A DNA stretch of 64,000 nt from NCBI RefSeq assembly GCF_965214665.1, contig NZ_OZ243970.1, forward strand, positions 2,640,767 through 2,704,766, read 5' to 3'. Position 1 is the stretch's first letter, and every line of letters starts with the position of its first letter. The position numbers were made by a program, and so were the translations under genes. The notes beneath the pieces are model-generated. The model had not been told where the DNA came from and did no database searches. It saw nothing but the letters and a program-made list of their open reading frames with translations. Below, one piece after another: positions 1 to 64,000 of the stretch. The stretch comes from Neolewinella sp. (lineage in GTDB: Bacteria; Bacteroidota; Bacteroidia; Chitinophagales; Saprospiraceae).

Positions 1-9
1 CTCATCCCC

Positions 10-357
10 ATGGCTTTCATTAACGAACTCTTTTCCCCAGAAACCCTTCAGGCCGCTCAGTCTTTCATTGACTACCTCGGCTCCGTTACCCCTCACATTG
101 TTGTGGAGGACATCATCATGCGCGGCCAGGAACTCGCTTCCAACATCGTCGTAGAGGATATCATCATGCGTGGTCACGAGGCCAACATCGTAGTCGAGGA
201 CATCATCATGCGTGGCCAGGAAGTAGCCTCCAACAACATCGTCGTAGAGGACATCATCATGCGTGGCCAGGAAGTAGCCTCCAACAACATCGTCGTAGAG
301 GACATCATCATGCGCGGTCACGAGGCCGGTATTGTGGTCGAAGACATCATCATGTAA
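10..357 (+). CDS. Small repeat protein with a 29-aa unique N-terminus followed by six exact IVVEDIIM octapeptides; candidate multi-core precursor peptide
   Basis: ATG at 10, TAA at 355-357. Octamers lie at 97-120, 145-168, 187-210, 238-261, 289-312 and 331-354. They use five different codon spellings and every difference is synonymous. Spacers are RGQELASN, RGHEAN, RGQEVASNN (x2) and RGHEAG. No signal peptide and no family recognised. Only 9 nt of upstream context is in the window. Confidence 0.6.
   Translation: MAFINELFSPETLQAAQSFIDYLGSVTPHIVVEDIIMRGQELASNIVVEDIIMRGHEANIVVEDIIMRGQEVASNNIVVEDIIMRGQEVASNNIVVEDIIMRGHEAGIVVEDIIM
97..354 (+). repeat. In-frame tandem repeat array (unit 42-51 nt) encoding IVVEDIIM plus a variable spacer, six copies
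   Basis: Direct reading of the sequence. It includes an exact 51-nt-period duplication across about 211-313 (cgtggccaggaagtagcctccaacaacatcgtcgtagaggacatcatcatgcg occurs twice), which suggests recent unit gain. Confidence 0.95.
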
Positions 358-409
358 GAAAACCCTACTCATCATCCATTCTATTCACCGCTTTCTAAAT
401 ACCACTGTC

Positions 410-433
410 ATGGTCGAAGACATCATCATGTAA
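410..433 (+). other. Echo mini-ORF ATG GTC GAA GAC ATC ATC ATG TAA (MVEDIIM*)
   Basis: The 24 nt at 411-434 are identical to 335-358, the 3' end of the repeat ORF including its stop codon. The GTG Val codon of copy 6 reads ATG here. The mini-ORF is in a different frame from the main ORF. Translation is unproven. Confidence 0.3.
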
Positions 434-508
434 GTCAGCAGTATCCCCTGCTCCTTACGCCATCCCCCGGCAATCCTCCTAAAGATGCCCTGCGGTCCAC
501 CGGTAGGT

Positions 509-2068
509 TCACGCCTGCTGCCGTTGTCGCCGCAACTTCCGCCCATCGGGCAGTACGGTATCCAGGTTTTCTAGTACGATCTCCCAAAGACTTTCGTACT
601 GAATGATCTCGGTACTATTAGCACGACCTAGCTTTTTCGCCTGTGGGCTGGTCATCTTCTTATAGATTTTACTTGACTCCCTTACCGTGGCCGCGCGGTG
701 GAAGTGACACTTTTCCGCGGTCAGCAGCAGCTTAAAGAAGCAGTTGTTTCGTAAGTTTTCATTGTTCATCAGATACCGCGTACCGTAACGAGCTAGGGCA
801 TCCGTACGGTCGATGATCTTACCGTACTGCTTCTGAGTGATGAAGTAGATAACCTGAAAGATTAGGATCTGAATGTTCATCCCCTGCTTGTTCTTGGAAT
901 AAGAGGGGACGTTGTTGACAAACTTATAAATTTTGAAATCCGGTAATTTGCCCTTCCGCTTGGAGGGATCGATACGTCCCGCTAACACTAGGAGGTTGAT
1001 GTAAGCTTCTAGAATCAACCAATATTCTACATGCTGCTGTGTAAGCAGATGGTTAAGCACGGCGCGGTCTACCCGCGCAAATTGCTCGTACGCATAGTCG
1101 AAATTTCCAGTTTGAAGTCCAAGCGTAATGGCATATTCGGAAAGCTTAATGTGGTTTATACTGTCGGACGGTACCATTTTCTCGGCGCGTTTTACCTGAA
1201 CGATGCCCTGCGAAAAGTCGCGAAGCTTGATGGAACACTCTACCCGTGTCAGGGCCATTAGGCTCAACGACTGCTTACCGGCACCCTTGCACTTTAGAAG
1301 AACCTGCTCGGCTTGGTTTGCCGTCTCGATGGCACCTACATAATTACCTACCAGGGTAAGCCCGTGCACTTTCATGATGAAGAACATCGCTTGAAGTGCC
1401 GATACGTGGGGGTACTTTTTCACAAGGTGCTCACAGTCAGCAACATACTCTGCTACCTTGGTACCGATTTCTTTGGGTAGTAGCTTATGCGCATACATCA
1501 TACGCCGCATCTCACGGTAGCGACTGGACACTAAGTTCAGCACCCGCTCCGCCTCGGCGTAGTAGTCTGCCATAGCTTGGTACTTAGCAAATCGCTTTTC
1601 GTCGAAGCCGACTCCCAAGTATAGACTGGCTAAAATTGAGGCTAAGCGATGATTGATCGGAAGGATCTCAAAATCCTTAACCCGTCGAAGGGTTGTGTGT
1701 GATAGGTACCTGGCACTGTGCCAGGCTCGCCGAAGCAACAGTAGGTTGATCAAATTCAACTGGCGAAAGCCGTTGATCTGTGCATTATCGTAGTCCCGGT
1801 AGTTTGAGGAGTACACATCCTCGTCCATCACAGCAGTCGTGAGCAAATCCCGAAACCGGTTCTTCAGAGCCCGATAAGCAGGATGCGAGGGGGTGTGTTT
1901 AGGACCGTAAAGCTGAGCTACAATTTGCCCCTCCGTCAAATTATTTTGCTTCACCAGCCGGTGCAGCGCACCAATCATCGAGGGTTTGCCCTTCGTCTGA
2001 GTGATCTTCAGCAGTTTTGTCACCTTTTTTGGGGAGGCGATCACTAACAGCTCGCGTATGTCTTCCAT
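509..2068 (-). CDS. Hypothetical 519-aa all-helical protein with a possible N-terminal HTH; candidate regulator/receptor
   Basis: Long uninterrupted ORF convergent with the repeat-peptide ORF. The N-terminal segment NLTEGQIVAQLYGPKHTPSHPAYRALKNRFRDLL resembles a sigma-70 region 4 / LuxR-type HTH. The remainder is helix-rich, with no TM segment or signal peptide. G+C is clearly lower than in neighbouring genes. Confidence 0.7.
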   Translation of the reverse strand: MEDIRELLVIASPKKVTKLLKITQTKGKPSMIGALHRLVKQNNLTEGQIVAQLYGPKHTPSHPAYRALKNRFRDLLTTAVMDEDVYSSNYRDYDNAQINGFRQLNLINLLLLRRAWHSARYLSHTTLRRVKDFEILPINHRLASILASLYLGVGFDEKRFAKYQAMADYYAEAERVLNLVSSRYREMRRMMYAHKLLPKEIGTKVAEYVADCEHLVKKYPHVSALQAMFFIMKVHGLTLVGNYVGAIETANQAEQVLLKCKGAGKQSLSLMALTRVECSIKLRDFSQGIVQVKRAEKMVPSDSINHIKLSEYAITLGLQTGNFDYAYEQFARVDRAVLNHLLTQQHVEYWLILEAYINLLVLAGRIDPSKRKGKLPDFKIYKFVNNVPSYSKNKQGMNIQILIFQVIYFITQKQYGKIIDRTDALARYGTRYLMNNENLRNNCFFKLLLTAEKCHFHRAATVRESSKIYKKMTSPQAKKLGRANSTEIIQYESLWEIVLENLDTVLPDGRKLRRQRQQA

Positions 2069-2139
2069 GAGTATGTTCCATTTTTGAGCGCTTATCGCTT
2101 CGTGTGGAACGCCTAAGTTACGCTAAATCAAGCGTTTAT

Positions 2140-2167
2140 CAAAAGTAAGGGAGAAGAACCTCCCAAA
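2140..2167 (-). promoter_or_regulatory. Putative Bacteroidetes-type promoter for the 519-aa gene
   Basis: On the minus strand, TACTTTTG (TAnnTTTG -7 box, 2140-2147) and TTTG (2164-2167) are separated by a 16-nt spacer, about 70 nt upstream of the ATG at 2068. This is a motif match only. Confidence 0.25.
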
Positions 2168-2200
2168 AAATAGCTTTACGAAAGGGCGGATTCTGCTTGT

Positions 2201-2229
2201 TTTGTGCCCCCTACACCCCCCTATATTTG
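2201..2229 (+). promoter_or_regulatory. Putative Bacteroidetes-type promoter with no annotated downstream gene
   Basis: TTTG at 2201-2204 and TATATTTG (TAnnTTTG) at 2222-2229, with a 17-nt spacer. It points toward the terminator at 2426-2457. This is a motif match only. Confidence 0.25.
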
Positions 2230-2425
2230 TATCATCGAAAGGGGGAACACCTAAACCCACCCGCCCAAAAGAATCTAAATCTTGAGTTTTATGAAATTGT
2301 GTTTGTTCATAGTGTCTCTTTAGTTATAATTCGCAACCCTTGAATGTGGGGTTAATAGCATCAAAGGAGTGACTGACTTTACTAGCCTCGAGTCAGTTTA
2401 CCGGTTTAGCGAAATTATAGCGACA

Positions 2426-2457
2426 GCGCCAACCGCTTTTCGGTTGGCGCTTTTTTT
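2426..2457 (+). terminator. Rho-independent terminator hairpin
   Basis: GCGCCAACCG (2426-2435), loop CTTTT, CGGTTGGCGC (2441-2450), then TTTTTTT (2451-2457). The 10-bp GC-rich stem is perfect. It lies 45 nt beyond the 3' end of the minus-strand PorP/SprF gene, but the U-tract is on the plus strand. Confidence 0.6.
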
Positions 2458-2501
2458 GTGCCAACTTTAGCGGTAAAGCTACGGAAAAATTTTTTAAGTC
2501 C

Positions 2502-3509
2502 CTACCGGAACATCCCCATACAGTCATTGTACCGGTCTGCATACCGCCGCCGCTGCACCTCGCGGCTATCCCCGAAGTCCACCGCCACACTGAGTTCCAG
2601 GGTAGGTCCCAGACCCCCCGGCACACTACGTAGCCCCGAAATCACCGAGTCGTAGCTCAGGCCCACCTTAAAGACATCCTGCCGGAAGGTCACCGCCCCG
2701 ATAAAGCCGTCCGGATTCCCGAAGGCGTGCCGGTACCACCCCCCCACGGCAAACTGCCCGTAGCCCAAGTAGGCGCCCAGGTTGAGCTGCTGAAACTGCG
2801 CCTGGCTGGTGTAGAGAAAATTAGGCGTCACGTAGACCGGCCGCTGCGGATTCGCGTACCGCTTCACGTCCAGCTGCGTGCCGGCGTGCAGACTGAAGCG
2901 CTGCGGCCGACCGGCGTAGAGGTTGTTGTCCAACTGCAGCAAATTCTCCTCCGGCCGGTTCATGTGCTCGATGCTGAAGCCCGCGTAGAGGTTCTTGACG
3001 TACATGAGGATGCCGGAGCTGAGGTCCACGGAGGTACGCGCCACGCTGGCCAGTTGCTCCTGGGTCACGGTATTATCTCCCGAGGGACTTATCATATCCC
3101 CAAAAATCAAGCCGTTATAATCAATTCGTGTGGTCAGCAGACCGGCGCTCAGTCCGATGCGTGCGTGCAGTTCGTCGGTCACCCGCACGTCGTAGGCGTA
3201 CACCAGTCCGGCCAGGGTATTGGTGTACAGTCCCTCCAGCTGGCGGTCGGTCAGCATCCGAAAGCCGAAACTCGAGGGGCTGCGGTACATCGGCAGCTCC
3301 AGGCTTACGGCCAGGGTCTGGTAAGCACTGGGGTAGCTGGTGTGCTGCGCCCGGTAGTTGGCCGTCACCCGCGGGGCGGCACTCACCCCCGCAAAGGCCG
3401 GGTTAAGCTGCATGGGGGAGGCGTAGAACTGCGAGAACACTGCATCCTGCGCACCCGCCCAGGTAAAACAAAGGAGTAAAGGGGTTAGAGTGTAAAGGAA
3501 ACGGCGCAT
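2502..3509 (-). CDS. PorP/SprF family type IX secretion system membrane protein
   Basis: Signal peptide MRRFLYTLTPLLLCFTWAGAQD followed by FSQFYASPMQLNPAFAG, the family N-terminal motif. It has beta-barrel-like alternating composition. I chose the start at the internal ATG (3509) where the signal peptide begins; the ORF track extends to 3602. Confidence 0.8.
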   Translation of the reverse strand: MRRFLYTLTPLLLCFTWAGAQDAVFSQFYASPMQLNPAFAGVSAAPRVTANYRAQHTSYPSAYQTLAVSLELPMYRSPSSFGFRMLTDRQLEGLYTNTLAGLVYAYDVRVTDELHARIGLSAGLLTTRIDYNGLIFGDMISPSGDNTVTQEQLASVARTSVDLSSGILMYVKNLYAGFSIEHMNRPEENLLQLDNNLYAGRPQRFSLHAGTQLDVKRYANPQRPVYVTPNFLYTSQAQFQQLNLGAYLGYGQFAVGGWYRHAFGNPDGFIGAVTFRQDVFKVGLSYDSVISGLRSVPGGLGPTLELSVAVDFGDSREVQRRRYADRYNDCMGMFR

Positions 3510-3651
3510 GCCTAAAGCTACTCCCATTATGTCCACTATCCAAACGCTTGCATCCGGTAGTCGCCCGTCCGACACCCCCCGTAATGTCGGCCCGCAGAAC
3601 AACGTTTACCCGCCGCCGCTGTATCTTAATTTTGTGCTCCAAGCCCGTCCT

Positions 3652-6600
3652 ATGCTCAAGTTTACCCTGTCTCTCCTTTGTCTCTGTAGCGCCCTTCCGC
3701 TCCTGGCGCAGCAAATCCAGCAGACCCTGCGCTGGCAGGAAGCGCAGACCGTGGAGTGGGAGGGCCAGCGCAGCGCCGTACTGTCCTACCGACTGGGCGG
3801 GGCCCCGATAGCTATCGGGGGTGCAACGAAGAGTGGTGAGGTGCCCGCCTTCGTCCATACCTTCCGCGCCGCCAGTGGAGCGCCGCTGCGTGTCGAAGTG
3901 ACGAGCCTGCAAACCGAGCCATTCACCCCCCCGTCCGCCTTTGCCGCCGAGGTGCCCGAGGCCTTCACCTTCGACTACACGGTGGTGCAGCAACCCGAGG
4001 GCTGGCTGGGCAAGGTGAGCAGCCCGTCGATCATCCGTACCGCGGCGGGCTACGAGCGACTGCTCGCTGTGAACCTGCGGCTAGTGCCGGAGCTCGGACC
4101 TACCTCTGCCGGCCTGCGCTCGGTCGTGGATTTCGCTACCAACTCCGTGCTGCGGGAGGGCGAGATATACCGCTTCGCCATTCCCAAAACGGGAGTATAT
4201 AAGCTGACCCGTGGCTTTCTGGTCGATCAGCTGAAGGTCCTGGGGCTCGATGGAATAGACCCGCGCGACATCAAAATCTATGGACAGGACGGCGGTATGC
4301 TCCCCGAAACCAATAACGCACTGGCCTTCGATGACCTTGTGGAGCAGGCCATCACCATCGAGGGGGAGGACGATGGGAGCTTCGACGGGGGCGACTTTAT
4401 TCTACTCTACGCCGAGGGCCCCGACGACCGGACCTACGACGCGCTGGCCAACCGCTTCGTGTACAGTAAGAACATCTATACTGAGGAGAACTACTATTTC
4501 CTTCAGCTGGGCACGGCCGGGCGGGGACGTCGGGTTACTGCCCTACCCTCCGCGGCGGGCGGCACGGTGGTGGACAGCTACGATGCGCTGTACCGCTTCG
4601 AGGAAGATCGTACCAATGTGTTACACGAGCTAGGACAGGAAAGCAATAGTCACGGATCGGGGCAGACGTGGTTCGGAGAATTCTTTAAGGTGAACCGGGA
4701 GCGGAACTTTTCTGATTTTGCCACCATCCCCGATCTGGTCACCAGTGAGCCGGTGGGGGTACGGGCGCGGATGGGACTACGGGCGACGGCCCCCAGCGGC
4801 TTTTTTCTTACCGTCAACGGGCAGGAAGTCAGCAGTTTTCTGGCCTCGCGCGTCAACTTCGGGGCGCAGGAGCAGCAGTCGGCCGTCGATGTCACTGATC
4901 TGGCCGGCTCCGTCACGCTGGGCAGCGAGCGGGTATCAGTCAAGCTCACCTACCCCATCCCCGCGGCAGCCAGCCAGAGTGAGGGCTGGCTGGACTACAT
5001 CGAGTTGCAGGCACGCCGGCGCCTCAGCTTCGGGGGCCAGGACCAGTTCAACTTTCGCGACACGCGGAGCCGCAACTTCGGCGCGATCACCTATAACCTG
5101 CTTAACCCCCCGGCCGATGCCCGGGTGTGGCGGGTAGATAGCCTGGGCGACGTGCAGCAGGCGACACTAAATGGCAGTAGCTTTTCAGCCCCCGGGCGGG
5201 AACTTTACGAGTACGTCGCCTTTCGTCCGACGGCCGCCCTGCTGACCCCGCGGCCGGTCGGACGGGTAGAGAATCAGAACCTGCACGCGGTGGTCCAGGC
5301 CGACATGATCATCGTCACCCATCCGGACTTCCTCACCCAGGCCGAGCGGCTGGCCGAGCACCGGCGCGAGCACAATGGCTACACAGTACAGTTGGTGACG
5401 ACCCAGCAGATATACAACGAGTTCAGTAGCGGCCGGGACGACGTGGCCGCGATCCGCAACTTCGTGCGTATGGTGTACGAGCGTGACGGGGATCTGCGCT
5501 ACCTCTTGCTGTTTGGCGACGGCAGTTTTGATCACCGCGACGTGTACGGACTGGGGGACAATTTCATCCCCACCTACCAGTACCAGGGGGCCTTTACCGA
5601 GGTGCGCAGTTTTCCGGCCGATGACTTTTTTGGCATTATGGCACCATCGGCAGGCGGTCAGCCCCTCGGCCCCGATCTGAGTGTCGCCGTGGGGCGTTTA
5701 CCGGTAAAATCGGCCGATGAGGCGGGTCCGGTGGTAGAGAAGCTCATCCGCTACGACCGGGATCCCTCCGCCCTAGGGGACTGGCGCACCCGGATGGTCT
5801 TCGTGGGCGACGACGAGGACCAGGGCCGGCACACCATCGACGTGAACCGGGTGGCGAATGCCGTGAAGGCGCGCAAGCCCGACCTCAACTTCGATAAGCT
5901 GTACTTCGACCTCTTTCCGCAACTGAGTCTGAGTGCGGGTGACCGCTACCCCGCCATCACGGAGGGACTGGACCGCGCCGTATTTCGCGGTGCGCTGGCC
6001 GTCACCTATCTCGGTCACGGTGGCCCGCGGGGGTGGGCGCAGGAGCGGGTGCTGACGATTCCCCAAATTCGCAACTGGACGCGGCCGGCCGGTGCGCCCG
6101 ATCCGATCCAACCGCCGGTGTTCATTACGGCTACCTGTACGTTTTCTAACTACGACGACGCCTCCTTCGTCAGTGCCGGCGAGGAGGCACTGCTCACGCC
6201 GCGCGGCGGGGTGATCGCCCTCATGACCACCACCCGCCCCGTTTTTGCTAATCGCAACTATGAGCTGACCGACAATACCGTGCAGGCTATGCTCGACCGT
6301 CCGGACGGCAACTGGCGCAGCCTCGGTGACATCATCCGCATCGCCAAGAATGAGACCACGCCGATCGACCGCGGCTTCCTCAGCGGCGATACGCAGAACG
6401 CCCGCAAGTTCACCCTGCTCGGTGACCCGGCTACCGTGATTGCGCTACCCACCCACGGCGTACGCACTACCATGGTGGATACGATGTCGATCGACGGGGT
6501 ACGTACCGACACCGTCCGTGCCCTCCAGAAGATGCGCATTGGCGGCGAGATCGTCGACGTGAACGGTAACCTACTGGCCGACTTCAACGGCGAGGTATTT

Positions 6601-7554
6601 CCTACCATTTACGATAAGGCCCAGACCATACCCACCCTGCAGCAGGATGGGAGTAGTCCGCTACTCGAAGTGGAGGTGCAGCGCAACATCGTCTTCCGCG
6701 GTCGCGCCACGGTGACCAACGGTAAATTTTCCTTTGAATTCGTGGCACCGCGCGACATCGACTATACCTTCGGTCCGGGCAAAGTGAGCTACTACGCCGC
6801 CGACCGCAGTCAGTTTACCGATGCGGCGGGTTTCTATGATCAGTTGATCATCGGGGGCACCAGTCAGGAGAATGCGGGCAATGACCTTGGTCCTGAGGTA
6901 GAGGTCTACTTTGACGATACCGACTTTATGTCCGGCGGCCAGGTCAGTGAGGACCCCGTACTACTCCTTCACCTCTCTGACGATCTGGGCATCAACGTGA
7001 CCGGCAACAGCATCGGCCACGATCTGGAGGCCACCATCGATGGTGATACCCGCAATGCGATCGTGCTCAACGACTATTACGAGGCCGACGTCGACAATTT
7101 CCGTAGCGGTAAGGTGCGCTATCCCCTTTTCGACCTAGAGCCCGGTCTGCATACCATCAAGGTGCGCGCCTGGGACGTAGCCAACAACAACACCGAAGCC
7201 ACTACTGAATTCATCGTCACCGATGAGCGCGGCGCCTCCCTCACCCACGTATTCAACTATCCCAACCCCTTCACCACCCAGACCTGCTTCCAGTTCGACC
7301 ACAGCCTGATTGGTCAGAATGTGGAGGCCATCGTGCAGATTTACACCGTGAGTGGCCGGCTTGTCAAGACCCTAGAGCAGGGCTTCGACTTCAGTGACGG
7401 CAGCGTACGTCAGGATGACTGTATTGCCTGGGACGGGCTGGATGACTACGGTGATCAGCTGGCGCGCGGGGTGTACTTGTACCAGGTGCGGCTGCGGGGG
7501 GATGGGGTGAATCTGGTGAATGGGGAGTTGGAGAAGTTGGTGATTTTGCGGTAG
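3652..7554 (+). CDS. Peptidase C25 (gingipain-fold) family protein with a T9SS C-terminal sorting domain; PorU-like
   Basis: Signal peptide MLKFTLSLLCLCSALPLLAQQ starts at 3652, and a TAATTTTG -7 box lies at 3627-3634. C25-like segments are present: MIIVTHPDF...AAIRNFV...YLLLFGDGSFD, His in YLGHGGPRGW and Cys in FITATCTFSNYDD. The C-terminal FNYPNPFTTQTCFQFDH...VQIYTVSGRLVKTLE is a Por secretion tail. The size (1300 aa) fits PorU, but no PorV gene is adjacent. Confidence 0.7.
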   Translation: MLKFTLSLLCLCSALPLLAQQIQQTLRWQEAQTVEWEGQRSAVLSYRLGGAPIAIGGATKSGEVPAFVHTFRAASGAPLRVEVTSLQTEPFTPPSAFAAEVPEAFTFDYTVVQQPEGWLGKVSSPSIIRTAAGYERLLAVNLRLVPELGPTSAGLRSVVDFATNSVLREGEIYRFAIPKTGVYKLTRGFLVDQLKVLGLDGIDPRDIKIYGQDGGMLPETNNALAFDDLVEQAITIEGEDDGSFDGGDFILLYAEGPDDRTYDALANRFVYSKNIYTEENYYFLQLGTAGRGRRVTALPSAAGGTVVDSYDALYRFEEDRTNVLHELGQESNSHGSGQTWFGEFFKVNRERNFSDFATIPDLVTSEPVGVRARMGLRATAPSGFFLTVNGQEVSSFLASRVNFGAQEQQSAVDVTDLAGSVTLGSERVSVKLTYPIPAAASQSEGWLDYIELQARRRLSFGGQDQFNFRDTRSRNFGAITYNLLNPPADARVWRVDSLGDVQQATLNGSSFSAPGRELYEYVAFRPTAALLTPRPVGRVENQNLHAVVQADMIIVTHPDFLTQAERLAEHRREHNGYTVQLVTTQQIYNEFSSGRDDVAAIRNFVRMVYERDGDLRYLLLFGDGSFDHRDVYGLGDNFIPTYQYQGAFTEVRSFPADDFFGIMAPSAGGQPLGPDLSVAVGRLPVKSADEAGPVVEKLIRYDRDPSALGDWRTRMVFVGDDEDQGRHTIDVNRVANAVKARKPDLNFDKLYFDLFPQLSLSAGDRYPAITEGLDRAVFRGALAVTYLGHGGPRGWAQERVLTIPQIRNWTRPAGAPDPIQPPVFITATCTFSNYDDASFVSAGEEALLTPRGGVIALMTTTRPVFANRNYELTDNTVQAMLDRPDGNWRSLGDIIRIAKNETTPIDRGFLSGDTQNARKFTLLGDPATVIALPTHGVRTTMVDTMSIDGVRTDTVRALQKMRIGGEIVDVNGNLLADFNGEVFPTIYDKAQTIPTLQQDGSSPLLEVEVQRNIVFRGRATVTNGKFSFEFVAPRDIDYTFGPGKVSYYAADRSQFTDAAGFYDQLIIGGTSQENAGNDLGPEVEVYFDDTDFMSGGQVSEDPVLLLHLSDDLGINVTGNSIGHDLEATIDGDTRNAIVLNDYYEADVDNFRSGKVRYPLFDLEPGLHTIKVRAWDVANNNTEATTEFIVTDERGASLTHVFNYPNPFTTQTCFQFDHSLIGQNVEAIVQIYTVSGRLVKTLEQGFDFSDGSVRQDDCIAWDGLDDYGDQLARGVYLYQVRLRGDGVNLVNGELEKLVILR

Positions 7555-7596
7555 GCGGTAACTCACCGCATTTAATACTACTATGCCAGTAAAATA

Positions 7597-7631
7597 AAAG
7601 GGGCGATCAAGCTGTGCTTGATCGCCCCTTT
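7597..7631. terminator. Bidirectional terminator hairpin between convergent genes
   Basis: AAAGGGGCGATCAAGC, loop TGT, GCTTGATCGCCCCTTT form a perfect 16-bp stem with A/T runs on both sides. It lies between the stops at 7554 (+) and 7651 (-). Confidence 0.65.
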
Positions 7632-7650
7632 ATAGTTAGGAAGCGTGGTC

Positions 7651-9390
7651 CTAGTTATACCCAGGGTTCTGGGGGAGTACCTCAGTACCCTGCAGGTCGA
7701 TCTGAGCCTGGGGAATCGGGTAGTACAAATCCTGAGGAGCTACAAATTCAGCGCCACGGTACGGCAACGGTAGGAACTGCTGCTCGAAGTCAATGATACG
7801 ATTAAGCTCAGATTCGGCAAGTCCCCAACGACGCAGGTCAAAGAAACGGTGTCCTTCACCACTTAACTCAAGCTTCCGCTCAAAGTAAAGAGCAGTGCGG
7901 GCTTCATCGGCGCTACCGAAGCTATCGTAAGTGTCAATGCTGTAATTAGCAGCATCTTCACCATCTTCCGTTTTGAGGAGGCTAGCGGCGTTGGCAGCGC
8001 GGGAACGCACCTGATTGATAAGTTCACGACCACCTTCTACATCGTCAGTCTCGATCTTTGCTTCAGCAAGCATCAGTAGCACGTCGGAAAAGCGGATGAT
8101 ATTGTAATTCATCGAGCCGTACCCACGAGTCCAGGAGGTACCATCACTGAAGCTGCCTTCCTGGCTAGCGTAATAGACGAACTTCTTGGGGGAGTATGGG
8201 CCACCGTTATCCTGCTTGCGGATCCAATCCTGACCGGGGTGAAGTCCCCAACCTAGATAAGGTACGCCGCGACGTCCAACACTGTGCTCGAGGCGGGGGT
8301 CGACGGGCTCATTGCCCAGGGTATAGGGATCGGCGCTCAGCAGACCGAAGTCAGTCTTCAGGCGGTTGCTCTCACTGTTGTAGCTATTGTCTAACAGGGG
8401 CAGGCCGTCTTCCGTACGAAAAGAGTTGGCCAAGTCGAAGGTAGGCTGGAAGAAGCCACAGCAATTGCCCGGGCCGGTCGAACCGGTGTTGTGGGGAAAG
8501 TTAAGTACGAAGTCAGGGTTGGCTACGTTGGTCGTACCGCTGTTAGCAGCGGCCTGAACGGCAAATACCGATTCCATGCTGTTGTCGAACTCGGCGTTGA
8601 AGGCGTTAGCATAGTTGTCCAGTAGGCCATATTTCTGACCGTTGGCGGTTTGCCCGTTATCAACAACGTTTTGTAGGATCGTCCTGGCATCGTTCCACTT
8701 TTCCTGGAAAAGGTAGGTCTTGCCGAGATATGCTCCAGCTGCCCACTTATTAGCACGACCGGCATCGGGAGAAGTCTCGGGTAGGTTGTCGAATGCATAC
8801 TGAAAGTCGGCCTCGATGTTACCCCAGTTAGAGGTGGAGACGACGGTCTGCTGCTCCTCTACTGTGAGCCCGGGGGTTAAGAAGGGGGCCTGGTTGAAGC
8901 TTATCTGCAACTGAAAGTAGTAGTGTGCCCGCAGGAAGCGAGCTTCGCTCTCGAGTCGAATCCGGTCATCGTCTCGCAGCAGCGGGTCTTCCGACTGCGC
9001 GAGCAGCGTCAGCGTGGCGTTTGCACGGGTTACCCCTTCGAAAAGGCCTACCCAACGGTCATTGGGAATACGGGAAGTGGGGTTTAGCTGATACCGGACA
9101 AGGTCATTGATGTCTGAAAAGTCACCGTCTTCCGTACCCTTATTGGCTTCGCCGCCCTGAATGGAGCCATTAGCCCAATTAGAGGCACCGCCGAAGTAGT
9201 TCCCGCGGCCACCGAGCTGAGCGTAGGCACCTAATAACACTCCTTCAACACCGGCTTTAGTGGCTAGTACTTCCGGGGCAAGTACCCCACGGGGAGATAC
9301 TTCGAGAAATTCGTCACTACAGGTCGTAAGGAGTCCTCCGACCATGGCTGCTCCCAGCAATAAGCGGGGTAGTTTTTTATAAAATCGCAT
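7651..9390 (-). CDS. susD: SusD/RagB family nutrient-binding outer membrane lipoprotein
   Basis: Lipoprotein signal ...GGLLTTCSDEF. Its size (579 aa), TPR-like helical composition and position immediately downstream of a SusC-type gene support the call. Confidence 0.85.
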   Translation of the reverse strand: MRFYKKLPRLLLGAAMVGGLLTTCSDEFLEVSPRGVLAPEVLATKAGVEGVLLGAYAQLGGRGNYFGGASNWANGSIQGGEANKGTEDGDFSDINDLVRYQLNPTSRIPNDRWVGLFEGVTRANATLTLLAQSEDPLLRDDDRIRLESEARFLRAHYYFQLQISFNQAPFLTPGLTVEEQQTVVSTSNWGNIEADFQYAFDNLPETSPDAGRANKWAAGAYLGKTYLFQEKWNDARTILQNVVDNGQTANGQKYGLLDNYANAFNAEFDNSMESVFAVQAAANSGTTNVANPDFVLNFPHNTGSTGPGNCCGFFQPTFDLANSFRTEDGLPLLDNSYNSESNRLKTDFGLLSADPYTLGNEPVDPRLEHSVGRRGVPYLGWGLHPGQDWIRKQDNGGPYSPKKFVYYASQEGSFSDGTSWTRGYGSMNYNIIRFSDVLLMLAEAKIETDDVEGGRELINQVRSRAANAASLLKTEDGEDAANYSIDTYDSFGSADEARTALYFERKLELSGEGHRFFDLRRWGLAESELNRIIDFEQQFLPLPYRGAEFVAPQDLYYPIPQAQIDLQGTEVLPQNPGYN

Positions 9391-9413
9391 GATGGTGATA
9401 TTGCTAGTTGTGA

Positions 9414-12400
9414 TTAAAAGTCAGCGCTGAGCTGAAAGTTGAAACTACGGGTAACGGGGTAGTTGCCCACATCGACGCCGAAGTCAGTATCGGCCGATCC
9501 ACCAACAGCAGGGTCCAGTCCTTCGTAGCCGGTAATAGTGAACAGGTTGTTGCCAGACACCGCTAAGCGCAGGTTAGAGAACGCACCACCGAACGAGCTG
9601 TTACCGAAAGTATATCCCAGGGTCAGGTTGGTCAGACGCAGGTACGATCCATCCTCAACGTAGTAGCTGTTGGACTGCTGCGAAGTACTGAAATTCGAGG
9701 CCTCCTCGTAGATGGGTACTTCGGTATCCCGATTATCCGGAGTCCAGCTATCAAGCACCCGAGTCGAGACAGCCGCGCCGGTAAAGGTGCCGTAGAAATC
9801 AGTAAACCACTTCGAGTTGTTGTAGATTTCGTTGCCAAGGCTGGTGTAGAAGAAAGTCGTCAGATCGAACCCTTGATACATCAACTTGAGGTTAAGACCA
9901 CCCGTAAAGTCAGGCACGGCGCTTCCAAGGAAGGTACGGTCTGCTTCATTGACGATACCGTCAGGTACACCCGTCAGTTCGCCATCTTCATCCCGGCTGT
10001 TATTATCCTCAAAACGGAAGCGACCGGGGGCAGCACCGTCCTGGGTAGGGGCATTTTGTACCTCATCCTCCGATTGGAATAGACCAAGAACCTTGTAACC
10101 AAAGAAGGACGAGAGTGGGCGACCAACCTGATTGCGAACGATGGCCCCGTTGATCCGGGTGCCGAAGCGATCAAAGAAGTCGGTGTCGTCGGTAAATTTG
10201 GTGATTTCGTTCTGCAACACTGCTCCATTTACGGTAAGCTCGAAGCTGAAGTCCTGAGTAATATTATCCCGATAGATCAGCTGAGCATCAATGCCTTGGT
10301 TACGCATACTACCGATGTTGACAACCGGCGCAGTAGCTACGGGGCCAGTGACGGCGGGCAGCGGAAGCTGTACCAGTAGGTCGTTGGTATTTCTGCGCCA
10401 GAAGTCGATGATGAAATCAAATTTGCCGCCTACGAAAGTGGCATCCAAACCGATATTGGTGGTTTCGCTGCCTTCCCACTTCGCCCGTTCAGTACCGATG
10501 CGGCTGAGGTAGAAGCCATTGCTAGCTGAGTTATTACCGCCGCTAATTGGATAGCTACCTTGGCCGATCTGCTGAGAATACAGATTAAAGCGGTTCTCAG
10601 CCTGTACGTTGTTAGAATTACCCATTACACCATAGCCACCACGAATTTTCAGATCAGCTATGAAGCTCTGGTTCTGCATAAAGCTCTCGCTAGTGACGCG
10701 CCAGGCCGCAGAAACGGCGGGGAATACTCCGTAGCGGTTGTCGGACCCGAAGCGGCTTGCTCCATCACGACGCAGTACGCCGGTGAGGTAGTAGCGGTCG
10801 TTCCAGTTGTAGTTCACCTGGCCAAAAACCGAGAAGAACTTACTGGGGATGTTGAAACCACTGCTGGCGGGGTTGGTCGTAACGTTGTTTAGGTTAATGA
10901 AGTTAACCGTCCGGCTGAAGGGATTAATACCAAACGCCCCGCTATTGCGGCCGTTGCCGATACTCAAGGCCTCCACTCCGGCTAGAATGTCTACGTTGTT
11001 CGCGCCAAAGCTCCGCTTGTAGTTTGCGGTATTGGTCCAGGTCCAGTCGTACCCATAGCCCTGGTACTCACCGTATCCGAAACTAGCGTTGTTCTCCGAA
11101 TTCTCGTACGTCTGCCGGTTGTAGTAATTACCGTTGTAGGCTCCGTAGTTACCGCCGATGCTGGAGCGCAGAACAAGTGCGTCGATGGGCTCCACCTCCA
11201 CGTAGAAGTTACCAAAAGCACCGGTGTTGAAGTTCTGGTTATTAGCTACTCCATCACGCTCGGCCACCGGGTTACGCGGGTTATTAAAGCCACGGGCTGC
11301 CGTACCGGCATAACCACCGAACTCATCGTAAATTGGGATGAGGGGGTTCATCCGGAAAGCACCCAGGATACTGTTCTCTTCCCGAGCTACGTTCTGGCCA
11401 CCCCCACCTCCGGTGAAGCCGCGCTGGGTGCTGTATGTAAATTGCAGGTTCTCACCAATGCGCACTCTACTACCCAAGTTGAACTCTGTATTGATACGGA
11501 AGCTATAGCGATCGGCACCGTTGTTCTTCAGGATACCGTCGAGGGTCTGAATACCTAGGCCAACGTAGTAACGTGCGGCCTCGGTGGACCCCTGGAATCC
11601 GAGAGTGTGTCGATTGAGCACCCCGGTCTGGGTAATTGCATCGTACCAATCGGTGCCTTCTTTGTTGGCGCGTACTACCTGATAAAGGCCACCCGCGCTT
11701 GGGTCAACGTTGTAGTTCTCTCTTTCGGCATTTAAATCAACCTCTCCAACCACTCCGTTGCGGCTACCTACTAGGATGTAATCGGGTAGTACCGGAGTGG
11801 CTCCATCGCCGTACTGAGGGTGGCCCCAGCCTTCGTCCCCGGGCTGTAAGCCAGCGTTACGGAAGGCCTCGAAGGTTTTATCCGCATCCTGCTGCGGCGT
11901 AAGCACCGCCTGCCCAGTTCCCGGATCAGTAAATCCAACCAATCCATCGTAACTCACCTGTAGCGGCGAGGGCGTCTTAGCGCCCCGCTTGGTCTGAATA
12001 ACAACTACACCACCCGCAGCCCGGGCACCGTAGATGGAAGCAGAAGAAGCATCCTTGAGTACGGAAGTAGCCTCGATGTCATCGGGGGAAAGGAAGCCAA
12101 TACCACCTACGGGTACACCATCTACTACATATAGCGGCGAGTTACCCCCGAAGGAGCCGAAGCCACGAATACGGATGATGGAGTTCGTCCCGGGCTGTCC
12201 GTTAGTAATGACGGTTACCCCCGCGGCACGGCCCTGTAGTTGCTGCTCTACGTTGCCCGAGGGGACGGCGGCAAGCTCCTCGGTGGATACTGTGGAAATA
12301 GCCGCAGTGGTCTGCCGCTTGGTGGTCGTGGCGTATCCCGTAACGACAATCTCGTCCAGTGCCACACCCTCATTCATCACCACATCCACCACCGTCTCGC

Positions 12401-12662
12401 CACTCAGGGTGACGGTCTGGGTCTGGTAACCGGTGTAGGAAAATTCTAGGTCAACGACGGTTTCGGGTACGGTAATCGAGTAATTGCCGTCAAAGTCAGC
12501 CACCGTACCTACGGTTGTGCCCTTGGCCAAGACGGTTGCCCCTACCAGGGGAAATCCGTCCGGATCGGTGATTGTACCGGTGACAGTTGTCTGCCCGGCT
12601 GCTTGCCCATACGCCAGCGCCGTGCAGAACAGCGCCACGATCAGGCCTAAAAGTCTTCTCAT
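9414..12662 (-). CDS. susC: SusC/RagA family TonB-linked outer membrane receptor
   Basis: Signal peptide, then a carboxypeptidase-regulatory-like domain (TVTGTITDPDGFPLVGATVLAKGTTVGTVADFDGNYSI). A plug region follows (VVTGYATTTKRQTTAAIS...ASSASIYGARAAGGVVVIQTKRG). The protein is 1082 aa and ends in a terminal F. Confidence 0.9.
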   Translation of the reverse strand: MRRLLGLIVALFCTALAYGQAAGQTTVTGTITDPDGFPLVGATVLAKGTTVGTVADFDGNYSITVPETVVDLEFSYTGYQTQTVTLSGETVVDVVMNEGVALDEIVVTGYATTTKRQTTAAISTVSTEELAAVPSGNVEQQLQGRAAGVTVITNGQPGTNSIIRIRGFGSFGGNSPLYVVDGVPVGGIGFLSPDDIEATSVLKDASSASIYGARAAGGVVVIQTKRGAKTPSPLQVSYDGLVGFTDPGTGQAVLTPQQDADKTFEAFRNAGLQPGDEGWGHPQYGDGATPVLPDYILVGSRNGVVGEVDLNAERENYNVDPSAGGLYQVVRANKEGTDWYDAITQTGVLNRHTLGFQGSTEAARYYVGLGIQTLDGILKNNGADRYSFRINTEFNLGSRVRIGENLQFTYSTQRGFTGGGGGQNVAREENSILGAFRMNPLIPIYDEFGGYAGTAARGFNNPRNPVAERDGVANNQNFNTGAFGNFYVEVEPIDALVLRSSIGGNYGAYNGNYYNRQTYENSENNASFGYGEYQGYGYDWTWTNTANYKRSFGANNVDILAGVEALSIGNGRNSGAFGINPFSRTVNFINLNNVTTNPASSGFNIPSKFFSVFGQVNYNWNDRYYLTGVLRRDGASRFGSDNRYGVFPAVSAAWRVTSESFMQNQSFIADLKIRGGYGVMGNSNNVQAENRFNLYSQQIGQGSYPISGGNNSASNGFYLSRIGTERAKWEGSETTNIGLDATFVGGKFDFIIDFWRRNTNDLLVQLPLPAVTGPVATAPVVNIGSMRNQGIDAQLIYRDNITQDFSFELTVNGAVLQNEITKFTDDTDFFDRFGTRINGAIVRNQVGRPLSSFFGYKVLGLFQSEDEVQNAPTQDGAAPGRFRFEDNNSRDEDGELTGVPDGIVNEADRTFLGSAVPDFTGGLNLKLMYQGFDLTTFFYTSLGNEIYNNSKWFTDFYGTFTGAAVSTRVLDSWTPDNRDTEVPIYEEASNFSTSQQSNSYYVEDGSYLRLTNLTLGYTFGNSSFGGAFSNLRLAVSGNNLFTITGYEGLDPAVGGSADTDFGVDVGNYPVTRSFNFQLSADF

Positions 12663-12896
12663 GATCGATAAATGTTAGTGAGTCAGTTGATTAAAGACCG
12701 TGGCGCTAGCCGGCCACGGGTCTATCTAGTGCTAAGGAACCGCTAACATACTGATTTTTGAGAAAACCAAACCCCTCCCTACTATTTGTTTTGTTTGCCG
12801 GCCTACACTCACTCACCTTCTCCCTTTTCACCGGGCACCCAATCCGGTTAACCATCCCCAACCTACTTATCTTAACCCCCCATTTTGCACTCCCCC

Positions 12897-15800
12897 ATGC
12901 GTACCACCCTGCCCCCAATATTTTTTGTCATTCTCCTACTCACCACCGGCTGCGAGCACACCCCCCCTACCTTGTTTGAGCGCATCCCGGCGGCCACGAG
13001 CGGACTCACCTTCGCCAACCGCATCACCGAAAATGACACCTTCAACATCCTCGATTTTGAGTACGTGTACAACGGCGGCGGCGTAGGGGCCGGCGACTTC
13101 AACGGCGACGGACTCACCGACCTCTACTTCTCTGGCAACACGGCCGACAACCGCCTCTACCTCAACGGGGGCGATTTTACCTTCCTCGACGTCACCGAAG
13201 CAGCGGGCGTAAGCGGGCGGGGCCGCTGGTGCAGCGGGGTGGCGGTGCACGATATCAACGGCGACGGCCGCCTCGATCTCTACGTCAGTGCCACCGTGCG
13301 ACCGCAGGGCGCGCTCCGGGCTAACCTACTTTATCTCAATGAAGGCAACCGGGCCGACGAAAACGGTATCCAGGTTCCTTACTTCCGCGAAGTCGCCGCC
13401 GCCGTCGGCATCGCCGATACCTCCCATACTACCCAGAGCGCCTTCCTGGACTACGACCGCGACGGCGACCTCGACCTCTACGTATTGGTCAACGAGATGG
13501 ACAACCGCGCCCTGCCCAACCGCTATCTGCCCAAGGTCACCGATGGCAGCGGGCGCAAGAACGACAAGCTGTACCGCAACGATGGTATCGGCAGCGACGG
13601 GCTGCCCCACTTCACGAACGTGACCCAGGAGGCGGGCATCTTGAAGGAGGGCTTCGGACTAGGCGTAAGCGTCTGCGACGTCAACCAGGACGGCTGGCCC
13701 GATCTTTACGTCACCAACGACTACGTCAGCAACGACCTGCTGTGGATCAACAACCAGGACGGCACCTTCACCGACCACGCCGCCGACTACCTCAAGCATA
13801 CCAGCTACTCGGCCATGGGCAATGAGGTGGCCGATCTCAATGGCGACGGTACCGAGGATCTCTTCAGCGTCGATATGTTCCCCGAAGACAATCTGCGCCG
13901 CAAGGCCATGATGCCCCCCAACAACTACAACGCCTACCTCAACAACGTCCGCTTCAATTACCTGCCGCAGTTTACCCGCAACATGCTGCAACTGGGCGTA
14001 CGCGCCGACGATACCACCCTGGTGTACCAGGACGTAGGCATGCTAGCCGGCGTAGCCGCCACCGACTGGAGCTGGAGCCCCCTGGCCGCCGATGTAGACA
14101 ACGACGGCGACCGCGACCTGCTCATCACCAACGGCTTTCCGCGCGACGTGACCGACCGCGACTTCATGGACTACAACGTGCAGATGAGCCGGCTAGCGAG
14201 CCGCGAGACCCGCCTGGCCCAAATTCCCTCCGTCAAGATCGCCAACTACGCCTACGAAAACGACGGCGGCGACATCCCATTATTTACCAAGCGAATTGCT
14301 GAGTGGGGCCTCGACCACCCCTCCTTTTCCAACGGAGCGGTGTATGCCGATCTTGATAATGATGGCGACCTCGACTACGTCGTCAACAACATCAACGATA
14401 GCTGCTTCCTCTTCCGCAACACCCTCATCGACGGAGATGCCCGGCCCGATAGCACCCACTACCTCTCTGTCGCGCTCCGGGGAAGCGGTATGAACACTCA
14501 GGCCATCGGTGCCCGCGTCACGGTGGAGTCCACCCGCGGCCGGCAAACTGCTTACAACCAACCCGTGCGCGGCTTTCTCTCCAGCGTGACCGATGTGCTG
14601 CACTTCGGTTTTGCGGCGGGCGATAGCCTCGTGGCGGTACACGTCACCTGGCCCGACGGCAAAGACCTTATATATAAAGACGTAGCCTGGGACCAACGTC
14701 TGCAACTTACCCCCGAGCAGGGCCGGCCGGCTCCCCCGGCTACCAACTCTCCCCCCGTAGCGCCGCTACTGGTGGCTACCGAGCTCATGCAGTCGCTGCC
14801 CATGCACCGCGACTGCCTCTTCATCGACTTCAACGTGCAGCCGCTGCTGCCCCATAAGCTCAGCGAGTACGGTCCCGGCCTGGCCGTAGCCGACGTCAAC
14901 GGCGACGGGCTCGATGACGTGTACCGCTCCGGCAGTCACTTCTACCCGGGTCAGCTCCTGCTACAGCAATTAAATAACGCCGGGCAACCCACCTTCCACC
15001 TGGCTGACCCGCTTCCCGTAGATAATGGACCCGAGGAGCTCGGCAGCCTCTTCTTCGACGCCGACGGCGATGGCGATCAGGACCTCTACCTCGTCAGCGG
15101 CGGCAGCGAGTACAGCCTCGACCGCCCGGAGCTACTCGACCGCCTGCTGCTCAACGATGGGGCGGGCAACTTCACCCTGGCCGAAGATGCGTTGCCGAAG
15201 TTAAAGTCCAGCGGCTCCTGCGTGCGCGCCGCCGACTACGACCGTGATGGGGACCTGGACCTGTTCGTAGGCGGCCGCCTACGGCCGGCTCGCTTCCCGG
15301 AACCGGTCGATAGCTACGTACTGGAAAACAACGGCCGCGGGAAGTTTGCACCTGCGTCCCCGCCCGAATTGGCTAACCTGGGACTGGTGTGTGACGCGCT
15401 GTGGACCGACTACGACAACGACGGCTGGACCGACCTACTGATCGCCGGACAGGGCATGCCCCTGCGCCTCTTCGCCAACCGCGAGGGCGTACTGACCGAG
15501 GCCACGCCCGCCTCCCTGAGCGAGCATGTGGGCTGGTGGAACGGGCTGAGCGCCGCCGACTTCGACCATGATGGGGACGTGGACTACGTAGCCACTAACT
15601 TCGGCCGCAACAACCTCTACCAGCAGAACGGGCAAGACTACGTGGGGCTGTACGGCGCCGACTTCGACGGCAACGGCGGCTACGATCTGCTGGTGAGTGA
15701 CTATGTCCTGGCCGAGGACGGCAGCTACCAAGAATATCCCCATAACCAACGCACGGATACGGAGAAGCAACTGATCAGCGTCAAAAAGCGGTACGAGCGC

Positions 15801-16418
15801 CACGATGAGTTCGGTCGGGCCACTATCGGTGAGGTCGTTGCCGGTTATCCCCAGGCCGAGGTCACTACCCTGCGCGCCAACTACCTCCGCTCCGCCTGGA
15901 TCGAAAACCTGGGGAATGGCAACTTCGCCTTCCACGAGCTTCCACGGGAGGCCCAGGTGGCCCCGCTCTTCGGTCTCCAGCCGCTTGACGTGAACAGCGA
16001 CGGCTACGACGACCTAGTGGCCATCGGCAATGACTACGGTGCCGAGACCGGCATGGGTATGCTCGATGCGCTCAATGGGCTAGTACTTCTATACGATCCT
16101 GATCAGAAGAATTTTATCGCTCAGCCGTTAAGGGAGTCCGGCATTTTTGTACCCGGCAACGGCCGCAGCCTCACCGTACTCAACGCCGGCGGCCGCCCCC
16201 TCCTTATCGCTACCGAAAACCAGGGCCCCACGCGCAGCTACCTTACCGCGGACGCAGGTGCCACCTACGTGGAATTCCCCCCCGACGGCCGTCGCCTCAC
16301 CTTTACGCTAGCCGGTAAGCCGGTGGTCGTGGAGGCCTACTGGGGCAGCGGGTATCTGAGCCAGCGGGGCCGTGGGGCGTGGGTGCCGGCGGGAGCGAGC
16401 GATGTACAAGTGAATTAG
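12897..16418 (+). CDS. VCBS/FG-GAP repeat lipoprotein with an ASPIC/UnbV-like domain (CRTAC1-like)
   Basis: Lipoprotein signal MRTTLPPIFFVILLLTTGC. There are many FG-GAP/VCBS motifs (GDFNGDGLTDLY, DINGDGRLDLYV, DYDRDGDLDLYV and others) and a central UnbV-like segment (AIGARVTV...RGFLSSVTDVLHFGF). Start taken at the ATG at 12897. Confidence 0.8.
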   Translation: MRTTLPPIFFVILLLTTGCEHTPPTLFERIPAATSGLTFANRITENDTFNILDFEYVYNGGGVGAGDFNGDGLTDLYFSGNTADNRLYLNGGDFTFLDVTEAAGVSGRGRWCSGVAVHDINGDGRLDLYVSATVRPQGALRANLLYLNEGNRADENGIQVPYFREVAAAVGIADTSHTTQSAFLDYDRDGDLDLYVLVNEMDNRALPNRYLPKVTDGSGRKNDKLYRNDGIGSDGLPHFTNVTQEAGILKEGFGLGVSVCDVNQDGWPDLYVTNDYVSNDLLWINNQDGTFTDHAADYLKHTSYSAMGNEVADLNGDGTEDLFSVDMFPEDNLRRKAMMPPNNYNAYLNNVRFNYLPQFTRNMLQLGVRADDTTLVYQDVGMLAGVAATDWSWSPLAADVDNDGDRDLLITNGFPRDVTDRDFMDYNVQMSRLASRETRLAQIPSVKIANYAYENDGGDIPLFTKRIAEWGLDHPSFSNGAVYADLDNDGDLDYVVNNINDSCFLFRNTLIDGDARPDSTHYLSVALRGSGMNTQAIGARVTVESTRGRQTAYNQPVRGFLSSVTDVLHFGFAAGDSLVAVHVTWPDGKDLIYKDVAWDQRLQLTPEQGRPAPPATNSPPVAPLLVATELMQSLPMHRDCLFIDFNVQPLLPHKLSEYGPGLAVADVNGDGLDDVYRSGSHFYPGQLLLQQLNNAGQPTFHLADPLPVDNGPEELGSLFFDADGDGDQDLYLVSGGSEYSLDRPELLDRLLLNDGAGNFTLAEDALPKLKSSGSCVRAADYDRDGDLDLFVGGRLRPARFPEPVDSYVLENNGRGKFAPASPPELANLGLVCDALWTDYDNDGWTDLLIAGQGMPLRLFANREGVLTEATPASLSEHVGWWNGLSAADFDHDGDVDYVATNFGRNNLYQQNGQDYVGLYGADFDGNGGYDLLVSDYVLAEDGSYQEYPHNQRTDTEKQLISVKKRYERHDEFGRATIGEVVAGYPQAEVTTLRANYLRSAWIENLGNGNFAFHELPREAQVAPLFGLQPLDVNSDGYDDLVAIGNDYGAETGMGMLDALNGLVLLYDPDQKNFIAQPLRESGIFVPGNGRSLTVLNAGGRPLLIATENQGPTRSYLTADAGATYVEFPPDGRRLTFTLAGKPVVVEAYWGSGYLSQRGRGAWVPAGASDVQVN

Positions 16419-16531
16419 ACGCCTGTCGGCTGGTTAGACGGCTTCGCCTGGTTAGACGCTGCGCTGGTTAGACGGTCTAACCAGCCGATAGGCGTCTAAC
16501 CAGCGCAGCGTCTAATGAGCAAAGCGATCTA
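16416..16531. repeat. Composite palindromic intergenic repeat, copy 1 (TAGAC...CTGGT sub-units)
   Basis: Left arm: TAGACGCCTGTCGGCTGGT, TAGACGGCTTCGCCTGGT, TAGACGCTGCGCTGGT, TAGACGG. Right arm: the inverted units TCTAACCAGCCGATAGGCGTCTA, ACCAGCGCAGCGTCTA, ATGAGCAAAGCGATCTA. The symmetry centre is near 16474. The element spans exactly from the TAG stop of the VCBS gene to the stop of pirin. Confidence 0.8.
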
Positions 16532-17248
16532 ATTCATCGGTACTTCCATAGCAAGGATGCGAACCCCTTCAACGCCGGCCTTCACCGCGAAGGCTTCGGT
16601 CGCGGTCACACCCAGTCCGTCGCGCCGCCCGAGCTGCTGCCCGTCGACCTCCGCGCTGCCCTCGAGTACGAAGAGGTAGACGCCGTGGCCGGGCTTGTTT
16701 AGGGTGTAGTCGACGGTTGTGCCGGCAGCGAGGCGGCCGATGCTGAAGTAGGCATCCTGGTGAATCCAGACGGCTCCTTCCACGCCGGCGTCTTTGGGGG
16801 TGAGAACCCGGTGCCAGGCATTGCGCTCCTTCGTCTCGTCCATGTGGATCTGGTCGTAGCGGGGCTCGACGTTACGCCGGTCGGGGAAGACCCAGATTTG
16901 GAGAAACTTGACGTCGCGGTTGGTATGCTTGTTCTTTTCGGAGTGTACCACGCCGGTGCCGGCACTCATGACCTGGATGTCGCCCTCCTTGATCACCGTA
17001 GTGTTGCCCATGCTATCCTCATGCTCCAGGTCGCCCTCTAGCGGGATAGAGATGATCTCCATATTATCGTGGGGGTGGGAGCCGAAGCCGCGGCCGGCAG
17101 CGACCTCGTCGTCGTTGAGGACGCGCAGTACGCCAAAGTGCGTCCGCTCGGGATCGTAGTAGCTGGCGAAGCTGAAGGTGTGGTGGGTGTTGAGCCAGCC
17201 GTGATTGGCGTGGCCGCGGGAGTCGGCGGGGTGGTGGATTGTTTTCAT
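16529..17248 (-). CDS. Pirin family protein
   Basis: MKTIHHPADSRGHANHGWLNTHHTFSFASYYDP...GFGSHPHDNMEIISIPLEGDLEHEDSMGN matches the pirin cupin signature. Start taken at the internal ATG (17248). The upstream ORF extension overlaps repeat units. Confidence 0.85.
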   Translation of the reverse strand: MKTIHHPADSRGHANHGWLNTHHTFSFASYYDPERTHFGVLRVLNDDEVAAGRGFGSHPHDNMEIISIPLEGDLEHEDSMGNTTVIKEGDIQVMSAGTGVVHSEKNKHTNRDVKFLQIWVFPDRRNVEPRYDQIHMDETKERNAWHRVLTPKDAGVEGAVWIHQDAYFSIGRLAAGTTVDYTLNKPGHGVYLFVLEGSAEVDGQQLGRRDGLGVTATEAFAVKAGVEGVRILAMEVPMN

Positions 17249-17300
17249 TGTAGGTACATTTGATGTAGTTGTATAACATATAGAGCAACCGAAGGTTGCG

Positions 17301-17451
17301 TAGATCACATCGTTCGGTAGACGCCTATCGGCTGGTTAGACGGCTTCGCCTGGTTAGACGCTGACGCTGGTTAGACCGTCTAACAGCGGAGCGTCTAACC
17401 AGCTGATAGGCGTCTACTAAGCGAAGCGATCTAATCGCCGAAGGCGATCTA
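17301..17451. repeat. Composite palindromic intergenic repeat, copy 2 (same orientation as copy 1)
   Basis: Positions 17318-17378 match 16416-16475 with only three differences (two substitutions and a 1-nt indel). The right arm carries inverted units (TCTAACAGCGGAGCGTCTA, ACCAGCTGATAGGCGTCTA) and outer TAGATC/GATCTA units. The symmetry centre is near 17376. It sits in the divergent region between pirin and the NdpA-like gene. Confidence 0.8.
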
Positions 17452-17461
17452 CCTTTGCCGC

Positions 17462-18481
17462 ATGGATCAACTCATCGTGCACCACCTAATCGTCCACGAA
17501 CTAAAGAAGCAGCCGGAGCTGGCCGAGGCCGATCTGCTATTGAGTAGTCAGCCGCTGGCGATCACCGAGCAGGCAATCGACCTGATCGGGCGACTGGACC
17601 AGACGTTCGAGCGTAAATCCGACCTGCTACAGGGCTTTCTGGTGGCACCCGACGAGGGGCTCTTTCCTGCTTACTACCAGAACTGGCTGGAGGAGGGACG
17701 TAATCGACCGGGCTTCGTGACCTTTAGCCAGTCGGCGATGGATGTGCTAAAGGATAATTTGCAGGGGGTCACCGGGGCCAAGGGGGGCTACCTGCTCTTC
17801 GTCGACTATACGATGGAGGAGCAGCGCATGCTCGGTATCTACATGATCCGTAATACGGAGGGGATGGTCTTCGTGGACGACGAGGAGCAGGACGCGCTAC
17901 GGCTACAAACCACGGCCTACCTCGACATTCAGAACATGGCCATGGCCGCCCGCCTGCTGGCCGGTAAGGGACGTAACGTGCAGATGATCCGCCACGCGCG
18001 TACCCAGAGTAGTATCTCGCAGTACTTCACCGACTGGGTGGGCATCGACCGGGCGGAGACGAGCTCCGAGCTGACCTACAACTTTCTGGAGATGGTCGAG
18101 GAGCTGCCGGTGCCGAAGGACCGCGAAACGGGCTTCGCAATGAATGACGGCGACTTCGAAAAGGCCCTGGTAAAGTACGCGGCCAAGGCGCCGCAGCAGA
18201 CCATCCGGGTGGAGGACTTCGATGCCCACTTCTACGGCAACGACAAGCCGCTGCAGGAGATGCTAGCCGAGCAAAACAGCCCCATCGATCAGGGCTTCCG
18301 GGTGGACCGCAAGGCGTTGCGCAACCAGTTCTACCTGCGGGCCGGCGTGGGGGGTATTAGCATCACCTGTACGAAGGATCATTTCCGTAACGGGCAGGTC
18401 CACATCGACGAGGCGAGCGGCAAGATCACGATCAATAGCGAGGAGCTGGCCTCCCTACTACTGGACCAGTACGGCGAGTAG
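17462..18481 (+). CDS. ndpA: Nucleoid-associated protein, NdpA/YejK family
   Basis: The N-terminal IVHHLIVHELKK parallels YejK IALHQLIK. A central GGYLLFVDY...LGIYMIRN block, YLDI...AR, YFTDWVG and a C-terminal GGISI...G...ID....I.I layout track E. coli YejK along the full length (339 aa). Confidence 0.65.
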   Translation: MDQLIVHHLIVHELKKQPELAEADLLLSSQPLAITEQAIDLIGRLDQTFERKSDLLQGFLVAPDEGLFPAYYQNWLEEGRNRPGFVTFSQSAMDVLKDNLQGVTGAKGGYLLFVDYTMEEQRMLGIYMIRNTEGMVFVDDEEQDALRLQTTAYLDIQNMAMAARLLAGKGRNVQMIRHARTQSSISQYFTDWVGIDRAETSSELTYNFLEMVEELPVPKDRETGFAMNDGDFEKALVKYAAKAPQQTIRVEDFDAHFYGNDKPLQEMLAEQNSPIDQGFRVDRKALRNQFYLRAGVGGISITCTKDHFRNGQVHIDEASGKITINSEELASLLLDQYGE

Positions 18482-18565
18482 GCGGTAAATCGGGAGTAGG
18501 GCCGAACATCTTCCCGTAACACCTAGGTTATATAGGTACTAATCCACACACAAACAACTACCATC

Positions 18566-19156
18566 ATGGCCACCACCGACCAGAATCCAGAAACCCTGAC
18601 TACAACGACCGACAACCCTAACGGAGAGAACCTCCCTGCTACGACCAACGATGCCAACAAGGATGCTCAGGCCGACGCCATCATCAAGCGCTACGCGCTG
18701 TTTGGCACCGCTACGGCACTGATCCCCACCTTCGGGCTCGACGTAGCGGCGCTTACCGGTATACAGGTGAAGATGATCAAAGATCTGGCCAATGTGTACG
18801 AGTACGATGTCGACGATCAGATGATCCGTATGACGATCACGACTGGAGTCACCTCCCTAGCCGGCCGCCTGGTTACCGGCGTGCTTACCAGCATCACTAG
18901 GGCCTTCTCCCCCCTGAAATTTCTCATTGGCGGTGCCACCCAGGCTGCCCTTAGCGGCTTCATGACCGCCGAGGTCGGCAAGATCTACCAGGCCCGGCTA
19001 TCGAGCGGTCAGAACCCCTCGGACATTACCGTAAGTGAGATCGTTAACCACATCGTCTCCCAGGTACAGGAAGGTAAGTGGAACCCCACCAAGGTGGCGG
19101 GATGGCGCAATAATTTCAGCTACCTGCTGGATAGCGGCAGCAGCAACAAGGCCTAG
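18566..19156 (+). CDS. DUF697-like membrane-associated protein
   Basis: Disordered T/N-rich N-terminus followed by IIKRYALFGTATALIPTFGLDVAALTGIQVKMIKDLANVY, which resembles the DUF697 (YcjF-like) core. Recognition is weak. Confidence 0.4.
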   Translation: MATTDQNPETLTTTTDNPNGENLPATTNDANKDAQADAIIKRYALFGTATALIPTFGLDVAALTGIQVKMIKDLANVYEYDVDDQMIRMTITTGVTSLAGRLVTGVLTSITRAFSPLKFLIGGATQAALSGFMTAEVGKIYQARLSSGQNPSDITVSEIVNHIVSQVQEGKWNPTKVAGWRNNFSYLLDSGSSNKA

Positions 19157-19181
19157 CCAGCTAGGCTGCTTACAAAAGCAG

Positions 19182-19216
19182 AAAGCCCCGGTACGTCCAG
19201 CGTGCCGGGGCTTTTT
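19182..19216. terminator. Bidirectional terminator hairpin
   Basis: AAAGCCCCGGTACG, loop TCCAG, CGTGCCGGGGCTTT form a 14-bp stem with one G-U pair, followed by TT and preceded by A-rich sequence. It lies between the convergent stops at 19156 and 19238. Confidence 0.65.
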
Positions 19217-19237
19217 CGTGGGTGCGGACTGATTGCC

Positions 19238-19861
19238 CTAAAAATTGTAGTTGAAGCCCGTGCGGAACTCGTACGGCGAATCGTTCAGCCGGTCAGGCTG
19301 GGTGAGGCGGAACATCACCAGGATCTCGAAGCCGGCCGCGCCGGGGCCGCCACCCTGGCTCAGCCCCGCCCCCAAGAAGGGTACCGCCCGGGTAGCACGC
19401 AGCTCGTCAAGCTGCCCGTTGGTGACCCCGGTAATAACGACATCGCTCAGGAGGCTGTACTCCGCCTGTACGAAGAAGCCCCGGTAAATTTTCGCCCGGG
19501 TGAAGGCGCCTACCGACCAGGTCCAGTTACGGGAACTCAACTTACCTCCCCCCCCGGTATCGAAGCGGTAGGCATTGTACACGATACTTGCCCGGGGGCC
19601 TACACTGAGGAAGTTATTGAGCTTATAGCCTACGATGGGATTGATCCCGATCCTAAACTGGCTACTGAAGCTGCCCCCCCGGTACTGGAGCACGGCCCCG
19701 GCCCCGTACCAGATGTCGCCACCCTGCCGCAGGTCCTGTAGCTGCCGACCGCGATTGCCATAGCGAATATCGTCCCTCGCTGCATCCTCCCGCGTTTGGG
19801 CACTGGCGAAGGTGGATAAGCAGAGGCAGAGAAAGAGAAGAACGAAGACACGTAGGTTCAT
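19238..19861 (-). CDS. Outer membrane beta-barrel protein (porin family-like)
   Basis: Signal peptide MNLRVFVLLFLCLCLSTFASAQ, alternating aromatic/Gly-rich strands and a C-terminal ...GFNYNF ending in F. Confidence 0.6.
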   Translation of the reverse strand: MNLRVFVLLFLCLCLSTFASAQTREDAARDDIRYGNRGRQLQDLRQGGDIWYGAGAVLQYRGGSFSSQFRIGINPIVGYKLNNFLSVGPRASIVYNAYRFDTGGGGKLSSRNWTWSVGAFTRAKIYRGFFVQAEYSLLSDVVITGVTNGQLDELRATRAVPFLGAGLSQGGGPGAAGFEILVMFRLTQPDRLNDSPYEFRTGFNYNF

Positions 19862-19950
19862 AGCAGAAGGGGTACAAGAGTTCGGTAAAGATAACGGCGT
19901 AGGCGGGGCTTTCGGTCCATTTGTACGGGCGCGTCCTACCTTTCGGTCCT

Positions 19951-20319
19951 ATGACCGACCGTAAGAAGACGGGCAATCGGGGCGAGGCGTTGGCCCGCCG
20001 ACACCTCGAGGCACTGGGCTACGCCATCGAGACCACCAACTACCGCTACCGTCGCACCGAGATCGACCTGGTGGCCGCCTTCGAGAACAAGATCGTGTTT
20101 GTCGAGGTCAAGACGCGTACCTCCCTGGCCTACGGTCACCCCAGCACCTTCTTCAAACGACCACAGCAACGGCGCATCAGCCGCGCCGCTTCGATGTACA
20201 TGGAGCACACCAACTACGACTGGGAGATCCGCTTCGACCTGATCGCTATTCACCTGCGCTCCGCCGACGATTACACCCTGCACCATTACGAGGACGTTTT
20301 CTTCCCCGGTCTCCACTAG
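19951..20319 (+). CDS. yraN: YraN family (UPF0102) endonuclease-like protein
   Basis: GNRGEALARRHLEALGYAIETTNYRYRRTEIDLVA...VFVEVKTRT is the YraN signature. Start taken at the ATG at 19951 (MTDRKKTG). Confidence 0.8.
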   Translation: MTDRKKTGNRGEALARRHLEALGYAIETTNYRYRRTEIDLVAAFENKIVFVEVKTRTSLAYGHPSTFFKRPQQRRISRAASMYMEHTNYDWEIRFDLIAIHLRSADDYTLHHYEDVFFPGLH

Positions 20320-21668
20320 ATACCGCCCCGCCCCTTCAGCTCCAGGTACTTGGCGATCACGTTACCGGTGAGCTCCTCGGGGCGGGTCAGTACCACCTGC
20401 ACCCCGTTCTGCCGCAGCCGCGCGGCCATCAGTTCCCGCTCCTGCACGTAGCGGCGGGCGGTACTTTTGAGGTACACTTCCTCAATGTCGGCAGCCGGGG
20501 GCGTCAGCAGATCGGCGATCTCAGTGTTCTCGAAGAGCACTACCACCAGGGAGTGATTGCGACCGATGCGACGTAGGATAGGTAGCACTCGATCCAGCGC
20601 CGTGTTGCTCTCGAAGTTGGTAAACAGGATGAGCAGGCTCCGCGAGGGCAGAAAACGCCGCGTAGCGTAGTACAGCAGGTCGTAGTCGCTCTCCCCCTCC
20701 CGCTCCCGCTGCCGGTACAGCGTCTCCAGGATGCGGCGCAGCTGATCGGGCTTGCTATCGGCTGTAAGCACATCGCCGAGTTTATCGGAAAAGGTGATGA
20801 GTCCGGCCCGGTCATCGCGGCGCAGGATGACGTTGGACAGCGCCAGCGAGGCATTGATGGCGTAGTCGAGCAGGCTTAGTCCCCCGAAGGGCATCAGCAT
20901 CGTGCGGCCCTTATCGATGACGGAGTAGATGCGCTGCGCCCGCTCCACGGCGTACTTATTGACCATGAGCTCCCCCCGCCGCGCCGTCGCCTTCCAGTTC
21001 ACGCTGCGCAGATCGTCGCCGCGCACGTACTCCTTGATCTGGTCGAACTCGTAGCTCTTGGTCACCGGCCGGGGCCGGCGCTGCCCCCCCACCAGCACCG
21101 TCTCGTGGGCGCGTAGGGCGAACTGCTTCATCTGCACGATACTGGGATAAACGGCCACGTCCTGTATGTGGGCCACGACGAGCCGGCGCTCGGCCAGGGC
21201 GTAGCGGGTCTGAAGAAAGAGGTTCAGGTTACCAAAGGTGTACACGCCCCGGGTGGTTGGGCGTAGGCCGTACTCCAGCGCGAGCTTCTCGCCGGCCGCG
21301 ATCCGTACCGGAATGCGCTGGTCCCTGATCTGGAGTTGGTCCGGTAGCTCGTCAATCAGGGTGAGGCGAAGGTCCTGTGCACTAGCATTGTGCAGAAGTA
21401 CCTGCACCTGTAGCTCATCGCCGAGGGAGAAGACCTGCGGCGGCTTGCGCACCGCGCTCACGGACCGCGCGGAGGGGTAAAGCAGGTACGTATCGTAAAC
21501 CGTAAGCAGCAGCAGTATCGCCAACACGCCTACCCCCAGGTAGAATGCCCCGGCATACCAGAAGCCCATCGCCCCACACACCCCCGCTACGGCCAGGAGC
21601 ACAAAAAAGCGCGTCCCCAGGTAGAGATTACTTAAGTGAATCATAAAGGCGGGGTAGGGGGCAGGCAC
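20316..21668 (-). CDS. DUF58 domain-containing protein (MoxR/Bat-associated type)
   Basis: Two N-terminal TM helices and the motif YVRGDDLRSVNWKATARRGELMVNKY, followed by a vWA-like C-terminal half. An alternative start (MIHLSN) lies 24 nt downstream. Confidence 0.8.
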   Translation of the reverse strand: MPAPYPAFMIHLSNLYLGTRFFVLLAVAGVCGAMGFWYAGAFYLGVGVLAILLLLTVYDTYLLYPSARSVSAVRKPPQVFSLGDELQVQVLLHNASAQDLRLTLIDELPDQLQIRDQRIPVRIAAGEKLALEYGLRPTTRGVYTFGNLNLFLQTRYALAERRLVVAHIQDVAVYPSIVQMKQFALRAHETVLVGGQRRPRPVTKSYEFDQIKEYVRGDDLRSVNWKATARRGELMVNKYAVERAQRIYSVIDKGRTMLMPFGGLSLLDYAINASLALSNVILRRDDRAGLITFSDKLGDVLTADSKPDQLRRILETLYRQREREGESDYDLLYYATRRFLPSRSLLILFTNFESNTALDRVLPILRRIGRNHSLVVVLFENTEIADLLTPPAADIEEVYLKSTARRYVQERELMAARLRQNGVQVVLTRPEELTGNVIAKYLELKGRGGI

Positions 21669-21731
21669 GAACGGCCAAACTAAACTAAATTCGCCACACC
21701 CCGCGTTCCCTGGGTACCAACTACTACACCC

Positions 21732-22343
21732 GTGAAATTACCCGTCTTCCTCCTCCTGCTTGGGCTACTCAGCGGCTGTAGTTCGTTCCGCCCCGTGGGC
21801 ACTACGGTCCGCAATCCCTCCCGCGCACCGAGTACGCACACGAGGAGTACCGCGGCCACCCCCACCACCCGCGCCCGCACCCAGCGGCCCCGCCCGCCCC
21901 GCGCCGCTAGGCCCGTTCCCAGCCATAAAGAAACTGCCAGTGGCCCCACCGCCGTGGTCCGCAACAGCCTGGTCAGCAAGGCCGAAGCGTACCTCGGTAT
22001 CCGCTACAAGTACGGCGGCAATACGCCCAAGGAGGGCTTTGACTGCTCGGGGTTCGTGAAGTACCTGTACAATGCCGAGGGACTGAGCATACAGCGCGTG
22101 AGCCGTGACCAGGCTAAGGAAGGCCGCCCCATCGACCCCGCTACGGCCAAGGCCGGCGACCTCGTGTTCTTCCGTCGGGGGGCCAACCAGCCGGTGTTTC
22201 ACGTGTCGATGATCGTGGCGGCTGCCCCGGGGGAGCTCTGGGTGATCCACCCTACGAGTAGCCGGGGGGTGATCCGGGAGAATATCCTGGCCTCCTCGTA
22301 CTGGCGACCTAAGATTTATACGGTGAAGGATTTGATCCAGTAG
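21732..22343 (+). CDS. NlpC/P60 (C40) family peptidoglycan peptidase lipoprotein
   Basis: GTG start. Lipobox LLLGLLSGCSS, a Pro/Arg/Thr-rich linker, then GIRYKYGGNTPKEGFDCSGFVKYLY...HVSMIV (catalytic Cys/His). Confidence 0.85.
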   Translation: MKLPVFLLLLGLLSGCSSFRPVGTTVRNPSRAPSTHTRSTAATPTTRARTQRPRPPRAARPVPSHKETASGPTAVVRNSLVSKAEAYLGIRYKYGGNTPKEGFDCSGFVKYLYNAEGLSIQRVSRDQAKEGRPIDPATAKAGDLVFFRRGANQPVFHVSMIVAAAPGELWVIHPTSSRGVIRENILASSYWRPKIYTVKDLIQ

Positions 22344-22388
22344 CCGCGCAGCACAGGCTTACTCAAGCAAGTAGCAGATAAAAAACTA

Positions 22389-22458
22389 CCACAGAAGGCG
22401 CAGAGATACACAGAGATGTGTGATAGTATATCTCTGTGGCCCTCAGCGTCCTCTGTGG
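22389..22458. terminator. Nested imperfect hairpins between convergent genes; possible terminator
   Basis: CACAGAGAT (22409-22417) pairs with ATCTCTGTG (22430-22438). An outer CCACAGAAGG / CCTCTGTGG pairing and a tandem CAGAGATA-CACAGAGAT are also present. There is no clear U-tract. Confidence 0.3.
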
Positions 22459-22510
22459 TTCACCCCCAGCGCCGCTAGGCGCTCTACCCCAACGCAAAAC
22501 CACTCCGTGG

Positions 22511-23011
22511 TTACCCGCCGCCATTCCCAGTCTCAGTAGGCAGCACACTCTCCGTCCCATTAATCTGGCTCTTCGCATCGTAGCCCTGCCGGATCTCCCG
22601 CTGCCGCATCGGCATACTATCAATGAGCTCGAGCAGCACCGAGGCCGGGGTAACGGAGTTACGCGCCCGAAACTTCTCGTGGCCGTCCAGCCCCACCAGG
22701 ATCAGCTCCAGTTGGTAGGGCTCCACGCTGAAGCGGTCGTAGTAGTAGGTGGAGGCACTCTCGTCCAGGAAGATGCCCGTATTCTCGTGCTCCCCCTCGG
22801 GGGTGATGAGCAGGATCTTGACCATGCGCTCGTCGAGCTGCTGGGAGGCCTCGCGCAGCAGACCGTACTGCTCTACGAACAGCGGATCGTTGATGTCGGG
22901 AGTGAAGACCAGGATGAGCCGGGCCTTCCACTGGTAGTCATTGACGCTCTGGGCCGTAGCGGCGAGGGGGAGAAGCATAAGTAAGGTAGCGATGAATAGG
23001 GAGCGAGTCAT
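22511..23011 (-). CDS. DUF4174 domain-containing secreted protein
   Basis: Signal peptide, then YQWKARLILVFTP...LILVGLDGHEKFR...LLELIDSMPMRQREI, which carries the characteristic DUF4174 C-terminal IDxMPMRQxE motif. Confidence 0.75.
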   Translation of the reverse strand: MTRSLFIATLLMLLPLAATAQSVNDYQWKARLILVFTPDINDPLFVEQYGLLREASQQLDERMVKILLITPEGEHENTGIFLDESASTYYYDRFSVEPYQLELILVGLDGHEKFRARNSVTPASVLLELIDSMPMRQREIRQGYDAKSQINGTESVLPTETGNGGG

Positions 23012-23030
23012 ACTCCTGAAACACAGCCAC

Positions 23031-23651
23031 TTAGTCCGTTGTTCCGGCCAGGGCCGCCAGGAGGGCGCGGAAGGTCTCCGGCTCGCCGTACAGCGCGTCC
23101 TGGTAGGTCGTAGCCCGCAGGCGTAGGTTCCAGGGCACGTCGTCGCGTAGTTCTAGCTCTACGGTGATGTTGCCGAACTTCTGGTCCAGGCCTCCACGCT
23201 CCAGCGGGGCGGTCTTGCGCTGCTGGCGGGTACGGGGTTTGAGGTAGTGCCGCTCCTGGGTTTCGACCCAGTCGCGGCGGCTGAACACCCGGCGGTCGCT
23301 GATCTGGGTGCGGTAGTTCAGGGCCAGCACCCGCTCCTTGAGGTAGTGGAAGAAATGGTTGATCTCGTCGCGGCGGTACTGCGTCTCGCTGAAGTGCACG
23401 ACGAAGCCCTTGCTACTGGCCGTATCCAAAAAACTCACGGAGTGATCGTTCTGCCGTCCGGCCAGAAACTGGGCGTACTGCTCGGTGATCCAGTCGAAGA
23501 GCCGCTGCCGGGCCGCGGTGCGCTTCCACCGTTCGTAGGCGGCCAGCTCCTCGGCGTCGCGCTCGATCATCTCGTGCACGGCCGGGGCCTGGGGGGTACT
23601 CTGCTCGGCCGCGTCGAAGAGTGCCGTGATCTTATCCCAGAAACTAGCCAT
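23031..23651 (-). CDS. Hypothetical protein (206 aa), no family recognised
   Basis: Coding-like composition. It overlaps the upstream gene by 8 nt (23644-23651) and ends 19 nt before the DUF4174 gene. Confidence 0.5.
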   Translation of the reverse strand: MASFWDKITALFDAAEQSTPQAPAVHEMIERDAEELAAYERWKRTAARQRLFDWITEQYAQFLAGRQNDHSVSFLDTASSKGFVVHFSETQYRRDEINHFFHYLKERVLALNYRTQISDRRVFSRRDWVETQERHYLKPRTRQQRKTAPLERGGLDQKFGNITVELELRDDVPWNLRLRATTYQDALYGEPETFRALLAALAGTTD

Positions 23652-24159
23652 AGGGGGTGCGGTTGTAGCGGGTGACGGTACCGCGGTGGCGCTGTTCGCG
23701 CTCCTCGGTGTAGCCGAATTCGGCGTGGGGCAGCAGCCGGTTCAGCGTCTTGGTGACCAGTAGCAGCTGCTCCGGCCGCAGACCGAAATCGTGGGCCTCG
23801 CCGCGGTCGTCCACCAGGTAAAGCGTCGCGCTACGCATCAGGTTGAGGCCAAAGGGCATCCGCTCGGTGACCATACCGTACACCCATACGAAACGTTCGG
23901 GGTGCTCGCGCAGCTCTTGGCGCCAGGCCGCCGCGGGTTGCTCGCCCAGCAGTCGCACCAGCCAGTACACGCCCAGCGTAGCGGCCAGCGCGCCCAGGAA
24001 GGGGAAGACCGCCGAGTAGCGCAGGGTGAACAGACAGGTGGCCAGCCCGGCCACCACCAGGGCCACGGCCGTAAGCTGTTTGGCCCGGTGTTCCCGCTCC
24101 ATACTTTCCCAGAGGGGCACCAGCCCCGGGTGGCGCAGGATACGATCGTTCGACGGCAT
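23644..24159 (-). CDS. Hypothetical membrane protein (two TM helices plus a soluble C-terminal domain)
   Basis: TM pair LTAVALVVAGLATCLFTL / FPFLGALAATLGVYWLVRLL. Start taken at MPSNDR (24159); the ORF track extends to 24243. Confidence 0.5.
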   Translation of the reverse strand: MPSNDRILRHPGLVPLWESMEREHRAKQLTAVALVVAGLATCLFTLRYSAVFPFLGALAATLGVYWLVRLLGEQPAAAWRQELREHPERFVWVYGMVTERMPFGLNLMRSATLYLVDDRGEAHDFGLRPEQLLLVTKTLNRLLPHAEFGYTEEREQRHRGTVTRYNRTPYG

Positions 24160-24261
24160 ACCTGGTATAGGTCCGGAGCCGCAATCTGGTTTATCTCCCA
24201 CCCCCCTTTTTGTATCGTCGGGGCAAACATGCACTTGCCCCACTACGCTTAGGTACTAGGT

Positions 24262-26442
24262 ATGCCCGCCGATAATAAAATTCAATCCTACGCCCACGTC
24301 GTCGTGCTGGATGCTGCGTCCCTGCGCGTGCGGGCCGTCAGCGATAACGTGCAGGACATCACGGGCGGGGACGCAGGTGCAGTACTGGGAGAACCGGCTA
24401 CCAGTCTGTTTTCGCAGACCATTCTCGATGAACTCCCCATCAACCGCGCGCGCCGCGTTCCCCTCCCCCAACGCATTGGTAGCGGCGGGCCGGTAGACTG
24501 GGGGCAGCGCCAGCTTATCCCCTTTTTTTACGACGAGACCATCGTGCTCGAGATCGAGCCCTACCTCCAAAACGAGCTCGGTAGTCTCGACCGCGAGGTA
24601 GCCCTCAACGACATCACCGAGGACCTGCTGGAAGCAGACGATCTCGACGAGCTGCTCGACCTGGTGTGCCGCAAGCTGGCCGGCTACCTCCGCTTCAACC
24701 GGGTTATTGCGTATCAATTCGAGGAGGAAGGCGACGGGATCGTACGCAATGAGTACACCGATGGTGAGCTACCCTCGTTGCTGGGCCTGCGCTTTCGTCC
24801 CTTCGACTTTCCCGAGGAGGGCTACAAGCTCCACGAGCGGGAGACGGTGCTCAATTTCAGCATCTCGGCCTTCCCCTTCGTTTCCGTGCGCGGCGATCTC
24901 GACGGTGGCGAGCAGGCGGTCAACTACCACCTGGGCTGCCGTACCCCCTACCCCGCCTTCGAGCGCTTCATGGTGGAGTCCCACTTCAAGACCCTGCTGA
25001 GTATCGCCATCGTAGTCGACGGTAAGCCCTGGGGCATGCTCTTCGGCCACGCCATCCCGGAGACCAAGCTCGACTACCAGTTGCGCACCTTCGCCCACCT
25101 CATCGGTACCCTTACCGGACAAAACATCGCCTACCGGCTGCTCGCGGAGTTGCGGCAGCGGTTGCTGACCTCCGATGTCATCCGCTCTCGCCTGCGCGAG
25201 CGCATTGCCAGTGCCCCCAGTATGATGGAGGGACTGCTGGGCGAGGACCCCTCCCTGCTGGACTACCTACCCGATACCACCGGAGTGGCTATATACATCG
25301 AGGATCAGCTCACTACCCTAGGCGCTACGCCCTCCGAAGACCAGATCCTCCAGGTCGTTCGCGGGGCCCAGTCCGCCGTGGGTACCCAGGACTACCTTGC
25401 CATCACCAAACTCGGAGAGCACTTTTCCGGTGAGGAACTGCGCAAGTCGGCCGCCGGCATCCTCTTTCTGCCCCTCAACGCCAGCCGTACGGAGTGGATC
25501 GTCTGGTTCCGGCCCGAGCATGTGGAGGAGATTCTTTACGGCAGCACCGCGGACGATCACCCCGACGGGGAGATTGCGCGCTATGTGCCGGTAGTAGAAT
25601 CACGCCGTGGGTATGCCATACCCTGGACCGCCCCCCAGCTCCGCGCCGCCACCGAACTACAAACCTTCGTACGCGACGTGGTCATGGAACGCTACACCCA
25701 CCTGCGCCGCGTCAACGAGCAGCTCAAGACGGCCTACGCCGAGATGGAAGACTTCAGCTATATGGTCAGTCACGACCTGCGTGCCCCCCTACGTGGCATC
25801 GATGGGTTCGCCGAAATCTTGCTCGAGGACTACGGCACCGGGATCGGGGAGGGTGGCAAGGAGCTTATTCACACCATCCAGTACAATGCCGCGCGGATGA
25901 ACCAGTTCATCGCTGATATCCTGGAGCTAAGCCGCGTGGGCCGGGCTAAACTTATCGTCAACGAGCTCGATGTACCCCGGCTGGTGGAGGAAGCCGTAAA
26001 GGAGGTCAATCAGCAGATGGGGCTCAACGCCACGGTGCACATCGACCGCCCCCTGCCGTCGATCCGGGGGGATCGGGAGCAATTAGCCGTGGTATTCCGC
26101 CAACTTATTTCCAATGCCATCAAGTACAGTGCCCTACAGGCCGACCCCCAGATCAACGTAGGCTTCCGGCCCCACCCCCACCGTAGGCAGCAGGGCGAGT
26201 TTTACGTCTCCGATAATGGGATTGGCATTGCCCCCCAGCACCAGCAGCGCGTCTTCGGTATGTTCAACCGCCTGGTGACCCAGGAGGAGTACGCTGGCAA
26301 CGGGGTGGGACTGGCCATCGTGCGCCGCATCGTCAAGCGGCACCACGGGGAGGTACGTATCGAAAGCAGTCCCGGCCGGGGTACCACCCTGCTCTTCTAC
26401 ACCGACCTGCCGGCGCCGGCGGTGGGCCAAACATTCCAGTAA
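24262..26442 (+). CDS. Phytochrome-like sensor histidine kinase with degenerate chromophore-site motifs
   Basis: PAS-GAF-PHY-like N-terminal part colinear with the downstream BphP (IQSYAHVVVLDAASLRVRAVSDNV versus IQVVQAHACLLAVEIDSLTVRYVSENT). HisKA H-box SHDLRAPLRGI and HATPase boxes (SNAIKYS, DNGIGI, GNGVGLAIV) are present. It lacks the N-terminal Cys, has DFP in place of DIP, and TPYPAF in place of SPVHLEY. Confidence 0.75.
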   Translation: MPADNKIQSYAHVVVLDAASLRVRAVSDNVQDITGGDAGAVLGEPATSLFSQTILDELPINRARRVPLPQRIGSGGPVDWGQRQLIPFFYDETIVLEIEPYLQNELGSLDREVALNDITEDLLEADDLDELLDLVCRKLAGYLRFNRVIAYQFEEEGDGIVRNEYTDGELPSLLGLRFRPFDFPEEGYKLHERETVLNFSISAFPFVSVRGDLDGGEQAVNYHLGCRTPYPAFERFMVESHFKTLLSIAIVVDGKPWGMLFGHAIPETKLDYQLRTFAHLIGTLTGQNIAYRLLAELRQRLLTSDVIRSRLRERIASAPSMMEGLLGEDPSLLDYLPDTTGVAIYIEDQLTTLGATPSEDQILQVVRGAQSAVGTQDYLAITKLGEHFSGEELRKSAAGILFLPLNASRTEWIVWFRPEHVEEILYGSTADDHPDGEIARYVPVVESRRGYAIPWTAPQLRAATELQTFVRDVVMERYTHLRRVNEQLKTAYAEMEDFSYMVSHDLRAPLRGIDGFAEILLEDYGTGIGEGGKELIHTIQYNAARMNQFIADILELSRVGRAKLIVNELDVPRLVEEAVKEVNQQMGLNATVHIDRPLPSIRGDREQLAVVFRQLISNAIKYSALQADPQINVGFRPHPHRRQQGEFYVSDNGIGIAPQHQQRVFGMFNRLVTQEEYAGNGVGLAIVRRIVKRHHGEVRIESSPGRGTTLLFYTDLPAPAVGQTFQ

Positions 26443-26505
26443 ACCTTCCCGTTATACGGGGAGGCGCAAGCTGGCCGTTATTTCGTTCGCTCTCCCGACA
26501 CTCCC

Positions 26506-26940
26506 ATGTACAACAATCAAATCTTACTCGCCGAAGACGACACGACCGACGCCGATTTTTTTAAACGTGCCCTCAATCGTCTCGATGCGCCGCCCGAACT
26601 TGTCTGGTGTCGTACCGGCACCGAGGCCTACGAGGGGCTCCAGCGCAGCAGTCATGCCGATACCGCCTCCCTACCCCGGTTAGCTATTTTAGACATCAAG
26701 ATGCCCGGCATGAACGGCCTGGAGCTGCTGGAAAAGATCAAGACGGACGACCGACTTAAGAATATGCCCGTGATCATTATGTCGAGTAGCGACGAGCCGC
26801 AGGATATCGCCCGTGCCTATGAAAGTGGCGCCAATGGCTACCTGGTAAAGCCTAATCGCTTTCAGGACCTGCGGGAGCTGGTAGGCTCCATCAATTACTT
26901 CTGGATCAAAACGAATCGGCTGCGCCCCCTACCTAGCTAA
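26506..26940 (+). CDS. Single-domain response regulator (receiver only)
   Basis: ILLAEDDTTD...LAILDIKMPGMNGLELL...PVIIMSSS...GANGYLVKP. At 144 aa it has no output domain. Confidence 0.85.
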   Translation: MYNNQILLAEDDTTDADFFKRALNRLDAPPELVWCRTGTEAYEGLQRSSHADTASLPRLAILDIKMPGMNGLELLEKIKTDDRLKNMPVIIMSSSDEPQDIARAYESGANGYLVKPNRFQDLRELVGSINYFWIKTNRLRPLPS

Positions 26941-27032
26941 CCCGCCGCTTTCTTTGGCCTACCTATACAACAAGGTGTTTTGTTTTGCATTAATCTCTAA
27001 GCGCGGCACGGCAGCGTAGTATAATCCAGCTT

Positions 27033-29345
27033 ATGTCTTTAGCTTCTGATCCGGTCGCGGAGTCCATCCGGGAAGTGTACCCTTACCGGGTAGACCTGGA
27101 GAACTGTGACGTGGAGCCCCTGCGCCACATTCAGGTGGTACAGGCCCACGCCTGTCTGCTGGCCGTAGAAATCGACTCCCTCACCGTCCGCTACGTCAGT
27201 GAGAATACGGATCGCTTCCTCGGCAAGTCGTGGGAGGAGGTGATCGATACTCCCCTGAGCACGGTATTCAAGCCCGAAGTCGTAGGGCAAATTCCACTGG
27301 GCCTGAGCCGCTCCGAAGGCTTTGATACCATCAACCCCATTTTGTCCGTCATCGAGGTCAATGGGCAGTCCCTACTGCGCAACGTCATCATCCACCGCTC
27401 CGGCAAGCTGCTGATCCTAGAGGTAGAGGCCACCGAGCGCGATACGCGTACCACGCGCTACCAGCAACTTCTGGCCCGGTCCATCTACCGCATTCAGAAC
27501 ACCACCGATCCGGTTAAGCTGTTCCCCGAGACGGCCATGATCGTCAAGCAGGTGTCGGGCTACGACCGCGTGATGGTCTACCAGTTCGATAAGGAGTACA
27601 ACGGGGAGGTCATTGCCGAGGCCCGCAATGAAGATTTAGAACCCTATGAGGGGCTGCGCTACCCCCACACCGATATTCCCAAGCAGGCCCGGGAGCTCTA
27701 CCTGACCAATCGCGTACGTCTGATTAGCGGTACGTCCGAAAAACCGGCCCGCATCCGCCGCAGTCGGGAAGTGCCGCAGGGCGAGCCCCTCGACCTCACC
27801 CATGCGACCAGTCGGGGCGTATCTCCGGTGCATCTGGAGTACCTCGGTTATATGGGAGTCGATAATTCTCTCAGTGTAGCCATTATCCTACAGGATAAGC
27901 TCTGGGGGCTGTTTGCTCTTCACCACTACTCGCCGCGTACCATCGACTACGAGGTGCGTAACGTGCTGCTATTCATCGGTCAGATTTTTAGTGGTCACCT
28001 GGCGCTACAGGCCGCCAACCGCTACCGCGAGCAGACGCTGACGCGTAACCTGGCCCGCCTGGCCATCGGCGAGCAAATCACCAAGACGCGCGATATCTTC
28101 GAGGGGCTCACCTCCGGGAGCTACTCCATCATGAGCATGTTTCCGAACACAAATGGAGCGGCGATCTCCTTCGAGGACCGGCTACAGTGTCACGGCAAGT
28201 ACCCCGCCTGCGAACACCTCGGAGAGCTCGTAACGTGGGTGAAGGATACCCAAATCACCCCCCAGGACCTCTACTACGAAAATGACTCGATCGGGAACCA
28301 CTTTCCCCTCTTCGAGCAATACTGCGATACGGCCGCCGGCTTCCTGCTGGTATTTCTCAACCCCGCCCAGACCGACTGGCTCTGCTGGTTCCGCCCCGGG
28401 CTGGTGCAGCAGATCACCTGGGGCGGTAAGCCCGAGAAGAACCTCATCGTCACCAATGAGACCCGCCGTATGGGGCCCCGCAAGAGTTTTGCCCGCTACG
28501 TCGAGACTGTGGAGGGCTGCGCCGCACCCTGGTCCGACAGTGAGATCGATACCGCCCTGGCCCTGCGCACCACCGTCATCAACAGCCTCCTGCAACGCTA
28601 CAGTGAGGTCAAGGAGATCAACGAGCGGTTGCAGAAGGCCTACGAAGATCTGGAGACGTTTAGCTACACCGTCTCTCACGACCTGCGGGCACCACTACGG
28701 GCCATCAGCGGCTACGCCGAGATCATGGAGGAAGATTACGGACCAAAACTCGATGAGGAGGCCAGGGGGCTCCTACAGGGCATCCAGCGGGGTGTAGATC
28801 AGATGAACAACTTCATCACCGACATCCTGGATCTGAGCCGGGTGGGAAGTAGCGGATTTCAGCTCGAACGCACGGCGGTCGCTCCCCTGGTACGCGACGT
28901 CCTGCTGGAGCTTAACCTCATTTACCCCCGTTCCGTGGACATCACCGTCACCATAGATGAAGATATGCCCTCCGTGGTAGCCGACCCCCGTCTCCTTCGC
29001 CAGCTGTACACCAACCTGCTATCCAACAGCCTGAAGTACGCTACCCGCGGTGCGGACGGCAAGCTGGCAATCCGCATCGGGTCCTACCATAATCCGACGA
29101 CGGGCTTTCAGGTGTATACGGTAAGTAATACGGGCCCGGCCATTCCCGAGGAGTACCGGCAAACAATCTTCCAGATGTTCTCCCGCATGTCCTCGACGAC
29201 TAGTACCGATGGTACGGGTGTGGGCCTGGCCATCGTGGAGCGCATCGTCGGTCGCCACCTCGGTAAGGTGTGGGTCGACGAAGACCAGTTAGGCGTAACC
29301 TTTCATTTTTACCTCAATGCCGATAACATCCGTAATGATGGATAA
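27033..29345 (+). CDS. bphP: Bacteriophytochrome-type sensor histidine kinase
   Basis: N-terminal LENCDVEPLRHIQVVQAHACL aligns with the canonical CDREPIHIPGSIQPHGAL, with the Cys conserved. The GAF domain has YPHTDIPKQARELYLTNRVRLI and SRGVSPVHLEYLGYMGVDNSLSVAI. A PHY region, H-box SHDLRAPLRAI and HATPase boxes follow. Confidence 0.85.
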   Translation: MSLASDPVAESIREVYPYRVDLENCDVEPLRHIQVVQAHACLLAVEIDSLTVRYVSENTDRFLGKSWEEVIDTPLSTVFKPEVVGQIPLGLSRSEGFDTINPILSVIEVNGQSLLRNVIIHRSGKLLILEVEATERDTRTTRYQQLLARSIYRIQNTTDPVKLFPETAMIVKQVSGYDRVMVYQFDKEYNGEVIAEARNEDLEPYEGLRYPHTDIPKQARELYLTNRVRLISGTSEKPARIRRSREVPQGEPLDLTHATSRGVSPVHLEYLGYMGVDNSLSVAIILQDKLWGLFALHHYSPRTIDYEVRNVLLFIGQIFSGHLALQAANRYREQTLTRNLARLAIGEQITKTRDIFEGLTSGSYSIMSMFPNTNGAAISFEDRLQCHGKYPACEHLGELVTWVKDTQITPQDLYYENDSIGNHFPLFEQYCDTAAGFLLVFLNPAQTDWLCWFRPGLVQQITWGGKPEKNLIVTNETRRMGPRKSFARYVETVEGCAAPWSDSEIDTALALRTTVINSLLQRYSEVKEINERLQKAYEDLETFSYTVSHDLRAPLRAISGYAEIMEEDYGPKLDEEARGLLQGIQRGVDQMNNFITDILDLSRVGSSGFQLERTAVAPLVRDVLLELNLIYPRSVDITVTIDEDMPSVVADPRLLRQLYTNLLSNSLKYATRGADGKLAIRIGSYHNPTTGFQVYTVSNTGPAIPEEYRQTIFQMFSRMSSTTSTDGTGVGLAIVERIVGRHLGKVWVDEDQLGVTFHFYLNADNIRNDG

Positions 29346-29781
29346 GGGAGTGAGTACCGAGGTAGCCCCCTATATTCTCTACGCGGAGGATAACCCCGCC
29401 GACTCCCACTTCCTACTACGCGCCTTTGGCCGCGATCATCCAGATCAGGAACTGATCCACCTGGAGAACGGGCAACTGGTCAAGGAATACCTACTACAGC
29501 TGCTGGTCAAGGGTGCCCCACTCCCTACCCTGACTGTGCTCGACATCAAAATGCCCGGCCTGAGTGGCCTGGAGGTGCTTGAGTTCATCCGCCACCACGA
29601 CCGGCTGTACCACCTACCCGTAATTTTGCTCAGCGCCTCCGAGGAAGAGCGGGACCTCGACCGGGCCTACAGAAGCCGCGTCAACGCCTACCTGGTCAAG
29701 CCCGGCCGCTACCGCCAGCTCCGCGAACTGATTGGCACCATCCAGCAACTGTGGATCCGTCACAATCGGGTAGCAGTATGA
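29335..29781 (+). CDS. Single-domain response regulator (receiver only)
   Basis: ILYAEDNPAD...LTVLDIKMPGLSGLEVL...PVILLSAS...VNAYLVKP. The ATG at 29335 overlaps the bphP stop (29343-29345) by 11 nt. Confidence 0.85.
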   Translation: MMDKGVSTEVAPYILYAEDNPADSHFLLRAFGRDHPDQELIHLENGQLVKEYLLQLLVKGAPLPTLTVLDIKMPGLSGLEVLEFIRHHDRLYHLPVILLSASEEERDLDRAYRSRVNAYLVKPGRYRQLRELIGTIQQLWIRHNRVAV

Positions 29782-30305
29782 GCGTCAGTCCCCTACTACA
29801 GGCCCTGCGCAGCGGCACCCAGACCGCCCACCAGCAACTGGAAGATGTAACCCTGGGAAACAAGATCATGGACGGGAGCCTCACCCCCGCCGAGTACCAC
29901 CGTATCCTGGCCTGGCAACGGGCCGTGCACGAAGTGCTCGAACCGAGCGTGGTTGGCTTTACGCTGGGGGAGTACCGCTACCGCCCCCGCTTTATCCCCA
30001 ATACGCAGGACGCTGCTGTAGCCGATGAACTTCCTACTACCGTCGGACGGGTGTACGTCCTGGAAGGGGCCAGCCTCGGTGGCAGCATGATCTACCGCAA
30101 GCTCCGGACCAATGCTAAGCTGACCCAAGAAGCCCCCTTCACCTTCTACCACCACCAGGCCGACTGGGGCTTACGCCAGTGGCGTAGCTTCGTCGGTGCC
30201 CTGAACGCACGGACATTTACCGAGGAGGAAATTCACCAGGCGGTCAAAAGCGCGCAGGACACCTTCGCCACCTTCGCCCGGCAGTGGGCGGCTACCGCCG
30301 GCTAG
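29778..30305 (+). CDS. bphO: Heme oxygenase (biliverdin-producing, BphO-like)
   Basis: LLQALRSGTQTAHQQLED and YVLEGASLGG are heme oxygenase family motifs. The start forms an ATGA overlap with the receiver gene's stop (29778-29781). Confidence 0.65.
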   Translation: MSVSPLLQALRSGTQTAHQQLEDVTLGNKIMDGSLTPAEYHRILAWQRAVHEVLEPSVVGFTLGEYRYRPRFIPNTQDAAVADELPTTVGRVYVLEGASLGGSMIYRKLRTNAKLTQEAPFTFYHHQADWGLRQWRSFVGALNARTFTEEEIHQAVKSAQDTFATFARQWAATAG

Positions 30306-30318
30306 TTACCTTCGCCGC

Positions 30319-31230
30319 ATGCCTACCGCCGAGCCCACCCGCGACGAGATCACGGCCTACTTCCGTAGCTTACAGGACGACATCTGCGCCCGGCTCTCCG
30401 CGGCCGACGACGACATCCCCTTTACCGAAGACGAGTGGGAACGCCCCGGCGGCGGGGGTGGCCGGGCCCGGGTACTACTGGGCCACCACATCGAAAAGGG
30501 CGGCGTCAACTTCAGTGCCGTACACGGGGAGCTGCCGCCGGCCGCGGCGGCTAGTCTGCATACCGAGGCCGGCGAGACCAGCTTCTACGCTACGGGCGTC
30601 AGCATCGTGCTGCACCCCCGCAACGTGCACGTGCCCATCATCCACATGAACGTGCGCTACTTCGAGCTTGACGGGGGCCGGCGCTACTGGTTCGGTGGGG
30701 GCATCGACCTGACGCCCCACTACGTCGTGGCCGAGGATGCCCGCTTCTTCCACGCCCAGCTCCGCCAGACCTGCGACCGCTTCGATGCCAGCTATTACCC
30801 CCGCTTCAAGAAGTGGGCCGACGACTATTTCTACATCCCCCACCGGCAGGAAACGCGGGGCGTGGGCGGCATTTTCTTCGACCGCCTGCAGCCCGCAGCG
30901 GAGCAAAAGACCAAACGGGAGCTCTTCGATTTTACGGCTGCCGTAGGGGAGACCTTCGTGCCCACCTACCTGCCCCTGCACCTGCGTTCGCGGCAAAAGG
31001 AGGTTACGCCGGAGCAGCACCGCTGGCAGGAGCTCCGCCGGGGACGGTACGTAGAGTTCAACCTGGTGTGGGACCGGGGCACCAAGTTCGGACTGACCAC
31101 CAACGGCCGCACGGAGAGCATCCTGATGAGCCTGCCCCCCCTGGCCGGCTGGACCTACGACTACCAGCCCACCCCGGGAAGTGCGGAAGCCGAGACGCTG
31201 GCCCTACTACGCAAGGGGGTGGACTGGTGA
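30319..31230 (+). CDS. hemF: Oxygen-dependent coproporphyrinogen III oxidase
   Basis: WERPGGGGGRARVL...IEKGGVNFSAVHGELP, RNVHVPIIHMNVRYFE, WFGGGIDLTPHY, RGVGGIFFD and EFNLVWDRGTKFGL are all HemF hallmarks. Confidence 0.9.
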   Translation: MPTAEPTRDEITAYFRSLQDDICARLSAADDDIPFTEDEWERPGGGGGRARVLLGHHIEKGGVNFSAVHGELPPAAAASLHTEAGETSFYATGVSIVLHPRNVHVPIIHMNVRYFELDGGRRYWFGGGIDLTPHYVVAEDARFFHAQLRQTCDRFDASYYPRFKKWADDYFYIPHRQETRGVGGIFFDRLQPAAEQKTKRELFDFTAAVGETFVPTYLPLHLRSRQKEVTPEQHRWQELRRGRYVEFNLVWDRGTKFGLTTNGRTESILMSLPPLAGWTYDYQPTPGSAEAETLALLRKGVDW

Positions 31231-31263
31231 GCCGTTTGCTCCCCTCATGCGTTCACCTGAAGT

Positions 31264-31860
31264 ATGCCACGCGAAACCGCCTTTGACGAAACCACCATCC
31301 TGGAACGGGCTCGTGACCTGTTCTGGGAGAAGGGCTATACCGCCACCTCGATCCAGGACCTGGAGCAGGCACTCGGTATCCGGCGTAGCAGCATCTACAA
31401 TACCTTCGGGGGCAAGCGGCAGCTCTACGATCGTACGCTGGCGCAGTACCAGGAAGAGAATCTGGGCCGGTTGCGAGCGGTGCTGCACAATACCCCTGAT
31501 CTACGGCAGGCATTGGTAGAGCTGTTTACTCAGGCGGCTACCGTGGTGCACCCCGAGTGCCTCACCTCGGCTCGCGGCTGCTACATCGTCAACGCCACTA
31601 CCGAGATGGCCAATTCGTGCGCCGACGCCCTGACCTTCGTGAGCCGGAACCGCGAGCAGTTCACCGGCATGTTGCAGGAAGCCCTGGCGGGGGCGCAGGT
31701 GCAGGGTCAGTTGCACGAGCAGGCTGACCCGGCGGAGCTAGCCGATTTTCTCTTCCTCTGCTATAATGGTCTCCAGGTCATCGTCCAGACCAAGATCGAA
31801 CGCACGGCTCTGCTACGCTCCGTCGAACGCTGTATCGCCAGTCTGCCGTGGATAGCGTAG
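31264..31860 (+). CDS. TetR/AcrR family transcriptional regulator
   Basis: N-terminal HTH ILERARDLFWEKGYTATSIQDLEQALGIRRSSIYNTFGGKRQLY. Confidence 0.85.
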   Translation: MPRETAFDETTILERARDLFWEKGYTATSIQDLEQALGIRRSSIYNTFGGKRQLYDRTLAQYQEENLGRLRAVLHNTPDLRQALVELFTQAATVVHPECLTSARGCYIVNATTEMANSCADALTFVSRNREQFTGMLQEALAGAQVQGQLHEQADPAELADFLFLCYNGLQVIVQTKIERTALLRSVERCIASLPWIA

Positions 31861-32774
31861 ATCCCGTACCGTTCCAGAACCGCCTACGTAAGATGGCGCG
31901 CCACCACGGCAAGTGGGCCCGGCGGCAGGGGCTGGAGGCCTACCGTATTTACGATACCGACCTCGACGAGTTCCCCGTGACGGTAGACCGGTACGGAGAC
32001 CGACTCTACGTAGCCGTGTATGCCAAGGGGGAAACTACGGAGGCGGATACGGAACCGTACCGGGGCTGGATCGCCGGGACCCTCGATGCGGTACCCGACC
32101 GAATTCACTTCAAGTTGCGGCAGCGGCAGTCCGGCACCCAGCAGTACGAACGCCTAGCCGAGGAGGAGCAGGAGTTCGCGGTGCGGGAGTACGGTAGGCA
32201 GTTCCTGGTCAACCTGACGGACTACCTCGACACGGGGCTGTTCCTGGACCACCGGCTGACCCGTAAGCTAGTGGGCGAGCAGGCGGCCGATAAGCTGGTG
32301 CTCAACCTGTTTGCCTACACCTGCTCCTTCGGGGTGTATGCTGCCACCGCCGGGGCCACCCGCGTAGACAACCTCGACCTAAGCAACACTTACCTCGACT
32401 GGGGGCAGCGCAATTTCCGCCTCAACGGTATCAACCCCAAACAGCACGGTTTCATCAAGGGCGATGCGCTGCAGTGGCTGTCCGGCCCCGTGCGCGATCG
32501 CTACGACCTCATCGTACTTGACCCGCCCACCTTCTCGAATAGCAAGATGATGAATGACGTACTGGATACCCAGCGGGATCACGTGGCGCTGATTAATGAT
32601 TGCCTGCGGCGGCTAGCGCCGGGGGGCACGCTATACTTCAGTACGAACCACCGGCGGTTCAAGCTGGAGGAGGAGGCGCTAGCGGGGACGGCGCGGGAAA
32701 TTACGGGGCAGACCTTGCCGCCTGATTTTCGGCGGCGGGGGCTGCACCGGTGCTGGATGGTTCGTGGCTTCTAG
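31848..32774 (+). CDS. Class I SAM-dependent rRNA methyltransferase (RlmK/RlmL C-terminal domain-like)
   Basis: FQNRLRKMARHHGKWARRQGLEAYRIYDTDLDEFPVTVDRYGD parallels E. coli YcbY ...NRLRKN..KWA.QEGIECYRLYDADLPEY. NLFAYTCSFGV and LDPPTFSNSK are also present. GTG start overlapping the tetR 3' end. Confidence 0.75.
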   Translation: MDSVDPVPFQNRLRKMARHHGKWARRQGLEAYRIYDTDLDEFPVTVDRYGDRLYVAVYAKGETTEADTEPYRGWIAGTLDAVPDRIHFKLRQRQSGTQQYERLAEEEQEFAVREYGRQFLVNLTDYLDTGLFLDHRLTRKLVGEQAADKLVLNLFAYTCSFGVYAATAGATRVDNLDLSNTYLDWGQRNFRLNGINPKQHGFIKGDALQWLSGPVRDRYDLIVLDPPTFSNSKMMNDVLDTQRDHVALINDCLRRLAPGGTLYFSTNHRRFKLEEEALAGTAREITGQTLPPDFRRRGLHRCWMVRGF

Positions 32775-32839
32775 CCGCGGCCGGCCTGGCAGGCCCGGCA
32801 AGGATGCCGGGAACCATGCCGGGAGCCAGTAGGGGGCCG

Positions 32840-35800
32840 CTAGTAATTACTCCGGAAGAACTCATCGTAGCCGGCGAAAGAGCGGGCCTTGAGGATTTCG
32901 CGGTAGTTGGTCTGGGAGACGGGGTAAACTGTGAAGCGCAGGCCGCTATCCTGGAGGAATTCGTCCTGGTGCTTCTGGCTATTGCGGTAGTAGGCCTGGG
33001 CGTCCTGGCCGGTCTTGAAGCGGCGGAGGACCAGCACGGGGGTCTCGTTGTCCTGGCCGATGAAGATGGGCGTGGAGCGGAGGCGGTCGAGCTTGTGGTA
33101 CTTCTCGTTGTAGGTCTCGAGGCCACCCTTGAGCTCGTTGAGGGGGGCGTCGCGGTCATCGAAAACGACCAGGACGTAGTGAATCTCGTCCATGCTGGGG
33201 CGGAACTCGCCGGTGGCCCCACTGCTGGTAGCGCGTCCGGGCAGACGGGCGCTGTCCTCGCCGAGCAGGCGCAGGATCTCGCGGGCGCGGATCTGCTCGG
33301 GGCTGTTATCGTACTGGGCCACCAGCTGCTGGAGGGAGCTGATGTAGGCGGCGCGGCCCTCGAGCTTACCGGTGACCATGGCCTGGAGCAGGGCGTGACG
33401 GGCGCGCAGGGGGTCGCCCTCGGGCAGCTGCGGCAGGGCACCATTGATGAGTTGATTTGCCTGGGCGTAGTTACCCTGCTCGAAGGTGCGGTAGGCGAGC
33501 TCGTAGCGGCGGGTGCGCTCGCCGGCCTCGCCCACGAGTTGCCGGGCGTAATTGGGATCATTGGCCAGTTTGGCGAACTTGCTGTCGGGGTACTTGTCGG
33601 CCAGGCGGGCGGCGAAGCGCTGGGCGTCGGCGGCGTGGTTCTCGGCCTTGTGCAGGAGGTAGAGGTAGTACCAGCTTTCGGCTTCGTACTCGGAGCCGGG
33701 GAACTGCTCGTCGAGGGTTTCGAAGGCCTCGATGGCGCGGGCGTTGTTTTCTACGCGGTCGCGGTACTCGCGGCCCAGGGTGAAGTAGGCATCGGCGAGC
33801 TGGCCGCGCATGACGTCCTGGGTCTGCGGATCGGTGGGGATGTCGGCCAGGATGGCGTTGACCTCGTCCTCGGTCACCAGGGCAAGCTCGGCGTTGGACG
33901 GGGCACCGGGGGCGAGATTGTCGTCGGCGTCGGTGAAAAGGTTGGCGTCGGTGCGGTTACTGCGGCGCCAGTTGTCCTCCAGGGTGCGGTCGCCCCAGGT
34001 GCGGCTGAAGTCGCGGCTTCCCCGGCGGATGGCCTGGTTGTCGTAGCCCCAGAAGCTGCTACCGTTGAGGTTAGAGGCCGTAGCGGCGGGGTTATTGACG
34101 TTGATACTACCCTGGGTGGCGGGGGTGCTGAAGTTAGCGGCGGAGTTGGTGGCCCGCCGTAGCTCGAAGACCTCCTCGGCCCAGCGGCGGCGGTCGGCCT
34201 CGGGCAGGGTGCCGATGCGTAGAAGACTGTCCCTGAGGGTAATGTCTTCCAAGCTGCTGGCCACGCCGGTCAGACGGTCGCGGCGGTCATTGGTGTTGAG
34301 GTAGCGGCCATCGGTATCGGCCATGACCTGAAGCGTGCTATCGTAGTACAGCTTGGCGGGCAGGTAATCCTCCTCGCCGTAGGCCAGGTCGCCCAGGAGT
34401 TGGTAGGCCTCGATGCGGGTGGCGTCGCCGCCGTTGGGGCTGGCGAGGGCACGGCGCAGGTAGTCGGCACCGGCCCTATCGTCGCCGCTACGCATGGCGA
34501 TCCCGGCCATGGCGTAGAGGAGCTGGCTTTCGTACTCGAGATTTTTTTCCTCCTTGGTCATGCGCTCGAGCACGCGGAGGGCGTCGTCGGCGCTACCGCT
34601 CCCAGCCAGGTAGGCGTTCTGGGCGATGTTGATGCGGGCACCGAGCTCGAAGTCGTAGGCGGGCTTAGCGGCCACCACCTGCTCGAAGGCATTGAGGGCA
34701 GGACCGGGCTGGTTGAGCTCCTGGTAGAGTTGACCGGCGATGTAGTAGTAGCGGGCGCGCTCGTTGCGCTCCTCGGCTACCTCGGCAGCCGCTTCCAAGA
34801 AGGGGATGGCCTCCTCGGGCCGTTGCTGTTGGAGGAAGTAATAGGCCTGTACGGCGATGGCCAGCCGGCGCACCCGGGCGAAGGTACCGCGGTCGTTGCG
34901 CAGGTCGTCCAGGATGATCTGGGCACGGTCGAAGTTATCGCGCTTGATCAGGGTCCAGGCCAGCCAGAGGCGGATTTCCTGGTGGGCGGGGCGGTGCTTG
35001 AGGATATAGCTGCCGGACTTCTTGCCGTATTCGCCGCCATCGGCATCCTCTGCGTTGCGACCGCCAAAGATGGAGATCATGCCCACGGGGCCCTCCTCGG
35101 CCTCGGCGAAGAGGTCTTCCTCGGTGGGTTCGGGCTCGTTTTCGAGGCCTTCGAGCTGGGTAGAGTCGGCGGGGGTGATCTTGGTGGGGGTGCGGATGCC
35201 GCGTTTGCGGTTGCGGATCTTTTCCTTGCGTTCGCGTTCGCGCTCGCGCTGGGCTTCCTTGCGTTCCTTATCGCGCTGCTTGATGGTGCGCTGGCGTTCG
35301 CGCTGGGCCTCGCGGCGGGCGCGGAGGCGATCGCGCTGGCTCTGGGCCTCGTTGCTTTCTACCTCGCGGCGGCTTTCGAACTCCTCCTCGGTCTCGTCTT
35401 CCTCCTGTCCCTTCTTAAGTTTTTTCCGTTCGGGGCGGGGGCGGAACTCGGTGGCGGCGAAGTTGAGGGTGCGCTCGGCGCTTTCGTAATCCTGCTTGAT
35501 GAGCTGGGCCTGTCCGACCAGGAGGTAGCTATCGTCGGTCCAGTTGCTGTAGGGGTGCTTTTTGACCACGATGGCCACCTTTTCGATGGCGCGGTCGAGC
35601 TCCTCGGCTACCCCGGCGGTGTTATCGACGGCCAGGAAGGGGAACATCTCCAGTCGCTGGTTGTAGTTGTCGACGTGCTGCTCGTCGAGCACCAGCAGGG
35701 TCTCGTCGATGATCTCGCGGGCGTTGAAGTAGCCGTTGAAATGAGCGTTGGTATTGTGCCAGAGCTTAGCGATGACGCCCTGTTCTTCCCGGCTCTTGGT

Positions 35801-35869
35801 GGACGAACAGCCGACGAGGAGCAGCTGGAGGGCCAGTAGAAGAAGTACCGAACGCGTTAGCTTTTTCAA
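32840..35869 (-). CDS. TPR-repeat lipoprotein, possibly PorW/SprE-like (T9SS/gliding)
   Basis: Lipobox LLLVGCSS, then KLWHNTNAHFNGYFNA (compare SprE N-terminal FHALNTKYNVLYNG). Many TPR-like A/Y/L repeats across 1009 aa. The family assignment is tentative. Confidence 0.5.
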   Translation of the reverse strand: MKKLTRSVLLLLALQLLLVGCSSTKSREEQGVIAKLWHNTNAHFNGYFNAREIIDETLLVLDEQHVDNYNQRLEMFPFLAVDNTAGVAEELDRAIEKVAIVVKKHPYSNWTDDSYLLVGQAQLIKQDYESAERTLNFAATEFRPRPERKKLKKGQEEDETEEEFESRREVESNEAQSQRDRLRARREAQRERQRTIKQRDKERKEAQRERERERKEKIRNRKRGIRTPTKITPADSTQLEGLENEPEPTEEDLFAEAEEGPVGMISIFGGRNAEDADGGEYGKKSGSYILKHRPAHQEIRLWLAWTLIKRDNFDRAQIILDDLRNDRGTFARVRRLAIAVQAYYFLQQQRPEEAIPFLEAAAEVAEERNERARYYYIAGQLYQELNQPGPALNAFEQVVAAKPAYDFELGARINIAQNAYLAGSGSADDALRVLERMTKEEKNLEYESQLLYAMAGIAMRSGDDRAGADYLRRALASPNGGDATRIEAYQLLGDLAYGEEDYLPAKLYYDSTLQVMADTDGRYLNTNDRRDRLTGVASSLEDITLRDSLLRIGTLPEADRRRWAEEVFELRRATNSAANFSTPATQGSINVNNPAATASNLNGSSFWGYDNQAIRRGSRDFSRTWGDRTLEDNWRRSNRTDANLFTDADDNLAPGAPSNAELALVTEDEVNAILADIPTDPQTQDVMRGQLADAYFTLGREYRDRVENNARAIEAFETLDEQFPGSEYEAESWYYLYLLHKAENHAADAQRFAARLADKYPDSKFAKLANDPNYARQLVGEAGERTRRYELAYRTFEQGNYAQANQLINGALPQLPEGDPLRARHALLQAMVTGKLEGRAAYISSLQQLVAQYDNSPEQIRAREILRLLGEDSARLPGRATSSGATGEFRPSMDEIHYVLVVFDDRDAPLNELKGGLETYNEKYHKLDRLRSTPIFIGQDNETPVLVLRRFKTGQDAQAYYRNSQKHQDEFLQDSGLRFTVYPVSQTNYREILKARSFAGYDEFFRSNY

Positions 35870-35980
35870 ATCTTGGTAGTCTTAAGTGTCTGCCTTCCTC
35901 CGGCCGTATCTTTGCCCCCTTAGGGCAAACGTAGACAAAGGGCCAAAAAGTACCCGGTGGCGTGGCTTTAACATGACTTG

Positions 35981-36820
35981 ATGATGGATAACACTGCCAA
36001 GGAAAGCCGCTGGAATCGCCTGAAGCAAAGAAGCCGTGCGGAGTACCAACCGTTTATAAATGCGTACGCCCTGGTCTCCGTTGTGTTCGTGGTAGTGGTT
36101 TTGCTCCTACTCGTGACCCCGCTACGCCGCTACCTGCCCGGTTACAGCAACGTAGTCGAGCAGCAGGAACTGACCGAACTAGAACAAAGCCTAACGGAGC
36201 TGAGCGGCCTGGTCGAAAGCCAGCAGCTCTACATTGAGAACCTCAAACGGACCGTGCTGGGGAAGGCCATCACCGCCGACAGCCTGGAGGAGCCGGCCGA
36301 GGTAGTCCCCCGGCAGACCGTCACCGCCCTACCCCCCTCCGAGGCCGAGATCAAGCTGCGGCGCGAGATGGAGGAGCGGCGGCAGGGACAAAGCGGCGCG
36401 GGGCCCACGACGGTCCTACCGGCGGCGGGCGGTGAGGTTACCTCGCTGGCGCAGGTCTACCTCGTGGCTCCGGTCAACGGGGAGATCAGCGCCCCCTTCG
36501 ACCTGACGGCGGAGCACGCGGGGGTGGATATCCTGGCCCCCCAGCATACGGCCATCAAGTCGGTGCGGGCCGGGGTGGTCTTTATGTCGGAATTCACCAG
36601 CGCCAACGGCAACGTGATCGGCATCCAGCACGACCACAATCTGATCAGCTTCTATAAGCACAACGAGCAGTTGCTCAAGGAGGTGGGTGACCGGGTGCTA
36701 CAGGGGGAGGCAATCGCCATCATTGGGAATACCGGTACCCAGAGTACGGGGCCGCATTTGCACTTTGAGCTGTGGTACGATGGGCGGGCGGTGGATCCGG
36801 GGGAGTATGTGAGTTTTTAG
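35981..36820 (+). CDS. M23 family metallopeptidase
   Basis: N-terminal TM anchor, a coiled segment, then HAGVDILAP...GNTGTQSTGPHLHFELW (M23 HxxxD / HxH motifs). Confidence 0.85.
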   Translation: MMDNTAKESRWNRLKQRSRAEYQPFINAYALVSVVFVVVVLLLLVTPLRRYLPGYSNVVEQQELTELEQSLTELSGLVESQQLYIENLKRTVLGKAITADSLEEPAEVVPRQTVTALPPSEAEIKLRREMEERRQGQSGAGPTTVLPAAGGEVTSLAQVYLVAPVNGEISAPFDLTAEHAGVDILAPQHTAIKSVRAGVVFMSEFTSANGNVIGIQHDHNLISFYKHNEQLLKEVGDRVLQGEAIAIIGNTGTQSTGPHLHFELWYDGRAVDPGEYVSF

Positions 36821-36827
36821 CCTTAGT

Positions 36828-38846
36828 CTACAGGCACACATCTCGGTACTGCGCCGCCGATCGGGAGCCAAGTGCGGAGATCAGAGAGCCAAGCCAGTCG
36901 ATGGAATCGATCCGCGCCCCAAAGAAGGCAGCTCCCTGGACAGTGTGGTGGCCTGAGTCATAGAGGTACTTATCGAGCTCAACGTCGATGGCGTAGCACT
37001 CACCGGCAGGAGTGTTGCAGATATAGTCCATACGGTTGAGCGTCAGTACGTTAGCGTCTCTATACCGGTCGGCTACCCGCTGAAGTTCCCGGTGCGACCG
37101 TTCGATCTGCTGCTGGTGGGTGGCGTACTCCTCGAAGTAGGCCTGGTTGACGTGGGTGACCAGGCGTTCGATACCATTTCCATTGATAGACGGCTCATCC
37201 TGGTTGATCAAGAACTTTTGTAACATTTGGTCGGCCATGGTCTTATTGCCAAGGGTGGGAAACTGGAAGGTTTCCTGCACCAGTACGAGCAGCTTCTGGT
37301 CGCACACTAGGCGGCGAGTAACCTGTTCGAGCCTGGCAAGATCCTGTATACTGTAGCGGGAGGCGACCATAATGACGTCGGCCTGCCGGTAGTTAGGTGA
37401 CTCGTAAAAGGAGTGGTCGGACTGCGCTAATGCGCTGACCTGGACTCCGTAGCGTGCCAGCTGAAAGTGTTGCTCCGCCGTCGCGCTGGCAAGTAGGGTG
37501 TTGTAGACGTCTTTGGAGTGGGAGTTGCCGATGACCAGCACCTTGAGGCGGTCCTGTTCGGGTTGAAACCAGAGGGCGTTATCGGAGGCATTTTTCTCTA
37601 TCTGGTAGGCTGCGGTCTTCATGCGACCCTGCAGGTTTACCCAGCTCTGCTGCCGCAGGATACTGTTATCGGGCTGGTAGTTTCTTACCTGTAGCACCCT
37701 GACGGCGTCGCGCTGGGGGAACCCTCTGGTTAGGTGTCCGGCTACCCCCAGGCCGGCAAAGAACAGCGAGCCGACGGCGGCCAGGGTAAAGATGGTACGG
37801 CGGCCGTAGCGGCCTTTGTCGCGGAACGGATTTTCGACGTACTTCCAGCTCAGGTAGGACAGGGGTAAGACAAGCGCGCTTAGCCCTAGCATCAGAAGCG
37901 GAGTGGGCTCCTCTAGACTATGCTGACGCGTGAAGGCAAAGAGGGGTTGGTGCCACAGGTAGGCGCTATAGCTGATGAGTCCGATGGTGACTGCCGGTCG
38001 TAAACTGAGCAGGCGACCGACCCACGTCAGGGGCGAGGCAAAGACGATGATACCGGCCGCCCCTAGGGTAGGAACAAGGGCGTAGAGCCCCGGGAAGGGG
38101 TTGGCCTCATCAAAACAAAATACACTGTACAGGATGGCGGCTAGTCCTAAACTGGACAGTAGCTCATTGCGCCGCCGGTTACTGACCAGGGCGGCTGCCA
38201 GCCCCGGCTGCTGGGTGGATAGGAAGGAAATAGACGCCCCGATAGCAAGCTCCCAGCCCCGGGTGGGGAGCAGGTAAAAGGCGGCATCTGGGAACCGGGT
38301 TGTACCCCACTGCGCTAGGATCAGGCTAAGGGTAGCCGAGACCAGTAGCAGGGGAAAGGCCCACTGCCGTCCAATACGCCGCCACATGAGCATCAGGAAC
38401 AACGGGAAGAGTACGTAGTACTGCTCCTCTACGGCTAAGGTCCAGGTATGGAGTAGCGGCTTGAGCTCGCTTGACGTATCCCAGTACCCTGCCTCCAGCC
38501 AGAAGAGGATGTTAGAGGCGTAGGTGGACACCGCCACGAGGCTCTGGGCGTAGTCCATCATATCGGAAGGCATCAGCCAGGCCCAGGCAAAGGGCAGGGT
38601 GACGGCCATCACCGTAAACAGGGCGGGCAGGATACGGCGGGCGCGTTTTTCGTAGAAGGTGATCAGCGAAAAGGTACCCGCATCGAGCTGCCGACATAGG
38701 ATACCGGTGATGAGGTAGCCGCTGAGGACGAAGAAAATGTCTACTCCCACGAAGCCCCCCCCAAAGAGCGAAAAGCCAGCGTGGAACAGGATAACGGGTA
38801 CAACGGCTACCGCCCGTAGCCCGTCTAATTCGGGTCTGTATTTCAT
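36828..38846 (-). CDS. Acyltransferase family 3 (OafA/YrhL-like) with a C-terminal SGNH-like domain
   Basis: YRPELDGLRAVAVVPVILFHAG opening motif, about 10 TM helices, and a soluble C-terminal domain of about 280 aa (VIGNSHSKD). Confidence 0.8.
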   Translation of the reverse strand: MKYRPELDGLRAVAVVPVILFHAGFSLFGGGFVGVDIFFVLSGYLITGILCRQLDAGTFSLITFYEKRARRILPALFTVMAVTLPFAWAWLMPSDMMDYAQSLVAVSTYASNILFWLEAGYWDTSSELKPLLHTWTLAVEEQYYVLFPLFLMLMWRRIGRQWAFPLLLVSATLSLILAQWGTTRFPDAAFYLLPTRGWELAIGASISFLSTQQPGLAAALVSNRRRNELLSSLGLAAILYSVFCFDEANPFPGLYALVPTLGAAGIIVFASPLTWVGRLLSLRPAVTIGLISYSAYLWHQPLFAFTRQHSLEEPTPLLMLGLSALVLPLSYLSWKYVENPFRDKGRYGRRTIFTLAAVGSLFFAGLGVAGHLTRGFPQRDAVRVLQVRNYQPDNSILRQQSWVNLQGRMKTAAYQIEKNASDNALWFQPEQDRLKVLVIGNSHSKDVYNTLLASATAEQHFQLARYGVQVSALAQSDHSFYESPNYRQADVIMVASRYSIQDLARLEQVTRRLVCDQKLLVLVQETFQFPTLGNKTMADQMLQKFLINQDEPSINGNGIERLVTHVNQAYFEEYATHQQQIERSHRELQRVADRYRDANVLTLNRMDYICNTPAGECYAIDVELDKYLYDSGHHTVQGAAFFGARIDSIDWLGSLISALGSRSAAQYRDVCL

Positions 38847-39138
38847 GAGAAGGTATCGTGCTGCCGCGCCTAAGCCTATGCGACAGGGTATAACTGATTG
38901 GGATTAGCGTAAGCCACAAATATGGTTACGAAAAAAAGCCTCAACGAGGATGTTTAAAGCCAAATATTGCTATTTCTTTTTGTCGCTTCTAACCCATACG
39001 CGGTAGGCAATATTGCCACGCAACCGTAGTTTGGGGTCTCCACTGGCTCTCAACTTGCTAAGCACGCGACCGCACCCACACCATAAGCCGAGTCACAATA
39101 GGCGGGCGGTGGACCCGCGGGCGTACATTAGCTTCTAG

Positions 39139-40590
39139 ATGCTATTCAACTCACTAGATTTTTGCATCTTCCTACCGCTGGTGTTCCTGCTACACTGGTA
39201 CCTGATGCGACACAGCCTGCGGGGCCAAAACGCGCTGATTGTAGGGGCCAGTTACGTGTTTTACGGCTGGTGGGACTGGCGCTTCCTGGGGCTTATCCTG
39301 GCTAGCACCGTGGTCGACTATTGGGTAGCGCAGCGTATTACCGCCAGTGCCGGGACCCGCCGGCGGCAGAAGGTGTACCTCGCGCTTAGCATCGCGGTGA
39401 ATCTGGGCGTGCTGGGCTACTTTAAGTACGCCGATTTCTTCGTGGCCTCCTTTGCCGATGCCTTTACGCTGCTGGGTCGTCCCTTCGCCTACGCAACGCT
39501 GGGGATCGTACTACCGGTGGGCATTAGTTTTTACACCTTTCAGACCCTGAGCTACTCCATCGACGTATACCGCGGTAAGCTGACCGCAAGCAGTGACTTC
39601 GTGGCCTTCGCCGCCTACGTCAGTTTTTTTCCGCAATTGGTAGCCGGGCCCATCGAGCGGGCTACGCGCCTACTACCGCAGTTCGACCGGCTACGGGTCT
39701 TCTCCTACAAGCAGGCCGTGTACGGGGGAAAACAGATACTGTGGGGGCTCTTCAAAAAGATGGTCGTGGCGGACAACTGCGCCGTGGTGGTCAACGACAT
39801 ATTTGCCGACCCGGGGGCCTATCCCGGCAGCACCCTCCTGCTGGCTGCGGTACTGTTCGCGTTTCAGATCTACGGCGACTTTTCGGGTTATTCTGACATT
39901 GCCATTGGTACGGCACGGCTCTTCGGCGTGGAACTGATGCGCAATTTTACCTACCCCTACTTTGCGCGCGACGTAGCGGAATTTTGGCGGCGGTGGCACA
40001 TCTCGCTGTCGACCTGGTTTCGGGACTACCTGTACATTCCTCTAGGAGGTAGCCGGGGAACGCGGGTGCAAGCGGTCAGAAATACCGCCATTATCTTCCT
40101 GGTGAGCGGGCTATGGCACGGGGCGAACTGGACCTTCGTGGTATGGGGAGCCCTACACGCCCTGTACTTTCTACCTCTGCTGCTGACGGGGCGCAACCGG
40201 CGCTATACGGAAATCGTAGCCGCCGACGGAGGCCTACCCACCTGGCGGGAACTGTGGGGCATGGTAACTACTTTTTCCCTGGTGACGGTGGCCTGGGTAT
40301 TTTTCCGGGCGGATAGCGTAGGGGAAGCCTGGCAGTACTTGCAGCGAATGTTTTCGATCTCCTTATTTTCCGAACCGGTGTTCTCTGGGCGGCTCGACGC
40401 CCTGGTGACGGTAGGCTTCGTGCTGCTGATGGTAGCGGTGGAATACTGGGGGCGGCGGCTGGAGGTTCCCCTGGTAAAGGTAGAGGGGCTATTGCCGCAG
40501 TGGATTCAGGTGGTGTTCTACTACGGTTTTGCCATTTTCGTACTACTCGGGGCGGGCCGGGAGCAGGCCTTTATTTACTTTCAATTTTAA
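39139..40590 (+). CDS. MBOAT family O-acyltransferase (AlgI/DltB-like)
   Basis: MLFNSLDFCIFLP..., FYTFQTLSYSIDVYRG, FWRRWHISLSTWFRDYLYIPLGGSRG and SGLWHGANW (catalytic His context). Confidence 0.85.
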   Translation: MLFNSLDFCIFLPLVFLLHWYLMRHSLRGQNALIVGASYVFYGWWDWRFLGLILASTVVDYWVAQRITASAGTRRRQKVYLALSIAVNLGVLGYFKYADFFVASFADAFTLLGRPFAYATLGIVLPVGISFYTFQTLSYSIDVYRGKLTASSDFVAFAAYVSFFPQLVAGPIERATRLLPQFDRLRVFSYKQAVYGGKQILWGLFKKMVVADNCAVVVNDIFADPGAYPGSTLLLAAVLFAFQIYGDFSGYSDIAIGTARLFGVELMRNFTYPYFARDVAEFWRRWHISLSTWFRDYLYIPLGGSRGTRVQAVRNTAIIFLVSGLWHGANWTFVVWGALHALYFLPLLLTGRNRRYTEIVAADGGLPTWRELWGMVTTFSLVTVAWVFFRADSVGEAWQYLQRMFSISLFSEPVFSGRLDALVTVGFVLLMVAVEYWGRRLEVPLVKVEGLLPQWIQVVFYYGFAIFVLLGAGREQAFIYFQF

Positions 40591-40599
40591 GTCGGCGAC

Positions 40600-41541
40600 A
40601 TGAGTCCACTTTCGCGATTCCTACTGCTCTGGGCGGGGTTAGCGGTCGTCACGGCGGCGGCGCTGTACGCAGTGTTTCTGCAGGCGGATGGGTACGCCGA
40701 TCCCTACTACCTGCGGTTCACCACGCCCCCCCAGCGGTCGTTGATCCTGGGTACCTCGCGGGCGGCGCAGGGGATACAGCCGGCGGTACTGGGCGAGGTG
40801 CTCGGGCGGAACGATCTGTACAATTTCGCCTTCACCATTGGCACCTCTCCTTACGGACCAGACTACAATGAGCTCATTCGGCGCAAGCTAGCGGACGGGA
40901 CAGATGGCAATGCCGTGTTCATCCTGGCCGTCGATCCGTGGAGTCTGTCGGTGTCCTGCCCTACCGGACCGGATAGCCTATGCCTGGAAGAACGCGACCG
41001 CTTTACCGGTCAACTCAAGACCGTGTCGCGTAAGCCCAACTTCGAATACCTACTAAATTATTACGGCTCACCCTATTACCGCCTCCTACTACCCACTTCC
41101 CGCGAGATCGAGCTACAGGATGACGGTTGGCTACAGGTAAACGTACAGATCAGCGCGGCAAAATTTGTGGCTAACCGCGAGGAAAAATTGATCCCTTACC
41201 GGCGATACGCCAAGCGGTGGCGGTTGTCTGACTATCGGTTACGGTACCTCAAGCGGCTTATCGCACAATTGCGGGAGCGGGGGCAGGTGTGCCTCGTACG
41301 CCTTCCGGTCGATCTGGAGATGTTCGCCCTGGAAGAGGAGTACGCGCCCGGCTTCAGTGACTTGGCGCGGCGGTGGGCGGTGGAAACGGGTGCGCCGTTC
41401 TTAGATCTTACGGCAGACAACGCAGCTTACCGGACGCTGGACGGACAGCACCTGGAGCAGACCTCGGGGCGGCGGGTCAGTCGTGTTATTGGGGAGTGGA
41501 TGCTAAAGGAGAGCGACCGGACGCTCAAAGGTCCTAGCTGA
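40600..41541 (+). CDS. Hypothetical membrane-anchored protein; possible DltD/SGNH-like partner of the MBOAT
   Basis: N-terminal TM helix, then SLILGTSRAAQGI (DltD-like GxS block). It starts 9 nt after the MBOAT stop. The functional call is weak. Confidence 0.45.
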   Translation: MSPLSRFLLLWAGLAVVTAAALYAVFLQADGYADPYYLRFTTPPQRSLILGTSRAAQGIQPAVLGEVLGRNDLYNFAFTIGTSPYGPDYNELIRRKLADGTDGNAVFILAVDPWSLSVSCPTGPDSLCLEERDRFTGQLKTVSRKPNFEYLLNYYGSPYYRLLLPTSREIELQDDGWLQVNVQISAAKFVANREEKLIPYRRYAKRWRLSDYRLRYLKRLIAQLRERGQVCLVRLPVDLEMFALEEEYAPGFSDLARRWAVETGAPFLDLTADNAAYRTLDGQHLEQTSGRRVSRVIGEWMLKESDRTLKGPS

Positions 41542-41546
41542 TAAGG

Positions 41547-43178
41547 TTAGTTGAGGAGGTTGTAGAGGAGCTGCACCGCCAGGATCTTACCGATCAGCAC
41601 TACCGGCAGCATCCGCGTGTAGCCGATGGCGGGGTACTTATTGCCGGCCTGCTCAATAGCAAACTCGAGCACGGCGGGCTGGGAGCCTACCATGCCGCCC
41701 AGAAAACTAAAGGGAATGCGCAGGATGCGGTAGCCGATCACGATGGTGGCGGTCGTAGTGACAAGCGCGATGACGCCGCCGGCCAGAAAAAGCTTGAGGC
41801 CCAGATCGGTCTGGAGGGTCTGGTAGAAGGTCTGACCGGAGCGGATGCCGATGCCCGCCAGGAGGAAGATGAGGCCGAGCTGGCGTAGGGTGAGGTTGGC
41901 CCCGTAGGGCAGCGTCCAGACAATGGGGCCGGTGCGGCGGAGCTGACCGAGTAGCAGGGCGACAATGAGCGGCCCACCGGCGAACCCCAGGCTGAAGGAG
42001 TACCCGCCGGGTAGGGCAAAGGTGACCATGCCGAGCAGCAACCCCAGGGTGATGCCGAGCCCGAAGGAGAAGAGATTGATGCGTGAGAGGGCCTCGTAGC
42101 TGTTGCCGAACATCCGAAAGACCTCCGGCAGGTCGTCGCGGTGGGCCACTAGCAGGATGCGGTCACCGAGCTCCAGGACGGTATCGCCGCTGGCCAGCAG
42201 GTCCATATCGCCACGCTGCACGCGGGTGATGAGGACATTGAACTTTTCCTGCAGGTTGAGCGAGGCGATGGACTTACCGGCGATGGCGTCGTTGGAAACG
42301 AAGATGCGGCGCACGTCGAAGACCGAGCGGTCGTGGTTGAGCTGTCCCTCGGCCGGGGGGCCTACGAAGGTAGCCGCCTCCCGAATGGCCTCCTCGGAGC
42401 CGACAAGCACGATGAGGTCACCGTGGACCGGGCAGGTATCCCAGGTAGTGAGGGTGGTACGGCCCTCGTGGGAGCTCCGACCAAAGGCAATGCTAACCGG
42501 GTGTTGCTGCCGCCATTCACGGATGGTGCGGTCCACCAGGTCGGGATGCTCCACGCGGAAGGTGCGGCTGATGAGCTCCTCGCCCATGGGGTAGTCCTTC
42601 TGTAGCCGACGAAACTCCTCCCGGTAATCGATTTTGTACAGCCGCTGTAGGATGAAGAGTCCGAGCATGACGCCCAGCACCCCGAGGGGATAAGCCAGGG
42701 AGTAGCCTACGACAGCCTGCTGGCTCACTGCATCCTGCGTCCCCGCCCCCACACTTTTTTGGATGGCGTCGAGCAGTCCGGCCAGGGCGGGGGTATTGGT
42801 ACTGGCCCCGGCGTAGAGCCCGCCGGTGGTAGCCGCACCGAAGCCGAGCCACACCCCGATGCCGTAGGCCAGCGCCGCCGAGAGCAGGATGGTGCCTAGG
42901 GCGAAGTAGATGTCGCGAAAGCCGTTGCGCCGAAAGCTGGCGAAGAAGGCCGGGGCGGAACTTAATCCCACCGTATACACAAAGATCGCCAGGCCCAGAA
43001 ACACGATCAACTGCGGCACCTCCAGCCGCGGATCGAGCGCCCCAAAGCCCAACCCCACGAAGAGCACGGCGGCCACCCCGAGTTTGAAGCCCCGGATCTT
43101 GATCTCGCCGAGGCCGTAGCCAAGGGCCATGACGGTGAAGAGGAGGAGGAGGGGGGAGGTGGTTAGGAGGTCGATCAT
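41547..43178 (-). CDS. AspT/YidE/YbjL family transporter (aspartate:alanine exchanger family) with central TrkA-C-like domains
   Basis: MIDLLTTSPLLLLFTVMALGYGLGEIKIRGFKLGVAAVLFVGL. Duplicated membrane halves flank two soluble RCK-C-like segments. Confidence 0.8.
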   Translation of the reverse strand: MIDLLTTSPLLLLFTVMALGYGLGEIKIRGFKLGVAAVLFVGLGFGALDPRLEVPQLIVFLGLAIFVYTVGLSSAPAFFASFRRNGFRDIYFALGTILLSAALAYGIGVWLGFGAATTGGLYAGASTNTPALAGLLDAIQKSVGAGTQDAVSQQAVVGYSLAYPLGVLGVMLGLFILQRLYKIDYREEFRRLQKDYPMGEELISRTFRVEHPDLVDRTIREWRQQHPVSIAFGRSSHEGRTTLTTWDTCPVHGDLIVLVGSEEAIREAATFVGPPAEGQLNHDRSVFDVRRIFVSNDAIAGKSIASLNLQEKFNVLITRVQRGDMDLLASGDTVLELGDRILLVAHRDDLPEVFRMFGNSYEALSRINLFSFGLGITLGLLLGMVTFALPGGYSFSLGFAGGPLIVALLLGQLRRTGPIVWTLPYGANLTLRQLGLIFLLAGIGIRSGQTFYQTLQTDLGLKLFLAGGVIALVTTTATIVIGYRILRIPFSFLGGMVGSQPAVLEFAIEQAGNKYPAIGYTRMLPVVLIGKILAVQLLYNLLN

Positions 43179-43260
43179 GGGTACTCAACGAAGCCAATAA
43201 CAAAGTAGCTGGTTATACGTACATTTGCTGGCTCACGTTGCATAGTGGAATAGTTCATTT

Positions 43261-45228
43261 ATGTTTGTGTGTTCTTCCCCGCGTGCTTTTCCCTGTGCTA
43301 CCCCTACAGTTCGGACTTTATACCTCCTAGTATTTTGGCTTATTAGCTTTACTACTTGTATCGCTCAGTCAGATCGAGTACTGTTGCTAGATGGGCAGCG
43401 CGCTCACTTCGGGATTCCCGACGACGATGCGCTTGATTATGGAGAGCAATTGACCATAGCTGCGTGGGTCTACCCAAATTGCCGCGAAGGACTCAAAGTT
43501 CTCGTCAGCAAGCAGTGGTGCCGGGGCGACTACGGATATTACCTTGGCATCAGGAACGATCGACTGGAGTGGTCATATAACATTGAGGGGAACTGCGGTA
43601 ACCCAAACTCGGTGCGCTCGCAGGAGGCGGTGTTCACCGAACTCGGGTGGTACCACGTTGCCGTGACCCATGATCGCGAGGGCATCCATCTATACCTCGA
43701 CGGTGCAGAAATTGCTATCGAACAGGCTGAAGGCCGGTTTACCCAGATCCGGAATAGCAGACAACCATTTCGTATTGGAGGTTACAGATTTTTGAGTGGA
43801 ACGGTAGGAGCTTTTTTCAGTGGACTGACAGACGACCTGCGCGTCTGGAACACGACACTGACGGAAGCGGAGATCGCTGCTGAGATGCGGGCGGCCACTC
43901 CACAGACTACTGCCAAACCTATCCTGGCGTTAAGCTATGATGACCTACCTAGCGGACCCATAGAAACCCTGGAGAATGAAGTAGCCAGTACCCCTATGCT
44001 AACGGCTACGAAGGTCGGTGACGGTCAGGACTTCCCCGCCATCGTCATGGCTGATTTCTACGAGCGCCCTGTTTCTTACGAACTGGAGGTGAGCGACGCG
44101 AACTGCGAAGTCGTGACGTTAGGTGTACGACCAGGGACGTTTGAGTCTATCATATGGAGTACAGGCCAGACGAGTGAGACTATCCAGGTTGATGAGTCCG
44201 GCGTCTACTCAGCTCAGATCACCGTGGAGGCCTGCCGGACCTACGTAGACTCCATTGACGTCCAACTTGGTGGAGGGCAGGGGGTTGTCGAGAGTATTAG
44301 TCTTTGCCGGGGCGACTCGGTAAGAATAGGAGATCGCTTTTATCAAGCTCCCTTTACGCTGATTGATACTGTGGCTACCGCGGACGGATGCGATAGTATC
44401 ATCACCTACCAGCTTGAGCTGGCCGGGGATGAGGGAGTGGGCTCTCAGACCATAACTACTTGCCGGAATGAACCCCGACGGATTGGTGGAATACTAATGC
44501 AACCTGGTGACTCCACTCAACTTAGTCTGCTGTCTAGCGAAGGTTGTGATAGTTTAGTGAATGTTCTTCTGCTATATGTGCCGGCTACGGTACGCGATAC
44601 CATATTATTTACCTGCGACTCGACTACGGCAGCCATCTTTGAAGACTCCATTTCGGTGAACGTTGGAGAAACCTTGCAGATAACGACTGTTAACGCTGGA
44701 GGATGTGATGAGCTACTCTCCGTTACCGCCCGAGTATCCCCCACCTTGTCGATACTACCAAGTGATACGACCGTATGTGGCGATCAACTTAATCTAAGTA
44801 GTTTGGTAGGCCCAGTAATTTGGCAGGGGGCTGCTGATACCACAAGTGCCCTCACCATATCCAACTCCGGCACGTACACCGCGACGTATACCGCCCCGAC
44901 GGGTTGTACCTACTCCGAATCTATCAACGTTACGCTTGCCCCAGATCGGGTATACGTGCCCTCCGCCTTCTCCCCAAATGACGATGGGATCAACGACTGC
45001 TTTTCTCCTAGTTTCGCACTAGGTGCCGATTTTAGGGCTTTCACTTTACGTATCTATGACCGTTGGGGCGGGCTACTCTTCTCGACCAACGATCCACGAG
45101 TGTGTTGGGATGGTGAAGGAAAAGGTACTGCTGTTGACACGAATGTTTACCTATACGTCATTGACTACGAACGGACGGGGTGCCCGGATGAAGTACAATT
45201 ATCTGGGCTGGTGCACCTTGTGCGTTGA
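43261..45228 (+). CDS. LamG/concanavalin-like domain surface protein with a T9SS type-B (gliding-associated) C-terminal sorting domain
   Basis: LamG-like LTIAAWVYP...WYHVAVTHDREGIHLYLDG...FSGLTDDLRVWNTTLTEAEI. C-terminal VYVPSAFSPNDDGINDCFSP...RIYDRWGGLLFST...CWDG...YLYVIDY. Confidence 0.75.
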   Translation: MFVCSSPRAFPCATPTVRTLYLLVFWLISFTTCIAQSDRVLLLDGQRAHFGIPDDDALDYGEQLTIAAWVYPNCREGLKVLVSKQWCRGDYGYYLGIRNDRLEWSYNIEGNCGNPNSVRSQEAVFTELGWYHVAVTHDREGIHLYLDGAEIAIEQAEGRFTQIRNSRQPFRIGGYRFLSGTVGAFFSGLTDDLRVWNTTLTEAEIAAEMRAATPQTTAKPILALSYDDLPSGPIETLENEVASTPMLTATKVGDGQDFPAIVMADFYERPVSYELEVSDANCEVVTLGVRPGTFESIIWSTGQTSETIQVDESGVYSAQITVEACRTYVDSIDVQLGGGQGVVESISLCRGDSVRIGDRFYQAPFTLIDTVATADGCDSIITYQLELAGDEGVGSQTITTCRNEPRRIGGILMQPGDSTQLSLLSSEGCDSLVNVLLLYVPATVRDTILFTCDSTTAAIFEDSISVNVGETLQITTVNAGGCDELLSVTARVSPTLSILPSDTTVCGDQLNLSSLVGPVIWQGAADTTSALTISNSGTYTATYTAPTGCTYSESINVTLAPDRVYVPSAFSPNDDGINDCFSPSFALGADFRAFTLRIYDRWGGLLFSTNDPRVCWDGEGKGTAVDTNVYLYVIDYERTGCPDEVQLSGLVHLVR

Positions 45229-45252
45229 TTAGGTAATCCCATAGAGTAGGTT

Positions 45253-46170
45253 TCATTCACCCTTTTTACTACGTGTCAACCGCTGGGAAAGGCCCCGAAA
45301 GTAACCGGCCGCCTTAGCAATGCGGTAGCGGTGCCCGGGATGAGTAGGCTGCAGAGGCAGCAATAGGGCGCTATAGGTTAACTTGATCAGCATAGCCAAG
45401 GTATGCAGTACACTCGGGTGTTGCTCTCCCCGGTAAATACTGGCGTGAAAGATGCGATCGGCGGCGTACTCCGCGGTAACCATGGCGGCACTTACGTGAT
45501 GATCTACACCCGCACGTTTGACGAACACCGGCACGGCGCCGCACTGTAGTAGGCGCTGTTGGGCATCTGTCTCCTGACCGCGCGCGCCCGTACTGGCACC
45601 GGGCCCAAATGCCGCCCTAAAATTACCGGCGGCCCGGAGGTCGCTGGCAAAACAGGCCCAACAGGCCCCCATAAAATAGGTGAAGTCATCGACTATACGC
45701 AGTTCCTCCCCGTGGGAGTGATCGATGAGACGGGCGGATGGCGGCAAATAGGGCACTACTTCGCCAGCGGGAGGTAGTTCGTAGGCGGGGTACAGCACAC
45801 CTCCGAAAAAGTGACCGGGTCCCAGCTGGTGGGCAGCGCGTTGGAACGCGGCTACCGACCCGGGACGGACGGCAACGTCATCATCCAGGAAGATGAAAAG
45901 AGCATTATGGGGAAGTAAATTAATAACATGATTGAGTGCCAGACTTTTATTGCCACGCGCTAGGTGAGTGTAGCGGATGGGCAGCGTGGTGTACCCCCTT
46001 ACGACTTGTTCGGCTTCCTGCGACCCGTTTTCTATCACCTCTACGGTACAGGCGTGTAGCTCTTCGTCCATTGCGGCGAGACTATCGAGGCAGCGGCGCA
46101 GTAGATCATTGCGACGGTGCGTGGGAATGAGCAAGTGAGTGGTCAGCTTAGGTAATTTTACTGCTTGCAA
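45253..46170 (-). CDS. Glycosyltransferase family 2-like
   Basis: LLIPTHRRNDLLRRCLDSL... and the FLDDDV (DxD) motif. Confidence 0.65.
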   Translation of the reverse strand: MQAVKLPKLTTHLLIPTHRRNDLLRRCLDSLAAMDEELHACTVEVIENGSQEAEQVVRGYTTLPIRYTHLARGNKSLALNHVINLLPHNALFIFLDDDVAVRPGSVAAFQRAAHQLGPGHFFGGVLYPAYELPPAGEVVPYLPPSARLIDHSHGEELRIVDDFTYFMGACWACFASDLRAAGNFRAAFGPGASTGARGQETDAQQRLLQCGAVPVFVKRAGVDHHVSAAMVTAEYAADRIFHASIYRGEQHPSVLHTLAMLIKLTYSALLLPLQPTHPGHRYRIAKAAGYFRGLSQRLTRSKKGE

Positions 46171-47566
46171 GGTGGGAGCGAAGGTAATAAGTACCCAATC
46201 CGGTACCCATTAGCAGGCCGGTCAGGGACCAGAGTCTCAGGTACAGAGGCCATAAGCTGATGGTATATGCCAGTACCCCTACTCCTAGGGTCGCGAGTAG
46301 CCAACGGGTCGGATAATAGGGACGCTGGGCCAGTTTGGTGTAGGTCGTGGAATAGTAGCGGGAGTAGGCTAGGTACTGGTAGCTGATGAACGTAGTGACC
46401 GCGGCCGCCTCGATTCCATACCGCGGGATGAGCAGAAAATTAAGCAGCACGTTAAGTCCGCCGGCGATGACGGAATGCAGGCCGATCGTCTTGGTCTTCT
46501 CGTAATAAAACAGCCGGTTGTTGGCTCCCATATACATGGGCGTGCTCACTAGCGCGGTGCAGATCATCACCGACAGGGGATAAACCCCGTTCAAATCTGC
46601 ATTACGGAAGAGAAAGGCAAACAATTCCTTAGCAATGCAGGCATAGGAGAGAAGCGCCACGAAAAACAGGGCCTGGCTTACAAACAGGATATTTCGCAGT
46701 AGGTCTTCTTTCCGCGAACTGATCAGCTGAAGAATGTGCGGTGCCAGGGTGCGGCTGTAGGCCAGCGAAAGCGTAGAAAAGATGGTCGCTCCCGTGTAAG
46801 CGACATTATACGCCCCAATACGGTCGGTAGTCACACCGGTCACGTCCATGACTACCCGATCCGATTGATCGAGTAAGTATTGCGCGTTTTGGTGGGGCAC
46901 AACCGGCAAACCGATCCCGAGAGCCTGACGGATGGTACGCCACTTGAAGTTGAAGATGGGAGTAATCTTCTCCTGGCGGTTGAGAGGGATCCACCAGGAG
47001 ATGTTGGTCAGTAACTGCGTGATGAACAAGGCCCAGAACCACCCCATGTACCCCATCCGCAGGTAGCCGATGGTGACCAGCGTGATGATCACGTTAAGTA
47101 CTCCGAACACGGCGCTTCGTAAACCGATTTGTAGCGGCTTTTGGCGCAGTTGATAGTAGAGGGTGGCGATTTTTTCCGTAGGGCCGAAGACCACCATCGG
47201 CGCTACGTTCAATGCTACGATGAGTAGTCGGTCGTCCGCCGCCGCCTCCGGAATGGCCCAGTACAGCACCAGAGCGACTACAACTGCGAAGATGACGTTC
47301 CAGACTGAGAGAAAGCCGTAGACCTGCCGCCAGAGCCACTTGTATTGATGCCTGGATTTGAAGAAGCAGTTAGAAAGGGTAACGAACAGACCGAGCGTGT
47401 AAAAAACGCCGAAGAAACCCGTGTAGGCGGTCACAATCCCGAAGAGGCCGTAGTCTTCCCGCGTCAGAAAGGGGGTGATGAGGGGCAGCACCGCGATGCC
47501 TGCAATCTTGGGGATAAAGGGTGCGATGCCGTAGATGCCGAAGTCGCCTAGCAGTTTTTTCAGCAT
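46148..47566 (-). CDS. wzx: Polysaccharide/oligosaccharide flippase (Wzx, MOP superfamily)
   Basis: About 12 TM helices. The N-terminal LLGDFGIYGIAPFIPKIAGIAVLPLITPFLTREDYGLFG is typical of polysaccharide biosynthesis flippases. Confidence 0.8.
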   Translation of the reverse strand: MLKKLLGDFGIYGIAPFIPKIAGIAVLPLITPFLTREDYGLFGIVTAYTGFFGVFYTLGLFVTLSNCFFKSRHQYKWLWRQVYGFLSVWNVIFAVVVALVLYWAIPEAAADDRLLIVALNVAPMVVFGPTEKIATLYYQLRQKPLQIGLRSAVFGVLNVIITLVTIGYLRMGYMGWFWALFITQLLTNISWWIPLNRQEKITPIFNFKWRTIRQALGIGLPVVPHQNAQYLLDQSDRVVMDVTGVTTDRIGAYNVAYTGATIFSTLSLAYSRTLAPHILQLISSRKEDLLRNILFVSQALFFVALLSYACIAKELFAFLFRNADLNGVYPLSVMICTALVSTPMYMGANNRLFYYEKTKTIGLHSVIAGGLNVLLNFLLIPRYGIEAAAVTTFISYQYLAYSRYYSTTYTKLAQRPYYPTRWLLATLGVGVLAYTISLWPLYLRLWSLTGLLMGTGLGTYYLRSHLASSKIT

Positions 47567-48888
47567 GTAGCTGGAGTCTCTCCACTTTCTGGCTTCGCTA
47601 AAATAGAAGCGATCACTTTCCGAGATAGTTCTGCTGAATGTCCATCGTACGGCGTACCCAGGGGCGCATAGTAGTACTTAGCCCGGTGTCGGACTGTTTC
47701 CTTTTTGGTTTGATTATGCTGAATGTAGCGGACGACCTCAGAGTAGTTGTCTGCTCTGTCTACTAAACCGTTTGCTACATACGCGTACAGATCGACTATC
47801 TCACTGTGGGTGAAGTATAGCGAGACGACGTTGAGTAATACAGCCTCTAGGTGAATGGACGAGCTTCCATTGATGATCATATCCACCGAACCGAGGTAAT
47901 CGAAAGCTGATTCGACGACTGGATTGGAGAGCTCCACCGTGTTTGTACTGCTTGGTAACTCACCTAGGTCGACGGTGCGCGGGTCAGCTGGATGTTTACG
48001 TACCCTGATGCGAAGTCCGCTACAGTGCATCAGTATGTACGATGTTAACCTAGCAATGTCATCGAGGCTATCATCCGGACCAAAAGGGATACCAAGTACT
48101 TCTACCCGCTCCTTGTCATTGATGCGTGAGAAGAAGTGATCTAGTTTTGGCATCCCTACTAGGTGAAACTTCGTTTGGGTTTCCGGGTCGATTAGCATAA
48201 ATTTATCCAACGTATCCTGCCCCTCTACGCAAGCGTGAGCGAACCGCATGGGGGGAAAGTCACTCATCACCGAGGCATGCTGGAAGAAAACTGTGGGAAT
48301 ACCGGCTTGGTTTCCGGCGTGCATCATGGCCCGGCAGTGGACTGAGTGGTCATTGCCTATGATGATGGCACGTGGCTGGTACCGCGCAAGAAACTGCGAG
48401 AACACTTCGAACTGACCTATGCCGCGAACGAAATAATGAAACATCCTGGCGAAGTGCTTAGGTTGCCTATATAGCGTGCGCCACATAATGGGTAAGTAGT
48501 TCAGTACGTAGCGTAGTGGAACCGCAGCGTAGTAAGGGAGGATAATTGTCTGACCGGAAGCATCCCACTGCGCTGCACGTGGTTCGTGCGATACGAAAAC
48601 AACATCTTGCAACCCAGTTTGTAGAAAACTGAGACTGTCAAACTGATTTTTTGTATTGTACAGCACCCAAGTCCGGTGACGTAAATACTCTTCTACTGCA
48701 GGAGTAGAGGTAGTAAAAAAAGCGTTCAACTGTACGAACACCTCCTTGGCGGCCGCGCGAAGACGCAAAAGCACATTGGGTTCGTAGACCACGTGGGCGT
48801 GCCTACGGCGATTAAGGTAAGCTTTCCTACTTAGGTAAAGCGCGAAGATGTCCTCTCGAAGTTCTTGGTCCGTTAGTCTTCTCATCAA
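47560..48888 (-). CDS. Hypothetical protein (442 aa); candidate GT-B-like transferase for the nonulosonic acid
   Basis: Soluble, with two Rossmann-like halves suggested by the composition (IIIGNDHS...GIPTVFFQHAS). Sits between the flippase and the pse genes. No motif firmly recognised. Confidence 0.45.
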   Translation of the reverse strand: MMRRLTDQELREDIFALYLSRKAYLNRRRHAHVVYEPNVLLRLRAAAKEVFVQLNAFFTTSTPAVEEYLRHRTWVLYNTKNQFDSLSFLQTGLQDVVFVSHEPRAAQWDASGQTIILPYYAAVPLRYVLNYLPIMWRTLYRQPKHFARMFHYFVRGIGQFEVFSQFLARYQPRAIIIGNDHSVHCRAMMHAGNQAGIPTVFFQHASVMSDFPPMRFAHACVEGQDTLDKFMLIDPETQTKFHLVGMPKLDHFFSRINDKERVEVLGIPFGPDDSLDDIARLTSYILMHCSGLRIRVRKHPADPRTVDLGELPSSTNTVELSNPVVESAFDYLGSVDMIINGSSSIHLEAVLLNVVSLYFTHSEIVDLYAYVANGLVDRADNYSEVVRYIQHNQTKKETVRHRAKYYYAPLGTPYDGHSAELSRKVIASILAKPESGETPATC

Positions 48889-49106
48889 TTAGCATGGCAA
48901 GGTAAGTACTGGCAATTGAAACGTCACACTCTGGTATCGACACTTTCCAGAATTGATAGCAGCAATTCGAGTACCTACCGACGCCTGTTTTAAGAAGCTT
49001 AAGTGGTAAAGTATCCGTTTACTACCCGCAGCAGGTGTGCGTTGGAACCACTACCTTTGGCTGAGTGGCGGTGAAATACGTAGCACAGAATAACAGTTAC
49101 CCACCA

Positions 49107-49727
49107 ATGGCATACAAGACCTCACAGGAGCAATTTTGGGCCGGATCATTCGGCGATGAGTATATTAGCCGGAACCAAGGTGAATCCCTACTAGCCTCCA
49201 ATCTGAATTTTTTCTCCAAAGCCCTAGAGCGGGCGGATAAACCCGGCAAAATAATAGAATTTGGGGCGAATATAGGGATGAACCTTAGGGCGCTACAACT
49301 TTTATTTCCTGAAGCCGAACTGGCTGCAATCGAGATTAATCAGGCCGCGGCCTCCCAGCTCGCGCAACTAATCGGCGACCGGAACACTCATAATGTTTCT
49401 ATATTAGACTTCAAGGCATCAGAGCAGTATGACTTGGCCTTTATAAAAGGAGTCTTGATCCACATTAATCCGGCTATTTTACCTGAAGTTTATGAGAAGA
49501 TCTATCTGAGCAGCAGTAAGTACATCCTCTTGGGTGAATACTACAACCCCTCCCCGGTGACAATTCCCTACCGCGGCCATACGGACCGTCTGTTCAAACG
49601 CGATTTTGCGGGCGAATTACTCGACCGTTATAGCGATCTACATTTAGTAGATTATGGTTTTGCCTACAGGCGGGACCCATCATTTCCTCAGGATGATATC
49701 AACTGGTTCTTGCTCGAAAAGAAATGA
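49107..49727 (+). CDS. Pseudaminic acid biosynthesis-associated methylase (class I SAM MTase)
   Basis: MAYKTSQEQFWAGSFGDEYISRN... and IIEFGANIGMNL (SAM motif I). It resembles the Pse_Me-ase family and is adjacent to the pse genes. It is the only plus-strand gene in the locus. Confidence 0.65.
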   Translation: MAYKTSQEQFWAGSFGDEYISRNQGESLLASNLNFFSKALERADKPGKIIEFGANIGMNLRALQLLFPEAELAAIEINQAAASQLAQLIGDRNTHNVSILDFKASEQYDLAFIKGVLIHINPAILPEVYEKIYLSSSKYILLGEYYNPSPVTIPYRGHTDRLFKRDFAGELLDRYSDLHLVDYGFAYRRDPSFPQDDINWFLLEKK

Positions 49728-49760
49728 GAGCTTCCAGCCCGGTGGTCTTCTGCCAATTAA

Positions 49761-50801
49761 TCAGCCTCTGTAGGGATCGCCTCTTTGCCAATCGCGGTCG
49801 GATCGTCGACCTAATACCTCCTCATAAAATTTGGGGGCGAGCCCATCCCCCGGGCGAATCACCCGTAGGTTCTCCCGGGTAAGTACCTCACCGGCGGCAA
49901 TATCCTTCACGACATAGACGGACCGCTTAAACTGCCGGCTCTTCTCCTCCGCTTTCTGGGTGTCTAGTTGCACGCCCCCCAGCCCCTGCCACGCCCGCTC
50001 GGTCTCGGTGACCAGGGCGGCGAGCTCCTCCGGCTCCAGACTGAAGGCACTATCTACTCCCCCATCGGCCCGCCGTAGCGTAAAGTGCTTTTCGATTACT
50101 GTGGCGCCTAGGGCCACCGCGGCTACAGATACGCCGATGCCCATGGTATGATCCGATAGTCCTACGGTACAGTCCGGAAATACGGATTGGAAAACCGGGA
50201 TGGTACGTAGGTTGGTATTCTCAGGGGTGGCGGGGTAGGTGCTGGTACACTTGAGTACGCAAATCTGCCGGGCGCCGGCTTCACGCAGTATGCGCACTGA
50301 TTCGTAGATCTCATCCAGGCGAGAGGCTCCGGAGCTGATGATGATCGGCTTACCCGTAGCGGCAACTTTGCGGAGCAGCGGGTGATGGTTGGACTCAAAG
50401 GAGGCAATTTTGTAAGCCGGTACGTCGAGCTCTTCTAGAAAGTCGACCGCCGTCTCATCGAATGGCGAGGAAAATGCGACCATACCGAGCTCTTTTGCCC
50501 GGTCAAAGATGGGCTTGTGCCACTCCCACGGAGTATGCGCCTCGGAGTACAGCTCGTAGAGATTCTGCCCCGCCCAGAGGCTATTCTTGTCACTAATATC
50601 AAAAAGTCCACCGCGGTGGTCGATCGTGATGGTGTCCGCCGTGTAGGTTTGCAATTTCAGGGCATGGGCACCGGCAGCGGCGGCGGCATCAACCAGTTCA
50701 AGTGCCCGGTCGAGCGATTGGTTATGGTTACCCGACATTTCGGCAATGATAAAGGGCGGCTGGTCGGCGCCAATTTCGAAGCGGCCAATTTTATAGGTCA
50801 T
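49761..50801 (-). CDS. pseI: Pseudaminic acid synthase
   Basis: PPFIIAEMSGNHNQSLDRALELVDAAAAAGAHALKLQTY (NeuB/PseI fold, with the SGNHN variant typical of PseI). C-terminal SAF domain (VVKDIAAGEVLTRENLRVIRPG). Confidence 0.85.
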   Translation of the reverse strand: MTYKIGRFEIGADQPPFIIAEMSGNHNQSLDRALELVDAAAAAGAHALKLQTYTADTITIDHRGGLFDISDKNSLWAGQNLYELYSEAHTPWEWHKPIFDRAKELGMVAFSSPFDETAVDFLEELDVPAYKIASFESNHHPLLRKVAATGKPIIISSGASRLDEIYESVRILREAGARQICVLKCTSTYPATPENTNLRTIPVFQSVFPDCTVGLSDHTMGIGVSVAAVALGATVIEKHFTLRRADGGVDSAFSLEPEELAALVTETERAWQGLGGVQLDTQKAEEKSRQFKRSVYVVKDIAAGEVLTRENLRVIRPGDGLAPKFYEEVLGRRSDRDWQRGDPYRG

Positions 50802-52248
50802 AGAGCGTAAACTTTACAGCGTCTGGATGGTCGTCGGTGTCCGCCTCGCAGTAGCCCAGGCGGCGGAAGGTGATTAAAGAGGGTGTGTTGCTACGCTTGA
50901 CGTAGCCCACGATGCAGTTTACCCCACTGCGCTGACGCTGTAGGTGATTCTGGGCAAAATGTAGCATAGCCAAACCATAGCCGGCACCCCGCGCCGACTC
51001 GGCAACGGAGTAACCGATCACGGCTTCCTGCCCCTCAATCTGTAGGCGCACCTGCCCTACCGCTCGTTCACCCTCATTAAATAGGAGTAGATCGGTGTGC
51101 GGGTCCTGCAGCTTACGGGTAAACCAGGCTTCGTGGGCCACTGGGTCGATTTCTTCCAAATTGAAAGATTGCGCACGCACGAGCGGGTCGTTGGCCCAGG
51201 TGAGGTAGGTCGGACTATCCGCTTTTGTAGCTTGCCGGTAGCTCAGTCCCAATCCCCGGAATAACTTGCGGAAGCGAACGTCCTGCTGTCCGTCCAACAA
51301 CCCATGGCTTTCGGAAGTAATTTTTGATCCTGCGTCGGGGTCAGTACGCTGTAGGCTGGTTACGTCTTGGGCAAGTCCCTGCTTTAGCAGCGCCTGGTAT
51401 ATCTCCGTTTGGTTATCCGCGATCTGCTTTAGATAAAGGCGTCCACCGGCACTGAGGTATTCCAGGCAGACCGTGCTAGGGCTGGTGATCCCGTAGGCGG
51501 ATGCTTGCATCAGGGCAGCCATTTGAGTAGCGGAGAGTTGGCGGTGTAATCGTACCTCAAGGGCCGTATGCTCGAGAAACTCAGCCAGGGACGCCTCGTG
51601 CTGGTACGCCGATCCGATCACGACATCTACAGGGGCGGTGATGGATGCACTGGCCAACTGCCGGAGTACGTCGAGCGTGGCATTGTCCGGGTCGGCTCCC
51701 CCTAGGCAGACGAACACTCCATGGCGCGCGCTGCTCCCTCTGACCAGTCTGTCCCGGGCGGCCTCCCGAAAGGGGCCCCGCAGGAGAGCAAAGCGTAGAC
51801 CGAATGCAAAGTGGGTACCGGGGGCAGTACGGTAGTCGTCAATACGAGCTGCTGGTGCATGATTGATCACCAGGTGAGCGACAAATTTGGTGTGGTGTAT
51901 ATCGTCAATACAAACTAGACGGTGACCGGCAGCCAGGATGGTCTCCTGATAGGCTGTATCGAAGTGGTAGCCATCAAGCACTACGATGCTGGGTTGTACC
52001 TGGCCGTGAGTGGTGACGTAGTCAACCAAAAACTGTGCGTCAGCCATAGGACTATTGGTAGCAGCCACCTGAGTAGTCGCACAGAAAACGGTCCAATCCG
52101 CAAGCAAGCTTTCCGGACAGTCACGGTACACCAGGAAACAATCGAAGTCCGGCATCAGCATTTCGGCCAGGGCGGCGGAGCGGACCAGGTGACCCAACCC
52201 CATACGGGGGTGGCCATCCGCACGAAAAATTACGGTGGGCTTAGCCAT
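50791..52248 (-). CDS. pseG: Fused PseG (UDP-2,4-diacetamido-2,4,6-trideoxy-beta-L-altropyranose hydrolase) and PseH-like GNAT acetyltransferase
   Basis: The N-terminal VIFRADGHPRMGLGHLVRSAALAEML is the PseG motif. The C-terminal ~170 aa (YRQATKADSPTYLTWANDP...ARGAGYGLAML) is a GNAT fold. Start taken at MAKPTV (52248). Confidence 0.75.
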   Translation of the reverse strand: MAKPTVIFRADGHPRMGLGHLVRSAALAEMLMPDFDCFLVYRDCPESLLADWTVFCATTQVAATNSPMADAQFLVDYVTTHGQVQPSIVVLDGYHFDTAYQETILAAGHRLVCIDDIHHTKFVAHLVINHAPAARIDDYRTAPGTHFAFGLRFALLRGPFREAARDRLVRGSSARHGVFVCLGGADPDNATLDVLRQLASASITAPVDVVIGSAYQHEASLAEFLEHTALEVRLHRQLSATQMAALMQASAYGITSPSTVCLEYLSAGGRLYLKQIADNQTEIYQALLKQGLAQDVTSLQRTDPDAGSKITSESHGLLDGQQDVRFRKLFRGLGLSYRQATKADSPTYLTWANDPLVRAQSFNLEEIDPVAHEAWFTRKLQDPHTDLLLFNEGERAVGQVRLQIEGQEAVIGYSVAESARGAGYGLAMLHFAQNHLQRQRSGVNCIVGYVKRSNTPSLITFRRLGYCEADTDDHPDAVKFTLYDL

Positions 52249-52942
52249 GCTGCTGTAGATACTGGTACTTAAACTCGGCAAGCTGCCAGTCGGCTGGGGT
52301 GTCGATGTCCTGAGCCTGCAGCTCGCTCACTTCCAGGCAGCCCGAATTGTCCGTCCAGAGTTTACGCGCGGTTAGCACCGGCTCGGGACGAAACCAGTAG
52401 AACATCCCCGCGTCGTGGTAGCTCGGCTCGAGGTCCTGGGAGCGGGTCGATACATACTCGGGGTAGCGTAGCTGCATCCGACCATCCGGTCCTAAAACCA
52501 TGGAGCGTTGGATAGGGGACCCGTAGCGAAGAACGGGAAACACACAGTCGAACTGCTCGTGTTCAAGTAGCTTATATCCTGATTGCAGTAGCTCGGCCGT
52601 AACGAACGGACTGGCGGGGTAGATGCAACACACCTCAGTAAACCGGTGGTCCTGTTTTCCGTACTGAGCAAGTACCTCAGCAAGGGCGTCCAGGGTAGTT
52701 GCCGTATCGTCACTCGCCACGGCACTCCGGTAGAATGGCACCTTTGCACCATATTCGCGAGCGATTTGCCCGATCTCCTCATCATCGGTAGAAACCATTG
52801 CCTCATCGAATAGGCCGCTGGATAAAGCGGCCTCGATGGAGTAGGCGATGATTGGTTTGCCGAGAAAAGACTTGATATTCTTACGCGGTATCCGCTTGCT
52901 GCCCCCCCGGGCCGGGATGATAGCTAGCCTAGCCACGCACAA
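52241..52942 (-). CDS. pseF: Pseudaminic acid cytidylyltransferase
   Basis: AIIPARGGSKRIPRKNIKSFLGKPIIAYSIEAA (CMP-NeuAc synthetase-like fold). Non-ATG start (TTG or GTG) overlapping the pseC stop. Confidence 0.8.
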   Translation of the reverse strand: MCVARLAIIPARGGSKRIPRKNIKSFLGKPIIAYSIEAALSSGLFDEAMVSTDDEEIGQIAREYGAKVPFYRSAVASDDTATTLDALAEVLAQYGKQDHRFTEVCCIYPASPFVTAELLQSGYKLLEHEQFDCVFPVLRYGSPIQRSMVLGPDGRMQLRYPEYVSTRSQDLEPSYHDAGMFYWFRPEPVLTARKLWTDNSGCLEVSELQAQDIDTPADWQLAEFKYQYLQQHG

Positions 52943-54119
52943 AGGCTTTTACTTTGTCGATCACGAAATCCTGCTCCTCGTCGGTCAAAGTTGGGTACAT
53001 TGGCAGGCTAATGCCCCTAGCGTAGTAAGCTTCGGACTTACTAAGGTCGGCCTCTTCGTACCCAATATCCTGGTAGTACGGCATGGTATGCACGGGCACG
53101 TAGTGCACCTGGGCGTAGATGCCGTACTCCCGCAGGTAGTCGTACAATCCCCGCCGGTCGGCAACCTCGATCACGTAGAGGTGGAAGGCGTGGCGACGAT
53201 CGGAAGGGGGTACTCCATGATGCTTCACTGCACCTGCGTCCGCGCCCGCAAAGGCTTCATCGTACCGCTGGGCGATCTCCTGCCGGCGGGCCATGCCCTT
53301 CTCGGCGCGGGAAAGCTGGCTAATGCCGAGGGCGCAGAGGATGTCGGGAATGCGGTAGTTGTAGCCCAGCTCTTGCATCTCCATGTACCAGCCGCCCTGG
53401 TCGGGGTAGCGCAGGTTGCCGCGGTCGCGGGTGATGCCGTGGGTACGTAGCACCCTGAGGCGTTCGTAGAGGGCCTCGTCGTTAGTGGTGATCATGCCGC
53501 CCTCGCCGCTAGCGATGTGCTTGACGGGGTGGAAGCTGAAGATGGCCAGGTCGGCGTAGTTGCCGTTGCCGCACCACTGCTCGCTGCCCTGGCTATCGGT
53601 GAACCAGCCGCCGGGGGCGTGGCAGGCATCTTCGATGATCCAAAGATCGTGCTCGTCGGCCAGGGCGCGGTAGGCCTCCAGATCAATGGGGTAGCCGGCG
53701 AAGTCGACGGGTACGATACCGTGGAAGAAACCCCGGGGACGGCTTTCAATCAGGGCGCGCACTTTATCGATATCGAGCGTGAGGGTCTCCGAATCGATAT
53801 CCGCAAACCATACCTCACCACCGCAGTAACGCACGCAGTTGGCGCTGGCGGCAAAGGTGATCGGGGTGGTGATGACGCGGGTACCCTCCTGCACATCCAG
53901 GGCCAGGGCGCAGAGGTGGAGGGCGGCGGTACCGTTGGCGACGGCGACGGCGTACCTGGAGCCGATGTAGGCAGCGAACTTCTCCTCGAACTCATCGACC
54001 CGGGGACCGGTGGTGAGGTAATCGGCCTTTAGCGCCTCGGTGACGGCGGCGATGTCGGCCTCCGTGATATTCTGTCGGCCGTAGGGGATGGCGTGGGTAA
54101 CGGTGGTGGGGGTGGTCAT
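52929..54119 (-). CDS. pseC: UDP-4-amino-4,6-dideoxy-N-acetyl-beta-L-altrosamine transaminase (DegT/DnrJ/EryC1 family)
   Basis: IPYGRQNITEADIAAVTEALKADYLTTGPRVDEFE... and SFHPVKHIASGEGG (PLP Lys). Confidence 0.85.
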   Translation of the reverse strand: MTTPTTVTHAIPYGRQNITEADIAAVTEALKADYLTTGPRVDEFEEKFAAYIGSRYAVAVANGTAALHLCALALDVQEGTRVITTPITFAASANCVRYCGGEVWFADIDSETLTLDIDKVRALIESRPRGFFHGIVPVDFAGYPIDLEAYRALADEHDLWIIEDACHAPGGWFTDSQGSEQWCGNGNYADLAIFSFHPVKHIASGEGGMITTNDEALYERLRVLRTHGITRDRGNLRYPDQGGWYMEMQELGYNYRIPDILCALGISQLSRAEKGMARRQEIAQRYDEAFAGADAGAVKHHGVPPSDRRHAFHLYVIEVADRRGLYDYLREYGIYAQVHYVPVHTMPYYQDIGYEEADLSKSEAYYARGISLPMYPTLTDEEQDFVIDKVKAFVRG

Positions 54120-55141
54120 ACGACGGCGAAGCTTGGGTCAACGTGGATGGTGATGAAGCTGCGCAGCTCCTCGACGGTGACCCATTCGGTGTTGGTGCCG
54201 GAGTTATAGCTAAACCCGTTGTCGACGAGCTTGGCACCGAACTCCTCCTTAAACGCTTCCAGGTCCCAATTGGGTACGGAGGGCAGGATGGCGTAGTACT
54301 TGCCCATGTCGTAGGTGTAGAAGGAGTCCGAGGGAGTGATCATCTCCTCGTGGATCTTCTCGCCGGGGCGGATACCGATCACGCGCTGCTCGGTAGTGGG
54401 CGCGATGGCTTCGGCAACGTCCGTGATGCGGTAGCTGGGAATTTTGGGGATGAAGATCTCACCGCCCCAGGCATTGGCCAGGGCGTGAAACACCATATCG
54501 ACCCCGCCGTCGAGGCTGATGTTGAAGCGCGTCATGCGCGGATCGGTGATGGGGAGGTAGGCCTCCTCCCGTTTTTTGAGGAAAAAGGGAATGACCGAGC
54601 CATTGGAGCCCATCACGTTACCGTAGCGGACCACGGAGAAGCGGATGGGGTTCTTTCCCTTAATATTGTTGGCGGCGATAAAGAGCTTATCGCTGGTCAA
54701 CTTAGTGGCTCCATACAGATTGATGGGTGCGCACGCTTTGTCGGTACTCAGGGCTACGACACGCTTTACGCCCGCTTCCAGGGAAGCGTAGATGACGTTT
54801 TCAGCTCCTCCCACATTCGTTTTGATGCACTCCGAGGGGTTGTACTCGGCCAGGTGTACGTGCTTCATGGCCGCAGCGTGGATCACGTAGTCGATGCCCT
54901 GCATGGCGCGTACCAGTCGCTCGCGGTCGCGCACGTCGCCGATGAAGAAGCGGATGGCGGGGTACCGCTTGGCGGGATACTCCTGAGCCATGACGAACTG
55001 CTTTTGCTCGTCGCGACTGAAAATGACTAGGCGGCGGACGTCGGGCCACTTTGCGAAGATGCGGCGGGTGAGAGCCTTGCCTAGGGAGCCGGTGCCGCCG
55101 GTGATAAGAACGGATTTTCCGTTTAGGTTTAAATTTTCCAT
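54116..55141 (-). CDS. pseB: UDP-N-acetylglucosamine 4,6-dehydratase (inverting)
   Basis: KSVLITGGTGSLGKAL, IHAAAMKHV, STDKACAPINLYGATK and VRYGNVMGSNGSVIP give a full-length match to the FlaA1/PseB pattern. Start taken at MENLNLNGK (55141). Confidence 0.9.
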   Translation of the reverse strand: MENLNLNGKSVLITGGTGSLGKALTRRIFAKWPDVRRLVIFSRDEQKQFVMAQEYPAKRYPAIRFFIGDVRDRERLVRAMQGIDYVIHAAAMKHVHLAEYNPSECIKTNVGGAENVIYASLEAGVKRVVALSTDKACAPINLYGATKLTSDKLFIAANNIKGKNPIRFSVVRYGNVMGSNGSVIPFFLKKREEAYLPITDPRMTRFNISLDGGVDMVFHALANAWGGEIFIPKIPSYRITDVAEAIAPTTEQRVIGIRPGEKIHEEMITPSDSFYTYDMGKYYAILPSVPNWDLEAFKEEFGAKLVDNGFSYNSGTNTEWVTVEELRSFITIHVDPSFAVV

Positions 55142-55182
55142 AAGGGGGGCAAAGGTACGCCCATTTAACATTTAGCCCTGGC

Positions 55183-55914
55183 TCACTGCCTGACGAAACG
55201 TCGGAGTCCATAGCGGTTACCCCGGTAGGCGCGAATGAAATAGGTTCCGGGTGGAAGTGCACTTACTGTAAGGGTGGTCTGGATAAAATCATCGAGGATA
55301 GCACCGGTAGACGACACGAGCTCGTAGCGGTCAAATACCTCGGTGGGATTGATCGTCAGGTAGTCACTCGCGGGGTTAGGGCTGAGTTGGAACAGCTCAT
55401 CCGCAAGGTAATCCCGTGCCGGATCCCGGGGGGCTAAAGTAGTAGGTTCTTCAGGCACTTGTTCCTCTTCGGCAGTGGTATCCGGTGCCGCTTGGAAAGC
55501 TGTCCACCTGACGTATAGGCCCAAATCGCGAGCCGTAGCAAGGGTCAGAGGATTAGAGTATTGCTTATCTCCCACAAAGGGATCTTCCGAAGGGTGATCG
55601 ACCCAGCGGGCGAGTACGTTAAAACTTTCCGTGGTGGGTTGGTATACCGAGTTAGGACCGGTCATGAACCAATGGTAGCCGTTGATGGATTCCAGGGTCA
55701 CTACGTAATGCGGCACCTCGGTAAAGTTACAGCCCCGGGTATCAATGTATACGCGCACCCCCCGCACATCTTCAGTGGGGATGTTGTCGTAGGTCACCCA
55801 GTCTTCGGGCTGGGTCACCCCCTGGCAAACAGTTACGGAAGACGATACTGTTTGACCGGTAACAAGTACCGGGGCAAGGAGCAGGAAAAGAAGTAAAAAG
55901 CAAGTCTGGTACAT
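55183..55914 (-). CDS. Secreted hypothetical protein with a T9SS type-A C-terminal sorting domain
   Basis: Signal peptide MYQTCFLLLFLLLAPVLVTGQ. C-terminal FQLSPNPASDYLTINP...LPPGTYFIRAY. Confidence 0.7.
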   Translation of the reverse strand: MYQTCFLLLFLLLAPVLVTGQTVSSSVTVCQGVTQPEDWVTYDNIPTEDVRGVRVYIDTRGCNFTEVPHYVVTLESINGYHWFMTGPNSVYQPTTESFNVLARWVDHPSEDPFVGDKQYSNPLTLATARDLGLYVRWTAFQAAPDTTAEEEQVPEEPTTLAPRDPARDYLADELFQLSPNPASDYLTINPTEVFDRYELVSSTGAILDDFIQTTLTVSALPPGTYFIRAYRGNRYGLRRFVRQ

Positions 55915-56001
55915 TGGTAGAGTAATTAAACTGCGTAACGCGTCGAAATACGCGGGTCGTGTAAAATAAGTTAAAAAGCTAGGATGAGCCTCGGGATCAT
56001 G

Positions 56002-57261
56002 TTACAGCGAACGCCGGTAAGCACTACCCACTGGTTGGCTTTCCAGGTACTGCGCCATCTCGCTCAGATCCGCCGACCACGGCAACCTTCCTCCCCCCTC
56101 CCGCCAGCTCTGATAGCAACCTAGTAGCCACTCATGACTCATACCATCGGCGTACACCCTGCCGGCCCGCGTACCCTCCACAATCTGCCGCAGCTCCGGA
56201 TCATCGGGGCCGTTGACTAGGGCCAGGATGGGGCGGCCGGCGGAGAGGTAGTCGTATAGTTTGGCGGTCAGTACGCCGTAGTAGCCGGGTGCGGACCAGT
56301 TGAGGAGCAGCAGCAGCTGGGCCTCCGTCTGTAGTTTTTGCGCGGTCGCGGGTGCAACGTAGGCTCGGGTGTTGCAGTGAATCTCGGGATGCAGCCCAGT
56401 AAGCCACTCCGCCCAGAGTCCGGCGTCCTTGCCGCGGTAGACCAGCTCGACGTCGTCGGCCTGCATATGCCCCTCGGCAACGAGGGCGTTGAGGGTGGTC
56501 ACCAGGGGACGAATGCTCTGTAGGCGTTCGTAGAGGCTACCGGTGTAGACGATAGTGAAGCGTTCGGTCTGGGGGGCGGTAGTGGCGGGGGGCAGGCTGA
56601 ACAGTCGGTTGCGACGCACGGCAGCCTTCGCGTTGAGCCGGCGTAGGTAGGCCACCTGGCCTTCGGAGACTCCCCAGACCTCATCGGCCGTGGCGATCAT
56701 GCGGCGGGCCCACCAGCGCTGGAGGGCGGGCCACCAGACGTCACGCCGTACGGGATCGGCGTGGAGGTCACGGAAGTCGGCAATCCAGTGTAACCGCGGG
56801 TACCGCTCTTTGAGCCGGCGGGCCACAAGGTGATCTGACCAGGGGCGGAAAGAAGAAAAGATCGTAGTAACCTGCTCGGTTTCGATCAGGCGTACCGCTT
56901 CCCGGTAGGCCTGCCTACGGTAGATGGGGCCCCCATCATCAGTCAGGTAAAGGAAGGGAAAGGACTGCCGCAGGCGCAGTAGCGGAGCGCTCACCCGCCT
57001 ACGGTAGCTGTTGTGCGGTAGGGTGTGGGCCGGGCCGGGACCACCAACTAGGGCCCGTAAGTCACGGGCGGGTAGTGCTACTACCTCTAGGCCCGGTACG
57101 TCGGTTCCGTCAAAGTTGCGGTCGTTGCGAATGACGAACACCCGGGCGTAGTGCTGTTGGGCCCAGGAAGCGAGGTGCCCAAGCCGCCGCCCGGCAACGG
57201 CGGGGCGCGGCGGGAAATAATTCGCAAGAAATAGGATTCGTTCTGCCGGCAAGGTCATCAC
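56002..57261 (-). CDS. Glycosyltransferase (GT-B, GT4-like)
   Basis: The N-terminal ILFLANYFPP... is typical of GT4 enzymes, and the layout is two-domain. No strong catalytic motif recognised. Confidence 0.5.
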   Translation of the reverse strand: MMTLPAERILFLANYFPPRPAVAGRRLGHLASWAQQHYARVFVIRNDRNFDGTDVPGLEVVALPARDLRALVGGPGPAHTLPHNSYRRRVSAPLLRLRQSFPFLYLTDDGGPIYRRQAYREAVRLIETEQVTTIFSSFRPWSDHLVARRLKERYPRLHWIADFRDLHADPVRRDVWWPALQRWWARRMIATADEVWGVSEGQVAYLRRLNAKAAVRRNRLFSLPPATTAPQTERFTIVYTGSLYERLQSIRPLVTTLNALVAEGHMQADDVELVYRGKDAGLWAEWLTGLHPEIHCNTRAYVAPATAQKLQTEAQLLLLLNWSAPGYYGVLTAKLYDYLSAGRPILALVNGPDDPELRQIVEGTRAGRVYADGMSHEWLLGCYQSWREGGGRLPWSADLSEMAQYLESQPVGSAYRRSL

Positions 57262-57267
57262 TTTATA

Positions 57268-58671
57268 CTAGTCCCAATGCTGAGATACGACGGTCACCCC
57301 GCTATGGTTCACCAAATAGCCGAACCATACATCCCCTCCCGCCCTACTGCGCCGGTCGTAGGAGACATCGTAAAGGTAATTATCGAATTGTCCTTCAAGC
57401 GAACTGACGCGGCAGATACCCTGCGTACATCGCCGTACCTCCCCATACTGCCGTTCCACCGATGCACTATACGCCGCACTTCGACCACTCAGCAACTGCT
57501 GCCACGCCCTCCCCGGCGGGGCCGTCAGCACAATGCGTTCCCAGGGGCTTGCCACCGCCCCGTCACGCCGCCGGTCGATGCTCACCCGGCCTAAGGTGCC
57601 GACCAGCCCGATGAGTACTACGAGCAGCGCCGATTGCCAGGTGGAAAGTAGGTACCGCGGCCGGCTGGCTACGAGTACGCTGAGCAGTAGGGCTACCGGT
57701 ATGATCTGCCAGTCAGCAATCCCCTCCGGAAAACTCTCCGCTCGCGTGGCCAGTAGCACCGGCGTGAAGCTTATGGGGGGAGCTACTATAGCGGCTGTCC
57801 CCAGTAAAAGGAAGTTTTTTCGGCTGAGCGTCACCCGTGGCAGGAAACTACTACCTACCAGTATAAGGGGTAATAAAGCGGTGGAGGATAGCCAACTGAG
57901 CCAGGTGAATAGTCCGGTGGCCACTACCAGGGCGAAACTTTCGGGCAGTGAGTGCGTCGAGGTCTGGTAAAGTGCCGCGCGTACCCAATTCCCCGGAGCT
58001 GCCAGAGCTACAGTCGCTGCGAAGATCGCCGTTGCTAATAGAACAAGTGTGTCCGAGCGCCGTAAGAGCTCCGGACGGTAGACCACTAGACCGATCAGTA
58101 AACCTCCGCACTGCACCAGGCTAATCTCGTTAGTCCCTGCGGCAAATACCACAGCTACCGCCGCCCACCCTACTTTCCCCCGGCACAGCAGGCCGGCCAA
58201 CAGCAGGGTAGCAATCAGACCGGTCTGGTAGATCAACAGTCCCGTGAGCCGGTACAGGCTATCGTAGGGATTACTTAGGTTACTTACGTAGAGCGCCAGT
58301 ACGGCGAGCGTTATCACTAAATGTACACCGAGGGCGGCCCGGAACACCCCCCTCACGCAGTAATAGACCGCCCCGCCGAGCAGCAAATGTAGGGCCAGAA
58401 ACACGCAGCGGGCCACCGGCAGCGAGTACCAGTGATGCGTCGTGCTCAGCAGGGCCGTACTGGTGTACCTGCCCATGGTGGTGCGGTACCAATCTAGCTG
58501 CTGGGCCCAGTAACTTACCTTCTCGTACCGCCCCCCCCAGTTACTGATCCAGTCTACGGCATGGGTGCCCACGGGGTGCCAGTAGGCACACAGGAGCAGA
58601 AAGGGCAGCACGGCGATCGCTGCGGCCGCCGCTATCCCCCAGGCCGTGAGCCTAGCCTTACGTATTTTCAC
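57268..58671 (-). CDS. Polytopic membrane protein (467 aa); possible GT-C-type glycosyltransferase or polymerase
   Basis: About 10-12 hydrophobic helices followed by a soluble C-terminal domain of about 100 aa. Overlaps the DUF2304 gene by 14 nt. Confidence 0.5.
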   Translation of the reverse strand: MKIRKARLTAWGIAAAAAIAVLPFLLLCAYWHPVGTHAVDWISNWGGRYEKVSYWAQQLDWYRTTMGRYTSTALLSTTHHWYSLPVARCVFLALHLLLGGAVYYCVRGVFRAALGVHLVITLAVLALYVSNLSNPYDSLYRLTGLLIYQTGLIATLLLAGLLCRGKVGWAAVAVVFAAGTNEISLVQCGGLLIGLVVYRPELLRRSDTLVLLATAIFAATVALAAPGNWVRAALYQTSTHSLPESFALVVATGLFTWLSWLSSTALLPLILVGSSFLPRVTLSRKNFLLLGTAAIVAPPISFTPVLLATRAESFPEGIADWQIIPVALLLSVLVASRPRYLLSTWQSALLVVLIGLVGTLGRVSIDRRRDGAVASPWERIVLTAPPGRAWQQLLSGRSAAYSASVERQYGEVRRCTQGICRVSSLEGQFDNYLYDVSYDRRSRAGGDVWFGYLVNHSGVTVVSQHWD

Positions 58672-58999
58672 CGCCCCGACGTAGCTGTTCCTGCAGTAAG
58701 CTTATTTCCCGGAATAGCCGCGTATGCTGCTCCTCGATCATGCGAAAGCGACCGTACACCACGGCAAAAATGCCGCACAGGAAAATGACCGTTGTGTACA
58801 GTAGTAGGTCAGTCCCACGTTCTACCCCCAGCTTATTGGCTACTAGCGTAGTAAGGTCCGGATCGTACACCGCCACGCTACCGGCCAGTAACACCAGCAG
58901 CAGTACGCCGACCGCCCCCGACTGGTAACGGACCAGCTTGAGGTAGATCAGGGCAATGGCCCCCAGGGCGGCAAAGAGTAGGAGTTGGATCGGTGTCAT
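58658..58999 (-). CDS. DUF2304 family small membrane protein
   Basis: 113 aa with three or four TM helices. LANKLGVERGTDLLLY and the C-terminal amphipathic LFREISLLQEQL match the DUF2304 pattern. Typical position directly after a GT2 gene. Confidence 0.65.
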   Translation of the reverse strand: MTPIQLLLFAALGAIALIYLKLVRYQSGAVGVLLLVLLAGSVAVYDPDLTTLVANKLGVERGTDLLLYTTVIFLCGIFAVVYGRFRMIEEQHTRLFREISLLQEQLRRGGENT

Positions 59000-59003
59000 G
59001 ATG

Positions 59004-59687
59004 CTAGCGGTAGATCAGGCGAAGCAGTACGTCGGTAGCGATCCGTAGTGCATTCCAGGATGACTGCCCCTTACGGCGGGAGTACGGGGTGTAAACTACG
59101 GCTACCGGTACTTCTTTCCACCTTAGTCCGTGGCGCCTGAGCTGCCACAGCAGCTCGGTCGCATAGGCCATGCGGTTCTCCCGTAGGCTGATGCGTTGCA
59201 CCGCCCGCCGGTTCATGGCCCGTAGGCCGATGTGCGCGTCCGTCATCCACACCCCCGTGGAAAGCCCATTAAAAAGTCTGCCCAATATGAGCACGCCACG
59301 CCGAACCACCGGAATGGACGCCCGGTTTTCGGCCACCAAGAACCGACTTCCGAACACGATATCCGCTTCCCCACGGGTAAGCTCCTCCAGCAGGGCACCC
59401 ACCGCCTGGGCCGGGTGCTGGCCATCGGCATCAAAGTGCACCACGTAGCCATAGCCCCGCCGCCGGGCGTACTCCATACCGGTCTGCAGCGCGGCCCCCT
59501 GGCCCAGGTTCACCGCGTGCCGCACCACGGTAGTAGCCAGATCACTAATGAGGTCGGGCAGCGGATCGGAGGACCCATCATCGACCAGCAGGATATCGTG
59601 ACCCAGGGCCCGCAGTGCCCCCAGCGTAGCCCGCACCACACCGAGCGCTTCGTTGTAGACCGGTACGATCACGAGCACCTCAGCCAT
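59004..59687 (-). CDS. Glycosyltransferase family 2 (polyprenyl-phosphate sugar synthase-like)
   Basis: VLVIVPVYNEALGV...ILLVDDGSSD...HFDADGQH. Confidence 0.85.
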   Translation of the reverse strand: MAEVLVIVPVYNEALGVVRATLGALRALGHDILLVDDGSSDPLPDLISDLATTVVRHAVNLGQGAALQTGMEYARRRGYGYVVHFDADGQHPAQAVGALLEELTRGEADIVFGSRFLVAENRASIPVVRRGVLILGRLFNGLSTGVWMTDAHIGLRAMNRRAVQRISLRENRMAYATELLWQLRRHGLRWKEVPVAVVYTPYSRRKGQSSWNALRIATDVLLRLIYR

Positions 59688-60846
59688 GCCGTAGATTCAT
59701 CTGGCGAATGAGTTGGAGGTAATGGTCCACGATGACGGGCTCGGCGAAGCGGGTGACGGCCATCTGCCGCCCGGCACGGCCCATAGCGGCGCGCTGTTCC
59801 GGACTGCTATGGATGATTTTTTCCATGCCTGCGGCCAGACTTACCGCATCTTGCACCACCACCAGATGCCCGTTTACCCCCTCGTCAATGGTATCGCGGC
59901 AGCCGGGGACGTCAGAGGCCACCAGCGGCTTACCCATCGCCATACCCTCCAGCATCACGCGGGGTAGCCCCTCCCGGTAGGAGGGGAGCACCACGGCGGT
60001 AGCACGCGCGATGTAGGGGCGGGTATCGGATACCTGCCCGTGGTACACGATGTCCCCACACGCTTCCCATAATTTAACCATCGAGGAGGGCACGCCCGAG
60101 GGGTTCCCATCGTCAAGCCCGCCCACCATGTGGAAGGTCACCTCGGGATGGCGCCGGCGGATGCTGCGTGCCGCCTCATGAAATTCCATGACCCCCTTGT
60201 CGTACAGCAGCCGGCCGATGAACAGAAAACTCAGGGGGGCGGCCTCCGCAGCGCCATCGGGCGCAAACTTATCCGTATCAATACCCGAACCGGGGATAAC
60301 CCCCGAACGGTCGGACGGCACGAGACCGTTATCCAGAAACAGTCGCCGGTCATCCGCATTCTGAAAGTAGGTCCAGTGGGCGGAGCGCAGGGCCCGCCGG
60401 TAGAGCTGCTTGACCACGCGGTTGACCAGCCCCGGCGTAATGAACGCATACCCTAGCCCGGTCAGGGTGCTGATGTTCCTGACCCCAACCAGCTTGGCGG
60501 CCAGCGAACCGTAGATCACCGGCTTGATCGTATAGTGCAGCACTACGTCTACCCGAAACCTGCGGTAGATACGGGCCAGCTCCAGCAGTAGGGCGGCATC
60601 CTGGGCAGGATTGGTGCCCTTGCGGCTCAGTCTAGTTACCGGCACGTACGTGGCTCCGAACTCCGGTCCTAGTCGGTCGGAGTATTCGTCGGGAGGTGCA
60701 ATGGCAATCATTCGGGCACCGGTTGCCTTCAGGCTACGCAGCAGCCCCCCCCGGAAATTGAAGATATTCCAACTCGTATTCGCTACGATGGCTACCGTAG
60801 TGCCTCCCAGCTCCATACCCGTCGTGTCGGTGTGCGTAGGGTTCAT
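59680..60846 (-). CDS. Glycosyltransferase family 4 (group 1)
   Basis: VAIVANTSWNIFNFRGGLL and GLPRVMLEGMAMGKPLVASDVPGCRDTI (EX7E region). Start at 60846 forms an ATGA overlap with the upstream stop. Confidence 0.85.
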   Translation of the reverse strand: MNPTHTDTTGMELGGTTVAIVANTSWNIFNFRGGLLRSLKATGARMIAIAPPDEYSDRLGPEFGATYVPVTRLSRKGTNPAQDAALLLELARIYRRFRVDVVLHYTIKPVIYGSLAAKLVGVRNISTLTGLGYAFITPGLVNRVVKQLYRRALRSAHWTYFQNADDRRLFLDNGLVPSDRSGVIPGSGIDTDKFAPDGAAEAAPLSFLFIGRLLYDKGVMEFHEAARSIRRRHPEVTFHMVGGLDDGNPSGVPSSMVKLWEACGDIVYHGQVSDTRPYIARATAVVLPSYREGLPRVMLEGMAMGKPLVASDVPGCRDTIDEGVNGHLVVVQDAVSLAAGMEKIIHSSPEQRAAMGRAGRQMAVTRFAEPVIVDHYLQLIRQMNLRHG

Positions 60847-61841
60847 CGTGCCATTCGCGCCGTGCGATCGACGAAGGACTCCATGGAGTGGCTCTCCCAT
60901 CCGTAGGTTCGCTGTAGGGTTTGGTAATGGTGGGCGATCTCCCGGAGGGCGTCCATATTCTTCTGTGGGTGGGTGGCCAAATTATGCGGATGCCACCACA
61001 GGTGGTAGCTGCGGGCCTGCCGGGCCGCCGTCTGCATCTCACTCAGAATACGGCGCAACTTCAGTCGCTGCCCCCCGTATCCGTCTAGGTGACTCAGATA
61101 AGGCCTTAAAAATCGGCTCGCCGGCACCTCAATCACTCCAGCAGTGTTGGCGAGCCTACCGTCAAAGGTAGTGTCTCCCCATCCGGATAAGTAGTTGTCG
61201 CTCAGGCGAGCCACACGCTGGAGGCGACCGGTGTGTTCACCCGATCGCACGTTCCAGAACCACTGCGTAGGGTTGCCCCGGAAGGTCTCAAACCCGGCCC
61301 GCCGTACCGCAGCGAAATAATCGTGCCGGTACTGATTGCGGGGAAAGACCAGTGCCCTGGCGGATCCGTAGCCCGTACGCTGCATCAGGTGCTGGGCCGC
61401 CTGAAGATCGTCACTGAATGCCTCCACCTGCTGGCCCGCCTCTAGGCAGTAATAATGGGCAAAGGTATGGCTGCCAATAACCTGACCGGGGGTGGCGTGG
61501 ATGAGCGCGATGAGGGTCGGCGCGTAATGGTACGGGTCGGCTGCTTCGTCCTCGCCCACCCCCTCGAGTACGCGGTAGGGATCCAGCCGCGCGTCGGTGT
61601 ACCGCGGTCGCCGTTGGGGAAGGGAGCTGAGTAGTTCCTCCCTATCACGGGCGAATAACATGCCCACCGTAGCCCAGCTGGCGTTCAGGGCATACTCCTC
61701 AAACAGCCGCAGCGTAGGAGGAATCAGCGCCCGGGTCCGATCAAAGTAGGCCCGGCTGCGCTCGTCCAACGCAGTGTGGTCAAATACCCCCCAGTGCAAC
61801 TCGAAGTCCAGCGAAATGATGAACGCTCCGCACCTACTCAC
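60843..61841 (-). CDS. Polysaccharide deacetylase-like (CE4-type) protein
   Basis: FIISLDFELHWG...GSHTFAHYY...LWWHPHN resembles divergent polysaccharide deacetylases found in exopolysaccharide loci. Confidence 0.6.
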   Translation of the reverse strand: MSRCGAFIISLDFELHWGVFDHTALDERSRAYFDRTRALIPPTLRLFEEYALNASWATVGMLFARDREELLSSLPQRRPRYTDARLDPYRVLEGVGEDEAADPYHYAPTLIALIHATPGQVIGSHTFAHYYCLEAGQQVEAFSDDLQAAQHLMQRTGYGSARALVFPRNQYRHDYFAAVRRAGFETFRGNPTQWFWNVRSGEHTGRLQRVARLSDNYLSGWGDTTFDGRLANTAGVIEVPASRFLRPYLSHLDGYGGQRLKLRRILSEMQTAARQARSYHLWWHPHNLATHPQKNMDALREIAHHYQTLQRTYGWESHSMESFVDRTARMAR

Positions 61842-62994
61842 CGATCACCAGTTTGCGTTCCTCCCGGTAGGCGTAGTCGGCGTAAGCTAGTAGTACGAGC
61901 ACGAATAGGTAGGTCACCTGTGACTTCTGGCGGATGGCGATACCCATGTTGGAGCTAATCTGGGCCAGGGCGATGCTGACCACAAAAAAGGTCGTCAGGG
62001 CCATCTTCACCATCCACGGAGCGGTGAGGATGAATTTGAGAAAGCGAGGACTAAAACAGCGTAGGAACAACATCAGGTAGATGAGATTTTCCACCGATAC
62101 GATCAGGCCCAGCGCGTTCGGCGAATCGATGAATAGCGGGCGAAACAGAAAGGTGAACAGCTTCATGGGCTGGGAATAATTGTCGATATCGACCGCCGAG
62201 TTAGCCGCCTTTAGGTCGGTGGTGCGCTTTTCCGACCACTCGGCAATGGCGTCAGCATCCGATGCATCCACCCCTACGTAGGCAAACGTTTGCTGGAACA
62301 GCGGTCCGAGTGCGGCCAGTGCGGTTAGCACGATAAGCCCCTTCTGCCACGATTTGATCCCCCTACTACTAAATACGGAAGCTAGTACGGCCGCCCCACA
62401 AATAGCGGCCATAATATGGGCCCGTACGTGGAGCACCAGGAACCCACCGATAAGGATCCAGATCAACCGCCGGCTGATGCCGTTCAGCCCGTAAAAGAGC
62501 ATACCCATACCCGCCAGTATCACCGATCCCTTTCCCAAAGACGCGCTGTAAAAGTGTGCGATGGGTAGAAAAAATAGCAGCACGATTACGTCAATACCCA
62601 AGATGCGGTGCTTAAAGGTGGTACGTTCCGCTACCAGCAGGTAAAAGTAGAAAAAGCCCACAAAACCAAAGAAGCCGAACAGGAACATAGTCGCTACGTA
62701 GCTGAAGTTCAGGCCCTGAATGAAGGGATAGGCTAAGAAGTTAATGAACGGCGTACCGAAGGTGAAGTAGTCCAGCCACTCCACCCCCGCCCAATCCGTA
62801 GCCGTATTCCGGTAGTACGCCTTGGAATCCGAGGGGTTAACTAGCGCCCACAGGTAGTAAACCAACGAGAAAAAGGTATGGTAGGCAAACAGGCCCCACA
62901 CCACACCTTTGGAGTGGCGCAGTTCCGCGGCGTGGCCATTGATCAGTAGCGCCGCGCCGAGTACGATGATGAAAAGGGAGAGTACTAGTGTCAT
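61834..62994 (-). CDS. Polytopic membrane protein, O-antigen polymerase (Wzy/EpsG)-like
   Basis: About 10 TM helices in the context of a glycan locus. Start at 62994 overlaps the upstream stop by 1 nt (TGATG). Confidence 0.5.
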   Translation of the reverse strand: MTLVLSLFIIVLGAALLINGHAAELRHSKGVVWGLFAYHTFFSLVYYLWALVNPSDSKAYYRNTATDWAGVEWLDYFTFGTPFINFLAYPFIQGLNFSYVATMFLFGFFGFVGFFYFYLLVAERTTFKHRILGIDVIVLLFFLPIAHFYSASLGKGSVILAGMGMLFYGLNGISRRLIWILIGGFLVLHVRAHIMAAICGAAVLASVFSSRGIKSWQKGLIVLTALAALGPLFQQTFAYVGVDASDADAIAEWSEKRTTDLKAANSAVDIDNYSQPMKLFTFLFRPLFIDSPNALGLIVSVENLIYLMLFLRCFSPRFLKFILTAPWMVKMALTTFFVVSIALAQISSNMGIAIRQKSQVTYLFVLVLLAYADYAYREERKLVIGE

Positions 62995-63935
62995 CAGAAA
63001 AGTTCTAGGTCCCCTAGGGTGTACCGCCACCTGGCCAGCACTACCGCTTGGGCTAGCTTCAGCCCCCTAAAGGTCAGCACGAGCCCCAGCGGAAGGGCGG
63101 GCAGAAAGTACCAGGGTAGCCAGCTGGCCGGGGCGCAGCTTACTACCGCGGGGCGTACACGGCGCAGTAGGCCCGCCAGACCGGCCCGGGCGTCTGCCTC
63201 CCTATCCTGCCTTACCGTAGCGTGCACGATACGTAGCTCCACCCCGACGCGCTGCCTGCGTAGGTAGTACACCAAGTAGTAAGCGCCGGAACCGGATAGT
63301 ACCGCATAGTCCCGCACGGGGCATTCTGCATAGCGCCACCGTAGAAAGTCCACCGCCGCCGGAGTGGTCCACCGGCCAGCCGGTGACTCCACCTCGTTCA
63401 GCCACTCCGGCACCTGATCGAATGCTGCGGCGTTCGGTACATCGGCTGGCTGGTCCGTAGTTGCCCCCCTACGTAACAGCGCGCGTAAGATCCTCAAGGG
63501 AGAGCGGGGAGCGATTCGCAGTGGCACCTTTCCGAGTTGCTGCCAGCCCATCTTCAGGTAGCCCGGTCGGCTCTGCGCGTTGGGGGTGTTGAAAATGAAG
63601 GCGTAGCCCTCGCGCTCGCACTGTTCTACCAGCTGCAGGGTCAGTTTCTTGAAAATGCCCCGGCCCCGGTAGTCCGGATGGGTGGCCGTATCCACGGCCC
63701 GCAGCGCGTGGTGCAGCGTCGTGCCATCCGCCCAGTCCCACCGCATGAAGGCCCTCACTCCCACTACCTGAGTATCCTCTACGGCCAGCAGTACCGGTGA
63801 GGGTCCGAAGGGATTGTGGACGTGCTTCCAGCGCCAGAAGGCTACGCTCTTTTCCGTACTACCGTCACCCAGGCTCAGGCGTAGCAGTGCGATGATGGCC
63901 TCCTCATCGGCCGGTGTGGCAAAACGAAAGGTCAT
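62994..63935 (-). CDS. GNAT family N-acetyltransferase
   Basis: VGVRAF...HPDYRGRGIFKKLTLQLVEQCEREGYAFIFNTPN (acetyl-CoA binding Q/RxxGxG/A motif). Confidence 0.7.
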   Translation of the reverse strand: MTFRFATPADEEAIIALLRLSLGDGSTEKSVAFWRWKHVHNPFGPSPVLLAVEDTQVVGVRAFMRWDWADGTTLHHALRAVDTATHPDYRGRGIFKKLTLQLVEQCEREGYAFIFNTPNAQSRPGYLKMGWQQLGKVPLRIAPRSPLRILRALLRRGATTDQPADVPNAAAFDQVPEWLNEVESPAGRWTTPAAVDFLRWRYAECPVRDYAVLSGSGAYYLVYYLRRQRVGVELRIVHATVRQDREADARAGLAGLLRRVRPAVVSCAPASWLPWYFLPALPLGLVLTFRGLKLAQAVVLARWRYTLGDLELF

Positions 63936-64000
63936 AGCAGTATCACTTGGTCGTAGATGCCCTCTAGCTCCCGGGCCATACGTTGCACACTAAAGTTTCG
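63932..64000 (-). CDS. 3' end of a gene truncated by the window edge (C-terminus resembles a glycosyltransferase)
   Basis: The minus-strand frame reads ...RNFSVQRMARELEGIYDQVILL*, with the TGA forming an ATGA overlap with the GNAT start codon. Confidence 0.35.
   Translation of the reverse strand, partial: RNFSVQRMARELEGIYDQVILL

Follow-up and report, generated by a model that had tools for sequence, protein, structure and literature searches.

At the start of the window, by which we mean the whole 64-kb stretch of Neolewinella sp. DNA that was analysed, lie a multi-core precursor gene, a 7-codon mini-ORF with a stem-loop at its stop codon and, convergent to these, the gene for a 519-residue receptor-like protein (Table 1). 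The genomic context of the locus was taken from homologous loci. Two of the features, the stand-alone seventh copy of the repeat and the convergent gene, had been missed by the original prediction.

Table 1. Features of the peptide locus, in window coordinates
Feature	Position	Strand	Basis
Multi-core precursor gene, 115 aa, leader plus six core-spacer units	10-357	+	Translation, orthologues
Conserved leader, 29 aa, MAFINELFSPETLQAAQSFIDYLGSVTPH	10-96	+	Translation and alignment with distant single-core precursors
Core 1, IVVEDIIM, spelled ATTGTTGTGGAGGACATCATCATG	97-120	+	Translation
Core 2, IVVEDIIM	145-168	+	Translation
Core 3, IVVEDIIM	187-210	+	Translation
Core 4, IVVEDIIM, inside a recent 51-nt tandem duplication	238-261	+	Translation, repeat analysis
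Core 5, IVVEDIIM, same duplication as core 4	289-312	+	Translation, repeat analysis
Core 6, IVVEDIIM, directly followed by the stop codon (355-357)	331-354	+	Translation
7-codon mini-ORF ATGGTCGAAGACATCATCATGTAA, encoding MVEDIIM and a stop	410-433	+	Repeat family; mini-ORFs in relatives
Stem-loop beginning at the mini-ORF stop codon	431-457	+	RNA fold
519-aa receptor-like protein P0007, annotated "hypothetical protein [Neolewinella sp.]", convergent to the peptide genes	509-2068	-	AF2, Foldseek, conservation

Precursor genes and leaderless copies

Translation of the precursor gene bears out the predicted leader of 29 residues and the six IVVEDIIM cores in five nucleotide spellings, every difference between which is synonymous; the spacers read RGQELASN, RGHEAN, RGQEVASNN (twice) and RGHEAG, and the duplication that holds copies 4 and 5 retains 97% matches. 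The leader is acidic and amphipathic, and lacks the hydrophobic core of a signal peptide. The proposed architecture of a leader followed by repeated cores is upheld as well, and the leader can be aligned across genera, sharing the motif L[LF][ST]P[ED]x[ILV]xxA with the single-core precursors of distant Lewinellaceae; within these alignments it is the C-terminal core that is the more variable part. The claim that the last core is the exact C-terminus holds in the window but not in many orthologues, which end in ...TRA, ...TRVG, ...MRA or ...MRGTKMA. Pfam and NCBIfam scans of the 115-residue protein and ten single-core relatives gave nothing at or above the cut-offs, and exact-sequence look-ups of the 115-residue and 519-residue proteins returned no record. 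Long ORFs on the opposite strand (for example window positions 174-311, or 7695-8126 in locus L007) are by-products of the repeats; all variation sits at third codon positions of the plus frame.

Across 17 related loci, 197 cores are spelled in 87 ways at the DNA level and yield only 4 peptide forms, which upholds the earlier view that selection acts on the peptide and not on a DNA repeat. In codons 1-5 (I-V-V-E-D) of these loci, all 10 of the 10 possible single-step synonymous variants are found and none of the 35 non-synonymous ones, a pattern far beyond chance. The precursor genes form a conserved gene family with a defined anatomy and with purifying selection at the level of the peptide. 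The core consensus is IVVEDI[IV][MT], and the spacers consist of R, Y or Q, then a small residue, and so on to a final N, the shortest in relatives having 3 residues (RSD, QAD, YAN). The cores contain no Cys, Ser or Lys, Thr occurs in some lineages only, and the sole invariant residue is Asp.

Copy number, which the original prediction had proposed to follow among relatives, does vary, with 3-10 cores per gene in orthologues P0001-P0006 and in the precursors of loci L007-L019, L027 and L040; strains whose neighbouring receptor-like proteins are 98% identical carry 6 versus 7 cores. A locus has 1-3 multi-core genes and up to 23 cores. In a clade with receptors about 40% identical, the multi-core gene is replaced by single-core precursor genes of 39-48 aa, present in 1-9 tandem copies and terminating exactly at the core, and high peptide dosage is reached by these two independent routes, intragenic repeats or tandem gene arrays. 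In the most distant relatives (25-29% identity), an ORF is found that is divergent, 39-46 aa long, hydrophobic at its N-terminus and acidic/hydrophobic at its C-terminus; by its sequence it looks like a classical secreted propeptide.

We read the mini-ORF as a leaderless gene that would encode core residues 2-8, with Met replacing Val2. Of 25 Lewinellaceae loci, 24 have mini-ORFs of the form M[VITFM][ED]D[ILVH][ILVM][MLIFY] followed by a stop; the 47 mini-ORFs counted across the loci show synonymous codon variation, in keeping with selection at the level of the peptide, use of all three stop codons and flanks that are not conserved. Because mini-ORFs are near-universal and the single-core precursors end exactly at the core, the short peptide is, judged from sequence, the functional unit. 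Within a lineage, the mini-ORF peptide and the precursor core have rare residues in common (IVVDDHIF with MTEDHIF, IVVEDVVL with MVEDVVL), the pattern that would be expected from one shared binding partner; in several lineages, the two peptides differ (IVVEDIVT versus MVEDIIL, for example), for which the signalling model developed below gives no explanation.

The stem-loop after the window mini-ORF has a folding energy of -10.3 kcal/mol (z = -4.05, with 0 of 200 shuffles equally stable), lies 52 nt from the stop codon of the convergent gene (509-511) and probably marks the end of the peptide transcript. A comparable hairpin is found in about 9 of 15 related loci, the feature not being universal. 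A second, hand-drawn hairpin precedes about half of the mini-ORFs, where 53.5% of cells are paired versus 33-40% in slid controls; its support is weak, and RNAalifold around the mini-ORFs returned no consensus structure. An Rfam search of window positions 1-2600 at E up to 1 gave just chance-level matches to Spot42 and Qrr at 2373-2458, and a sigma-70 promoter scan was uninformative, as expected for Bacteroidota. Close relatives have a conserved promoter-like motif, AAAGTGCCG-N~24-CATCTTTGGATCACAATCA, whose position falls just outside the window.

The convergent protein and its neighbourhood

The original prediction had envisaged a co-conserved processing or receptor gene, and a co-conserved partner does exist: a homologue of the 519-residue protein adjoins a convergent peptide array in 25 of 25 Lewinellaceae loci. 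A reverse search that starts from the peptides arrives again at the order PhoH, precursor, receptor. The array and the TPR-like protein strictly co-occur, and peptide type tracks receptor phylogeny, a pattern that shared ancestry alone would also yield. In two related loci (L001, L003), the 10 kb upstream encode QueA, CitMHS, GAPDH, PGK, a GAF protein and PhoH, and downstream of the peptide genes come the 519-residue protein, PorP, PorU, SusD and SusC. The radical SAM, YcaO, ATP-grasp, methyltransferase, peptidase and ABC-exporter genes for which the upstream region had been singled out are absent from those 10 kb in relatives, and locus L004, whose context is different, is likewise without a RiPP-modifying enzyme or protease. 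No exporter, peptidase or oligopeptide importer is linked in the neighbourhoods inspected, and the 64-kb window contains no ABC-type match at E<1e-5 and no PCAT match.

The AF2 model of the 519-residue protein (pLDDT 87.5) consists of alpha-helices throughout: five of them form an N-terminal domain (about residues 1-81), and a predicted TPR-like alpha-superhelix follows residue ~90. In a Foldseek search of the PDB, the top TM matches of the full model are TPR proteins including MalT domain III and the arbitrium peptide receptor AimR, the latter with a TM by target of 0.42-0.48; generic TPR proteins dominate the matches, and the best E of 1e-3 is not significant. For the N-terminal domain (model pLDDT 87.6), sigma-factor region 4 has the best TM (0.55-0.67, with 3vfz_B at 0.67 and an rmsd of 2.8 A) and the OmpR/PhoB DNA-binding domains reach about 0.4, all at E above 1; going by the model, this domain may be a sigma-region-4-like helix-turn-helix. 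No HTH or sigma family turned up repeatedly in a Pfam search of 50 N-terminal domains of the family, run with an E limit of 10; Pfam matched no HTH or TPR model in the 519-residue protein, and profile searches of PDB sequences brought up no relevant match, whether run with the full-length family or with its N-terminal domain. Scans of the 115-residue and 519-residue proteins against Pfam, NCBIfam, PADLOC and PHROGs gave sub-threshold noise alone (Collagen_bind, a T9SS DNase, NsnC and phrog_31521, the last with no function assigned).

Invariant across the family are N385, K394, N398, Y428, R431, R440, E487, Y491, E492 and W495, and the invariant Asn, Lys, Arg, Tyr and Trp residues concentrate in the C-terminal third. 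The 519-residue protein is strongly basic, as are its helix 61-82 (mean +4) and its conserved C-terminal part (mean +7), and the peptides are acidic; the N-terminal domain contains a basic conserved helix, Y-[KR]-x-L-K-x-R-L. The family comprises 2,892 clusters at 50% identity, is so far known only in Saprospiria, and has several paralogues per genome or in tandem; such a large, fast-diverging family with many paralogues is the pattern typical of receptor families. An arbitrium-like phage origin was dropped after a scan of viral contigs gave no receptor relatives.

A proposed signalling module and its rivals

We put it at slightly less than an even chance that the locus pairs a peptide ligand with a TPR receptor in a module working after the manner of RRNPPA quorum sensing, with no detectable membership of that family, and that it combines a multi-pheromone propeptide with leaderless peptides. 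A single transcript region, driven in close relatives by the promoter-like motif, would hold the multi-core precursor gene or genes and one or two 7-codon ORFs. The precursor would consist of a leader of about 28 aa and n core-spacer copies, and peptidases would cut both core boundaries and free several identical hydrophobic-acidic-hydrophobic octa- or heptapeptides from each polypeptide, while the mini-ORFs would supply a near-identical heptapeptide (M-V-E-D-I-I-M/L/F/Y) directly, with no need for processing. The TPR-like superhelix of the basic protein would take up the peptide, in which Asp is invariant and the C-terminus free, and this binding would switch the N-terminal helical domain of the protein. 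The response would lie at the level of transcription, in the simplest case as feedback on the peptide array together with further targets, and the peptide would either exit the cell, as in true quorum sensing, or act intracellularly. Proteolytic processing, receptor binding, DNA binding and the route of action, extracellular or intracellular, are the steps that we infer.

Besides the peptide-level selection, the short peptide unit, the two routes to high dosage, the rare residues common to mini-ORF and core, the strict linkage, the predicted receptor fold, the divergence of the receptor family and the secreted-looking ORF of the most distant relatives, the absence of a downstream co-oriented gene that could be attenuated and the opposite charges of the basic protein and the acidic peptides count in favour of the signalling reading. 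Counting against it are the missing HTH and TPR matches in Pfam together with the non-significant Foldseek result, the signal-peptide-free leaders of Neolewinella together with the lack of a linked exporter, peptidase or importer, and the conservation of the leader, a trait seen more typically in precursors of RiPPs or bacteriocins than in RRNPPA propeptides. Moreover, we know of no route by which such peptides would pass the two membranes of a Gram-negative cell. The original prediction had offered a RiPP or a pheromone precursor; the pheromone part gains support from the TPR-like partner and the leaderless 7-codon genes, and the RiPP part is not supported.

A multi-core RiPP precursor, whose leader would be recognised by a maturase and whose cores would be modified, excised and exported as a natural product, strikes us as distinctly unlikely, and we grade in the same way the form this would have to take, with the 519-residue protein as a new all-alpha enzyme or scaffold, or with unlinked enzymes, as the maturase. 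The cross-genus conservation of the leader over a more variable core suits such a precursor, as does the known RiPP layout of a leader and repeated cores; the invariant K394, R440, E487, E492, Y428 and Y491 could build an active site, and C39-peptidase ABC exporters and HlyD-like proteins do stand beside receptor homologues, if only distant ones (L080, L054, L056). However, no Cys, His, Ser or Asp is conserved in the 519-residue family, and radical SAM, YcaO, ATP-grasp, LanB/C/M, methyltransferase and protease genes are missing both from the 10 kb upstream in relatives and, for the window as well as relatives, among the Pfam-annotated genes over about 10 kb downstream. Neither NCBIfam nor Pfam has a precursor family that the precursors match, the core offers neither Cys, Ser nor Lys and keeps Asp alone invariant, and the 7-codon ORFs, having no leader, would be beyond the reach of leader-dependent maturation. 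A cationic bacteriocin was rejected, the peptides being anionic.

Still less probable is an uncleaved 115-residue repeat protein, either beta-strand or amyloid-like or a multivalent ligand by which several copies of the TPR protein are clustered; the same small likelihood attaches to the role of monovalent competitors that the mini-ORF peptides would then play. In favour of this, spacers can shrink to 3 residues, which would fit tight turns, the locus has no linked processing peptidase, and the C-terminus of many orthologues does not coincide with the end of a core. A chain can nonetheless do without repetition, given the single-core genes and 7-residue products of relatives; core number is free to change, between genes and even between strains with nearly the same receptor, and the spacers vary in both length and sequence.

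It is very improbable that the ORFs are cis-acting elements in which translation of Ile/Val/Met-rich codons or nascent-peptide stalling matters and the peptide itself has no role, or, equally so, that their target is transcription, or else an antisense interaction with the convergent gene. In favour of this, the length of the mini-ORFs is very small, stem-loops lie before about half of them and directly after the one in the window, and the array points toward the 3' end of the 519-residue gene. Against it, there is no co-oriented gene downstream, on which ground an attenuator was rejected, synonymous codons are used freely and hence follow no set pattern of rare codons, what is conserved is the amino-acid sequence with its acidic pair, no Rfam family or consensus RNA structure was found, and a codon sensor needs neither a conserved 28-aa leader nor as many cores as these loci hold.

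Should the signalling reading be right, functionally equivalent TPR-receptor peptide signalling in Saprospiria would extend the mechanism to a Gram-negative phylum, and the question would arise as to how small peptides pass the outer membrane in both directions. A function would be assigned to a large unannotated family (about 2,900 clusters at 50% identity) for which there is no Pfam or NCBIfam model, the core repeats and tandem gene arrays would be two evolutionary routes to high signal dosage, and the locus includes 24-bp genes that annotation pipelines overlook. Saprospiria are abundant on marine particles, on algal surfaces and in activated sludge. The locus is carried by the cultured type strains N. 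maritima CECT 8419, N. xylanilytica DSM 29526 and N. agarilytica DSM 24740, so the hypothesis is directly testable. The broadest claim, that this is the first case of cell-cell communication by peptide pheromones in Bacteroidota, and one of few in Gram-negatives, with RRNPPA-like receptors throughout Saprospiria and a dual supply of the signal, we consider somewhat unlikely; the receptor family would then be either of independent origin or diverged past recognition. A full-text literature search for the peptide strings found no paper, and searches for peptide quorum sensing in Saprospiraceae or Bacteroidota gave no relevant result.

Comparison with known systems

Multi-core RiPP precursors (cyanobactin PatE, multi-core graspetides) and yeast alpha-factor have a leader, identical cores, short spacers and recurring boundary residues. 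The window gene resembles them in its leader, repeated cores and recurring boundary residues, but here there is no linked maturase or protease, no conserved modifiable core residue and no match to a known precursor family, and the boundary is a single R, Y or Q and not dibasic. Double-glycine leaders have a GG/GA/GS cleavage motif, a consensus of the LSxxELxxIxGG type and a linked C39-peptidase ABC transporter (PCAT); the L[ST]PE...[AY]G[ST] of the present leaders bears a loose resemblance to that consensus.

The closest parallels are of another kind. RRNPPA systems have been described for Gram-positive bacteria and their phages (PMC10075063, PMC10518010, PMC9765709), and peptide signalling of this sort looks so far to have been reported only there. 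As in the Rap-Phr, NprR-NprX, PlcR-PapR, Rgg-SHP and AimR-AimP systems of Bacillota and their phages, a small peptide gene stands beside that of a cytoplasmic receptor, and the receptor is predicted, at the level of fold class only, to combine a small N-terminal helical domain with a superhelix of TPR type. What is presumed to be active is again a short C-terminal stretch (5-8 residues) that seems to carry no modification, paralogues in the receptor family are many and diverging, and in the fold search of the PDB the best TM-scores belong to AimR. An adjacent small gene with the mature peptide at its C-terminus, going by predicted maturation, is found in 25 of 25 Lewinellaceae loci; a secretion signal is absent from the window leader, and a hydrophobic segment occurs only in the 25-29%-identity relatives. 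In contrast to the known receptors, the 519-residue protein has no detectable sequence or profile homology to them and no significant fold match, the receptors here have about 515 aa versus roughly 280-450, no test identified the N-terminal domain as an XRE-type HTH, sigma region 4 giving its closest folds, the host belongs to a Gram-negative phylum, and the Neolewinella leaders are conserved acidic helices and not signal peptides. The Rgg/SHP comparison drawn in the original prediction is fair as an analogy of mechanism but not as a statement of membership.

Two variants of these systems also resemble parts of the locus. In Rap-Phr propeptides with tandem duplications, multiple putative pheromones are released by proteolysis, a secretion signal precedes the pheromones and extracellular proteases mature them (PMC11343458). 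Several pheromone copies in one propeptide are the feature in common; by comparison, the multi-core genes of the present family have 3-10 identical cores each and up to 23 per locus, and neither a signal sequence nor a known protease. A leaderless gene alongside leader-bearing multi-core precursors for nearly the same peptide is a combination not found in the quorum-sensing literature examined. The leaderless half of it has a precedent in the leaderless communication peptides (LCP), namely in the SIP-RopB system of Streptococcus pyogenes, where a 24-bp ultrasmall ORF encodes the mature peptide directly, with no secretion or processing sequences, adjoins its receptor gene and escapes gene callers (PMC10518010). 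The LCP receptor is an Rgg/RopB protein in a Firmicute, whereas the 519-residue protein gives no Rgg or HTH_XRE match, but the window mini-ORF is also exactly 24 bp including its stop codon and it, too, adjoins a receptor-like gene.

A conserved precursor family under selection at the peptide level

The precursor belongs to a conserved gene family in which selection acts at the level of the peptide. Its ORF encodes 115 aa: a leader of 29 aa (MAFINELFSPETLQAAQSFIDYLGSVTPH), then six copies of the octapeptide IVVEDIIM (the cores), which are separated by the spacers RGQELASN, RGHEAN, RGQEVASNN (twice) and RGHEAG; the cores have five DNA spellings that differ only synonymously, all as the original prediction had accurately described. 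A recent 51-nt tandem duplication includes core copies 4 and 5. A search of 5.8 billion proteins returned only six relatives, each with three or four cores of the form IVVEDI[IV][MT], and many more precursor loci were obtained via the neighbouring gene. Across 17 loci of the close clade, which has multi-core genes, 197 cores show 87 DNA spellings but just four peptide forms: IVVEDIIM (94), IVVEDIVT (64), IVVEDIIT (38) and IVVEDVIT (1). For core codons 1–5, all ten possible single-step synonymous variants were seen but not one of 35 non-synonymous changes, bearing out the earlier claim that the peptide, not a DNA repeat, is under selection.

Genes carry 3–10 cores, and loci one to three genes and at most 23 cores; locus L007, whose neighbouring 519-aa protein is 98% identical to that of the window, has seven cores versus six in the window, one of them the variant IVVEDVIT. 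The last core, reported as the exact C-terminus, is so in the window, but many orthologues end in ...TRA*, ...TRVG* or ...MRGTKMA*, so that a core, if released, would need cutting at both boundaries. Because assembly breaks are frequent within or next to the precursor array (L002 start, L003 end, L012 end), core counts from draft genomes may be underestimates. Three of the relatives (P0001, P0002, P0005) lie on contigs of 616–1710 bp, and the window itself begins 9 nt 5′ of the precursor ATG. Long ORFs with DDVLDDDVVAG repeats run opposite the cores in the window and in L007, and plus-strand ORFs of 90–180 aa in L013 and L016 are likewise antisense to core repeats; these ORFs are repeat by-products that could be mis-annotated as genes.

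Features of the array locus and of related loci (window coordinates unless a locus is named)
Feature	Position	Strand	Remark
Precursor ORF	10-357	+	
ORF antisense to cores	174-311	-	
ORF antisense to cores	L007 7695-8126	+	
Mini-ORF	410-433	+	
Stem-loop at mini-ORF stop	431-457	+	z = -4.05
Stem-loops upstream of mini-ORFs	L003 6941-6956; L010 7631-7646		examples
519-aa ORF (P0007)	509-2068	-	annotated 'hypothetical protein [Neolewinella sp.]'
PorP/SprF-family T9SS protein	2502-3602	-	directly beyond 519-aa gene
T9SS sortase PorU	3508-7554	+	NF033707, 1145 bits
SusD/SusC pair	7651-9390; 9414-12662	-	beyond PorU
Promoter-like motif	L007 8224	-	equivalents in L008, L013-L019, L027, L040; just upstream of window position 1
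Receptor paralogues	L004 10001-15348; L006 10001-13272; L061 2396-7521		also L031, L043
~140-aa family/exporter loci	L080 655-4637; L054 1767-4881, 8141-8593; L056; L031 5069-5479; L043 7748-8158; L053 4906-5370		
39-46-aa ORF	L006 9700-9840	-	also L030, L042, L049, L053, L060, L070, L079, L085

Mini-ORFs and single-core relatives

Absent from the original prediction is a 7-codon mini-ORF, ATGGTCGAAGACATCATCATGTAA, encoding MVEDIIM*. Six-frame scans of related loci yielded 47 mini-ORFs of the form M[VITFM][ED]D[ILVH][ILVM][MLIFY]*. Of 25 Lewinellaceae loci, 24 have them and L026 yielded none; they usually stand on either side of the precursor array or after each precursor gene. Since their codons vary synonymously, all three stop codons are in use and their flanks are unconserved, they are kept as coding units and not as repeat debris. 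In several lineages the mini-ORF peptide and the core have rare residues in common (IVVDDHIF/MTEDHIF, IVVEDVVL/MVEDVVL), a match suggesting that they may have one common binding partner, but in others they are unlike (IVVEDIVT versus MVEDIIL), a mismatch without explanation in the model proposed below.

The stable stem-loop that begins at the stop codon of the window's mini-ORF has a counterpart in no more than about 9 of 15 relatives. About half of the mini-ORFs also have a stem-loop 15–35 nt 5′ of them (columns 17–32 of their upstream alignment, A4), which is short and GC-rich, with ACAA[AC] after it; 53.5% of its cells are paired versus 33–40% in slid controls, and RNAalifold did not predict it.

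In the distant Lewinellaceae clade, whose 519-aa homologues share about 40% identity, single-core genes of 39–48 aa take the place of the multi-core gene; N. agarilytica, N. persica, N. antarctica, Lewinella sp. W8 and several MAGs have this arrangement. Their leaders are homologous to the multi-core leader (alignment A3), they stop exactly at the core (for example TIIEDIYL, IVVEDVAI, IVVDDHIF, VVIEDIPM, IIVEDIFP, IVVEDVVL, TVINDLML, EIVIVDLIM and TAIEDYML), and Asp is the sole invariant core residue. They occur in 1–9 tandem copies, often with a mini-ORF after each, and thus high core dosage is reached by two independent routes, tandem gene arrays in the distant clade and intragenic repeats in the close one. 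A reverse search starting from the peptides returned 20 proteins, every one annotated 'hypothetical', and where contigs were long enough the order was PhoH, precursor, mini-ORF and a convergent 509-aa protein.

Nine loci with homologues of the 519-aa protein at 25–29% identity have a divergent 39–46-aa ORF whose N-terminus is hydrophobic and whose C-terminus is acidic/hydrophobic; by its sequence it looks like a secreted-propeptide version of the same peptide family. It lies about 170–440 nt upstream of the homologue and in divergent orientation to it, with the N-terminus MxxIIxLLISLGII..PE and C-termini such as IVITDTEAL and NIVNDDMNGW.

The convergent 519-aa protein and its neighbours

The 519-aa protein, also new relative to the original prediction, matched nothing in Pfam, NCBIfam, PADLOC or PDB sequences. 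Its relatives occupy 310 loci in GTDB species representatives, and among the 80 matches listed almost all are Saprospiraceae or Lewinellaceae; at 50% identity the family falls into 2,892 clusters, of which nearly all are full-length (500–520 aa), and no relative was detected in viral contigs. Two labels outside Saprospiria are probably metagenome binning errors: a homologue labelled Thermodesulfobacteriota on a 2.6-kb contig (L037), and one labelled Kordia sp. MAG (L064), with chance motif matches at the same coordinates as in L062, a Saprospiraceae MAG.

The AlphaFold2 model, predicted with confidence (pLDDT 87.5), is all-alpha, with five helices in the N-terminal domain and a TPR-like superhelix after it; this places the protein, at the level of the model, in the TPR-like fold class. 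Foldseek against the PDB returned TPR proteins with weak E-values (1e-3 or worse), AimR, the arbitrium receptor, being among the best TM-score matches (0.42–0.48 normalised by target). Modelled alone (pLDDT 87.6), the N-terminal domain best matched sigma-factor region 4 (TM 0.55–0.67) and OmpR/PhoB DNA-binding domains, none significantly, and no HTH Pfam model matched it. The C-terminal third holds invariant N385, K394, G396, N398, Y428, R431, R440, E487, Y491, E492 and W495, but the family conserves no Cys, His, Ser or Asp. The protein is strongly basic and the peptides, in contrast, are acidic.

Paralogues of this putative receptor stand in tandem or on either side of a single peptide array at five loci. 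At L004 two of them flank an array encoding two peptide types, TIIEDIYL and MIEDILL, which suggests that some genomes may have one receptor per peptide type. A family of ~140-aa proteins with the motif FGxPSKKCxGxGICRI adjoins distant homologues in 11 loci, and a C39-peptidase/ABC exporter with an HlyD-like protein also lies beside homologues in L080, L054 and L056, hinting that the receptor family may have a broader association with secreted-peptide or bacteriocin-like loci.

Gene order in close relatives of this Neolewinella (Bacteroidota, Saprospiria, Lewinellaceae) is GAPDH, PGK, GAF protein, PhoH, peptide array, convergent 519-aa gene, PorP, PorU and SusD/SusC. Only PhoH (22 loci) and the 519-aa gene are constant neighbours of the array across both Lewinellaceae clades; PorP and PorU adjoin it in the close clade only, and their position next to the 519-aa gene is therefore probably synteny and not a functional link. 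The motif AAAGTGCCG-N~24-CATCTTTGGATCACAATCA, then TCTCATGAA, occurs exactly once per close-clade locus, upstream of the array, and is absent upstream of the receptor gene and from the rest of the window. It may be a regulated promoter or operator; CATCTTTG resembles the Bacteroidota -7 promoter element TAnnTTTG.

A possible peptide-receptor module and known systems

The data show the gene anatomy, selection on the peptide, amplified core dosage, the strict linkage of the array to the 519-aa gene and the fold class of its product. Our tentative reading, to which we give slightly less than even confidence, is that the locus is a peptide-ligand/TPR-receptor module. In such a module, the multi-core precursor would be a polyprotein source and the mini-ORFs a leaderless source of the ligand, and the 519-aa protein would act as a cytoplasmic sensor whose output is probably transcriptional. 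Proteolytic processing, peptide binding, DNA binding, and export with re-import would be its steps; true extracellular quorum sensing, a subset of this reading, is on balance unlikely. To functions outside all named readings we give about a quarter of our belief.

The pheromone-like half of the original interpretation is strengthened by these results and the RiPP half weakened. The leader is conserved, which favours a RiPP precursor, but that identity is improbable: the core has no conserved modifiable residues, the mini-ORFs are leaderless, and the upstream maturation or export genes suggested earlier were not found, with no radical SAM, YcaO, ATP-grasp, methyltransferase, peptidase or ABC exporter gene in the 10 kb upstream of the array in close relatives and no ABC-type match (E<1e-5) within the 64-kb window. 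An uncleaved repeat protein or multivalent ligand is more doubtful still, given the single-core and 7-residue versions, and a cis-acting translational element is very improbable, with no downstream gene to regulate, free codon use, and conservation lying in the amino-acid sequence.

The proposed ligand-receptor module would work like RRNPPA quorum sensing by analogy, not by demonstrable membership: homology of the 519-aa protein to RRNPPA was looked for and none was detected, the candidate HTH here is unproven, and the host belongs to a Gram-negative phylum for which we found no report of such systems in the RRNPPA literature consulted. A full-text literature search found no paper containing the peptide strings. 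Two RRNPPA variants of recent description are nevertheless echoed by this locus, namely pheromone propeptides with tandem duplications (PMC11343458) and leaderless communication peptides, for which ORFs of 24 bp suffice (PMC10518010).
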